A stretch of 64,000 bases of DNA from Paragordius varius (lineage: Eukaryota; Animalia; Nematomorpha). Under the pieces are notes generated by a model. The model was not told the origin of the DNA and ran no database searches. It saw only the letters and a list, made by a program, of their open reading frames with translations. The translations under genes and the position numbers were made by a program. The stretch spans positions 8,370,001 to 8,434,000 of the forward strand of contig OZ176052.1 in the NCBI GenBank assembly GCA_964247055.1, given 5' to 3'. Positions 1-64,000 of the stretch are shown piece by piece. The stretch's first letter is position 1. Each line of letters opens with the position of its first letter.

Positions 1-39
1 ACTATCATACTTTTTGTAAAAATACATATTCAACATTAA

Positions 40-891
<852 letters not shown>

Positions 892-2299
892 TTTTTGAGC
901 CTTATTTTTATATAGCCCATCTCCTTCAATCCATTTGATAGTCATTTTATCTATATATATTATACTGGATTTTTATACATCATATATTGTGCAACCGAGT
1001 GTGTAAATTTTAACACGGTTCGGGTGATGGTGTTTTTCTGGAAAAACACTGTTTCAATAAAAAATCTCAATATGGCGCTAAGATTAAATACCTATAGTTC
1101 CGTGTTCAAACTGCAAACTTATGCAATCGTAATATATACGTATTATTCCCACATTTTTGCATATATATAAGCAGAAGACATGAACACATACATGGATAAA
1201 AGAATATATAGTTATATGCACAATATATTTATAACTGTTTTGTACATATTTATACAATTATATATATCTATATATTAATATTTATAACTCTTTATTCTCT
1301 ACAAAAATATTTATAAAATTAATATAAAAATATACCAAAAAATATACAAAGAATCTAGATAATATAGTTTAACCTTATTGATGATGTGTTGACCTGCTTG
1401 ACAGTATGGTTTTACGAAAAAAAGTTGAATTATAAAAAAGATAGAATTGAGAGCGCCTTTTATTATTTGTATGATTTTGATTTTTTATTCTTTCATGGAT
1501 TAATTTTTTTCCAAATTATATTTCCTACATTTGCATGATTACATTTATATCAATCTATATCTTTAAGAAATATGCTTGGTTCATTTATATGCTTATATAT
1601 GTATTGGTTTAACCAATAATTACGCCTTTGTTTAAATAAGTTCCACATTTTTATTGCATATATACATTAGTTTATCCATTTATCAATTGTTTTATAATTT
1701 ATCCAAATTGTAGTGTTATTATTGCCTTATTTCTTATTCAATCTTAAGTTCACCATTTGATTCTGTAATAATAGTAAGTATACATGTATTAAATATTTTT
1801 GCGTTCGTTATCAATATACTTTTTGGCGCAGCACTCACAATTATCATTTTGTGATAAAGAATTACTAATTTTTGATGGCTAAAATATTGTGTAACCACAG
1901 TACATAAAATAGGATGGAAATAAAGGCAATATATTTGATTTATGTTTGTATCTAATAGAATTTTTTAATGGTTAAGTGATATGCAAATAATTTTTTTGTG
2001 CGAAAATAACTTAAAAATTTCTTTATAAAATCATAGAAAAATCACTATTAAATTAATAATTTTTTTAAACTTAATTTGATAGTAAACAACTCTTTTTTTT
2101 CAAACATCCGAATTTGTAAAATATTCAGTATATCCAATTTTAAATGTTTTTATAATATTGTTATATATATCGTTTTCATCAACGCTTCAACATAAAACTA
2201 AACAATATGCTTTTTTGATTAATTTATTTTAGTAATAGTTATTGTATTAAAATTTTTATCGCGCTATCTTGGATCTTTTGCGTTTATTCCAAATTTAGC

Positions 2300-3010
2300 C
2301 CATTCGAGCGAAGGTTAAAAGTATGAGACTTTTAGAGCCCACATATAAAATTAAAGTTTAATAGATATTGATTTTATAATAGAGTTTATTATGATGTATT
2401 TTGATATTTGGAAGGAAACACATAGCTCTCACCAAATAAAATTAATTTGAATAATTTTGCAACTTTTGGATATTAACCATTTCCCGCACAAGTAGTAATA
2501 GTTTTCCTATCCAACTCATGAGATAATACGAAAATCATATAGATACATTTTTTAGAATACCAGGATAATTACATTACTAATTAGTTTTTTATCAGATATT
2601 GGCAGATATCACATACGGCAAATAGCTATATTACTGGATTTTCGCTTTTTGTTGCCAATAGCTAATAATACTTTATGCTGTCTATACTATCTGGTAAATG
2701 AACAACTACTAGCAATGCAGTTTATTCATACTGTGTCTTACACAGTGTCCACAAAAAAAAACCTGATGAAATATATACATCCTGATAGGAAAATGAGAAT
2801 TATGATGGTATTTCGGTTTTGCTCTTACGAGTGAGAAGAAATTTATTGACACCTTTGTGTGGTAATAGATCCATATAAGTAAATGGTTGGTGAAATATAA
2901 TTATTTTAAAAAATATCAAATATTCCAAACTAAATATAAGTTAACGAATATTTTTATAGAATTTTTTATATAGGCTCCGAAAGTCTATGGGCTAGTTCTT
3001 TTAAAATTGC
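2300..3010. mobile_element. Two back-to-back terminal fragments of the long-TIR element family also seen at 26791-27935
   Basis: 2765 onward (CTGATGAAATATATACATCCTGATAGGAAAATGAGAATTATGATGGT) matches the end of the element at 26791. 2326-2596 resembles the same end in reverse. Boundaries are approximate. Confidence 0.5.
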
Positions 3011-4689
3011 AAAAATGCCGAGAACTTTTTTTGATGTCATCTAGCATTAAAAATTGTTATCCCAATCTTATATTAATGCATGTGTTCTTACCTAACTATC
3101 TTAGAGGGTCAAAATATGATACTTTCCTACATTCGAAAATTAAAATAACCTATAAATACTTTTTTGCTTTTTTATTGTAGTGTATGATTTATGATATTTT
3201 CAGGACCAAAGTTAACTTTCCCCATAAAAATTTATTAAGCATAATGTACAGTTACGATTTATTGATATAAACAAACTAATTACAAAAATGATATTTTTTC
3301 AAAATTCCGATTTTTTAAAAAGTGTAAAATAAAAGTATTAATTAACTTTCAACAATTTTCAGGCAAAAAATTTCTATAGACATGACATCTCATATATGTT
3401 GCGTCATGGTAAAAGCGTAATAGCTTGTGGGATGGGTAGAGAGCGTGAACTGGAACACTTGCCAACACGTATTGAACCATATTTTTTAAATTTGGCCATA
3501 GCTTATCCCTTAGTTTGACCTTAACTTTAGACTCAAATCTGACAAAGTGCGGTAATGGCTCTGAAAACATTTATCTTAACCACATAACAGTAAATTTAGT
3601 AATGAATAGATATGCATGGTGGGTCAAAAGCCTAGTTGAATTCTATATTTAAGGAAAGGTATGACCAACTATAAAATCCGAATAATACTGGAGCTATATT
3701 GCATTTGAAAAGATAACTGATATCTGAACTTTAAAGAAATTTTTAAATCGAATTTATTTATGGAAGAAATATCTGAAAAGTTGCAAATAAACAGTTAGTT
3801 AAATGCATGTTTATATGATTATCGTTTATATAGCATCGATAAATTTAAAATAAAGTTTTATTTCGGTTTTACGTAATATATATATTACAAATTAGGTATA
3901 CGTGTATTAATTGACCATAAAAAATTAACTCACTCATAGCTCCACCTCAAGAGATAAGTCTCTCATAATCAATGAGGAATGCCTTATAAGTATATATGAC
4001 CCTTAAATTAAAGTATAAATTATGATTTATGTCAAAATGCATTTTCGAGTCGAGAAAAAAATTGCAAGTAGTTGTAAATTAATTTTTAATGCATCGATTT
4101 TGATATCATTAAAACATTTAAGTAAATAAAAATATTATTACGTTTTCATTCAAGTTCATGCATTAATGAAAAAATATTTTATACTTAAAAACTTGGCTCC
4201 TCTAATCTTGGGGTGATAACCCTAACCTTCCCCTATTACTCTATTAATGTGGTTCAATATATTCTCCAAAAATATTCAGAGCGTTTTCGGCCCGGTCTCC
4301 TTTATAGGGGACCAAAAATGAAAGGATGGACAACGATCTACTGTATTATAAGAGATACAATACCATAATTCCTCCCTCTCTATGGAGGTAAATATAATTA
4401 AAATGACAACATTTCATTAACATAAAAAGGAATATCTAAAAAACAAATCATATGTTCATAATTTTATTGATGTTTCAAGTAGAAGGGATCACTCATTTTA
4501 AAATATTTTTGGTGGAAAATTGAAATTGTTACATGGCACACACTCCAAATTTTCAAATCTAAAAAGGTAAGAGAGTCATATAATAGTTCACTATTAGGTA
4601 ATACTATTTTTACGACATCATTTATTTGGATAGGATGCATGAAAAGTAGATTAATGCCATAAATCATTGTATGTAGGGAAGGGTCAGGA

Positions 4690-6290
4690 CTCCAGATTCG
4701 GAGTTTTGTGGCCACAAGTAATTCCCGCCATAACTTACGATCTTTACATTGTTTTGTTGTAAGGCTACATTGATTCAAGTCCATTTTTATTGTATCATTA
4801 TAAGAAAAGAGTGGTCGTCTCTTTTTTCTTTTGCCATCAACATTCATGTTTTCAAAAGTTTTTGAAGGGTGGGTGGCGTTTCTTCCATGAGTATGACCGT
4901 AGAGACGCAATCTATTAGTTTGGATGAAATAATCGATTTTATCGGTAATAAAAGATGGTATTTCTGATGTGCGAAAGCAGCTTTTGAATATTCGGCTCTT
5001 ACTAGTTATTTGATTAGTTTTGTTTAATGCCCAAGTTTCAGAACCATAGGTAAGAGCTGGTCTTATTCCTGCATTGTAAAGATACCATTTATTATTATTG
5101 TTAACGTTTTTGTTTTGTAAAAAATATTTTAACTGATTATATTTTATACAACCTTGTTGTATTCTTCTTTTAATAGCCTTTTGTAGGCTGCCCTGAGATG
5201 ATATGATATCTCCTAGGTAAACAAAAGAATCTACCAATTCGACATTATGACCGTCAATGTTAAATAAATTTATCGGATGAGAATTATTATTACTGGGGTT
5301 TAAACAATTTAAACATGTAAAATTTATTGCATTTGTTAACTTGTCCTTTACTTTGTGTACACACATTTAACATGATATGCTTTTAATTCGAACGTACTTC
5401 TTTCCTGCAAATGGAGCAGGGATATCTGGGTGTTTCACTTTAACTATTCATCATATTGTTTTTTCCGGGTTTATAACCATTCCATATTGCTCTAGGCATT
5501 TTTTCCACTTAGTAAGATTATTTACAAGTTAATCCGATGATCGCGTCGTTATAACGAGGTCGTCGGCGAATAACATTTCCCAAGGGTATAGGTTCTTATA
5601 TCTTGTTGCCGCATCTATTATAGTAATGAAGGGAGTAGGCTTAGGACTGAACCTTGATGCAGTCCAGCGTTGGTTGGGAAGTTGCTTGTATTGCCGATAT
5701 TGGTTCTAGTGTTGGTTGTTGTAAATTTATAAAGTAGTAATATGATTTGTATAGTATGTTCCTCTATTCCGTTTTTACGCAGTGCCCATTGAATTGTGGA
5801 ACGTGGTATTTGATCAAACGCACGTTCCAGATCTACAAAGACATGGTATAGCTTTTGTTTCTTTTACAGATACTTTTCTAATAAGCTGAGCACAAACAAG
5901 GGATCTATTGTGCTACTGTTTGGACGAAATGCAAACTGATTCGAATCAATGTTTATATGTTTTCTAAACCTGTTTTCTAATATAATTTCTAATAATTTAA
6001 GTGTATGTTCCGGCAGTTTCAGAGGTCTGTAGGACGATGTTTTTAGTCGATCGCCTTTATTTTTATAAATGTTATGATGTTCTTTTAATCGCTGAAAGTT
6101 TGGTTTGTAATTATTATTTGGTTAAAGAGTTTGGTCAGATACTCTGCAGTATCTTTGATGGATCGGATGAGGTCGACTGAAAGGCTGCTTGGACCTGGAG
6201 CTTTGTTGTTTTTTAATTTTTTGATTGTAGTTGTGACTTCATCTATGGTGATTTCTTGTATGGGACACTGGTGTAACCGTGCTAATTGGT
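4690..6290 (-). mobile_element. 5'-truncated, decayed RTE-clade non-LTR retrotransposon (reverse transcriptase and C-terminal region)
   Basis: Minus-strand translation gives KKLKNNKAPGP, YRPLKL, QFAFRP, VFVDLERAFDQIPR, GLHQGSVLS, LFADD (5559-5570), VDSFVYLGD, IRPALTYGSETW and RLRLYGH. It contains several stops and frameshifts. Confidence 0.92.
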
Positions 6291-6639
6291 CGGATTTACT
6301 TGGTTAAGTTGTTTTTCTATTTATTTTCCAAATTTCTTTGACTTCCGAGGGATTTGTTATTATATTTTATTTATCATCCTTAATACATTTTATGGTTTTA
6401 ACGTTTTTAGTACTATTACCAGCGTAAATCTCGGGCTGATACGCCTCCCGAGGAAGTACTTCGGACTTTTTGGGGGAAGCTATTTGAAAAAAGATATCAA
6501 CAAATGTGTGATCCATATATGTGGATTAATTCGAAACATAATTTAATAGTTATGATAATAAGATTTTCAAAACGGGGCTTCATAGAATTTTCAAAACTCT
6601 GCAATCATACTAATATATTGTTTACTGGTGTGAAGGCTA

Positions 6640-8070
6640 TTGAACTCGTATGGCTTCTTAAGTTTGAAAATTAGCTCCAGGACCACGCCATTTTTGCATG
6701 GCGTCTCAGTTTTAAACCGGTAGACCCCTACCCATAGACCTATATGAAAAATCGCTAAGCTAATTTCTTTTCCTTTATAAGGCAAATATTTGGAATCATC
6801 TTTGATACCATCGTCTCATGAGTTATTCGAAAAAATACCTCAATACTAAATAATCGTTAAATGATGGCGTATTTTTAGGTCAATAAAAAACACCTGACCT
6901 TAATTTTTACCTAGTTACTGGTAATGTTTGAGGCTTTTAATGAGCTCATATGGCTTCATAAACTTTCTGTAAATTAGCTCCAAACAAAGAAATTTCTATA
7001 TAGTGGCGCAGGCGGGTATCTCCTTACGCACTGGTAGGTATAAAAAAAGCTTTGGGCAAAATTTTTGCCTTTATATGGGGAATATCTGGAATTATCATGG
7101 ATTCCATATGTTCCTATAAGTTCTTGGAAATAGTGCTACAAAATTAAAAAAATTTTCTATGGCGGCGCATTTTTCAGGGCATTAAACTTTACTTAGCGAC
7201 TCATTAAAATAACCTCATATACTAAAAAATTTGTTTTTTAAGGGGTAAAAAATATTTTAGGCCCTCATTAAACTCACATAGTCTCATAGGTTTTCTAATA
7301 TTTGGCTCCAAAGGCATGCTCTATCGATATGGTGACGCAGTTTTACATGGGTAGCCCCCTAACTAGGGTAAAACAAAAAAAACGCTGGATTAAATTTTTG
7401 CCTTAATTAGGATAATACCTGGAATCATGATTGATTCCAGATGCTCTCGTGTGGGATTTTCGAAAAATTGTTTCAAACCCAAAAAGTCATTCTATGGTGG
7501 CGCATTTTTCTGGGCAAGGGCCTAATTATTTTTTAAAACCGCTCTACTTAAATTTTTGCCTTTTTACGGGCAATATTTTAAGCCCTTATTAAACTCATAT
7601 GGCCTGATAAGTTTTCTAAAATTTGCCTCCAAAGTCACGCTGTATCGATATGGTGGCGCACTTTTAGGCGGGTAGCCCCCTATCCAGAGGCTGATACAAA
7701 AAAGCACTTGATTAAAATTATTGCCTTTTTATGGAGAATACCTGGAATCATGATTGATTCCATATGCTCTCATTAGTTTTTGGAAAAAATGCCTCAAAAC
7801 TGAAAAATCATTCTATGGTGGCGCATTTTTCAGGGAGTGAGGGGCCCAATTAACGGCTAATTTTAAAAAACCGCACGACCTAAATTTTTGCTTTGTTAAG
7901 ATTGAACTCATATGGCCTGATAGTTTTTCTGAAATTTAGCCCCAAAGGCACGCTATTTCGATATGACGGGGCTGTTTTTAGCGGGCATCTGTTTACCCAG
8001 CAGCCAATATAAAAAAACGCACGACTAAAATTTTTGCCTTTGAACAGGAAACACCTGGAATTCTCATCGA
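6640..8070. repeat. Diverged tandem array of about 4.5 units, period ~300-330 bp
   Basis: The marker AACTCATATGGCCTGATA and its variants recur at ~6643, 6942, 7271, 7592 and 7903. The better-preserved units carry two ATGGTGGCGCA and two AAATTTTTGCCTT motifs. A GGAATCA-TGAT-TGATTCC hairpin occurs at 7421-7438 and 7744-7761. Confidence 0.85.
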
Positions 8071-8346
8071 ATTTTTACGGTCTCATACCTTGGACAAAAA
8101 ATAGATTTAAAAAATTATTTTTGTGGGCTTGTTTTTTGAAAAAAATGACATTTAACGAAAGGAGCGGGTAAAAAGAGGGCAAGCGTCCCGACTGTGATCG
8201 GCACAATCGATAAAAAGTAAAAAAAAAATATTTGAAATTGAATAGTCCAACACGTTTTCCGAAAAATTGTTTCAAAGACACGATTTTCGTGGACTTATGT
8301 TTTCAAAAAACCCGTTTTTTAGGGTGGACCCGAACGGGAAGCCTAG
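6640..8346 (+). mobile_element. Putative non-autonomous Helitron containing the tandem array; 5' end not located
   Basis: A GC-rich hairpin (CCCG-AA-CGGG) is followed 4 nt later by CTAG (8343-8346) and then T, which is the canonical Helitron 3' terminus. No Rep/helicase ORF was seen. Confidence 0.4.
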
Positions 8347-8492
8347 TTCAAAAAAAGTGCGAAGTTATTGTCGGGGCGTTCATTAATGATTATATTTTTT
8401 CGACATTGGGATTTGAATGGGTTTACCAGTTTTCTGGAAACAGATCACAAAGCCAGCATTTTCCATTTTTATAAAAATATAGATTAAGGTTT

Positions 8493-8496
<4 letters not shown>

Positions 8497-8527
<31 letters not shown>
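8497..8527. repeat. (AT)n microsatellite; similar tracts at ~28740-28763, 31793-31821, 40783-40812 and 45284-45308
   Basis: Visible directly in the sequence. Confidence 0.9.
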
Positions 8528-8529
<2 letters not shown>

Positions 8530-9380
8530 ATGGTTTGCTTTTTAAAATCTTTTTCTAAACTATCGGCAATTTTAACAGATTTTTCTTTGAAGGCGCGTCG
8601 AAAGGCCTTTTGAACATGTTGTTCCTAATTACGATTTTTTATAATTAAAAAAGCACACAATTTTTGGAGTTTCGAAAGATTAAATTGAAATTGGAGACAA
8701 TATTTATTTTTAGTCAAAATCCTTAAAAACCATAATCGATAATTAAAAATATTTATTAATAATAATTTCAATTAATTATATAATGCAGATAATGGTATAA
8801 TTTATAGACAAAAACAAATAATTGCGCAAATAAGTTACCATTATAAATAATTTTGTAGTATTGAAGGTTGCATTATTTGATAATCTAAAAAATATAAAAA
8901 TATGGTAGATAATATAGTTTTAAATAGTTTTTTTACAATAATATTCTTATTTAGATTTTTTGGTATAAAACTAAATATAAAACTAATCCTTTAAAATCGA
9001 ATATATTAGACGCAACATAAAAATAATGCCAATGGCCCAATGGCGATAAAAAATTAGAATAAATAATTTATTAGCAATAGAATATTAAATCAAATTGTTT
9101 TATTTTGATTTACAAATAAATATGTGACAAATAAAATTTAATTCAGTATTAATGCTTTTTTTGCATTGAGTATGTATGTCCTTTGAGTTATAAATATAAA
9201 AATGTGATAATATTTGCAATTTAAGAGATTGTGTTTAAGTTTTTTTGATAAATGATTAAAAATTGTGAAACATATTTAATGACAGTTACTAATGAAAGGC
9301 ATGTAAAAAATTAAAAAGAATTAATTAACCGTTTAAAGACATGCATAAAAAGGTTTATTGTTTAAAAATAATTTTGATAA

Positions 9381-12300
9381 CTATACCTTCGTAACGTATC
9401 CAGCAGCGACAGAATGACCAGAATACCTGAGTGTAAACCTACTAAGTTCTTTTATACCACCCATAATATTATCTGTATTAGTGATAGATTTGTCATTAAT
9501 ATTCGTTTGTTGAGCATTATTGGGTGATGTTGTAAAGGCTTCGATTGCAATAGGGCGATTAAATGTGATATGACAAAGCCCACTATCACCACGAGAAAAA
9601 ACACGAGGTTTCTTGAGCTTATTCCCCTACAATAGATAAATGTAAAAATTATTTTAAATGTTCAATTTACTTTTTACTGAAAAATCAGGTCAAATAATTT
9701 AATTGCCTGTTATAAAATTATGCTATTATATATACACCTAATAAGAACTAGGTAAAACTATTATAACCTGAAAAATAAATTATATAACAAGAGTTTTACA
9801 AAAATATGTGATAACAAAAATGAAGTATCAATTTACAATATTTTACGAATATTATTAACGAGTACTTCGGAATCATGGGTCAATAGTGCACCAGTAGATT
9901 TGTCGATGAGTCCAATCAGTTTGGATATAAAACATGGTTCCGAAAATGCCATATAATGGAAGACTGCCTAAAGTATTAATACAGTTATATTTTGTTTTCA
10001 AATTAAAACACAAAATTAAACTCCGAAAAAACCATTAATATTCACACACCTGAAAACCGAGTGTAATGGGCTGAAATGAGGAACTATTGGTAAAAGAATT
10101 AAGTGTATTGTAATCAGTATTGTAGCTAGCGTTTTGCACTTTAGAATAGACATTAGCACCTAAACCACCACTCAACGGACTATTGTTTGATAAAGAAGGT
10201 GATGAACTAAAATCGAGATCAAAAATCAGTATTTTAGCTTCAATCACGCTGGCGCAATGGATGGGCCATTCCAGAGGACATAAAACTTGACCTAAGCCAC
10301 TAACTGTCCCTCCAACACTGCTAAGCTTGGGCAAAAAATCAGGACTTGTATTAACGACAAGTGTAACTTGATCCCCAGCTATAGCGGTTGTTACATTGCT
10401 GCTATCTGCAACCAGTGCTGATGAATCAGGATGATCATGATAGTCATGCTTTATAGCTAAAAAAGAGAGGGAGAAAGAGAGTAAAAAATATCTATGGTTA
10501 AAATGACTGGTACTCAAACCCAAATCCACGGGCCGCATGTGGCCTTAGATAGGCCTTTTATGGCCATCAACTGTTTATTAATCTTTGAAATTACTTTTTT
10601 GGAGTAAAAACGTCTGTAAATGTATTAAACCGCTATGAAATATTTATTGGTATGATATGAAGCGCGGTCCTTGACACAAAATAAATATTTTTTTGACCCT
10701 AAATGGTTAGTACCACTGGTTTATAACAACAGTGTGTTTTAAAAATAAATTTTAAATGGACCGACATATTGTGGACTGTATACAAAGGCTTTTATAATAT
10801 CTTAAGGTGCTTTTACGATAAAAATATATTATATTGGATTATATATATAAAAAAACTAAATTTCTTAAATGTGAATTAAATAATTACGTTTGAATATTTA
10901 AGTAGTGATACAAATGAGTATGTAATTTATTATATGATTTTTTAATACAAAATAATTTTCTTCAGGAAATATAAGAAAAATAAAAAATTTTTAAATTTTC
11001 TACCCATGTGCCATTATAATTAATTATATTTCTGAAAAATTCCTATAATAAATTATTCTTATCATATACATAAAAATTAACCTTTGATGGTTACAATTTC
11101 ATTGACCGGAAAAATTATAAATTTTTCTTTGGCCAAACTTCGTGGATCTCCAATATACCCTGTAGAAAAGAACAATTAAAACAAAAAAACAAAAATATTT
11201 TTTAAATTAAAAATAAACCAGTTTCAATCTTTCCTGTTAAACATACACCGGCTCCTATTGGGGATTTGTAATAATCGGTAATAATAAAACGGAGAGGATA
11301 TGAAGTAGGCTTTTTGGGCAGTTGAAGTTCTTCTGTTTATATAAAATATGATATAATCAAACCTAAGTTCTATTATTATAGAGTATCCTTAATATTTTTA
11401 ACGAGTGAAAATTACATTGATTACATGTTAAACTAGGGGTGTCCAGCACAAATGGCTTCGCGGCGGGCCGCATTCGGAATATAAATGGGCATTCATAAAT
11501 AATTTATTAGATTCTAAAAATACTGTTAATTGCAACATGATATACCAATATTTTTGAGTTCGTTGTCAATTAAATCGATTTATTAAGAAAATTTATTTAG
11601 TAAATATCAATTTTGCTAAAATTTTGTCAGCACATTTTGCAGTTTATGGATTTTCGAAATTTTCGCGGGCCGCACATAATGTCCAGGAAGGCTGCATGTT
11701 GGACACCCCTGTGTTAAACCAATAAAATTCTCACCTAATGCATTTAATAGCGTTCCATATTGTGATATCCAACTGTTCGTTTGCAAATTTTCCTTATCAA
11801 GAGCGGTGAGCCCAGATAAATTTATTCCAAGTAAACCGCTAACTGGCACAAAACGACAGTTTTTATCCTTAAAACCAATGTGAAGAAGAAAATTCATAAT
11901 TTCTTTCTGTATCGATTTAAAGCGATCAAAGGACCACGAGACAGTATCCATCTTGTTAATGGCAATGATTAATTGATTAACGCCTATACAATAAAAAAAG
12001 TTTGCAAAACTATTAAATAAATATAGTTTTTATTAAGCTGTGCAAATCGGTGTAAGCCTGGAATTGAAAAATTTAAATTAAAAATAAACATGTCACAAAA
12101 TGCGCACCATTAAAACATTATACAAATATATGTTGATATACCGTTAAACAAACTGTAGAATCCCATATATTGTTTTATATTTAATTATTCATACTAATCA
12201 TAAAATATGTTTGTTATATTAAAATATATATATAATCGAAAAAAATTTGTTGGAAAAATTGATGTTTATGCAAAAAACTTCGTAATGTAACCAACGTATA

Positions 12301-15204
12301 GACTTATATACCAAATGATCGTGCTAAAAGAGTATGTTCCCGCGTTTGGCCCCCGGCCAAAAAACCCGTTTCAAATTCCCCTTTCGTCGCATCGATGACT
12401 AGAATAGCAGCATCGGCTTGTGAAGCGCCTGTTAAAAGAAGTAATTAAAAATGAACACTTTTTGAAAAATATTTTTTTAAAAATCATTCTTTTATTTTTA
12501 TCATTTTCTAAGAAATATTAATATAAACCAGGGTTTTTTAAAGGGCCGCGAGTGATAAAAATACAATTTTACAAAAAATGTTTTTAATTTGTAAATTTAT
12601 TGTTATAAAGAAAAATAACAATCATCGTAGATTAATATATCAGAATTAAGATGGTGAGAATCCACTTTTGTTTTTGAAACTATAATAAAAACATTTCTAT
12701 GAATTTTGTGCAAATTTCTGTATGTTTTAAAACGAATTCTAAATAAATATATTTTCATATGTCAAAAAATTATTTTTTATATTTATTGGGGTCGTTAAGA
12801 AATTCGCAATCATAAATGGGGTCGGGAATTACAGTTTAAGAGGCCCTGATATGAACACATCTTACAATATAAAATTACAATTTAAATTTATTGAAAAATA
12901 AAATATTGCTTAAGTGTTTACTAACAAAAGGTATGAAATCAAATTTAAATATAATATATTTTAAAATGAAATAGCTACCAGATATCATGTTTGGGACAAA
13001 ATCTTTGTGGCCAGGGCTATCTATAAGATCTATTCGTCGATCCTTTAATTTTATGGTTCGATGTGTAATGTCCATTGTTATACCACGATTTCTAATTCGT
13101 TGATGATTTAAATTAATGTAAAAAACAGCATTAATTTATTTATCCAAGTTGAATTATTTAAAAATTTATTATTTTTAAGTATCAACTAAAATTAATCAAT
13201 ATCGATAAGTAACGGATTAAAAAAACTTCTTGAATGATAGTTTTATTTAATAAATTCGTTCAAATGGTTAATCAGGTGAATTTATAAATTCCAAAAAGGT
13301 CTTTAAACAGAACAATCCTAAAAATAAATATAACAATTATCTATGTATTCAAAAATTTCAGTAAATAACCTCTGAATATTTATTACATTAATCAATTCAT
13401 AAAGCGTTTTACATTGCGATATGTATTGCAATTCAATAGAAAAATATTAGACTTACATAAAAACGTACTTTTAATGAATATTTTATATTTAATCCCATAT
13501 ATACACAACAAATATATGAAATCGGTTATAATAACTAAAACAATGTTTAATTTAACATCACTAATAAGTCCTGTAAAAAATATGCAAATAAATAATTTAA
13601 TAGTGCATTTAAAACCCTTTTTATTATCTTATCTTAAAACAACAAGAAAAAATATTTAACATAGTTGTGGATAGAGAAGAAATATTTTAATATAAATTTA
13701 CCGTTCTTCGGTGTTTTCATCAAGAATCCAAGCGTAAGCAAAAGACCCTTTACCAGCTTTTTTAGATTCAGTTTCATTTTTGTGCATAGCCTTTTGACTT
13801 ATCATACCAGTTAAGTATAGCAAGTGTCCAATCAACGTACTTTTTCCCGCATCAACATGACCTAAAATAATAAGTAAAAAGTGAATAAAGTTTAAAAAAT
13901 ATAATAACCATATAGAATCAATTTAAAATATTATTAGCATCGTATAGATAAAAAATAAAATACTTAAGGGGCTATAAATAAATATTACGGTAACGAATGC
14001 TACTATGAACAGATGAACTGGATTTTTAGCTGTCACAAAGAGAAATTTAGAACCGATATAACTTATGACGTTTTAATCCGGCGATTAAATATAAAAAATC
14101 ATATCATTAGCCATTTTAAAAGTGTTTAAAAAACGCCCCTTTGTTTGCATGATCATTTAAAAAACTCATATATTAATCAAACCAAAAAAAAGAGACTCTA
14201 AACTGTATATATTAATCAAACCTATTGTAATCACATTTATACATTCGTCACCCGTTTCTCTGCGTTGATTTAATAAGCTTTCAATTATCTGGGCATTTTT
14301 GACATTATTAAATTTCTGTTTTTGGTTAGATGATGCTGGTTTATTACTACTTATAGATAAAGCGGATATTGGTTTTGCAATGAAGGTTTCGTCGATAGAT
14401 TCAGTCTTAACATTATTTTTGACCATTGATATGTCTGGAGAAGGTAGAACTGTACCCTTTTTAGGGATACTTGATATTTGTTGTGATATATTTTTTACTT
14501 TTTTGTTCGTTGTGTGCAAATTCGATTTTGGATCTATCATAATATTGTAAAAATAAAATGGTAATAATTGTTATTATTTGTTAAAAGTATACCTGAATAC
14601 GAGTATGTTTGTATTAAGGGTTGTATAAAATTAGATATCTTTCTTTTTTCGGGTATTTTATAAATATTAGATATGGATGTGACACAGTCGATTGAATTAT
14701 TAATTAAGTTATAAAAAGTTGAGCAATTATTTTTCTGCATACTAATGGGTAATTTTGGAGGAAAATAAAAATTGTTATCGATATCATGGGAAATATCTTG
14801 CGATAAAAAACGTGAAGTATTAAATTTTTGAGTTTTTTCATGAGTTATATTTTTAGTTTTAATTGATTTCGTTTCTAAAGACGGCAAAGTTTCTTTTTTA
14901 TTATTATTTATATTTATCGGTTTGGTTTTAGGAATAAAAGATGGAAGTTTAGCCAAAGGTGGTAATTTATATTTAAATGCATTTATTTTTCCAGTGTCTT
15001 GATGAGTTTTAAGGATAATATCATCTTAAATACAATGGTAATAATTACCTGTTTTGGGCTTTGGTTTGTTGGGTTTTTGCACATTATCTCCATCTATGTT
15101 TTAAACATGATAAAACCATAAAAATCCAAGCTTTCACCATAATAATCATCATTATAGCCATCTTCATAATCATCCATATCGTAGCTACCTCGATTGCGTG
15201 ACAT
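9381..15204 (-). CDS. HBS1L: HBS1-like translational GTPase (ribosome rescue, Pelota partner), 13 exons
   Basis: Exons (minus strand): 15138-15204, 15049-15093, 14593-15024 (or -14997), 14222-14533, 13702-13861, 12979-13091, 12312-12428, 11735-11983, 11219-11332, 11082-11159, 10050-10456, 9866-9967, 9381-9626. All junctions are GT-AG and phase-compatible. Motifs: [68 protein letters not shown], and C-terminal [17 protein letters not shown]. The acidic N-terminus ([17 protein letters not shown]) and the AWILDE motif favour HBS1 over eEF1A or eRF3. Confidence 0.93.
10507..10718. mobile_element. Degenerate hAT-type MITE in an HBS1L intron
   Basis: The ends are CTGGTACTCAAACC and GGTTAGTACCACTG, with an internal GGGCCGCATGTGGCC motif. 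No clear TSD. Confidence 0.45.
11434..11711. mobile_element. hAT (Buster/Charlie-like) MITE family A with a perfect 8-bp TSD
   Basis: TIRs TAGGGGTGTCCAGCA and TGTTGGACACCCCTG, flanked by TGTTAAAC at 11426-11433 and 11712-11719. Related copies or fragments lie at ~16838-17040, 18471-21449 (split), 36715-37795, 38013-38295 and 53916-54148. Confidence 0.9.
12529..12848. mobile_element. hAT-type MITE in an HBS1L intron
   Basis: The ends are CAGGGTTTTTTAAA and TTTAAGAGGCCCTG. The flanking 8-mers ATATAAAC and ATATGAAC match 7/8. Confidence 0.7.
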
Positions 15205-15306
15205 GTGGGACCTTCCTTACTTCACTTCCAATATTTTAATGTTGCAATGAAAATACATTTGTTATACAGATGACAAAACAACGAGGTGTGTAATTTTTTA
15301 CCTGTT
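15205..15306. promoter_or_regulatory. Putative compact bidirectional promoter (HBS1L / GILT-like)
   Basis: The divergent start codons are ~100 bp apart. This is inferred from gene arrangement only. Confidence 0.5.
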
Positions 15307-17940
15307 ATGGTTTCTGGCCAATATAACATGTCCCCGGTTGTAAAACTATCCCGTCATAGAGAACGAAAATGTCTTAAGATCTTATTTGCTATTTGCTTAG
15401 TTTTTCTTATCTATGGAACTTATTGGATAATAAGTAGCAGCCGATGTTCTTCTTTTGCATCAAGGGTAAATTTTATTTTTAAATAAAGTTTAATCCCAAA
15501 TGCAATCCTATATCACAGAACCAAAGTAGTAGTCAAACAATGCATATAGAAGTTTATTATGAGGTCCTATGTCCAGATAGTATCAATTTTATCACAAAAC
15601 AACTTTTCCCATTTGCAATGAAACTTAGGGAAGAAAACGAGGCGATTCAAAAAATATTTAAAATAGATCTCTATGCTTTTGGGAAGGCTCAAGTTTGAAA
15701 TCATTTGATAAATATAGGAAATTGGAACCGGAGAAAATTCTACCTTTACTTGCCAGCACGGGATAGATGAATGCATAGGGAATATGTGGCATGTTAATTT
15801 TAAATATATTTATATATAGTCTTGTGCATGGAATCACAATTTTTCAGAATCTAAAGCCGATCCCATATATTTTGTTGGATGCACCATGTCCAAAAATGAT
15901 ATATTTGGTAGTTTTTCTGAGGTACTTATTTATTAAAAAATTTTCAATATTAATATTACAACTGACTCTATTCTAACGATTTATAACTAAGATAAAACTC
16001 GTTTTGTAACGTTTAAAAAATTAATTTATTATATTAATTTTAAAGTATATTTTCCATTTACCCAAAAAATGATTTTGCTGTCTATATGTTTATTTTGGCG
16101 GCTAAATATTTGAAAAATAAATTTTTTTAAATGTAAAAAAAGGAATAATAAACTATCGAAATGTATTTTTTGTTAATACTTAAGAACCGGAATGATTTTG
16201 TGAAATCGTTTTTTAATTAACTATTCAGTGTACGGCACATTATGGGAATTAAAAATCGCACTGAGCAGGCGAGTGTTAAAGCCTTCACATGTCCAGGTAC
16301 AATTTAAGTCACCCTTTAATATAAAAGGAAAAAAGAGACTCTAAACTCTATATTATTATTATTATTAAAAATCAATTAATAAGATATAAAAATCATTGCC
16401 GACAAAATTATTAATTATTTAAATTTTTTCAATTAAAAATTGATACTATATAAAATTTTGGCCACACAAGTTTTTAAAATGAAATTAGTTGGTTTCTACC
16501 GTTAAAAATATTTTTACGTTTGGTCAAAGATTACTAGTAATCGAAAATTCATGTAATAAATTCTATAAGCCATATTAACAATTTAAATATCATTTGTATG
16601 AGTATTATAAAATGATATTATAAAGCCATGATAAAAAAAATGTGTCTCTCTCCACTTATATGCATTAACTATGATTTTGCCCGCTTTTGAAAAATCATGT
16701 CCATATTTTTAAATAATATTTATAACGGTATATTATAAAAGTAAAAAATTGATACTGATTTTATGTAAAACTATATAGAATTAGAATTTTTCATATTTTT
16801 TTCAAAATTGTTATGAAAATAATACCACTGCTAAATACAGGGGTGTCCAACGCAAATGGATTCGCGGGCGCATTTTTGACTTAAAAACTCCGGCGGTCCA
16901 CATTATTTTACACATAATAATGTGAAATGCAAACACAATATAAAAAATTTTTTAGTTCGTAGCAGATTGGAGACTTATCAGAAAAATTGTGTATAAGTTG
17001 CGAATTATATTTTCCAAATTTTTCGTGGGCCGCATTTTGATTAGTTTAAACGTTTTTTATCTGTATATAACATATATTTTAGTTTTTTTTCAAACTCTAA
17101 TCTTTAATTGTACATATATTGCCAACTCTTATAGTGTGCCATGCATGCAAACATTCCCATGGATGAATTGAAAAAATGCGTAAATGGACCTTCAGGACAT
17201 CAATATATGCATATGAATGCGGTCAAAACTTTAACATTACCTCATAAACTTTATTACGTTCCTTGGATTCGGGTTAATGAGGTTATTTACCGTTTTTTAT
17301 CCTATATGCTTCACGTGTGCTTTAAGTTTTTATTTTATAATTGGTTTATTCGCATATATTGTAGGATGATAGTATGAGTACTCGTCACAACATTGAACAC
17401 GATTTATTAGCCTTTGTTTGTGCAATAAAGGTAAAATTGATTTTAAACCCTAATGTATTATAAGGTTTTATATTTAAAGTATGGTTGAGGTCGAAATTGA
17501 TGTAACCAAAATTATTAATCGTATATAATTTTAACATATATTAATCTCATGATAAAAAATAATTATTAAATTTAACTTATATTTAACATAAACGAATTGC
17601 GAAATTTTTAAATTTATGTTAATATATATAAAAATAGCTTTTTTTAGTAGATAAAAATATATTTTTGAAATTAACTTTTGAAATTTTTCTATTTTCTTTT
17701 TTACATTATATTTTTGCATTTATCATACTACTGGTTTTCATAATTGTATGTATAATCGGTCAGAGAGGTTATTATTTTTAACCGGCAATAACCCAATACC
17801 ATATCTATTGTACAAATTAAATATTCCTTTAAATGAATTTAAAAATATGTTATACGATTTTTAAAATATTTATAATTTTTGTATATCGATACAACCAGAC
17901 ATTCGCTGATATGAAAATGTGCCAAAAACCTAACGTATAA
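15307..17940 (+). CDS. GILT/IFI30-like lysosomal thiol reductase, 7 exons
   Basis: Exons 15307(or 15328)-15465, 15519-15692, 15718-15792, 15820-15921, 17135-17281, 17365-17430 and 17899-17940; the last exon is less certain. The product has a hydrophobic N-terminal segment, then VYYEVLCPDSINFITKQLFP, FGKA, FTCQHGIDECIGNMWHSCA, CVNGPSG, YVPWIRVNE and LLAFVC, which are the GILT family signatures. Confidence 0.88.
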
Positions 17941-18470
17941 TGATTCTGCTCAAGCCGAATTATAAATTTAATAATTATTTATGACATTTATATTTATGCA
18001 AATCACGGGTAAAAAATTCCAATTTAATTGTGATATACCCTATTGATTAACCTTATATTTTTAATAATAAATTTATGATGTCTTTTTAATACATATACAT
18101 AAAACATTTCATTAAAAGATTTTTTTCAACAAAGACTCTTCTATGTTGTAAAAATGAATTAATAACTTTTAACCGACGGCTGAAAATAAGGACTTAATCA
18201 ATTTTATTAACAATGATATTTACCACTTGGTAAAGATACTGTAATGTTTAATTTCGTTTAATTGGTCAGACATTTATGGCTACTTTTTTATCACATAATA
18301 TAAAAATTAAATTAGATCCGAGTTTATATGGTTTCACTATTTATCTCAAAAAACAAAAATCTATAAAATTTGGAAAGTTAAAAAATAAATTTTTTATATT
18401 GCCTTTATATTTCATTTTAATTGATCGCTGTTTTGCAGAGTTCTATTTATATACTGTTTATACATTAGAC

Positions 18471-21449
18471 CAGGGGTGCCTAACAAGCTGGCCGCATGCG
18501 GCCCGACGAAAAATTTTGAAATCCATAATTTACAAAAATATGCTTACAAATTAATAGTAATATTGATATTTCTTAAACAATTTTTTTAAAAAGGTCTATG
18601 TCCGCGACAACTCAAAAAGTGACCGCCTGAAAATATTTTTTTTAAAAAAATTTTATTGATTTTTTTCGGATAGTTGGCTACTTCTGAGCGAATTTAAATT
18701 TAAAATACAAAAAAATACGGTTTAAATTAAAAAAAACGTCTAAGAAAAGGGTGTAAAAAATTATTTTATTAATTATAATTCATATGTTTTGGAGCATTTG
18801 CATTAAAACTTAAAATCAGTCATTTCCCTTGAATATATCAAAACTTTGAGCAAAGCTTATTCATAAATCAGAAGCATAATCGTGAAGTTAGATTTGATTT
18901 GATACACCAAAAGTAGGTTTTTAAAACTTATATTTTAGAATGAGCCAAAAAAAGTTGTACAGATACAAGAAAGATTGGGAGCATGAATACTTTTTTATTA
19001 TGATAAATGAAACATGCACCTGTCTAATATGCAATAGTACTGTTGCTTTGCCCAAAAAGTCAAATATTGAAAGACATTATAGATCTCTGCATCCACATTA
19101 CTCCAAAAACTACCCCTTACAAACTCAAGAACGCAACATTAAAGTAAAGGAATTAAAAGAACAATTATCCGCTTACAAAATAGCATACTTAAATACAACA
19201 AAGACTATAAAAATGCTACGATTGCTTCATTCAAGGTAGCGGAAATACTCATTCGGAACAATAAGCCATTCCAAGATGGTGAAATATTTAAAGAAGCCTT
19301 TATTAGCGCTTGTGATATTTTATTTGAAAATTTTAATAACAAAAATAATATTATGACAGCTATTAAAAGCATAAGCTTATCGAGAAATACCGTTATGCGC
19401 AGGGCTGAAGATATTAGTAATAATCTTGATGAAATTTTACATGAAAATATTAATAACTGTATTTTTTTTCCTTGCAACTCGATGAGTCCACCGATTATGT
19501 TGGAATCGCCCAATTATGCATTTTTATTCGTATGATATTTAGTGATTTATCTGCAAAGGAGGAATTATTAACTATAATACCTCTCCACGAACGAACCAGA
19601 GGGCAGGATATTTTTGATTCTTTTTATAAATTTATCACAGATACGAAACTTCCCATCGTAAAACTCGCATCTATAACTACTGATGGAGCTCCAGCTATGA
19701 TTGGCGTTAACAACGGCTTTATCGCTTTATGTAAAAATCACAGTGCATTTCCCAAGTTCATTGATTACCATTGTATAATCCATAATCAAATTATATGTTC
19801 AAAAGTTTTAAAATACCATCATGTAATGAACCCCTGTTTTAAAATTGTTAACGCCATTCGAACAAAAAGCTTGTCCCGCCGCCAATTTCGAATTTTGTTA
19901 AATGAGTGCGGCGTGGAATATGGAGAACTTTTATTACATACTGATGTAAGGTGGTTGAGTCGTGCCGCATTTTTAATTAGATTTAGGCAAATTTTACCAC
20001 AAATAGAAATTTTTTTAGAGAATTCTAAATTTTCATACCCTGAATTGAAAGATCAAGATTGGCTGCTTGATCTTGCATTTTTATGCGATATCACGGAAAA
20101 ATTGCATAAATTAAACATCCAATTACAAGAAAAGATAAAACAATAATGGATATGATGGGTGCTTTAAAATCTTTTAAGGAAACATTAACAGTAGTAGAAA
20201 CACAATTAAAAAACCGAGATTTAAAACATTTTTTTAATCTGGCAGCGGTGTCTGAAAAAATAGAGAATCTCTCTTATGAAAAATATGCAGATGATATTGG
20301 TCTGCTTATTAATGATTTTGAAAAACGATTTTCATCTATAAATAAACTTGAAGACATCGCTATTTTTTTATCAGGCCCATTTAATAATAATAATAATGTT
20401 GAATATATTGTTCAAAAACTCAGCCACTTTCTTGGTGTACCAAATTTAGCAGAGTTGGAAGAGGAATTAATAAATGTTAAATGCGATATCCATCTAAAAT
20501 CATTAGGATCAGATATATATAAATTTATAAATAAAGATAAATACCCCCATATTTGGAAAACCGCTGCATTATTCAATTCTTTTTTTGGATCAACATATTT
20601 ATGTGAATCGGCTTTTTCAATTATGAATGCTATCAAAACTAAACAGAGTCACAATTAACTAATAAACATTTAGAATCATGTTTGAGAATTGCTTTGACTT
20701 CATTTGAACCTAATTTAGATAAACTTTCTGAATTTTTTCGCAGTCGGGCGTTTTAAATATTTTTTTCTTTATTAAATATGGATGTTTATCGAGTATTTTC
20801 GCTTAGGAAAAAGCCGATTTACTAAAAAATATGTGGATAGAATTAAAACTGATACAATTTTAATGTACTCTTATTTATGTTCAAATTATGGTTCTAAATT
20901 GGAATGCTATTTTTTATTTCTTTTATTTTTTGTATCATAATGTATTCTCCCCTGTAATTTCAAATGCATTGTTTAAATTTTCATATTGTAAAATTTCATA
21001 TAATAGAAATTTAATAAATAAATATTTTGAAGTGTTTTATGTTGGTTAAAAAATTAAGGTAGTTAATAACCCGTTGTCTTTTAATTAAAATTATTTTTGT
21101 ATTTGGTTGATAGATAAAAAAATTACAATTTTAAAATGGTTTAAACAAGTCACTCTAATCTGTAAAGCAGGTATATACATCATTTAAAGTGTTGATTGAG
21201 TTTTTTTGATAAATATTTCTGGGTGACCGCGAACTCTTTTTTTAACAAAAAAGCCAAAAAAAAGCTCGCGACAAAAAAAGTGTGGCCACCCCTGGTCTAT
21301 ATAATTAGCAAGAACTAGAAAAAATTATTATATTATGTGTCCCTTTTACAGTCTTATGTTTGAAATCTAATAAATTATTAATGAATGCTCACATATATAT
21401 ATATATATTGAAAATGCGGCCGGGAAGCCATTTTTGTTGGACATCCCTG
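18471..21449. mobile_element. hAT MITE family A copy, split by a transposase-bearing hAT element
   Basis: The outer ends are CAGGGGTGCC (18471) and GGACATCCCTG (21449), with identical flanking CATTAGAC at 18463-18470 and 21450-21457. 18471-~18600 and 21295-21449 match the two halves of the MITE at 11434 in reverse orientation. Confidence 0.75.
18940..20756 (+). pseudogene. hAT transposase, SPIN/Buster (GTF2IRD2-like) group, disrupted by about four frameshifts
   Basis: BED-like finger CLICNSTVALPKKSNIERHYRSLH, followed by LQLDESTD, ITTDGAPAMIG, HCIIH, RWLSR and FGSTYLCESAFS. Frame changes occur near 19200, 19470, 20140 and 20648. The element's right TIR (GTGTGGCCACCCCTG) ends at 21294; its left TIR was not found. 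Confidence 0.9.
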
Positions 21450-21682
21450 CATTAGACCTGTAACATTTGCTTTAAGTAAAATATTTTTGAAAATTGTTAT
21501 AAAAATTAATTTTTACCTCTAGCATATGTTGTTAAAAATATTATGTCAACCATTTAATATTAAAGGATTATTAAGTAAATTTGGTAATATTGAATGTTCA
21601 TAGTTGCAACTTTTTTATATTTGCATAAATAATTTATTTTCATTATGTACATAATATCATTCCAGATACAAATGTAATTTGG

Positions 21683-24600
21683 TTAATATCGCTTTCTTTT
21701 AAATAGTTCAGGTTTCCATTGTAATGGGTGCGTTTCTTCCGTCTAAAAAAATTTGTTAATATATTATTGAATAAATATTATACATACATAATCTGTACTA
21801 ACATTTTATATCAGTATTGAGATTCTTATACGAACGAAAAGGAAAAATCGATTTTATCATTGTTTTTATGTAAAATGATTATTTTAATTTATATAATTTT
21901 TATTGTAAATGCATCAAACACAAATTAGTTTCAGTCAATTGTGTAACTCCCTGTAAAGTAATAGTATCAACAAAAATCAAACTAAAAATCGTGAAAACTA
22001 ATTTATAGAGAGAAAATTACAGCGTCCTCATCTTCTCTGTATAGTTTAATGGTTTTATCGGCCTCAGCTGTGATAAGGCGTGTCCCTGATTTATCAAAAG
22101 TTGTAGCAAAAATTCCAGCCTCACTTTCAATACTACCAGCTTGGGTTGGCGGTTTTAAACGTTGAAAGTTATGCGCAGATTTCCAATCCCAAAAATGTAA
22201 TGTACCATTATCAGCTAATCGATTAAAAAATAATTTTTTTATGAAAAATTTAAATTATAATAATAATTAAAACTATAATATAATATTTGAAAGTTATGCG
22301 CAGATTTCCAATCCCAAAAATGTAATGTACCATTATCAGCTAATCGATTAAAAAATATAAGCATTTTTATATGGAACATATAACAGTAAAAATAAAAATT
22401 ACTAAAAAGACAAATGTCGCAAAAGGTAAGGGACAAACATTTTTTGAAAAAAGGGCATCCATATTTTTTCAGCCTTCATTTTATTAATTATACCCAATCG
22501 TCTTGAGTTGGAAAATAAAAACAAAGAATAACACAATCATATGTAATTTAAAACTGGAATTATATAGTTAATGTGAAAAAAATCAAATATATTTGTCTTT
22601 ATAATGTAATTTTATATTGTATTTCTTTTTCCTCAAACAGAAATAAATGCATACCTCCTGATACCAAAATATTATCTTCATTTATGGAAATGGAATTGAT
22701 GATTGAGTTATGACCACTCATATTTTGCATGAAATCACCTTCTGGTAGAGACCATTGTTTAATATTATCAGAACTTCCGGATGCAAACATATATCTGTAA
22801 AAATAAAATGGGGCTTGAAATTATAAATCATAAAATTACATTTTAAATAAGGTAAAATGAACATTTAATGCAATGAACTCGAACTATTTATATAACAATT
22901 GTAATGCAGAAAGTAAATTTATGTGATAAATTCTTAAAAAATCAATTAAAAAACACTGTTGTTATAGCAAGGTCTTAAAATAATATATTTTTTCGCCTAA
23001 ATAAAAAAAAGTTAGTCAGATAAAACATCATATTAGAATATATTACAATCTAGGGTGTGGGCATAAAGCACGTACACTCTTTTTGTGATGCGTCAAGGTT
23101 GATATACATCGGCCAGAGGCGATATCCCATAATTTGACAGTACTATCATGGCTTCCGGATACAATCTTGAATAAAATAAAAAAAATGGTCAAATGTTTAC
23201 AGATTAAAAATGTTAATCAATCAAAAAAAGAATTTGAATGAAAAAGAACCTGTGGATCAGTAGCTTGCATAAACAACGAACCAATGGTGTTGCTATGCCC
23301 ACTTAATATATGAATACATGCTTTAGTACGCATATCCCACACCTAAAAAATATCGTTGCAAATTATTAAATAAGCACACTTTTATAAAATATCATAATTT
23401 TACAACAATGTGCAGATTAATAAATTACTCTAATTGTAGAATCCCTGCTTCCAGTAGCTAAAACATCGATAGTTGGATGAAGACCCATACAATAAATAGC
23501 ACTCAAGTGTCCATGATAATGTCGAATAACCTAATATAAATAACATTATTTTTAAAACATTATCGCGGATATAAAAAATATGCCATTAAATAGGTTTATT
23601 ACAAAATATGCCGAATCGAATCAAATTACGTTTGAAGAAATACTTTATTATATTCAAGATCCCAACATTTGATTTGTTTGTCCTCACCACACGAGAAAAG
23701 ATATGGTTGACGTGGAGAAACAATGACAGATCGAACGGTAGAAATGTGGCCTGTAAGGGATAATTTCAATGTTCCCGTTGCTAAATCCCATATCTAATTA
23801 GTTAGTTATATTAAAAACATGTACTAAAAAGGATGATAGCTTCCAAAAAACAAACTAACATTTTTAACTCTGTATTATTCAAAATGATTTTCTAAGTGAT
23901 TTTGTATGAGCACAAAAAATCATACCATCGACAACTGTCAATTTTTTAATACTATATGGCCATTATATAACCCAAGAAATTTTTATTTATCTAATACATT
24001 AACCGTTTATTTAGCATTTAAATGCTATTAAGTACCATTGTACAAATCCGTCAAGCCGTTTTAAAAAATATTATTAATTTTATAAAAACCTAAACTTAAA
24101 TTTCATATATTCCTATGCTAAAAAGTAACCTTAATTATTCTATCTGAGGCACCCGTGGCAAACCATTCGTTCCCAGGTTCCACATCAACACAGCGAACCC
24201 ATCCAAAATGACCACTTATGACACGATAAAGTTTCCAGGGTGGATGCCAACTCGGTTTAACTGTCAGCGGAGCTTTAAGCATTTGATTAGCCGCTAAAAT
24301 GTTTGAAGTTTTGGTCAGAGCATCTGTACTGGTAGAAGAAGCAGGATATGCATCGTAAATAGAGGATTGGCCCGATAAATTTTTGGGTTGCACGTTTGTA
24401 CTTTTAACCAGACTTGTTGAGTTTTGGGCTCCTGATGACAAAGTAGGAGGTTTCGCTGGTAAAACAGGCATGGTTGTATGTGATGAATCGATTGATGAAT
24501 CAAATCTAGTTAGTTGTAAAAGCATTTCATTATCAAGTTGCTAATAGAAAATTTAAGTAGCAAGCAACTTGAAAAATAATGGCTACGAAATTTTCAAAAA

Positions 24601-26728
24601 TAAAGTATCGATTACAGACTGAAAAAATAACGGTATAAAAAATATTTAATAGTTTTTTGGCGTGTCAAGAGTAATATCAAGATCTTTCTGTATTTGGCCA
24701 AAAATATGAAATTCCAAAATACAATTTGAAAATGTAATGCTATAACAATATACATAAAAAACAATATTAGTCTTGAGCTTATAAATATTTGCCACTAAAT
24801 GACGGTACAATCTTAAATGCATTTTATCAAGCATCTCAAAAATAGGCCATATAATTATATTTATCATCTTTTTACCGATATTGACTAAGCATCGATTAAT
24901 CGTAAGTATATGTACATCTTTCCGTCACAAATACATTGTAATTGAAAATGTTACAGGGATATTTTTGGTGTAATTACACTTGAATTAATAGGGTTATATG
25001 GATTTAAAATTTTATTTAATAATCTTATCACATAGGCCAAGTTTCTATATCATATAGCACAGATAATTTAATGGCTCATTTTTTGCAATCCATTTGATTT
25101 GATTTTAATTATGAATTTGGAGTAAAATATGAACTTTATTTTTGTGCAAAATTTTTATAAGCCCGTTATTTAGTAAGACATTATTCACAGGCCAATTAAT
25201 TATAAGGAGGTTGTTATAAAGATACGATCATCCATTCAAGGTATGTTAAGGTAAGACTTTCTGATATTTTGTTTATAGGAGTAAGGCTTAATAAATAAGT
25301 TTGTATTAGATATTTATTAAAATATTTCCATATTTCTTTAAAGAAAAATAAAAACCATCATTTGATTACTTTATATCTCATGAATTCTTTTATACATAAA
25401 TCAAATGCGAAATCCATATCAAGGAACGCATAGTAGAAAGATTAGTTTTTAAAGGGTGTGAGTTGTGTAGTTGTTTTAATGTAAGTTCAATCAATTTTGC
25501 ATAGATGTAGGGCACAATTATAGGTAAGATTTTTATAAATAATAATTCATTTAAAAATTTAATTATTTGATAAGATTAGGTAGAGATTCTTATTTTTTAT
25601 AATTTGACATAGCTATTTTACCAGTTCATTATTCCTCCTATTACTTTAAAATGTTTGGTAAGATATGAATTGGGTATTTCAGATTACGCATGTCGAAAGA
25701 TTAATGTCTGGAAGAATTTTTCATTTTAAATAAAATTGTACTTATACATGATTAAAAATAAGGACGTATAGCAGTTGTAAATTTGTGGCTTAAAATTAGA
25801 TTTTGCAAAATTTGACGACTCAAATTTGTGTAGGTTTTACATAGAAATTATACATTATATTAAACATATAACATATATCTGAACGCAATATCACTCTGGT
25901 AGTTAACGAACAGTGGCAATACATAAGAGTAGTTATGACCTTGCAGATAATTTTAAAATCTGTCTACATATGTGCTTAATCCATGTAACCGAAAAATTTC
26001 GCCCCTAACTCCAGAAAATAAAATTACAACAAAAATATCAACCCACTCCAATTTTTATCAACCCATAATGCAATTTAATTTTCCATTTTACATGGGGATA
26101 TGTTAAAACGTATTACAATATTATAAACTATGAAAAATTATTACTATCCGTCAAACGTGGACTAGGCAAATGTTCTAATGCCAAAACCAAATATTAAAAT
26201 GTATTTTAACTTGTACCGCCATTTGTCCCGTAAAATGTACATTAATAATGTAATCATGAATAAAAAGTTAAAATATCTATTAATCCAAAGTTATATCATT
26301 TTACATTATAATGTTACCTTAAAACCACTTAGTTTTTATATAAAAACTTTAATAATATAACTTTAAAGAGGCAAATATTTTTCATAATGTATTCAAACAA
26401 TTGTAAGGATTAAAATAAGGTTATATATATATATATTTAAACAGATTTCAATATCCGTAAAAAATATTATATAAACCTGTTTTCAGAATAATTTTGCCTA
26501 TTTTTTTCTTCTTTGGCCAAATCAACTAAATGTCCATATTCCGATTTGGCTTTAACATTCATCTTAAACATGTACCTAAAAATTACTAAATTATTACGCA
26601 TTGTAATCATCCGGCGGCAAAGTTGCCTGTGAAGATAAAAACATATCATGGGTTCTTTTCAGTGATCGGAATATTAAAGTATGAACAGAATGCTTCTGGA
26701 TAACCTCGTCGTCTGTTCTGGCAGGCAT
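21683..26728 (-). CDS. PLRG1: Pleiotropic regulator 1 (Prp46), WD40 subunit of the Prp19/NTC spliceosome complex, 10 exons
   Basis: Exons (minus strand): 26598-26728, 26477-26575, 24130-24505, 23644-23793, 23429-23530, 23250-23342, 23047-23165, 22655-22794, 22021-22214, 21683-21742. Motifs: [80 protein letters not shown] and [12 protein letters not shown]. Confidence 0.95.
22162..22357. repeat. Perfect 71-bp direct duplication (22162-22232 and 22287-22357) spanning a PLRG1 splice acceptor and exon start
   Basis: The two copies are identical base for base, with a period of 125 bp. Confidence 0.9.
25150..25700 (-). mobile_element. Highly decayed LINE reverse-transcriptase fragment in PLRG1 intron 2
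   Basis: Minus-strand frames contain TTTQL...[10 protein letters not shown] (like the RT motif FLDxxKAFD) and MDDRIFI (YADD-like), with many stops. Confidence 0.35.
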
Positions 26729-26790
26729 GTTAAACCATATAAACCGAACTTATATAAATACAAAAGAATGCGTTTATAACAGCGTCCACA

Positions 26791-27935
26791 CTGATGAAAT
26801 ATATATCTTTTGATGGGAAAATGTATTAGAATTATCATGGTACTTTTGGTTTTGGCCCTTACTAGTGATATAAAAAATTTATTAGAGTTTTGTATTACGT
26901 GCTTCATATCAAAAAATAATAATATTTGCGCACATTTTTTGATTAAAATTTTTTTAGTGATAGCAAAAAATATACCTATAATTTATCATATACATATAAA
27001 AAGCAAAACAATATTTTATAAATAAATATTTTTTTATGTGGGGTCTAAAAGTTTCCCTTTTCTGCTCTTAAATGTGGCCTCATTTACTGAAAATAAACAA
27101 AAAAATGCAGTGCTTGTGCGAGAAAATTTTTATAATATGCTAAATGTTGATATCAAATAGAAGTATTATTAAAAAATGCATAACTTTCAAAAATTAAATT
27201 TTTTTATTTAGTTGAAGCGTACTTAAAGGCATTAGGAAAACGGTATAAAAACGCTATAAGACATTTTAAAAACACTACTCTATAATGATGTTTACTGTTT
27301 AAATTCTCCCTTATTGATCAGAACATTCGTATGTATTTAATATGTTAAATCGAATTTGTTATTTTTTACCAATAATTCACCAAAATTTTAAGCAAACGAA
27401 CACTTATTAAAATTCGGAAGCGATAAAAATTTCAGCATCATTGAATTATAATGAAAAGGTGTTTCTAATGTCAAGCGTTATATACCGTTTCCATCATGCC
27501 TAAAAATAATATGAAGCACGACAAAATTTTGCAATCTAATATTTGAAAAAAGTATGCACTTTTTAAATTACTTTTAGTTTTTATCAAAATTTAGCATCTA
27601 TTTTAAATTTTATTACGCAATCTCGCCACCTTTCTTATTAAAAAAACTAGCCTATTTTAGAAGAACTAAATTTGGGACTTTCAAAGCCCATATATAACAA
27701 TTATTTTTTTAAATTGCCTATTATATGTAGTTTATGTTAAATTTTGGTGATATTTTATGGAACATTTAGCTATCACCAAAAAAAATTATTTGAAATGTGC
27801 GCAAATTTTATATTCTGATATTTACCACTTGCCAAAAAAAGCATAAATAACTTTATAATTCTTGTAAATACCAAAACCAAAAGCACCATGATAATCATGA
27901 TACATTTTTCTATCATAATATATATATTTCATCAG
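26791..27935. mobile_element. Non-autonomous DNA element with long (~270 bp) imperfect terminal inverted repeats, superfamily unassigned
   Basis: 26791-27060 and the reverse complement of 27670-27935 align (CTGATGAAATATATAT...ATTATCATGGT.CTTTTGGTTTTGG...TTTGCGCACATTT...TGATAGC). Further fragments lie at ~2300-3010 and ~61970-62235. No TSD was recognised. Confidence 0.65.
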
Positions 27936-30900
27936 CTACCTTTTTTTACTTCCCAATTAATTGAAGTGCAATATTTGAAATAATAGGTCTGTTTATATTA
28001 TTATTTTAAAACTGTACTAATAAGTTCTGAGTAATCACATGCGATTTCTATCGACACTTTATAGATGGATCATATTTTGTCCCATACCTTATAGACTATA
28101 AAAATTATCATGAAAAAATATTTTTTAAATTATGCTTATTAAACATTATCTTTATATTAAATAAAAAGATTTTGTTTATAGTTATTTAACATGAAATATA
28201 TGGATAGTGTTAAAATAACTGGAACAAACAACGGATTGTATTAATCATATTCGAAAACTTTCTGTAAAGAGTCAAATCGATAATAATTTCGTGATTATAT
28301 TAAATTTTTATTGCCAGTTTTTGTGTTAGAATAAATAAAATTTGGCGGCAAAAATTTTGTGATGAGTATTTTTTTAATTTTACATTTTTTTAAGTTTTTA
28401 ATTTATCCTAAGAATGTATGTGGCCCAATATTAAAGATACTGTTTAATGAGCGCAACATAAATGTCGGGAAATAAAAATTTATATTCTAGAGTTTTACAT
28501 AAAAAAAAATTTCCGAAAAAATGGATGTTTTGCTTAAAAATTTATTTTATAGTTAAAAGCATACTTCATACTATTTTGAGGCATGAATGGAAGGGTACAA
28601 CGTCTTAAGCATCACTTAAAAATTTTGATTTAAATGTTCGTTTGTTAAAGTTGGCCAAAATTTTGTAAAAAATTATATATTTTGAGATGGACCAATATAT
28701 TAATCAAAATTACATGATAGAAATGTTCAGCATCGCGAATTATATATATATATATATATATATAATTTCTACTTTTTAAAAAATATTTTGTTTCAATACA
28801 TTTTTACTATGCATTTTTTAATCGTTTACGTGCACAACTAATTTTGCGCGAATCATGGCGGCTACTAATTTTGGATCACCCTTCTGTACTAATGAACTGA
28901 TTTCGGTCAGTATTACGGTATTCATTTTCTATACTCTATAGGATGGGGTTTTAGCGAAAAATACCCTTACGTAAATTGACTTTTAATTGCTATATCTAAT
29001 TGATTTATTTCACCTGGCTTTGTAGTGCGCCAAATTGTTTCCAGTATTATTTTATAGATAAAAAAAATGGCGAAATTGATAAAAATACCATCTTAGAATT
29101 CTCATAATAACATGTATGCAATTCCCATATTTCCTTAAATAAATATATTGTAACAAATATTGATAAAACCTTATGAATTATTATAATTTATAAGGTAAAA
29201 ATCAGTTTGTTATAATTTCTATATAGATAAACAGAGGGAATGAATTGTAAGAGAATGCGAATTTAGGGTAAAAAACTTAGTTTTTCTAATTTTAATATTT
29301 TGGATAAGAAACTCACCAACTCATAATCCGTAACTATTTGACTTTATGCTGCATAGCAAAAAAACTGTGTTTAAGCATTTGGCAGTTTTATAAGATTTCG
29401 TTATTAATTATTTATTAATCAAAATGGCTGAAACTTCGTAAATCAATAGATAATGGGAAAATACGTAAATTTATAAACTTGTGTTTCAACAAGCATCGAC
29501 ATTTATAAAAAATTAAAAAATATGATTATTTGAAACAAAATTAATCATATCCTAATAAAATGTTTGTGGGATTTTCGAAATGTGAAAAATTAAACTGAAG
29601 TATCGATTTTGTCTAAATACGCCTAATTTTAAGTAGCTTTATAAATATTTGCAGTAAAACGCGTGTTTGACCCGTTCGGTAAATAATAGATAAATATAAA
29701 ATCGCTTTTTCCAAATATATTCCAAAATTTTTAATAAACCATAAAGCTTTTACAAGGGAAACATGAAATTTTGTAAGTACGATAGTTTGGCATTTTCGGC
29801 GCTTTACAATATAAATGTCGAAACTTATTAAATTATATATTACTATTATCTATTTTGCTAAATTTAGCCATTTTGATTCAAAAATTAACGAAAATTAAAG
29901 ACTGTTTAAAATTAAGTTTGTTTATAACCTTTTATACCACATGACGCTTAAGTTTTTGGATTATGAATGCTGGTGAATGTATACCTATACAATAATTATA
30001 TTTTTGACCCTACATTTGGCACTATTATATTTTACAAAATTGGGTTATTAACCACTTATAAATACAGTTCCTCTATTAATACAGGGTTTAGCGGCATAAT
30101 TAGTCAATTAATGCTTGTATAAAATAATACAGCATAAATGATCGATTAAATTAATTTATACACATATTTTAAAAATAAAGAAAATTTGATAAAACTTTTT
30201 AACTTTCCATTTTCATATTAATTTAAGTTGTATGTGTTTATATTTATATATAAAATAATAAAAATATATTCAAATTTTCCAACTACGAACGGTCACAATT
30301 ATTGTCTAAAGTATATTTAGGCATTTTTATATTTTGATTCAATATAGATTTCTGAAGCTTAGCACCAAAGAATATGTTATTGCCCATTTTGGCATTTTTT
30401 GAAATACCCGTCGAAGCATATTTTATTATCAATAATAAAAAAAATAAATCATTATTTTAGAGTATACATTTTATTTACTTATTTTATATGACAAAATGGT
30501 GATGATAGATTCAGAAAAAGGTAAAAAAATTGCAATGTTTAAAGCGAATTTATAATATATATATTATTGTATATTAAAAAGTCTATAATTTTAAGTAAAT
30601 ATTGATTTAGAGTTGTAATATAAAAAAGGCCCTATATAGTACATGTTACGCTTTCAATCAAGAAAAGATAAATTGCGCGCGTAATTATTCCTATAAATAT
30701 AATAATGACTCTTGGACCATATGGCACCACTATTCAGTCTTGCTACACCCAAATATATGCAAGATTTTTAATATATTAATAGTTAAAAGTAATTTACACT
30801 TTGTAAGTAGCCGTATAAATCTTATAAATATAATATTTTGACTGCAAAAATGTAAAAATTGCAATTTTAGATATATGGAATTAATTAAAGATTTTTTTGA

Positions 30901-31788
30901 AGGAAGAAAAAAGGCTTTTAATTTTGGCAATTTGTCATCACTCGCTTAGAACGACATATGGTGCTGTTGACTTTAGTAAAAAATTGGTTCCAAGATATCT
31001 GTAAATTTTAAATTGGTAAATTGAATGTTTTATCATTACAAATTATTTTTAAATCTCGTTAACGGGGAAGTTAGTCCTATGAACTATAACAAAATCAATG
31101 GTTTTGGAATGATCTCTAGATAAATGTGTTTAACATATCACATTTATTTATAGTCAAAAATCACAAGACAAAAAAATCATGAGCTGTTTTCAATATTTAT
31201 TTAATAGGTATTTCAAAATGAGTAGTTACAAATAAACACAAAAAATATTTAACAAGTTTATCCTTTAGCTACCATTCAAATTTATTTTTTTCAAAAATAC
31301 ATTTTTTAATCATGTGTGAAAGGAATTTATTCGGAACCAACAAAGAGTAAATTTAACCACTTTTAAGGACCGTTAGCTAAAAATTCTCTCTAAAAACTGG
31401 ACCAGGAGTTCTAACCACAACCGCGGTTCACAGTTTATGCTTTTAATTGAATTTATATTGTTGCTTATTATATTTGACAGATAAAATAATTTTTTAAAAT
31501 TTTAAAGTAAAGTAGAATATTAAATTTTGTTCTCTATATATATGTATATATTTTTTTGACTACTCATAATATAAGATAGATCAAATGGAAACAAAAAATC
31601 ATAATCACTTGACCAAAAAATAATAGAACTTAAACCGGTAAAAAAAATTCCAGGAACTAGAACCAGAAAAGGTTCTGGTTTTATCCCCTATTTCCGTGTG
31701 ACCTATTGCAACAATCCCTATGTAGGCACATATTGGATATAACTGCTTGTGCACACTACCAAAAAATTTTTATGCCAAAATTGCAAAG

Positions 31789-31823
<35 letters not shown>

Positions 31824-32478
31824 GCAAATCATATAAAAACCCAAGTCAAATAGTTGTGTCTTACTAATGAGTGCTAACAAGCACGAAACTAGTCTGCGAT
31901 TATTGTCGAAGTGTTTCACATATTATGTATAAATATAATTTTCAATTTTTTTTTAATTTCGTTTTTCATTCATTATCTTACGGAATTAAAAACTGTTATT
32001 AGCTACTTAATATTTATATGTCAATGTTTAATTCCCTATGCATACTTAATACGCATGCAATAAATATGCTATCCAATAAAATTGCAACCCATTTTATATT
32101 AGTTTCGACCGTTTAACAGTATATATATTATTTAGAAGATGGTACAGTTTCAGAGTTTTGGTAATTCAATTTTAGAATTTCTAACAAAAAATGTACGCGA
32201 CCGTTATTCAACTTTTCTCTATTGAGGAATGTCCTTTAAAAATAGTGAATTTACGTAAAATCATGAATATACCACATTCATTTCAGCCCTTCGAATTGGG
32301 ATCGTTGGTGACTCCACGCCTGTTTAAAATTAATTAATACAAAAAATATGGAATGATGATATTACTTATTTTATGGATAAACCTCAAGGTAAAATTCAAC
32401 CAACATGACATGTGTGTATCTAAATATAAAAATAATGCGAAATAATAACTTGTTCTCTTTATAATAGTGATGTGATAA

Positions 32479-33676
32479 CACTTGGATACAACAGGGGTTG
32501 TGCTGACCAAGTCATGACTCGGACAATTGACCGGGTCATGACTTGGTCAGTGATTATTTATTTTTTGACCCTGGTCCTTTAAAAACAGCTGTTTTTTGAA
32601 AAAATTGCTGGTAAATTTTTTTTGGAAGTGAAATAGTAAGATTTTATTGTGTTAATTTTTAAAAAATATAAATTAATTATTTAAATATGCTTATTTAACA
32701 ATATAATATTGTTAACATGCATCTTATAACATTAGCATTTAAGCATATCCAGTTATTTCGAAAAACAAAATCAAGCACTTTGCAAAATATGCAATTACTC
32801 CATATATGTGAACCAATAAAATGAAAAAACATTTTATAATTGGATATTACAATGATAAAAGAAAGTGTAAAACAAACTAGGTTAAATTTTATTTGAAATA
32901 TCCAGTATTAAAAGCTATGTATTAGAAGATTCAAAAGGCCACAAACATGTGGAAAAATTTATTTGAAAACAAAATTCTTGATTGAATTTGATTGAAAATA
33001 TTTGTAAATATAAAATATCCAAAAATGTATAATATAAACTTTTAAGAAAAAACATGACATTATTAGTGAAACGCAAGTGTCGTAAGAACATTATTTTCAC
33101 TATCCAATAGCATGATATGACCATGGTCTAACTGGGCCTGACTGGACTTTTTTTGAAAAAGTAGTCAAATGAACAACCCTAGATACAACACATTCATTTC
33201 AGCCTTTCGATTCAAATTGGGATAACTAGTGACCCCAGATCTGTTTAAAATTAAAATTTTAAAAAAAATGGAATAAATTGAAACCATTCCAGAAGTTTGC
33301 ACCTTTTTTTCATGAACCGAAACATAAATTAAGCGTTGTTATAAAAAATTGGATAAGCCTGACGGTAAAAAATTAGTTAACATGACATGTGTGCAATAGC
33401 TAAATCAATACAAAATATACCATTTTTTCGGTCTATATATGTTAGATGCGATATAAAAATTTAGCATTAATTTTAGCGTTTTAATCAAAAACACTATATT
33501 TTGCGAAGTTTTTAAATATATATGGTGTCGATTAAGTTTGATATGGAGCTTCTTTAAAAACTAATATTTAGATATTTTGGTTAATTTATATAATTTTGAT
33601 TACCGTTTCAGATTATTTATAAATTTTATACATATATGGTCTGGGGTCACTAGTTACCCCAATTTAAATCGAAATG
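32479..33676. mobile_element. TTAA-type MITE family E (reverse copy), interrupted by hAT MITE family F
   Basis: It begins CACTTGGATACAAC and ends AATCGAAATG, and matches the copy at 58448-59029. Subterminal TGGGG-n-CCCCA hairpins are present. Confidence 0.7.
32493..33181. mobile_element. hAT MITE family F with a perfect 8-bp TSD
   Basis: The ends are AGGGGTTGTGC and GAACAACCCTA, flanked by GATACAAC at 32485-32492 and 33182-33189. It matches 57527-59389 in reverse orientation. Confidence 0.8.
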
Positions 33677-33759
33677 TAAAGTGTGTATAATTATAAATAC
33701 TTTTATGGTAGTTGATTTTTTAAGATTGTTTCATTTTAAAACATAACCTTAACGTTTCA

Positions 33760-34180
33760 TGACCTTTTCTCTTTTTTGTCCTGGTCTTTTTGAATAGTTT
33801 TATATCCCACAGCTTATTTAATGAATAAACTACAGTTTAAAGTTGTTTTAGTTGAAATTTAATTATAAATTGTTTTCGTATTAGATAATAAAGCTTATAT
33901 TTTTACAATTATGTGACTTTTAAAGTCTGAAATTGGGACAGCTCCAAAACACGATTGAAACGAACAGCTGATATGTATCAAATATATCGAGTTTTTTCTG
34001 GTAAAATGTAGTCTAAAACCTTTTTAAAGTTAATTATTTGTATTTTCTAACTATAACATAAATTTGTTTCCATGTTGCATTAGCGATGAAAAATTTATAG
34101 AAAAAAATGGCGGCAAAAAAGTTCAAGATGAGGATTTTTTTTTACAATTTTACATAAATTTTTTGTATAATGCGCCTAAA
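33760..34180. repeat. Dispersed repeat family H
   Basis: Aligns in reverse with ~59985-60330 (GGACAGCTCCAAA.CACGATT, AAAGTTAATTATTT, GATGAGGATTTTT). Partial copies lie at ~28240-28390 and ~62480-62640. Confidence 0.65.
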
Positions 34181-35654
34181 AGGTTAAAGAATGCTTTTTC
34201 GGCTTAATAGCTTATATACTTTTCAGGATATTTAAATTTCAAATCGCTTTGACATATAAACCTACCCCAAATGGTAATGAAGTGTTAAATAATAATTTAG
34301 AATACTATGCGATGGGATGCAAATAAAATATTTATTCAAAATATTTACACCCGAAACCGAAATCAAACACTAAGATCGCACAATTAAAAATTACTTAAAA
34401 AATACGCTTATAAAAGTTTGGTACCGGTATTAAAACCCATACCACCATTCCAAACAGTCCAATAAATAAATTTTATTCGAATTACAGAACTGTTTTTGCA
34501 TAGATTGATGTGGTAAATCTAGTTGTTTGCTGAAGCGGGCAGATGTAAATTGAAAATTAGTATTCCGGCATAAGTGATTATTTTAGAATAAAATTAATTT
34601 TTTATGTATGATCTTGACAGCGGCATATAAGGGTTCTCTAGAAGGTATAATGTCGATTCCTAAAATATTATTTGGGCAACACAAGTTATTCCATAATTGC
34701 TCCATCAGTTTTTTGTATAGGTAAAATTTATGATAAAATATTTTTGAGCCAATAAATAAAATTTATCATCCTGCTTTCCGACAAAGCTTAAAAATCATGG
34801 AATATATGAAGAGACTACACAAATTTTGACAAAATATGTAAATAAGTCAAGTAGCGTCGTCATTTTATAATATTATTTAAACATATATTTATTTTATTAC
34901 ATTGTGCATGTACCACATTATGTTAATTGCAAATGGCAAATTTACTTTTTTTAGTTGGATATTTACACCTCATAAAATTTTTTAAACTAATTAACGCTTA
35001 AGTGTGATAAAATTCTTCTTTATTTAGTTTTATTAGATGCAAAAAATATAATTTGGAGTGATTATTTTACATTATATTATATTAGATTTTATTTGTTTAA
35101 TTTCCGATTTTTTTTATAAAAAATTCATTTTAGGTTGTTTTGCACCTGGGATTTTTTGTTACAATAATAATATATGAACTATTAATCAATAAAATATTGT
35201 GATAATGATTATGTAAAAAAAGAATCAAGAGAAACCTGACAAATACGGTTGTTATATTAATTACAAAGGCCATTTTAAACAATTTTCGAAATATATTTTA
35301 TATTTATATATATTAAATAAAAATTAATTTATAAAAGTAAGGTATATATAACAGAAAATACAAAAGGTAGCATATCTCCAAATTATTAATATATAATAAT
35401 ACATAATTGCAAAACTAAATATATTAAAAAAAAACTACAAATGTACGCACATATATTGGTTAAAATATTAATTTTATGATTGACACCTCTCTGTCTAAAC
35501 ATACAAAATGTTGTGTATAATAATAATAGCAATCGCTATATGATACCACAAAATATTTATTTTTTTCAATATATGTAAAGAAAATTATTTAAATTAGTTA
35601 TAGAATAAATCGAAATATGTTATTAATAGTAAATTTGTGAAATAATTATTTTTA

Positions 35655-44558
<8,904 letters not shown>

Positions 44559-44623
44559 TCAATATTTTTTTGGATTTAATTAATGTTTTTTTCGGTATGA
44601 ATAGATCACAAATGCAATATAGT

Positions 44624-44985
44624 ATATTTTTGATTTTTTAAATAAATTTATCGCTTCTACATCCATTAATAGCAAAAAAGTAATTATATTTATAATACAG
44701 CCAATTGGTATTAGGTATTATTAGCTAATTTCAATTTTACAACCACATATTTATCAAAACATAAGTGGTAGAAAAATATTTAATTTATTAAAACTTATCT
44801 AGAATATTTTTGATTTTTTAAATAAATTTATCGCTTCTACATCCATTAGTAGCAAAAAGGTAATTATATTTATAATACAGCCAATTGGTATTAGGTGTTA
44901 TAATCTAATTTCAATTTTACAACCACATATTTAGGATCGAAACATGAATGATAGAAAAATATTTAATTTAATAAAACTTATCTAG
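44624..44985. repeat. Tandem duplication, two copies of ~180 bp, downstream of the Lhx3/4 stop codon
   Basis: 44624-44803 and 44804-44985 are near-identical, and each contains AATAAA. Confidence 0.9.
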
Positions 44986-45659
44986 ATATATCTTTTATTA
45001 AAACTTATATTGTTACTGCTGAGGGCAGACAACGCTTTAGTTATATTTGTCCAAAATGTATAGTTTTAGTTCCTGTTTTGCCTGGACATGTTATAATAAA
45101 TTTAAATAAATTTAACCTCTTAAATCAGCTTTATGTAAATATTATTTTATTTTTGGCATAAAATTTTTGTTAATTATGATAAACTAGGCATCAAAAATTG
45201 TATTCCTCCGCAAAAATGATTGAATATTTTTATTATAATAATTAATTTAATATATATTTGGTAAAACAATAATTCCGCATAATTATATATATATATATAT
45301 ATATATATAATTTAATTTATTAAATATTAATATAAGCATAATCCTTGTTTAATTCCATATCAATTATGTGCGATGCTATGCATTTTCTATAAGGTAAAAA
45401 GAATGTAATAGAAAAATGTGATTAAAAATATAGGGGATATATAGGAAGTTAGTTGTGGAAATATTTAGTTTTTGTAAACTGTATGACTCAAAACTATAAT
45501 TTAATTATAAGCTTTATGATAAACATACATATTACCCATCTTAAAACTTCGAAACAGCGTATTAAAATTTCCATTAATAATATGGATATATTAAGATATT
45601 TTTATCTATAAACAATAAAATATACTCTAGGCTCCACAAAAATTACATAAATAAATTGC

Positions 45660-46240
45660 AATTTTATCGAAAATATTTAACTACTAAAATAAAAAAACAT
45701 CATTAATATGTTAAATTAAATTTTTAAAATGGAAAAAAATACCATGCACTAAAACACATAATTAATAATAAATACATCAAACTTGAAACGAAATCGCATA
45801 CCATTATCCGTCCTGCACTAACCTACGGTACGGAATGTTGGCCCATGACAAAGTCAAACCTTGGTAAATTCCAAAAATCAGAATTTAAAATACTCAAAAC
45901 AATCCTTTTTGTATAAGATCCTAAACTCTATAACTTTAAATTCAACCCGTATAAAATCCTTAATATCACTGCTCTTGATCGCTTTCTAAGAGTTAAAAGA
46001 CTGAGATGGGCTGGCCACATCCATCGTAGACCACCAGATAATTATATATATATAATGATGTCCAACTCCACACTTAGCTCAAAGCCTGGCAGACCCTACA
46101 AAAACTGGATCAGTACTATATAGATGATCTTACTGAGGTCAATTTAAAAATAGAAGATGCGGAAAATAGAAACAATTGGAAAACAGCAATAAAAACTTAT
46201 CTCAAATCAGCTACCTTCAACTCTGAAGAACAACAGCTTT
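45660..46240 (+). mobile_element. Decayed 3' fragment of an RTE LINE between Lhx3/4 and VPS53
   Basis: It translates as IIRPALTYGTECWPM, KRLRWAGHIHRRP, PGRPYKNW and AENRNNWK, with stops. Confidence 0.85.
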
Positions 46241-46298
46241 GATGATTGCTAAAATGACAAATATGAAATTAAGATCATTCTTTTCATAAATTTTAATT

Positions 46299-49200
46299 TT
46301 AATAACCTTTATCCGTTTCTGGTATAGAGCTTGGCTGTTTCAATGATTTAAACAATTCCATTATTGGTTGCTGTTCACTCCGTTTGATTCCCTGGTATCA
46401 ATAAAAATTATAAATAAAATGCAATATACGAATCGAATTGTATATATTACTTTCATTTCCATAATTTTTTGAAACTCAGACCCGTCCAGTTCAGGAAGTA
46501 ATTTCAAGCAATTTTCCACAAAGTTTTGGGTTGAATCTTGACTATGAGGTGTCATAACAATTTTAAGAATTAATTCAGCCTTTATCATACCTTTGTTAAC
46601 GATCTTGACATAACTATATATGTTAGGTAAATAATGTTTGATAATATATATTATTTAAAATTAAATGGTAATAGAAAAAGAAAAAGGAAAGATGGGTGTT
46701 CTTTATGATTTTTGGAAAATAAAAGGTAAATTATGTATATATTCGATAAACCATAACCCACAAATCAATAAATATCATTATAACACATGGAAAGAGTAAA
46801 GCAACGGTGAGTATCGTCATCCTTTTTAAAATAGCAAGGGTTCAAAGATGCCCAAAAACATTCGAAAAACCATAAAAACTATTTAGGAAACAGTAAAATC
46901 TAATATATATAACAAACTTGACAGGAGGTGCTTTTTTAACTGAAGCAAGAGAAGAGCCCCCATGCATTATATTAGCTGATGTAGAAGTGGGTTGACCCAT
47001 CCCCAAGATTGGTAAATCAAGTAGTATGGTTTTAAGACTATGTGTATCAAGCAATAATTGTTCCGCACCAACCATACCGACTGGTTTACATTTGTAAAGA
47101 GCCACAATATATTTCGGAATGAATGAGCTATACAATGAAAAGTTGAAAAGCAAATTGGGCATTTATTAACAGAAAGTAATGGTAAGAAATCATAAAAATA
47201 TTATCAAAATTTTAGATTCATATAGCAGGGAATACAAATTATTCAGCTATCCTTATAATCAAAATTTCCATTATACACTTTAAAATCACAAAATGTCTCA
47301 CAATAAAACAAGATATTATATATAACACGGATTAGGTATAAAACTAAAGAATAAAATTACTTTGCAAATTTTATGCAAAATTGCGTAAAATATTTCCGGG
47401 AATTTGTCAATCGATCGCGTATAAATGGGATTGCAACACGAAAGTTATTGGATATAGCTGAAATGTGTTTAGATTGATCACCCACCGATGATAGTGTATT
47501 CCAATTGGTCTAATATCAAAAAATACGAATACACTACAATATTACGTGTCTTTGATTCATATATTAAATATTTTTGTATATTATCATTCAGTGAACATAA
47601 TTTTAGTTTTTTTACTTTTGACATTGCATTCAAATATGGATCACATTGTGATTCCAAATCTTGAGATAGCATAGATATACAATTACCCATAATACTATAG
47701 ATAAAAATAATTTTTATTGAAATTTGATAAATATAATAAAATTTAGATAATTTACTTTTGGTAATAATCCATTTCTTCACTAAAATCAACGGACTGTTTG
47801 TAATTGGCATCAGCCGTTGAAATATTTTTTGCCCCTTGTATTTTTTCTCCAAGTTTAATTTCCAACTAAACAAAAATAAGAAAATGTTTAATTAAATTTA
47901 ATTGAAAGTTATGTAGAAAATGGAGCATAGGTGAAACTAAAAAAACAAAAGTAAATAATTTTTAAATAAAGTTAATATTAAACCTAAATTACAAAATTTA
48001 TTTCCATATTAATCTAAGTTGATAATAATTAATTTGGTAATATATAAAACAACAAGTAATTTTTACTTTTACAAAACTTTTTCTCGATTGAATTTTATTA
48101 TTATTTGAACCATATAAAAGTAGTAACAAAAAAGTTACCTGTTTAATGGTTTCACAACAATATTCGGCAGTTCCGATAAGAATGCATATTAGAGCTATAT
48201 CGCCTCGGAGTAAGTAGGATGATTTTGCGGTTGCCGTGCCCTCTTTCAAAAACGATGAAGTTAATTCCCGTAAATTGGTCGCAGTGGCCGAACTTAACAG
48301 GTTTTGAGAACTGTGTAAACTAATTACGAGTGATAAAAGAATTTAAATAGTTAATAAAAATGTTTGTAAATAAGGGATTATTTATATGCCATTGAAATTT
48401 GGTTCTTTTAGTGCACATTTAAGAAAAATAAAGTGTTATACGGGTATACGGGTGTGATAATTGAATTATGATTTAACATTTATGAAAATAAAATAGTATA
48501 TGGCAAAATAATTGAATTATGGTTTAAGCTTAAAGCATTGAATTTTGATCCTATCCCAAATAAATTATCTAGGCGCCAATACATTTAAATGCTCGTTAAA
48601 ATTTATTATACATTTACGCTTTAAATTACAAAAACAGACTTCTTATGAAACTCTTAATAATTCGCATTACTCATACGTATATAAAAATAACATTTATGTA
48701 TAGGACTGGGGTTTTAACCTAATGAATGCAATCATTCATTGTCATAAGCAAGTATCATTACCACAAATCTAAAATATATTGAATCGTTCAAGTTAGTTTT
48801 AACAAAGATAAAAAAATAATATAACAGAAATTTTACAATTTATTACATTAATTAACCATTATTAAATTATAAATCACGTCTGCCAAAAATTTTAAATTAA
48901 TAATATGCAAAGCGGTCACAGTCAGAGTCATGAATGCTTAATAATCGGTCCGACCCAATATCAATCATAAAATAAATATTATAAACAATCTACAAAGAAA
49001 ATTTAATACTTTGGCATATTGGCCGCTAGGATGGAATATGCATAATTTTTAAGATTTGGTTTAAATACATCGGATGCAAGATGTACCAAACAAGTAACAT
49101 TATCCAATTGGGCACATTGTATGAGGACAGACTTAAAAAACACAAATAAATCTGCGCTTGAAGGCAAAACAATCATTTTAGATATGGCAGGGACACTATA

Positions 49201-52200
49201 TACAGTAAAAAGTGAATAAAAAACGTAAAAATACCTGAAAAAAATCCTAAAGTCAGCTATATATTTTAAACATTAATTTTTTTATATAACCTATCGTATT
49301 GTGTTGCAAAAAAGGAATGGACATGTAAATCAATAACACATAATAATATATCGAAAATTATAATATATAGTTGAGGTAGGTAGTTTAACAAAGTTGGCTG
49401 TCTGGCAAAAAAATATTAGTTTTATACTTTTTCAATTTTTACTGTAAATGTAGAATTCTTAAAAAATAAGATGCCCAAAGAATTAAATAATTTAAATTAT
49501 ACTCTTGGTCTCCAGTAAAGGGAGTGACGTTATTATAATAGGCATTAAGTTCGGTAACAATAGTTTTTGTTTCAATCAAAAATCTGTCCAACATATCTTT
49601 CAAATTTCTGTAAAAAATATAAAATTAGTAAGTGTGAAAAAAATCGGAGGACATAGAGCACTAAAAAACAGCATAAATTTGGCTATAACACAAATTATTA
49701 TAAAAAACATAATCATAATAGTCGCAATGATGTGGATATGTATATATATTAAATATAAAGTAATCGCTTTAAAGCCAATTTTATAAATTAGTAAATTGAA
49801 TTCTATAAAAAAACCTGTCTTGCGCCTTTATAAATATGTTAAGATATTCATGGAAACATGATGAGATTGAACCAATAAATGGTGATAACATCGTTACAGT
49901 TTCTCCATTACTAGCATTTGCGCCTATTTTATTTTGATTAGATTCTTTAGCACTTTCTTCAAATGGATTTGTTGAATTCGATGGCTAAAAATATGATAAA
50001 TAACGAAAAAAATATTCCAAAATACACATTAATCAACTCGTTAATATTATAAAATGATTGTTCTGATAAACTCACCATCAGCCCTAGAAAACTGAGTGAT
50101 AAAACCTTTAGATTCGATAATATAATTCAAATTATCTTTAACCGTTTTTTGTGTACACATAATACATGCATCAAATGTTATGTGGATTAATGTTTTTATA
50201 GAAAATTTGGTCAATAAAAATACCATTATAATAATGATAATCGAATTTGATTGAGCTGGAGTGTGACTTTATTGCAATGTTTAACCATTTATATATGGTT
50301 ATTTAATTTATGATAATTAATTTTTGATTTAAGTGCGTCCTTTAAATTTTATTTAAAATATGCTAATTATATTAATGACAAAAAAATATGATTTTGCTAT
50401 ATTGTATTAAGTGTGATTATAAATTTAATATTTTATTAAACCTAAATCTAGTAACAAAATAAAGTTGCTAATATTTATCATCAGAAATATTTATAACTTT
50501 TTCAGCAAAAGGGTTCATATCTTCAGCAACCAATTTTTTTGTTTGGGATATTCTTTTCATATCTTTGTCAGTTAGCTCCTCTGATGGATTGATAAATACA
50601 AATTTTTCTGCTAAAAGTTCTTCAAATGCTTTGGTTTTTTGAAAGGCAAATAGAAGGAGTTTAACATCGATTTCTTGATAACGTCTAGACATGGCACGGC
50701 TTAAATGTACCCTAAAAATATGGCATGGAGAATTCAATATGTAAAATATTGGGGTTATCTCCAAAAATAATTTATTTTCGTGTCAAATAATATTGCTTTG
50801 TAGAATATAATTCATTTTCGACACGTAAATGGTATAAAATATATGGAAATTTATTTAAATTGGCACAAAAAAAAGTAACATCACATATTCCTTTTTAAAT
50901 AAGAACATATCATAAAATACTTATTTAACTTTTTTTATTTTATGCTTTTTTTGGTTAGTAAGGGGGGGGGGGGGTGATAAAAACTCTTTTTGACTTGACT
51001 TGCAAGTTTTTCCCATGGCTTGCTTTCATGTGCTTAAAAAATTAACATTAGACGACTTAAGTCAAGCAAGAAAATCTGATTCGGAGGTAATAAAAAATCT
51101 TATCATCAAATAAAACTTGAAGATTTTTAAGGTGTGGTGTAGGACACTCTTGGCAAATTTGAAAATATGGATAATTTTTTTTGGAAACTAGATGTATATA
51201 TTTTAGGTTCATATGTAATTACCTTTGTTAATGCTATAAATTGTTTATTTGATAATTTTTGGCTAATTAACCTATTTAAATTATGTGGATACAAAAAAGA
51301 ATAAATTTTTTAAAAAAGTCTAATATTAAAGAAAAATGCATATAAAAATATGCTAACTTTATCAATTCCGAGAACCCGCAAAAAACTTTGACTCACAAAA
51401 ATATCTTAAAATTAAAAATTTAATACTCATTTAAGATTTTCAAATCTTCGTTTTACATAAAATAATAAACGCTTAAGGTTACTTCACCATTAAAACATGT
51501 TAAAAGTTTATTTCATCATTTATTTCAAATGTAATGTTGATAATCAAGTTAAAATAATAATATGTTATATTGTATAAACATCTTCCCATTATATTTGCAA
51601 ATAAACTCCTAACAAAATGAGTAGTGTGGTAAAATAATGGAGAGTGTTTTAAGGGCGAATGGTTTCATCAACTTAAAAATTTTAGTAACCGGGCTAATAA
51701 AGTAAGATAAGTGTCATAAAGTTTGAAAACTTTGATAAATGCATATTGTATTGAATGTTTAACTTTTTGTGCATTAATAAATTTTGGCTGAAAATAATCA
51801 TAATAATTCCGTAAAATTCGGTTGGCAAAAAATGTTACATTCATAAGCAAAAGACTTGACTTAAGTGTTTTTTATCACCGATCTTCAAGTGTAAACTTGC
51901 TGGCTTTAGTAAACTTGCTCAACTTGTTAAGCTTTGCAAGTCAAGTGCAACTTTTTTATCACCCCACCCTAAAATTTGACATATTTGGTAAAAACATTTT
52001 AAAACATGTATGTGATATATACAAATTATTATCAAACCTGGTATCATGACAAAATTGTAGAGCCATTTTATTGATGAGTTCCCATGAGTCCGGAAAAACG
52101 CCATAATACTTTTCCGTATAATCATTAGCAAAGCGTTTAAACCAAGTAAAACGTTTATCTATTTTGTCAAGCCATGCTCCCTAAATGTTTCAATTTTTGT

Positions 52201-55200
52201 AAATATAAATAAGGCAAATATAGTTTTTTTATAATATTTCCTAATATTTTCCTTAATAATTATATAATAAATGTAAAAAACATTTTTACTTCTTGGCTTT
52301 CTTGGAAAAGTACATTGTATTCGGCCAGTTGTAAGCCAATAAACCAATCTACAAATTCTTTTCTAAAGAGATTTAAGTATACTTTTATTTAGAAGGTTGA
52401 AACAAATATCATAACATAACATATAACTTGTTTTTTATTTGGAAAAATAATTATAATTAACAAATTACAATATAAAATATTGAAATAAAAACAAACTTAA
52501 AAGAAAATAACTTGGCAAAAAAAATGCAAAGCTTTTACAAATTTTTTGGCAATTCATTGAATACAAACGATATATTGGACCAAAAAGTGTTTGTATAAAA
52601 ATGGCAAATAATTTAAGTATCGAATTCATAAACTACTTTAATGAAGGTTCCATAATATCAATAAGGCGTGCAGCGTTAAAAAAGTCTGTAGATGTAGATA
52701 AAACCTAGTAAAAATAAAAAAATTATTGAATCCAAGTATTATGTTAAACTGATGTTTTAAAAAACAATTAATATCAAATAATTTGCAGTTACATTTAATA
52801 TTACCGGTTGGATAATTAAATAGCAAAAAAATTAACCTAAGGTGCAGTCATAGCATTATTTCGAGAATTTTTTAATAAGTAAATAAATGTCCCCAAATAC
52901 AATTATGCAATATATTTTTACATCCTGTCTAAAATGTAAAATTTTGTTCCGTTAACACGAAACCCTTCCAATTATGAAATAATATATGAAATATTTAGAC
53001 CGCGGATTTAACCTATACCACCATAATTTTAAATTGGTTTAATATATTAAAATTATTATAAAAGAGGTATAAATATGTAAAACAGCATATGAAAATATTT
53101 GAGCATTGTTAATATACCCTTGTATTCGACTGACCTCAAAATGGTCCTCTAACATTTTTATTTTGCCAAAAACCATAAAATATGTATTTACTTTTATCGA
53201 TTTTTAGCGTAAATCTTAATTTGCAATGTTATTATTTATAAAATGAAAATAACATTTTAAAAATCACATTAACCTATTTATTTGGGTGAATGTTATTAGA
53301 TTACCAATACATTAATAAATCTACAGTATTTGTTAAACCATCATAATATTTGTAAAAAATATATATATCAAGAACACATTACGTGTAAATATTGCATTAT
53401 GGCGAACAATTTTTTACTAACAGCGTTCGCAATACTCCTCTATACATTTTAGTGATTCCACTGATTCGATTCGGTTTTTTATGTAAATTTAATATTTATT
53501 CGGTTAAAAAGACATCCAACTTTTCTGATGAAATACCCCCTAAAAACTTATCATCTTGGAAAATACCATTAGATTTAGCATTCTTTTCAAGATATGAAGA
53601 ATATTATACAAAAATTATTATTAGTTGTCAGATGTGAACAAATATTTAAAAAAAGGTGGCCAAAATCTTGTAATAAACATATCTTCCCGATTATTATTTT
53701 ATAATGGATTATAACATTACACCCTAAGCTGGTATCAGCGTTACCTTCCTAAACATTTAATAACCTTTAATCTGCTAAAAGATTCATTTTATATGGTTAT
53801 GCAACCCTAATTTAATCAAAAATATTTTTGTAGTCGTTTCCAAAGATGTAGTTAAAGCAAACAGCAACCTGACGGTTAATAATATTGATTGGATCATTAA
53901 TTTTATAATGCTGAATGTGGGTGTGTTTCATGGCTTCGCGGGCCGCATTGGATCAAAAAATCGGGCGGGCCCATGAAGATATATGGGCATTGCCAAATAT
54001 TTATTAGATTCAGGCGAAAATTGTAAAAACAGCTATTTATTTTAACATTTTTTGCTAGTTCATTAATAAAAACTGGTTATTAAAAATTTTTTTCCACTTT
54101 CTCGCAGGCTGTATAATTATTTTAAAGGGTCGGATGTTGGACACCCCTCGTTTAGCAAATACTGAGTTTATTATCATGATGATTTATAAGGAGTAAACTA
54201 AAAATTGATAATATGTATAATAATTATGCAAATTTAGGCCTGCTTATTCACATTATTTTCGCTCAATTCGAATACATAGTGTGTAGTATAAAACAATTTT
54301 TTTGCATAATTAAATAAACAAAGTAATGTCTGATAGGAAAAATGTTCAATTAACATTGTGTTGCTTTTTTCCATATACGATTGTATTAACAATTGACAAC
54401 TATATTGTGATTAAATCAGCAATATACTCTATATCCCAATAATAGTTTTAAAAAGGTAATTTTTAAGGGCAAATGTTAAACCAAATAAATATGTTCAAAG
54501 ACCAACTTGAAATGAATATGGACCAAGTTGAGGTAAAAAAATATATTAATAAAAAACCCGTGCTCCATGACCTGTCAAAGTGTTTTTAAAATCGGTAAAG
54601 ACTTGCTGTCCCAAATCGTTCCGCATTTTATGTATTCTAAATAATATAAATAAAAAATATACTTATCAGATAGCTCTTTCACATGGGGAATGTTCATACA
54701 GTCTTGAAAACTTTCAATAACGTGTAAAACACCCTGTAAAAGATTGCTTATTTCGCTGTATTTCCGTTGAGGAATCAGTTTTCTAAGCCTTAAAATAATT
54801 TATTTACTCCAAGTTTTCAACCCCTTCAACCAACATATGTAAATTATTTAGGGTAGTAATGGATAAGGTCAAATTGCGTTTAGCAATATCAAGTTGACGA
54901 ATGTCTTGGGTTATTTCATTAACCTGATATTATAAATATCGATATACCATGTTCTCTGATGACTCCGCCCTTTCATTAATTTCCAAAATTCGAGTAGATA
55001 AATCAGATATTTGAGATTTTGTGTTTTGAAGAGTGGATAAAGCCAATTTTTCGTTTTCAATTTGTGTGTGGAGATTTTGTCGGATACTAATATCTAATAA
55101 TCTGAAATAAAAATATTTGTACTTTATATCTTCCTCAAATTTTGTTATAACATCATCAATATTAACTAAAGATTGTTCCGTAGGAAATAATTTGTTTATA

Positions 55201-55336
55201 TATTCCACCTCGTCAAAATCGATTGCATCAAGAGGATCTTCACTCGGAAATATCTATATATTATTTAAAGTACTACTGATTTTATTTCGGCTAATAAATC
55301 GTTGGGTATTTTAAATTCCAATTCGTGATTTTCCAT
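46299..55336 (-). CDS. VPS53: Vacuolar protein sorting 53 (GARP/EARP subunit), 20 exons
   Basis: Exons (minus strand): 55277-55336, 55123-55253, 54948-55101, 54808-54923, 54663-54782, 54558-54636, 52637-52704, 52290-52362, 52038-52180, 50498-50711, 49815-49984, 49503-49607, 49010-49195, 48139-48310, 47756-47865, 47616-47694, 47361-47509, 46918-47127, 46451-46613, 46299-46391. Motifs: [102 protein letters not shown] and [20 protein letters not shown]. Confidence 0.95.
50960..51971. mobile_element. Non-autonomous TIR element (family G) in a VPS53 intron
   Basis: The ends GGGTGATAAAAA...GACTTGACTTGC and GCAAGTCAAGTGCAACTTTTTTATCACCCCACCCTA are inverted repeats. A reverse partial copy lies at ~63635-63750. 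No TSD was seen. Confidence 0.6.
53916..54148. mobile_element. hAT MITE family A copy in a VPS53 intron
   Basis: It contains ATGGCTTCGCGGGCCGCATT and ends GATGTTGGACACCCCT, matching the copy at 11434. Confidence 0.75.
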
Positions 55337-55526
55337 GTGCTCTTCTTAATAAATCAACTGATTTACCATTTAAATTTTTGAAATGTGATATGGGATGGGA
55401 AAAAACCAATTTTACGGTTATTTATTATTTGTTATAACCGCCGCTTTGTTTTTATACATCACCATTAATTATATTATTATGGTAAATAAGATTAATATTT
55501 AGCCCCTAGCATTTTAATTCCTAATA
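55337..55526. promoter_or_regulatory. Putative compact bidirectional promoter (VPS53 / TAPT1)
   Basis: The divergent start codons are 190 bp apart. This is inferred from gene arrangement only. Confidence 0.5.
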
Positions 55527-56960
55527 ATGAACTTCAAAAATTATATTTTCTTACAATTTTTTCCTTCATTTTCTGATCTAAATGTTAATGATGTGAACAG
55601 TGCAAGTAAATGCCAAAAAGTTATATCTCTCCTAAAAATTCCTTTTTACTTTGAAAAGTTTGTAGCTTTTGGTTTTATTTATTGCACAAATTCTTTTTTA
55701 CATTTATACACTTTGTTTATAATACATTTCTTTATCATACATATTGGATTTTTTTACAATTTATTACTACTCACTATTGGTAATCATCGAAAGAAATTAA
55801 CAGCGTCTGAAATATGTATCATAGCAAAAGGGTATTTATTGATTTTCGCTTGTTATTTTTTTAATATGATTGATACTTCAATGGTGTATCACCTAGTCCG
55901 CGGTCAAACTATTATAAAACTTTATATTTTCTTCAACATGTTAGAAGTTGCCGATCGTCTCTGTACTTCTTTGGGTCAGGATATTTTAGAGTCCTTATAT
56001 TGGTCTATATCCCATAATTTAAGTGAAGGCACAAATTTTTTGTCTTGCGCTAAAACATACTTTAACCTCATAGCTTATATGATAGGAACATTATGTTATA
56101 TTATGGTTCATGCACTTATAATATTGTTACAAGTTACAACGCTAAATGTCGCACTTAACTCCCATAATAAAGCATTGTTAACCATTTTGATCTCAAATAA
56201 TTTCGTTGAACTGAAGGGTAACGTCTTCAAAAAATTTGAAGCCAATAATCTATTCCAAGTTGCTTGTAGTGATATTCGGGAACGTTTTAATTACGGGATA
56301 TTTATGATTTTAATTTTGGCCCGAAACGCAACACAACAGCTTGGCACTGATTGGTATGCTTCATCATATCGACTCCTGCCTGATATGGGGATCGTGTTGC
56401 TAGCTGAAATTTTTGTTGATTGGATCAAACATGCATTCATTACTAAGTTCAATGATATAAGCCCTCAAATTTATGAAACTTATATGTTTTATCTTGCACG
56501 AGATTTATTAGCACAACAATGCATAACCCCTGACAAACCAAATATTCAAGATGAGAGTTTATTAAAAAATGACAAAATTATGGCGGGTGATACACAATTA
56601 ATTCCAGCAAATAGGCAAATTCGAGGCGCTTTTCTTCAACAGCGGTATGTTGAACAAAATTTGGAGCTAATATGTAAACAAACTGGTTTTACACCATTAC
56701 CTCTGGCAGTTGTCGTGTTTAAAACATTTTGTCAAACGTTTACCGCCCTAATGACCAGCTATAAGATCGAATATAATGTTATATACCATTATGAAAATAT
56801 TAAATATATCATTACTCAACTAATAGCAAATTTGTACCAATTTTCATATACGTTACAATACATTATATTTGGAATTATAAATGTCTTTATATTTAAATTA
56901 TGGCTAAACATCTTTATTGTTGGAGTGTCATATTTAATATATAACAATAAATGCAAATAA
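55527..56960 (+). CDS. TAPT1: Transmembrane anterior-posterior transformation protein 1 (TAPT1/Emp65 family), single exon, 477 aa
   Basis: An uninterrupted ORF with LKIPFYFEKF, SMVYHLVRGQTIIKLYIFFNMLEVADRL, TLNVALNSHNKALLTILISNNFVELKGNVFKKF, SDIRERF, VDWIKHAFITKFN and GFTPLPLA. Confidence 0.95.
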   Translation: MNFKNYIFLQFFPSFSDLNVNDVNSASKCQKVISLLKIPFYFEKFVAFGFIYCTNSFLHLYTLFIIHFFIIHIGFFYNLLLLTIGNHRKKLTASEICIIAKGYLLIFACYFFNMIDTSMVYHLVRGQTIIKLYIFFNMLEVADRLCTSLGQDILESLYWSISHNLSEGTNFLSCAKTYFNLIAYMIGTLCYIMVHALIILLQVTTLNVALNSHNKALLTILISNNFVELKGNVFKKFEANNLFQVACSDIRERFNYGIFMILILARNATQQLGTDWYASSYRLLPDMGIVLLAEIFVDWIKHAFITKFNDISPQIYETYMFYLARDLLAQQCITPDKPNIQDESLLKNDKIMAGDTQLIPANRQIRGAFLQQRYVEQNLELICKQTGFTPLPLAVVVFKTFCQTFTALMTSYKIEYNVIYHYENIKYIITQLIANLYQFSYTLQYIIFGIINVFIFKLWLNIFIVGVSYLIYNNKCK

Positions 56961-57526
56961 ATTATTTAAAATGTAGACTTAAGAAAAACCGTAAAAAATA
57001 GAATGTATTCGCAAATAGTTATCCGCAAATATGCATATCAAATTATCATATTTTTTAAGATCTTAATAAACTGCTGTCATTGAGGTTGACACAAGCCTTG
57101 TTAAGAGAAATTAATATATAATTAACAATGAAGGGTAGTAAACCTAAACAACCATAATTAAGATAGTTTAATGGTAAAAAAATTATTTAATATTCATTTA
57201 CCTATATTAGTTTGTACAAATTAACACGGCTAGTAGGGTTGGGGCCGACCGTAAGAATGCGTTTTAAACGTGAGTGTAACTGGCCAAAAAAATTAAAATT
57301 TTAATAAAGTTTTTTATAATTATCTTATTAAAAATAAAACAAATTTTAAACGATCATTTTCATTTCGATTTAGTTATAATAATTTAATTTATGAAATGAT
57401 GATTGCAAACTATATTCATAAAAGGTCAAGTCTGTCAGCTCTACCAATACTAACTGCTAATTAATTACAATGATTGTATTAAATATGTACAGTGTGCGTT
57501 TGTATATATGAGTTAACAGTCACAAT

Positions 57527-59389
57527 TGGGGTTGTGCATTTGAGTGCTTTTTCAAAAAGGTCCGGTCACCATGGTCATGACCACTTTACTTAAGTAAATA
57601 TCATACGATATTGGAGATTGTGAAAATAATGATCGAACGACACTTGCGTTTCACTAGTAATGTCATGTTTCTCAAAAGTTTGTATCATATGTTTTTTTAT
57701 ATTTATTATTCACAAAAATATCCAATCAAATTTTATCAAAAGTTTTGTTTTCAAATCAATTTTGCCACATGTTTGTGGCCTTCTACATAACTTTTAATAG
57801 TGGATATTTCAAAAAAAATGCCTAGCTTGTTTTGCACTTTCTTTCATCAATGAAATGAATTAATATATATTTTTTTCATTTTATTGGTTTACATATATAG
57901 AATAATTGCATTTTTTGCACAAGGCTTGATTGTTTTGTTATTTGAAATAACTGGACATGCTTAAATACAATGTTATACATGTTTAACAATTTTCAATATA
58001 TTGTTAACACTTCGATTCGAATTGGGATATCTAAATACACCAGACTAAATTTGAGTTAGGATTTTTAAAAAACTACTGAAGGAAACGGTCCCAATTTAAA
58101 TTTATGCTTCTATCCTAATAAAAATTATATAAATATGCCAAAATAGCTAAATAAAATTTTGAAGAGAATGTTCCATGTCAAACTACTTCGACGCCATTTT
58201 TATTTTACAAGTTTTTTGCAAAATATCGCCTTCTTTTAACTTTAAGGGTAAAATTAAAACTAAATTTTTATTTAAATTACATCTAACATTGAAAGAAATA
58301 GAAAAAGCGGTTTGTTTTGTATTATTTTTTAATTTTAAAATTGCACACGTGTCACATTGACTAAATTTTTACCTTTCGGTTTTAGCTTAAAATAAGTAAT
58401 ATCAAGTATTTTTAAATAAAATTTTTTTATATATTTCGGTTTATTAACACTTGGATACAACACACTCATTTTAGTCCTTCGATTCAAATTGGGGTAGTTG
58501 GATACCCCAGGCTTGTTAAAAATCAAATACTTTAAAAAGTATGGAAGCAATCGAAACCATGGCAAAATTTTGCGCTTATATAACATTAATAAACCGAAAT
58601 ATATAAAAAATTTTATTCAAAAATACTTGATATTACTTATTTTGAGCTAAAACTGAAAGGTAAAAATTTAGTCAACGTGACATGTGTCAAATTGTAAAAT
58701 TAAAAAATAATACATAATAAACCGCTTTTTCTATTTCTATCAATGTTAGATGTAATTTATATAAAAAATAAACTTTAGTTTTACCCTTAAAATTAAATGA
58801 AGACGATATTTTGCAAAAAATTTGTAAAATAAAAATGGCGTCGAAGTAGTTTGAGATGGAACTTTTTTTTCAAAACAAAATTTTATCAAGATATTTTGGC
58901 GTATATATATAATATTTATCTGGATAGAAGCATAAATTTTAATTGAGACCGTTTCCTTCAGTAGTTTTTTAAAAATTTTAATTTAAATTTAGTCTGGGGT
59001 ATTTAGATACCCCAATTTGAATCGAAGTGTTAATGTTATAGAAGTGCAAAATTTTGCAATGGTTTCGATTTCTTCCATATTTTTTAAAGAATTTAAATAT
59101 CAGGCCTGGGGTTTTAACTACCCCAATTTAAATCGAAGGACTAAAATATGTGTTCAATGTGTTCTATTCAAGTCTTAAATAAGCATATTTAATAGATTAT
59201 TTTATATATTTAAATATTTAAATATTTTTTAAAAATATATTAATAAATAATAAATCTTACTAACTCTCAAAAAAAAACTTACTAGCAATTTTTCAAAAAA
59301 ACAGCTGTTTTTTAAATGACTATGGTCAAAAAATAAATAGTCACTGACCTGGTCAATGACCGGGTCATGACAAAGTAGGCATAACCTTA
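57527..59389. mobile_element. hAT MITE family F (reverse copy), interrupted by two nested family E elements
   Basis: The ends are TGGGGTTGTGC and GCATAACCTTA. The flanks GTCACAAT and GTTACAAT match 7/8. With 58008-59178 removed, it matches 32493-33181. Confidence 0.8.
58008..59174. mobile_element. TTAA-targeting (piggyBac-like) MITE family E, with an inverted copy of itself nested at 58448-59029
   Basis: TTAA flanks the outer copy at 58004-58007 and 59175-59178, and the inner copy at 58444-58447 and 59030-59033. The ends are CACTT-type. An uninterrupted copy lies at 60390-60936. Confidence 0.85.
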
Positions 59390-60389
59390 GTTACAATTTT
59401 TTAGGGTGTAATATTACAAAATTTATGACAATATACTCTGTTTTTAAACTATATTTTTTAGCAGGTTCCTATCAATTCTTCTAGAAAAACGGTCTATTTT
59501 CAAGTATTTTTGTTTCGGGTCCAAACAATTTTTTTGTAAAATTTCGGTTCTCCATTTTCTTTTAGTGACTTCTGTTTTGTTTTTTCAAACTTATGGATAG
59601 CTTATAATTTTGGTGCATGGATAACATTTTACAATATAGGCATAGGTTTATAAAAATTCGCTAGCTGATTTTTTCTGAAAAATCACTAAACGTGATTTAA
59701 ATAAAATCAAAAAATTAAAATAAGGTTCGTCTCATTCCAAAAATTTCAATTTTTTGGAACTAATCTATTAAAACGGTTCTATTTTTAATAGGGTTACATT
59801 GTTGGGACTATTTTAAAATTACCACAAAAAATTCAATAAATTTTAAGATTATAGTATAACAAAACCTCATATAGCTAGAAAATATATATTACTAGCACTC
59901 AAATATTACCTTTTGGTGTATTTTATATCCCAGACCGTGCTATTTAAACTAATCCGAATTTAAAAGTATGCTTTCTTTAGTTTAGGGTTTTTAATAAAAT
60001 ACAAAAAATCCTCATCTCAAACTATTTTGCCTTATTTTTTTATTTTTTTCTGAATCGCTAATACAAAAGGATAAATGTATTTTAAGGTTAATATAAATAA
60101 TTAACTTTAAAAAGGTTTCAGGCTACCAGAAAAAACTTGATTTATTTTTATTTTAATATCGGTTGTTCATTTAAATCGTGTTTGGAGCTGTCCTTTTAGC
60201 TAGTAGTAACAAAACTGTAAAAAATATAAGCATTTTTATCTAATACATGCGAACAATAACTAACTGTAGTTTATTTACAAATGAGCGTGGCTACCCAAGA
60301 GGTAAGGACAAAAAAGTGAAAAGGTAATGAAGTGCTAATAAATTTGTAATTGATGTTAATTGATAAAAAGATATTTATTTATTAATTAA

Positions 60390-60936
60390 CCTTTGATTCA
60401 AATTGGGGTATCAAAATCCCAGACTATTTTTTAGTTGATATTTTCTAAAGACTACTGAGATCCCAATTTAAATTTATGCTTCTATCCTAATAAAAATTAT
60501 ATAAAAAAGCGGAAATATTTAAATAATATTTAGATTTGAAAAAGGTTCTATTTCAAACTATTTCAACGCTATTTTTATTTTACAACATTTTTGGAAAATA
60601 TCGTGTTTATTAATTTTAAAGCTAAAATTGAAGCTAATTTTTCCTTTATATGACATCTAACATTGAGATAAACAGAAAAAATGGTTTATTTTGTTATATT
60701 TTTAAATTTAGCAAAGGCACACATGTCATGTTGACTAAATTTACCCTAAATAAGTTATATCAAGTATTTTTGAATGAATATTTTTACATACGGTTTATTT
60801 ATGTTATATATGTGCGAAATTTTGCCATTGTTTTAATTCATTCCATATTTTTTGAAGTATTTAATTTTAAGGCCTCGGGTATCCAACTACCCCAATTTTA
60901 ATCGGATGAGTGAAATGAATGTGTTGTATTCAAGTG
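60390..60936. mobile_element. Uninterrupted family E MITE
   Basis: It runs TTAA|CCTTTGATTCAAATTGGGGTATC ... GTTGTATTCAAGTG and is collinear with the outer copy at 58008. Confidence 0.75.
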
Positions 60937-63900
60937 TAAAACTGTACAAATAATAAGGACGCGTGTAAAAAATATTTCGATATTCTTATAGATAAAGGGA
61001 AATCTCATATTGGTTTTGGTCTTTAACAAGTGATTTATAAAATTAAAACCTTTTTAAGTAATTGATAGATTTATCGAAAAAATAGAAATATATGCTTACA
61101 TTATTTTAAATAATTTTTTTGGTGAATTTAAATAGCTTCATTCCAAAAATTACTATATAAATATATTATATGCTATATAAAAAACAAAATAATATTGTTA
61201 TAAAATTCGAATTTTTAGGTGTAAGCTTCAAAAATCATTTTTACCCCCCCCCCCTTTTAAAATGGGCATTATTGCCTTTTAAATATAGGCAATAACAGAT
61301 CGCGCCATTTTATATATGCTAAATCAGTGGTACTCACCAAAAAATTTGTCTCAGGACCATGCACCATCTAATATCGATAAAAATTTACATTTGCAGACAT
61401 TTATACTCAAAATAAATATATTAAAGCAGTTTTAGAGCCTAATGCGGTTTGCGGGCCGTGATTTGATACTGTGCTAGATTATGACATAAAAAATATTTAT
61501 TTAAAAATGCATCTTTGTTTAAAAATTTAATTTATAGGGACATTATTAAAGTATTTTATGTTATTTTGTATTATATAAACGGTATAATTGCACTTTAAAG
61601 TATTAAAAACAATTTTCTCAATATATCGACGGCGCATAAAATTTCTGTCAACTTGGAATATAAAGATTTGTTAGTCTTAAATTTATGGTCAGAAATAAAT
61701 TTTCTCACAAAAAAATCCTTTTAAATTGATAAAGAACAGATATATTAATCGAAATTCATAAATAGAAATGTTCGGAATCATCGAATTACATTTTTATATC
61801 TTAAATTGTTTTTTTACCATGCAAAACACCATATTACTTACACAAATCTTTGACAAAAATAGAATTTTTGAACAAATTATCTTTTTTTTTTCAAAATCAA
61901 TTTCCTTCGATATAATAATCTAACATATATTTTAACCTATTATAGCGCAACTCGGAATTTTCGCGTTTATTCTAAAAACTAGCCTATTAGAGGGAGCCAA
62001 AAAATAGACTATTTTAAATAAAATGTTGTTTGCTTATAATTTTTGATGCGTTTATAAATTTTTTGGAATGAGGCATATTTTTATTTAGCATGTGGACAAG
62101 TTTTGCAATTTTTCGAGATGAATGAATGACCACAGGAGTATAATTATTTTTTTTAATGACTACTAAAACCAAAAGCATTATGATAAATTCTGATGCATTT
62201 TTCGATCAGAAAATATATATTTTATCAGATATTTTTTCGGCTGTGTACATAAAATAGTCTTCCATAAAAAATATTTTTTGCGAATATTTAAGAATGATAC
62301 TATCTTTAATTTTCATAACATCTTTGACATCTATTATGTGGACGTCTAGCACTCATTTTAAGGTAAGAGTATTGGAGTTGCATACTCCAGCTGCATTTCA
62401 AATTTAATATCTTGAGCCAAATTTAATATGCATTATTTAGCCTTTAGGGCGCATGATTATAAATAATTTTTTTTAAAAAACTTAAAATTTTAGAATCCTC
62501 ATCTCAAGCTTTTCGCCAGCATTTATCTTTGGGTTTTATTCAATTGCTAATACAAATGGCAAACAAAAATATATTAAGGTTCATAAATTTAAATTAACTT
62601 TAATTTATTAATTTAGTCTTTTTTTTCTAAATACTAAATAAGCTGTGTTACCTGTTACGGCTAGAGGCGTAGCTTGTATTTTTATATAAGCCCGATGAAA
62701 TTTTCTCCAAAATGCTCGCGGGAAAAAAGGTTGGCCACCCCTAATATATTAAATTTTACAACATTTGCTAGTGCGTTTAGAGTAGGATTAGTTAATTTAC
62801 TTACTGGATTAAATATAAAATTAGGTATACGTTTTTTCACCCAAAAATTTTTATTTTACAAAAATAATTGGGTGCTTTAAAACTTACCACCCTGTTTTAT
62901 GGTGTTTCAGAGGCTTAAAATTGTAATGTAAATTAAAATTTATTTTGGGTTTAAATATTAAAATTTTATTAATGTATATACATAAAATATTTTTGGCAAT
63001 TTATATGATTTAAATTAAATTAGTAATAAATACAATTGTAGAAAATTTTTGGTTTAAATATTATTAACATTTGATTTTAATTGGGGTTAATAATACGCTA
63101 AACCATTTTAAATTGATATTTGAAAACTATTTAGTCTCAATGTAGTTTATCTTTAATCTTAACAAGAATAATTTCACAATTAGATACAAGGGCATTGGAT
63201 ATAACAGTTCTTTAAACTGATGATCCGAAGATTCCAAAGCGAGCGTTCCACATTCAAATTTAAGCTTCTATCTTAAAGTAATCTAAAACTATATTATCGA
63301 GATAAATTTTAAGAAATATTTTCACATAAATAATCTCGACGCCATTTCGATCTCAAAACTTACTGTTTTTTGGATTTTATTAATTTATGCATTAAACAAT
63401 ATTAAGACAGAAAAATAAAATAAATAAATCAATAATATTTTCATCTAAATTTTTGCTTAAGGTTAATATTGAACTTTGAGTCATTTTGAATAAATTTTCT
63501 TCATATTCTGATGCATCAATAATGTTAAAATGTAAACTAGTGATATCGATTCATACCTTCCGTATTTAATAAAATACTAAATTACAACTGACCAGGACGA
63601 CGTCATTTCGTATCGATAAAAACAGGATTTGCAAAGTGATAAAAGAAGCGCACTTGACTCTCAAGTAAAATGAGGCAAGTTCAGCAAGGTTTTAGCCAGC
63701 AAGTCTGCACTCTAAGATCGAAGATAAAAAATATATGTCAAGTCTTTTCCTTATTAGCTAAAACAATTTTTTCACACTCAATTAGATTACACCGTTAATT
63801 ATAAAAAGGTAGAAAGAAGATATATATACCCGTTCAAAAAAAAGTGGCGTAACCGGTCTGGTTTCACGAATGGAACCGAGGTGGTTGTTAAAATTACCGA

Positions 63901-64000
63901 AACCAGGCTCGTTCCTGATAAAGTGGGGACAGAACTTCCTTAAAATTTAACGGTTCTGGAGTCGGTTCCATTTTAGTTCCTGACTATTTATTATATGATT

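Follow-up and report, generated by a model that had tools for sequence, protein, structure and literature searches.

Ciliates, which are unicellular and essentially unimodal in their intron sizes, have tiny spliceosomal introns of approximately 25 nt in the Paramecium type and of 15–16 nt in Stentor. Intron retention in Paramecium is reportedly policed by premature stops, a view put forward by Jaillon and colleagues in 2008. Introns shorter than 30 nt were long believed to be absent from animals. Among 51 animal genomes, such introns have now been described only in the Myxobolidae and in Dicyema japonicum (PMC13644364, 2026). In the myxobolid Myxozoa (Henneguya salminicola, Thelohanellus kitauei, and Myxobolus spp.), GT-AG introns of less than 30 nt, with medians of 22–27 nt, are located at conserved positions between conserved exons and are clustered with other short introns. 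Their splice-site motifs are reduced, with a 'GTa' donor logo, and the short class makes up the bulk of the introns in the compacted genomes of these cnidarians (PMC13644364). Dicyema japonicum is the second animal lineage with comparably short introns, and this parasite is described as having a reduced 'GTa ... AG' signal and a genome-wide shortening (PMC13644364). The same study expects further lineages with such introns and does not mention hairworms. Our search of the literature on introns of hairworms (Nematomorpha), which did not extend to the main genome paper (Cunha et al. 2023), found no relevant report.

In this study, we analyzed a 64,000-nt stretch of the genome of the horsehair worm Paragordius varius (assembly GCA_964247055.1, contig OZ176052.1, positions 8,370,001–8,434,000), hereafter called the window. 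The window is AT-rich (GC content 0.24–0.36 per 2 kb), and its plus strand contains a GILT-like gene at positions 15328–17463, which was modeled with six exons, 244 codons, and a stop codon, all exons being in phase 0. Exon 1 (15328–15465; 46 codons, 138 nt) has an open frame from an ATG to a GTAAAT donor in phase 0. It is predicted to carry the start codon and a hydrophobic signal or anchor segment, an assignment for which homology gives no support. Intron 1 is placed at 15466–15518 (53 nt, GTAAAT...CACAG), and its GC content is 0.23, compared with 0.32–0.36 in the adjoining exons. Exon 2 (15519–15692; 58 codons), translated as ...YYEVLCPDSINF...FGKAQ, includes the start of the GILT domain and CPDS at the active-site position. 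It is followed by a micro-intron of 25 nt (intron 2; 15693–15717, GTTTGA...ATATAG), by exon 3 (15718–15792; 25 codons), whose translation EIGTGENSTFTCQHGIDECIGNMWH includes CQHGIDECIGNMWH as the first part of the GILT signature, and by a second micro-intron of 27 nt (intron 3; 15793–15819, GTTAAT...ATATAG) that is in frame. Both micro-introns have a GTT donor and a TAG acceptor and are in phase 0. Exon 4 (15820–15921; 34 codons), translated as SCAWNHNFSESKADPIYFVGC..., opens with SCAWNH and supplies the last Cys of the signature. The remaining part of the gene consists of intron 4 (15922–17134; 1213 nt, GTACTT...TTATAG), exon 5 (17135–17281; 49 codons), which encodes the C-terminal GILT region and ends with ...YVPWIRVNE, intron 5 (17282–17364; 83 nt, GTT donor), and exon 6 (17365–17463; 32 codons and a TAA stop). 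With introns of 53, 25, 27, 1213, and 83 nt, the gene combines tiny and kilobase introns.

The assignment to the GILT/IFI30 family of lysosomal thiol reductases is based on profile, structure, and word searches that were run exon by exon. Exon 2 matched the Pfam GILT profile (PF03227) at profile positions 1–44 with a score of 35.7 bits, and exon 3 matched it with 24.1 bits, both above the cut-off of 22.4. Because residues 6–25 of exon 3 fall on profile positions 50–69, the exon starts at approximately position 45, directly after exon 2. Exon 4 is too short alone and gave no Pfam score by itself. In a six-frame search of the genome, profile positions 49–95 aligned across the 27-nt segment, which appeared as an insertion with one TAG; therefore, exon 4 continues the GILT domain. 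In the PDB search, exon 5 matched residues 121–162 of the solved GILT structure 6nwx_A (E = 6e-4), with a common ...MH.NA..T..L....YVPW..VNE block that extends to the shared ...YVPW..VNE end, and exon 2 matched residues 11–41 of the same structure weakly. No solved structure matched exon 3 or exon 4 when these were searched singly against the PDB. A word search with the 58 residues of exon 2, in which a length rule bars full-length GILT proteins, found no candidate or transcript-derived fragment. The published GILT signature is CQHGX2ECX2NX4C (PMC8631631). The 27-nt intron interrupts this signature, with NMWH before the intron and SC after it, and only removal of the intron gives the complete CQHG-ID-EC-IG-N-MWHS-C across the exon 3/4 junction. 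The active-site CXXC motif of GILT is replaced by CPDS (CXXS) in exon 2. Therefore, we call the gene GILT-like, and its product may not function as a classical reductase.

A preliminary description of this DNA had proposed that the 25-nt and 27-nt segments are obligatory micro-introns, that each introduces an in-frame stop if retained, and that their removal joins FGKAQ, the exon 3 translation, and SCA with the signature spacing given above. The coordinates, lengths, and letters of both segments agree with the sequence, the exon translations are as proposed, and the spacing is as described. Translation that reads through from exon 2 into the 25-nt intron gives Val and then TGA at the second codon, and translation through the 27-nt intron gives eight codons in frame followed by TAG at the ninth codon, which is the last three bases of the intron itself. 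Because each micro-intron brings a premature stop on retention, either retention truncates the protein. The word 'obligatory' is justified in one sense only, namely that either segment, if retained, brings a premature stop. Both micro-introns have a GT 5′ end and an AG 3′ end, as in U2-type GT-AG introns, and their GC contents are 0.20 and 0.07, respectively, compared with 0.32–0.43 in the adjoining exons. Candidate branch points resembling YTNAY were located by eye at 9 nt (TTGAT) and 7 nt (TTTAT) before the 3′ G, although such motifs are not discriminating in AT-rich sequence.

The intron positions of paralogous genes provide the strongest new evidence for both micro-introns. The comparison covers five GILT copies of one genome: the gene in the window and four further genes on contigs C10 (0.819 Mb), C8 (6.216–6.221 Mb, minus strand), and C7 (1.543 Mb and 1.569 Mb). 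The two copies on C7 form a tandem pair approximately 25 kb apart. At the first micro-intron position, the exon 2 equivalents of all four paralogs end one codon past GK(A/S) and are directly followed by GT, in phase 0. At the second position, the exon 3 equivalents end at the His residue of GNxxH (CAT/GTAA), again in phase 0 and in four of four paralogs. The next exon is located 0.41–3.0 kb away at both positions, which corresponds to introns of approximately 0.4–3 kb. The exons after these long introns begin with ACATNG... in the C10 gene and TCALYG... in the C8 gene, and they align with SCAWNH... of exon 4. Two later intron positions are also common to the family, one located before the opening Cys of exon 5 and the other four residues after VPW(I/V). 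The exon 5 equivalents of the C10 and C8 genes likewise open with Cys directly after AG, and the donor position of intron 5 matches those of the C8 (INE/GTG) and C10 (FDG/GTA) genes. The C8 paralog has an extra intron of approximately 3.5 kb within its exon 2 equivalent. As judged from these alignments, both micro-introns sit at family-wide phase-0 positions, of which the copy in the window has very short versions. Because the five copies follow one shared plan and only one of them has two of its introns in micro form, local shrinkage of single introns is indicated rather than wholesale compaction.

It is very probable, in our view, that the GILT-like gene is intact with its six exons and that the two segments are true U2-type GT-AG introns in it, located at two old phase-0 positions and shrunk to 25 and 27 nt. 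If the gene were instead a decaying pseudogene, the segments would be intron relics or small insertions that now stay in the RNA, and the transcript would be truncated. The presence of CXXS instead of CXXC at the active site could be taken as a sign of such decay, and the four other GILT copies could cover the function. However, CXXS is common to the paralogs, whose active sites read CIDS, CRDS, CPDS, and SLHS, the last one belonging to the second C7 copy, in which the first Cys is lost too. Because the loss of CXXC is common to all paralogs, it is no sign of the decay of this copy. Moreover, an open, in-phase reading frame runs through all six exons, every signature Cys is kept, both segments have exact GT and AG ends at intron positions of the family, and introns of this size are required in many other genes of the genome. 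Decay of the gene is very unlikely in view of these features. An assembly or sequencing artefact, in which spurious short insertions interrupt an intronless stretch, has nothing specific in its favor beyond the fact that some long-read data are prone to errors in AT-rich sequence of low complexity. Random insertions are unlikely to have a GT start and an AG end and to fall on two conserved intron boundaries, and introns in this size range are found again in unrelated genes; we regard this explanation as extremely improbable.

The remaining alternative is that other splice sites are used or that splicing is regulated, with frequent retention and nonsense-mediated decay setting the level of expression. 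Very short introns are spliced inefficiently in some organisms, such as Microsporidia (PMC13644364). Each junction was scanned individually by script for all GT...AG pairs in its vicinity that preserve the frame. The enumeration gave one alternative for the 25-nt intron, a 64-nt intron at 15693–15756, which would be compatible with such a variant. However, its removal would delete the Cys-Gln of CQHG, a region that is present in the corresponding exon of every paralog, and it is without paralog support. For the 27-nt intron, no alternative frame-keeping GT-AG pair was found near the junction. We assign only a slim chance to alternative or regulated splicing.

Micro-introns are not confined to the GILT-like gene. 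Ten further micro-introns of 21–39 nt were read in the genes for PEBP, VPS53, and PLRG1. VPS53 and PLRG1 are located on the minus strand of the window and have micro-introns of 23, 21, 24, 25, and 26 nt and of 22 nt, respectively, all with GTA donors. The PEBP gene, which is located on contig C3 at 10.979 Mb, 2.5 Mb from the window, has micro-introns of 23, 39, 27, and 27 nt, all with GTT donors, and its exons, when joined across the micro-intron junctions, yield intact DPDAP and GLHRY motifs. The preliminary description had presented the GILT-like gene as an independent plus-strand case of the micro-intron class with non-consensus GTT donors. The former holds because the gene is located on the plus strand and VPS53 and PLRG1 are on the minus strand. 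The latter is correct with respect to the general animal consensus but not within this genome, where GTT is frequent. GTT donors were found in 6 of the 12 micro-introns, the other six having GTA, and in 5 of 24 longer introns. These proportions do not differ significantly (two-sided Fisher test, p = 0.12), and the GTT donors are grouped in particular genes, so that GTT is not established as a mark of micro-introns. The 24 longer introns comprise 15 from the GILT family and nine junctions with a unique solution from chaperonin genes (CCT, Pfam Cpn60_TCP1). The chaperonin sample was drawn from nine genes, in which introns were placed with profile coordinates and accepted where a single GT-AG solution preserved the frame. 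It yielded only nine such junctions, six with GTA and three with GTT, one of which has a poor length fit. Outside the micro-introns, GTT donors are present in the 83-nt intron 5 of the GILT-like gene, in an intron of approximately 0.9 kb in the C10 paralog, and in several CCT introns. GTT is an ordinary donor in this genome and is not special to micro-introns.

The lengths of 6 of the 12 micro-introns are divisible by three. Two of these six, the 21-nt VPS53 intron (window positions 55102–55122, minus strand) and the fourth PEBP intron (27 nt), have no in-frame stop, and their retention would add seven and nine residues, respectively, without truncation. Because these two micro-introns lack an in-frame stop, there is no general rule that retention must lead to a stop, although both introns of the GILT-like gene obey it. 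The GILT-like gene resembles Paramecium in that retention of either of its micro-introns would give a premature stop. The micro-introns read here differ in that multiple-of-three lengths are described as depleted in Paramecium, and no sign of depletion is seen here (6/12, a small sample).

We also searched the genome for U1 snRNA genes and found two divergent classes of intact U1 snRNA, with the 5′ ends ACTTACCTG (canonical) and ACTTACTTG (C9U). The copies are located at C6:604678–604842 (minus strand), C6:606254–606419 (plus strand), C3:864188–864352 (plus strand), and C6:3718553–3718717 (minus strand). In the ACTTACTTG class, the first stem is 8 nt shorter, and C9U would pair with an A at the last exon base. 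Pairing of a U1 variant with the T at donor position +3 was considered and dropped because neither intact class is altered opposite +3. Approximately 13 U1 copies in which the first ~20 bases are replaced by AT-rich TTTAATAAATT are located at C6:565–633 kb and C6:3.729–3.734 Mb.

We propose that the ordinary spliceosome would remove both micro-introns through intron definition. It would probably be guided by the GT, the YAG end, an A within the final third, and the strongly AT-biased interior. The T at donor position +3 would be one of the variants that the highly degenerate donor (GTW) of this genome tolerates. Unspliced transcripts would be harmless since each has a premature stop, which may act as a safeguard on splicing failure.

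The two micro-introns share several features with the ultra-short introns of other animals. They are 25 and 27 nt long and are located at conserved exon junctions, and short introns neighbor each other, with those of 53, 25, and 27 nt being consecutive in the 5′ half of this five-intron gene; in contrast to the 'GTa' donor of the described class, both donors are GTT (PMC13644364). While the short class prevails in the compacted genomes of the myxobolids, the hairworm micro-introns stand beside introns of 53, 83, and 1213 nt, and their counterparts in the paralogs are 0.4–3 kb long. In addition, the host is an ecdysozoan rather than a cnidarian, and T is found at position +3 in half of the 12 micro-introns read. 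Dicyema japonicum belongs to another phylum, and the genome-wide shortening described in it (PMC13644364) differs from the situation in the hairworm, in which introns appear to have been shortened one by one within a gene family.

The genome searched comprises 110.6 Mb in 44 contigs. Its mitochondrial genome is contig C44 (15,693 nt), which contains the whole of COX1, including six TGA codons, and many perfect inverted repeats with arms of 31–208 nt and 100% identity. Under the invertebrate mitochondrial code, 16 of 18 checked palindromes are located within long ORFs, among which only the COX1 ORF is named. An array of hairpin units of approximately 52 nt is present at ~6749–7451 of C44, just upstream of COX1. 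Long coding mitochondrial palindromes have been called extraordinary in Nematomorpha, and shorter embedded ones are found in several other organisms (PMC6649704). The coding palindromes of C44 fit this trait, which is strong support for a nematomorph genome rather than proof. An origin from a ciliate or a dicyemid, which intron size and AT content might suggest, is ruled out by the LIM-homeobox, VPS53, and other animal genes of the window and by the mitochondrial palindromes. Other features of the window were also recorded. A single open frame of 480 codons at 55518–56957 (plus strand) matches DUF747 (E = 4e-96), which Pfam lists as a 'eukaryotic membrane protein family', and is arranged head to head with the start of VPS53 at 55336 (minus strand). 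Exons of a LIM-homeobox gene are present at 42452–43889 (plus strand), with the LIM domain at 42452–42742 and the homeodomain end at 43506–43889. Two long open frames at 4467–5366 (minus strand) and 18925–20655 (plus strand), which had no Pfam match at E 0.01, look like putative mobile-element fragments.

The contribution of this locus itself is the comparison of paralogs, and the GILT genes supply matched long and short introns at the same positions for splicing experiments. Horsehair worms probably constitute a third animal lineage, independent of the other two, that has spliceosomal introns of less than 30 nt, with intron-by-intron shrinkage and an unusually permissive donor, in which either A or T follows GT. 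The presence of such introns in a hairworm extends the list beyond myxobolid cnidarians and one dicyemid (PMC13644364). A published hairworm assembly has a GC content of 26.9% and a BUSCO completeness of only 71.6%. Genes such as the GILT-like gene would be broken up by gene finders and BUSCO-type tools whose settings exclude very short introns, and micro-introns may contribute to the figure of 71.6%. If horsehair worms are such a lineage, part of the reported 'gene loss' of the phylum and its low BUSCO completeness could have arisen in annotation, through minimum-intron-length settings.

Follow-up and report, generated by a model that had tools for sequence, protein, structure and literature searches.

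A survey of 51 animal genomes found introns shorter than 30 nt only in myxobolid Myxozoa and in Dicyema japonicum (Hadjez et al. 2026; PMC13644364). The genomes of these animals are compact, the median intron is 22-27 nt long, and the donor is reduced to GTa (PMC13644364). In flatworms, microintrons have a length peak at 37 nt and a second peak at 90 nt (Ershov et al. 2019; PMC6530080). They are clustered near the 5' end beside introns of 3 kb and are under-annotated, and it has been suggested that they are recognised by intron definition (PMC6530080). In Schistosoma, Protasio et al. 2012 noted that small introns lie at the 5' ends of genes (PMC3254664). Among ciliates, introns are ~25 nt long in Paramecium and 15-16 nt in Stentor; these are unicellular organisms with gene-dense macronuclear genomes in which nearly all introns are tiny. 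Nematodes are the sister phylum of Nematomorpha. The introns of C. elegans have a mode of ~47 nt, a UUUUCAG acceptor and no branch-point consensus.

We analyzed a window of 64,000 nt from the horsehair worm Paragordius varius (assembly GCA_964247055.1, contig OZ176052.1, positions 8,370,001 to 8,434,000); positions below are those of the window. Near the start codon of VPS53 are five segments of 23, 21, 24, 25 and 26 nt (119 nt in sum) that interrupt the coding sequence. Judged from their sequence and from that of orthologous genes, the five segments are very probably genuine U2-type (GT-AG) spliceosomal introns, that is, ancestral metazoan introns that have shrunk to 21-26 nt. This is close to the smallest intron size known for any animal.

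We compared these micro-introns with the described systems. Like those of myxobolids and Dicyema, they are 20-30 nt long, have a GTA donor (5/5), lie at ancestral positions between conserved exons, and belong to a parasitic animal. Unlike in those animals, where short introns dominate the genome, only the first 5 of the 17 introns of this gene are short; in addition, the worm genome is repeat-rich, VPS53 also keeps long introns, and its micro-introns retain a T-rich YAG at the acceptor. With the flatworm systems (Opisthorchis felineus, Clonorchis, Schistosoma and tapeworms) they share an adjacent cluster at the 5' end with kb-sized introns downstream, a repeat-rich genome, and a distinct short class that default annotation settings miss. 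However, they are 21-26 nt long and not ~37 nt. Because the phyla differ (Platyhelminthes and a nematomorph), the likeness to the flatworm architecture would be convergent. Ciliate introns resemble them in length and in GTA..YAG ends and indicate that a spliceosome can process introns of this size, but are not known to have a 5' polarity or kb-sized introns alongside. The worm micro-introns may resemble nematode short introns in a T-rich CAG or TAG acceptor and in the lack of an obvious branch-point motif, although they are about half the nematode mode.

The worm introns have the size known from myxobolids and Dicyema but are arranged like flatworm microintrons, in a phylum in which we found neither reported. 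The genome paper on the nematomorph Gordionus does not mention introns, and the literature searched, whose scope was without Cunha et al. 2023 (nematomorph genomes), held no report on nematomorph introns. A preliminary description of this DNA had proposed that these may be a micro-intron class undescribed for the lineage. This fits the literature searched, including the silence of the Gordionus paper and the survey of animal genomes, which names other lineages only (PMC13644364). The clustering of short introns at the 5' end has been described before, in flatworms. What is new here is the ancestral positions of the micro-introns and the pattern of polymorphism.

The VPS53 gene and its five probable micro-introns

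VPS53 is encoded on the minus strand, and its start ATG is at 55336-55334. The window is AT-rich (24-36% GC in 2-kb bins). Two regions of it match Pfam Vps53_N (54933-55208 and 50471-50764), and one matches VPS53_C (46364-47162). The features of the locus are as follows.

55527-56960, plus strand: TAPT1/DUF747 open reading frame (Pfam), divergent neighbor of VPS53
55337-55526: spacer of 190 nt between the start codons of VPS53 and TAPT1
55277-55336, minus strand: exon 1, 60 nt; its product aligns with human and mite VPS53 N-termini
55254-55276, minus strand: micro-intron 1, 23 nt, phase 0, GTA..TAG
55123-55253, minus strand: exon 2, 131 nt; equal in length to exon 2 of the mite, to 81+50 in sponge and fish, and to the exon in contig L004
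55102-55122, minus strand: micro-intron 2, 21 nt, phase 2, GTA..CAG, stop-free and a multiple of three
54948-55101, minus strand: exon 3, 154 nt; equal in length to exon 3 of the mite and to 67+87 in sponge and fish
54924-54947, minus strand: micro-intron 3, 24 nt, phase 0, GTA..CAG, with an in-frame TAA
54808-54923, minus strand: exon 4, 116 nt; same length as the sponge exon; 66% identity to Capsaspora
54783-54807, minus strand: micro-intron 4, 25 nt, phase 2, GTA..TAG
54663-54782, minus strand: exon 5, 120 nt; same length as the sponge exon
54637-54662, minus strand: micro-intron 5, 26 nt, phase 2, GTA..TAG, 8% GC
54558-54636, minus strand: exon 6, 79 nt; matches the sponge exon in length and, like it, ends in phase 0
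52705-54557, minus strand: intron 6, 1853 nt, with a copy of a dispersed repeat at 53930-54064
52637-52704, minus strand: exon 7, 68 nt; best-scoring single intermediate exon between exon 6 and the KEFVDWF block in a constrained search
46451-52636, minus strand: rest of VPS53 with introns 7-17, from tblastn anchors and splice-site refinement against Capsaspora and mite VPS53
within 46451-52636, minus strand: introns 7-12, of about 274, 109, 1326, 615-666, 568 and 690 nt
within 46451-52636, minus strand: introns 13-17, of about 273, 61, 106, 233 and 304-310 nt

Several of the boundaries within 46451-52636 are approximate. Exon 7 contains an IDIMEPSLK stretch that would fit the VPS53 family in that region. 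Another candidate exon, found by tblastn at 52392-52439, was rejected; every GT..AG combination for it loses the frame, and exon 7 at 52637-52704 fits.

We found that the unspliced sequence cannot be read as VPS53. The frame is broken at the 23-, 25- and 26-nt segments, and the 24-nt segment contains a TAA stop. Only the 21-nt segment reads through, adding seven residues. With the segments removed, exons 1 to 6 (60, 131, 154, 116, 120 and 79 nt) form a frame of 220 aa without stops, and the rest of the gene up to VPS53_C is a full, stop-free exon set. Exon 1 ends in phase 0 directly before the conserved [IVL]FPS.DPLD block. These results bear out the preliminary description, which had placed five GT..AG segments at exactly these minus-strand coordinates and lengths, had four of them breaking the frame or carrying a stop, and had the fifth as a stop-free insert divisible by three.

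All five segments start with GTA and end with TAG or CAG, and their GC content is 8-21%. In most of them the YAG is preceded by T-rich stretches, and the five sequences gave no branch-point consensus. U12-type introns are marked by an [AG]TATCCTT donor and a TCCTTAAC branch site. None of the micro-introns (0/5) matched the U12-type donor.

We found that homologous proteins lack the residues encoded by the 21-nt segment. The unspliced open reading frame of exons 2 and 3 was used as a phmmer query against 1.84 billion representatives. In all 15 hits, 87-88 query residues aligned to 80-81 target residues; in the Pfam Vps53_N match, 88 query residues aligned to 81 profile positions. Because the phmmer and Pfam spans are shorter, the VPS53 family is without the seven residues. 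Among the 15 matches are VPS53 proteins from Capsaspora, a trombidid mite, a sponge, a mollusc and vertebrates. When the segments were removed, all five junctions were gap-free in comparisons by tblastn and MAFFT with Capsaspora, mite, sponge, human and mollusc. Removal had been said to restore collinearity with the VPS53 family, and it does so at each junction, with the seven residues missing from every homologue (15/15).

The divergent neighbor of VPS53 links the window to another nematomorph. The best match of TAPT1 was to Gordionus sp. m RMFG-2023 (48% identity; 364 bits vs 299 bits for the next match), and a maximum likelihood tree joined the two sequences with support of 100/100; the branch of the window sequence is long and compositionally odd, which makes this placement somewhat less certain. 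The TAPT1 locus of Gordionus has one intron, of 42 nt, and VPS53 does not adjoin it there. In P. varius, the 190-nt spacer would probably act as a shared promoter of VPS53 and TAPT1.

Intron positions in VPS53 orthologues

We compared the intron positions with those of three orthologues, whose gene structures were solved so that they reproduce the annotated products exactly.

Leptotrombidium (mite): exons 108, 131, 154, ... nt; introns 48, 50, 44 nt
Oopsacas (sponge): exons 24, 81, 50, 67, 87, 116, 120, 79, ... nt; introns 63-1469 nt
Crenichthys (fish): exons 87, 81, 50, 67, 87, ... nt; introns 191-8255 nt
Paragordius varius: exons 60, 131, 154, 116, 120, 79 nt; introns 23, 21, 24, 25, 26, then 1853 nt

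Introns 1-6 of the worm have phases 0, 2, 0, 2, 2 and 0. We found that they share alignment column and phase with mite introns 1-3, fish introns 1-3 and sponge introns 2-6. Sponge intron 1 probably matches worm intron 1 as well and appears shifted only by an alignment gap. The counterparts in the same column and phase are of 48 nt (mite) and 191 nt (fish) for micro-intron 1; 50 nt (mite), 456 nt (sponge) and 976 nt (fish) for micro-intron 2; 44 nt (mite), 911 nt (sponge) and 1252 nt (fish) for micro-intron 3; and, in sponge, 1469 nt for micro-intron 4 and 913 nt for micro-intron 5. In sponge and fish, pairs of exons add up to exons 2 and 3 of worm and mite (81+50 = 131; 67+87 = 154), and two further ancestral introns have been lost in both worm and mite. 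An arthropod-like Logan contig (L004) also has an exon 2 of 131 nt, flanked by introns of ~324 and ~55 nt. By our own estimate, which takes ~8 intron sites and ~735 combinations of site and phase, the chance of five position matches out of five would be of the order of 1e-10.

Because column, phase and exon lengths equal those of the orthologues, the five micro-introns are best read as ancestral metazoan introns that have shrunk, not as introns gained. The preliminary description had called for a comparison with orthologues to tell these two apart, and mite, sponge and fish agree on ancestral shrinkage. VPS53 is a clean case, as six intron positions can be traced from the sponge (63-1469 nt) through the mite (44-50 nt) to the worm (21-26 nt at the first five). 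Separately, a short human VPS53 isoform diverges at the column of micro-intron 5.

The 21-nt segment could alone be wholly or partly retained and encode a seven-residue insert of an alternative isoform. It is stop-free and divisible by three, and no variant falls inside it among the best 40 of 254 differences between the window and sequencing-run contigs (described below). However, its GTA..CAG ends lie exactly at the phase-2 intron position of mite, sponge and fish, the insert is missing from 15/15 homologues, and its composition is like that of the other micro-introns. We consider retention unlikely, and treat the 21-nt segment as an intron together with the other four.

Variation among sequencing runs

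We compared the window over 51900-57300 with Logan contigs of four sequencing runs (X1, X3, X4 and X5), which represent at least two samples. In these runs, exons, intron 6 and the intergenic spacer were covered to roughly the same depth, and there were no joints at the micro-introns. Because of the even depth and the absence of joints, we conclude that the four runs are genomic DNA. Contigs from another sample (records 21, 22, 28 and 29), ~3% diverged, cover all five segments with 0 gaps.

These data bear on two explanations in which the segments would not be introns. The first, which the preliminary description had named as a possible refutation, is that they are indel artefacts of assembly or polishing of the reference. 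AT-rich low-complexity DNA is error-prone, as this explanation would need. However, in contigs of the four DNA runs each of the five segments is present in full and without gaps, and the segments differ in length only by the allele of intron 1 with a 1-nt insertion. Because independent DNA carries the five segments gap-free, we exclude an assembly indel artefact for practical purposes and regard it as extremely improbable. The second is that the segments are removed from DNA by programmed elimination, like the internal eliminated sequences (IESs) of ciliates, and not by RNA splicing. The segments are similar in size to ciliate IESs, and DNA elimination is known in some nematodes. But there were no joints skipping the segments in the four DNA runs, and the segments are bounded by GT..AG, at places where spliceosomal introns lie, and not by TA. 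We give this explanation hardly any credence, equal to that of an artefact, and continue to favor spliceosomal introns.

Among the 40 best-supported of 254 differences, we found that the variants within 54558-55336 were concentrated in the micro-introns. The micro-introns (119 nt) contained five substitutions and a 1-nt insertion, and the five were more than expected among the nine substitutions listed (binomial p=0.006). The four exon variants listed were all synonymous in the spliced frame: three in exon 2 and one in exon 3 (at 55097). Furthermore, two X1 contigs differed from the window at six sites in 920 nt, and all six were inside micro-introns.

The alleles also favor particular splice sites. 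In micro-intron 1, other DNA runs have two substitutions and the 1-nt insertion, which makes a 24-nt allele; alleles of 23 and 24 nt would cause a frameshift if the segment were coding. The variant alleles lose the inner GT, a 20-nt alternative donor, and keep the outer GT and the AG. Micro-intron 4 has two variants, at 54786 and 54789; the one at 54789 destroys a 19-nt alternative acceptor, and the 25-nt acceptor is kept. The variants thus remove the alternative GT and AG and spare the proposed ones, which supports the 23- and 25-nt versions. Micro-intron 3 has a variant at 54933.

A further explanation is that the VPS53 locus is a decaying pseudogene, in which the segments are small insertions that resemble introns by chance. 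Four of the five do disrupt the frame if read through, and we found no transcript match: in RNA-labelled runs of the species, 0.00 of the sampled words were present. Similarly, a search of a protein collection with the 92-aa open reading frame of exons 2 and 3 gave no matching fragment of 51-161 aa. However, a pseudogene would need five insertions at ancestral intron positions, each with GT..AG ends; the remaining exon set is complete and stop-free up to VPS53_C; and the exon variants among the best 40 of 254 differences are all synonymous. We consider a pseudogene very unlikely.

Our results are most consistent with spliceosomal introns, as had been proposed at the outset. This reading is strongly supported by the GT..AG ends, by the restored frame and collinearity, by the ancestral positions and phases, and by the polymorphism, all of them properties of the DNA.

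Intron-length polarity and its possible meaning

VPS53 has a sharp polarity of intron length, because introns 1-5, less than 700 nt from the ATG, are micro-introns and none of introns 6-17 is. Five of the 17 introns are shorter than 30 nt; the remaining 12 have lengths of 61-1853 nt. The two longest (introns 6 and 9; 1853 and ~1326 nt) each contain one copy of a dispersed repeat, of which the window has a second copy at another place, and show depth spikes of 25-100x in the DNA runs. For the repeat in intron 6, the second copy is at 38031-38165, and DNA depth is ~25x at 53891-54071. Searches of the long introns for transposon ends by inverted repeats and motifs gave nothing useful. The claim that the same gene has kb-sized introns filled with transposable elements is correct as to size (1853 and ~1326 nt), but "filled" overstates what are repeat fragments only. 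Searched against Rfam, the window gave no match to an snRNA or to any other RNA family.

The two kinds of intron might be handled as follows. The micro-introns would be defined across the intron itself (intron definition), probably during transcription and close to the promoter, and the signals may be the minimal GTA donor and the T-rich YAG acceptor. The longer introns downstream, tolerant of repeat insertions, would be processed in the usual way. That the micro-introns are excised from RNA, and how they are recognised, are put forward here as predictions.

The genome paper on Gordionus gives 26.9% GC, 64% repeats and a BUSCO score of 71.6%. The GC and repeat content of Gordionus resemble those of the window. 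Micro-introns of this kind may have contributed to this BUSCO score.

We tentatively suggest, as a proposal that may well prove wrong, that introns of 21-27 nt form a promoter-proximal class in horsehair worms. These would have arisen from ancestral introns shrunk to the lower limit of the spliceosome, amid a large repeat-rich genome with kb-sized introns downstream. The class would be a third, architecturally different origin of animal introns shorter than 30 nt. Such introns are ignored by common gene finders and aligners, so that some of the low BUSCO scores and of the "rampant gene loss" reported for nematomorphs would then be an annotation artefact. Nematomorph gene models and completeness scores are likely damaged wherever the minimum intron length is set above ~20.

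If the proposal is true, a third lineage with introns shorter than 30 nt, in Ecdysozoa, would alter the picture of two lineages with compact genomes (PMC13644364). Tiny introns at the starts of genes beside long repeat-bearing introns would mean that extreme shrinkage can occur without genome compaction, and that one spliceosome serves both regimes of intron size within a single transcript.

Micro-introns and VPS53 gene structure

We found that candidate micro-introns in two other genes of the window resemble those of VPS53 in their ends and base make-up. These candidates came from the first reading of the sequence:

15693-15819, plus strand: two micro-introns (25 and 27 nt) of a GILT-like gene
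26576-26597, minus strand: micro-intron (22 nt) of PLRG1

A check of their ends showed the form GT[AT]...TAG, and they are as AT-rich as the VPS53 micro-introns.

We also compared the worm gene with the VPS53 5' end in a genomic contig with 30% GC:

L004 (Logan contig of SRR29757501), 469-1216: VPS53 5' end

Exon 2 of this gene is 131 nt long, as in the worm. Its introns at the positions of worm VPS53 introns 1 and 2 measure about 324 and 55 nt. The source of the contig is a mite-like animal.

The VPS53-TAPT1 gene pair

VPS53 is arranged head to head with a TAPT1/DUF747 homologue, and the two start codons are just 190 nt apart. The spacer between the genes is probably a bidirectional promoter.

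Within 55337-56960, plus strand: TAPT1/DUF747 homologue, a single ORF (477 aa)
Within 55706-55851: tandem repeat in the TAPT1 ORF, with 2.4 copies of a 15-nt unit

TAPT1 of the nematomorph Gordionus does not adjoin VPS53, and its coding sequence is interrupted after codon 46 by a single intron of 42 nt. Contigs from three sequencing runs had 17 different letters in place of 55740-55850 of the ORF. Because the sides of the joint were just 22 nt, this replacement may derive from a repeat elsewhere.

Repeats and a candidate homeobox gene

DNA word depth at 51900-52080 and 53891-54071 was 25-100 times that of flanking sequence, and loose ends were numerous at 51937/51969 and 54022-54065. The raised depth and loose ends therefore point to high-copy dispersed repeats.

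38031-38165 and 63636-63754: diverged repeat copies
43128-43502, minus strand: LINE-type reverse-transcriptase tail

Inside VPS53 intron 6 (1853 nt), 53348-53890 was covered in runs X1 and X3 and had near-zero depth in X4 and X5 (sample S3). This stretch may be an insertion or deletion, or highly diverged, between samples. Plus-strand ORFs at 41818-44558 suggest a LIM-homeobox gene, since they encode a homeodomain motif together with cysteine patterns resembling those of LIM domains.

Variation in the VPS53 micro-introns

Two contigs from run X1, which behaved as genomic DNA, had only six differences from the window across 920 nt of 54549-55723. All of these (6/6) were within micro-introns 1 (55254-55276), 3 (54924-54947) and 4 (54783-54807); the intergenic spacer beside VPS53 had none (0/6). 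The VPS53 micro-introns may be hypervariable.
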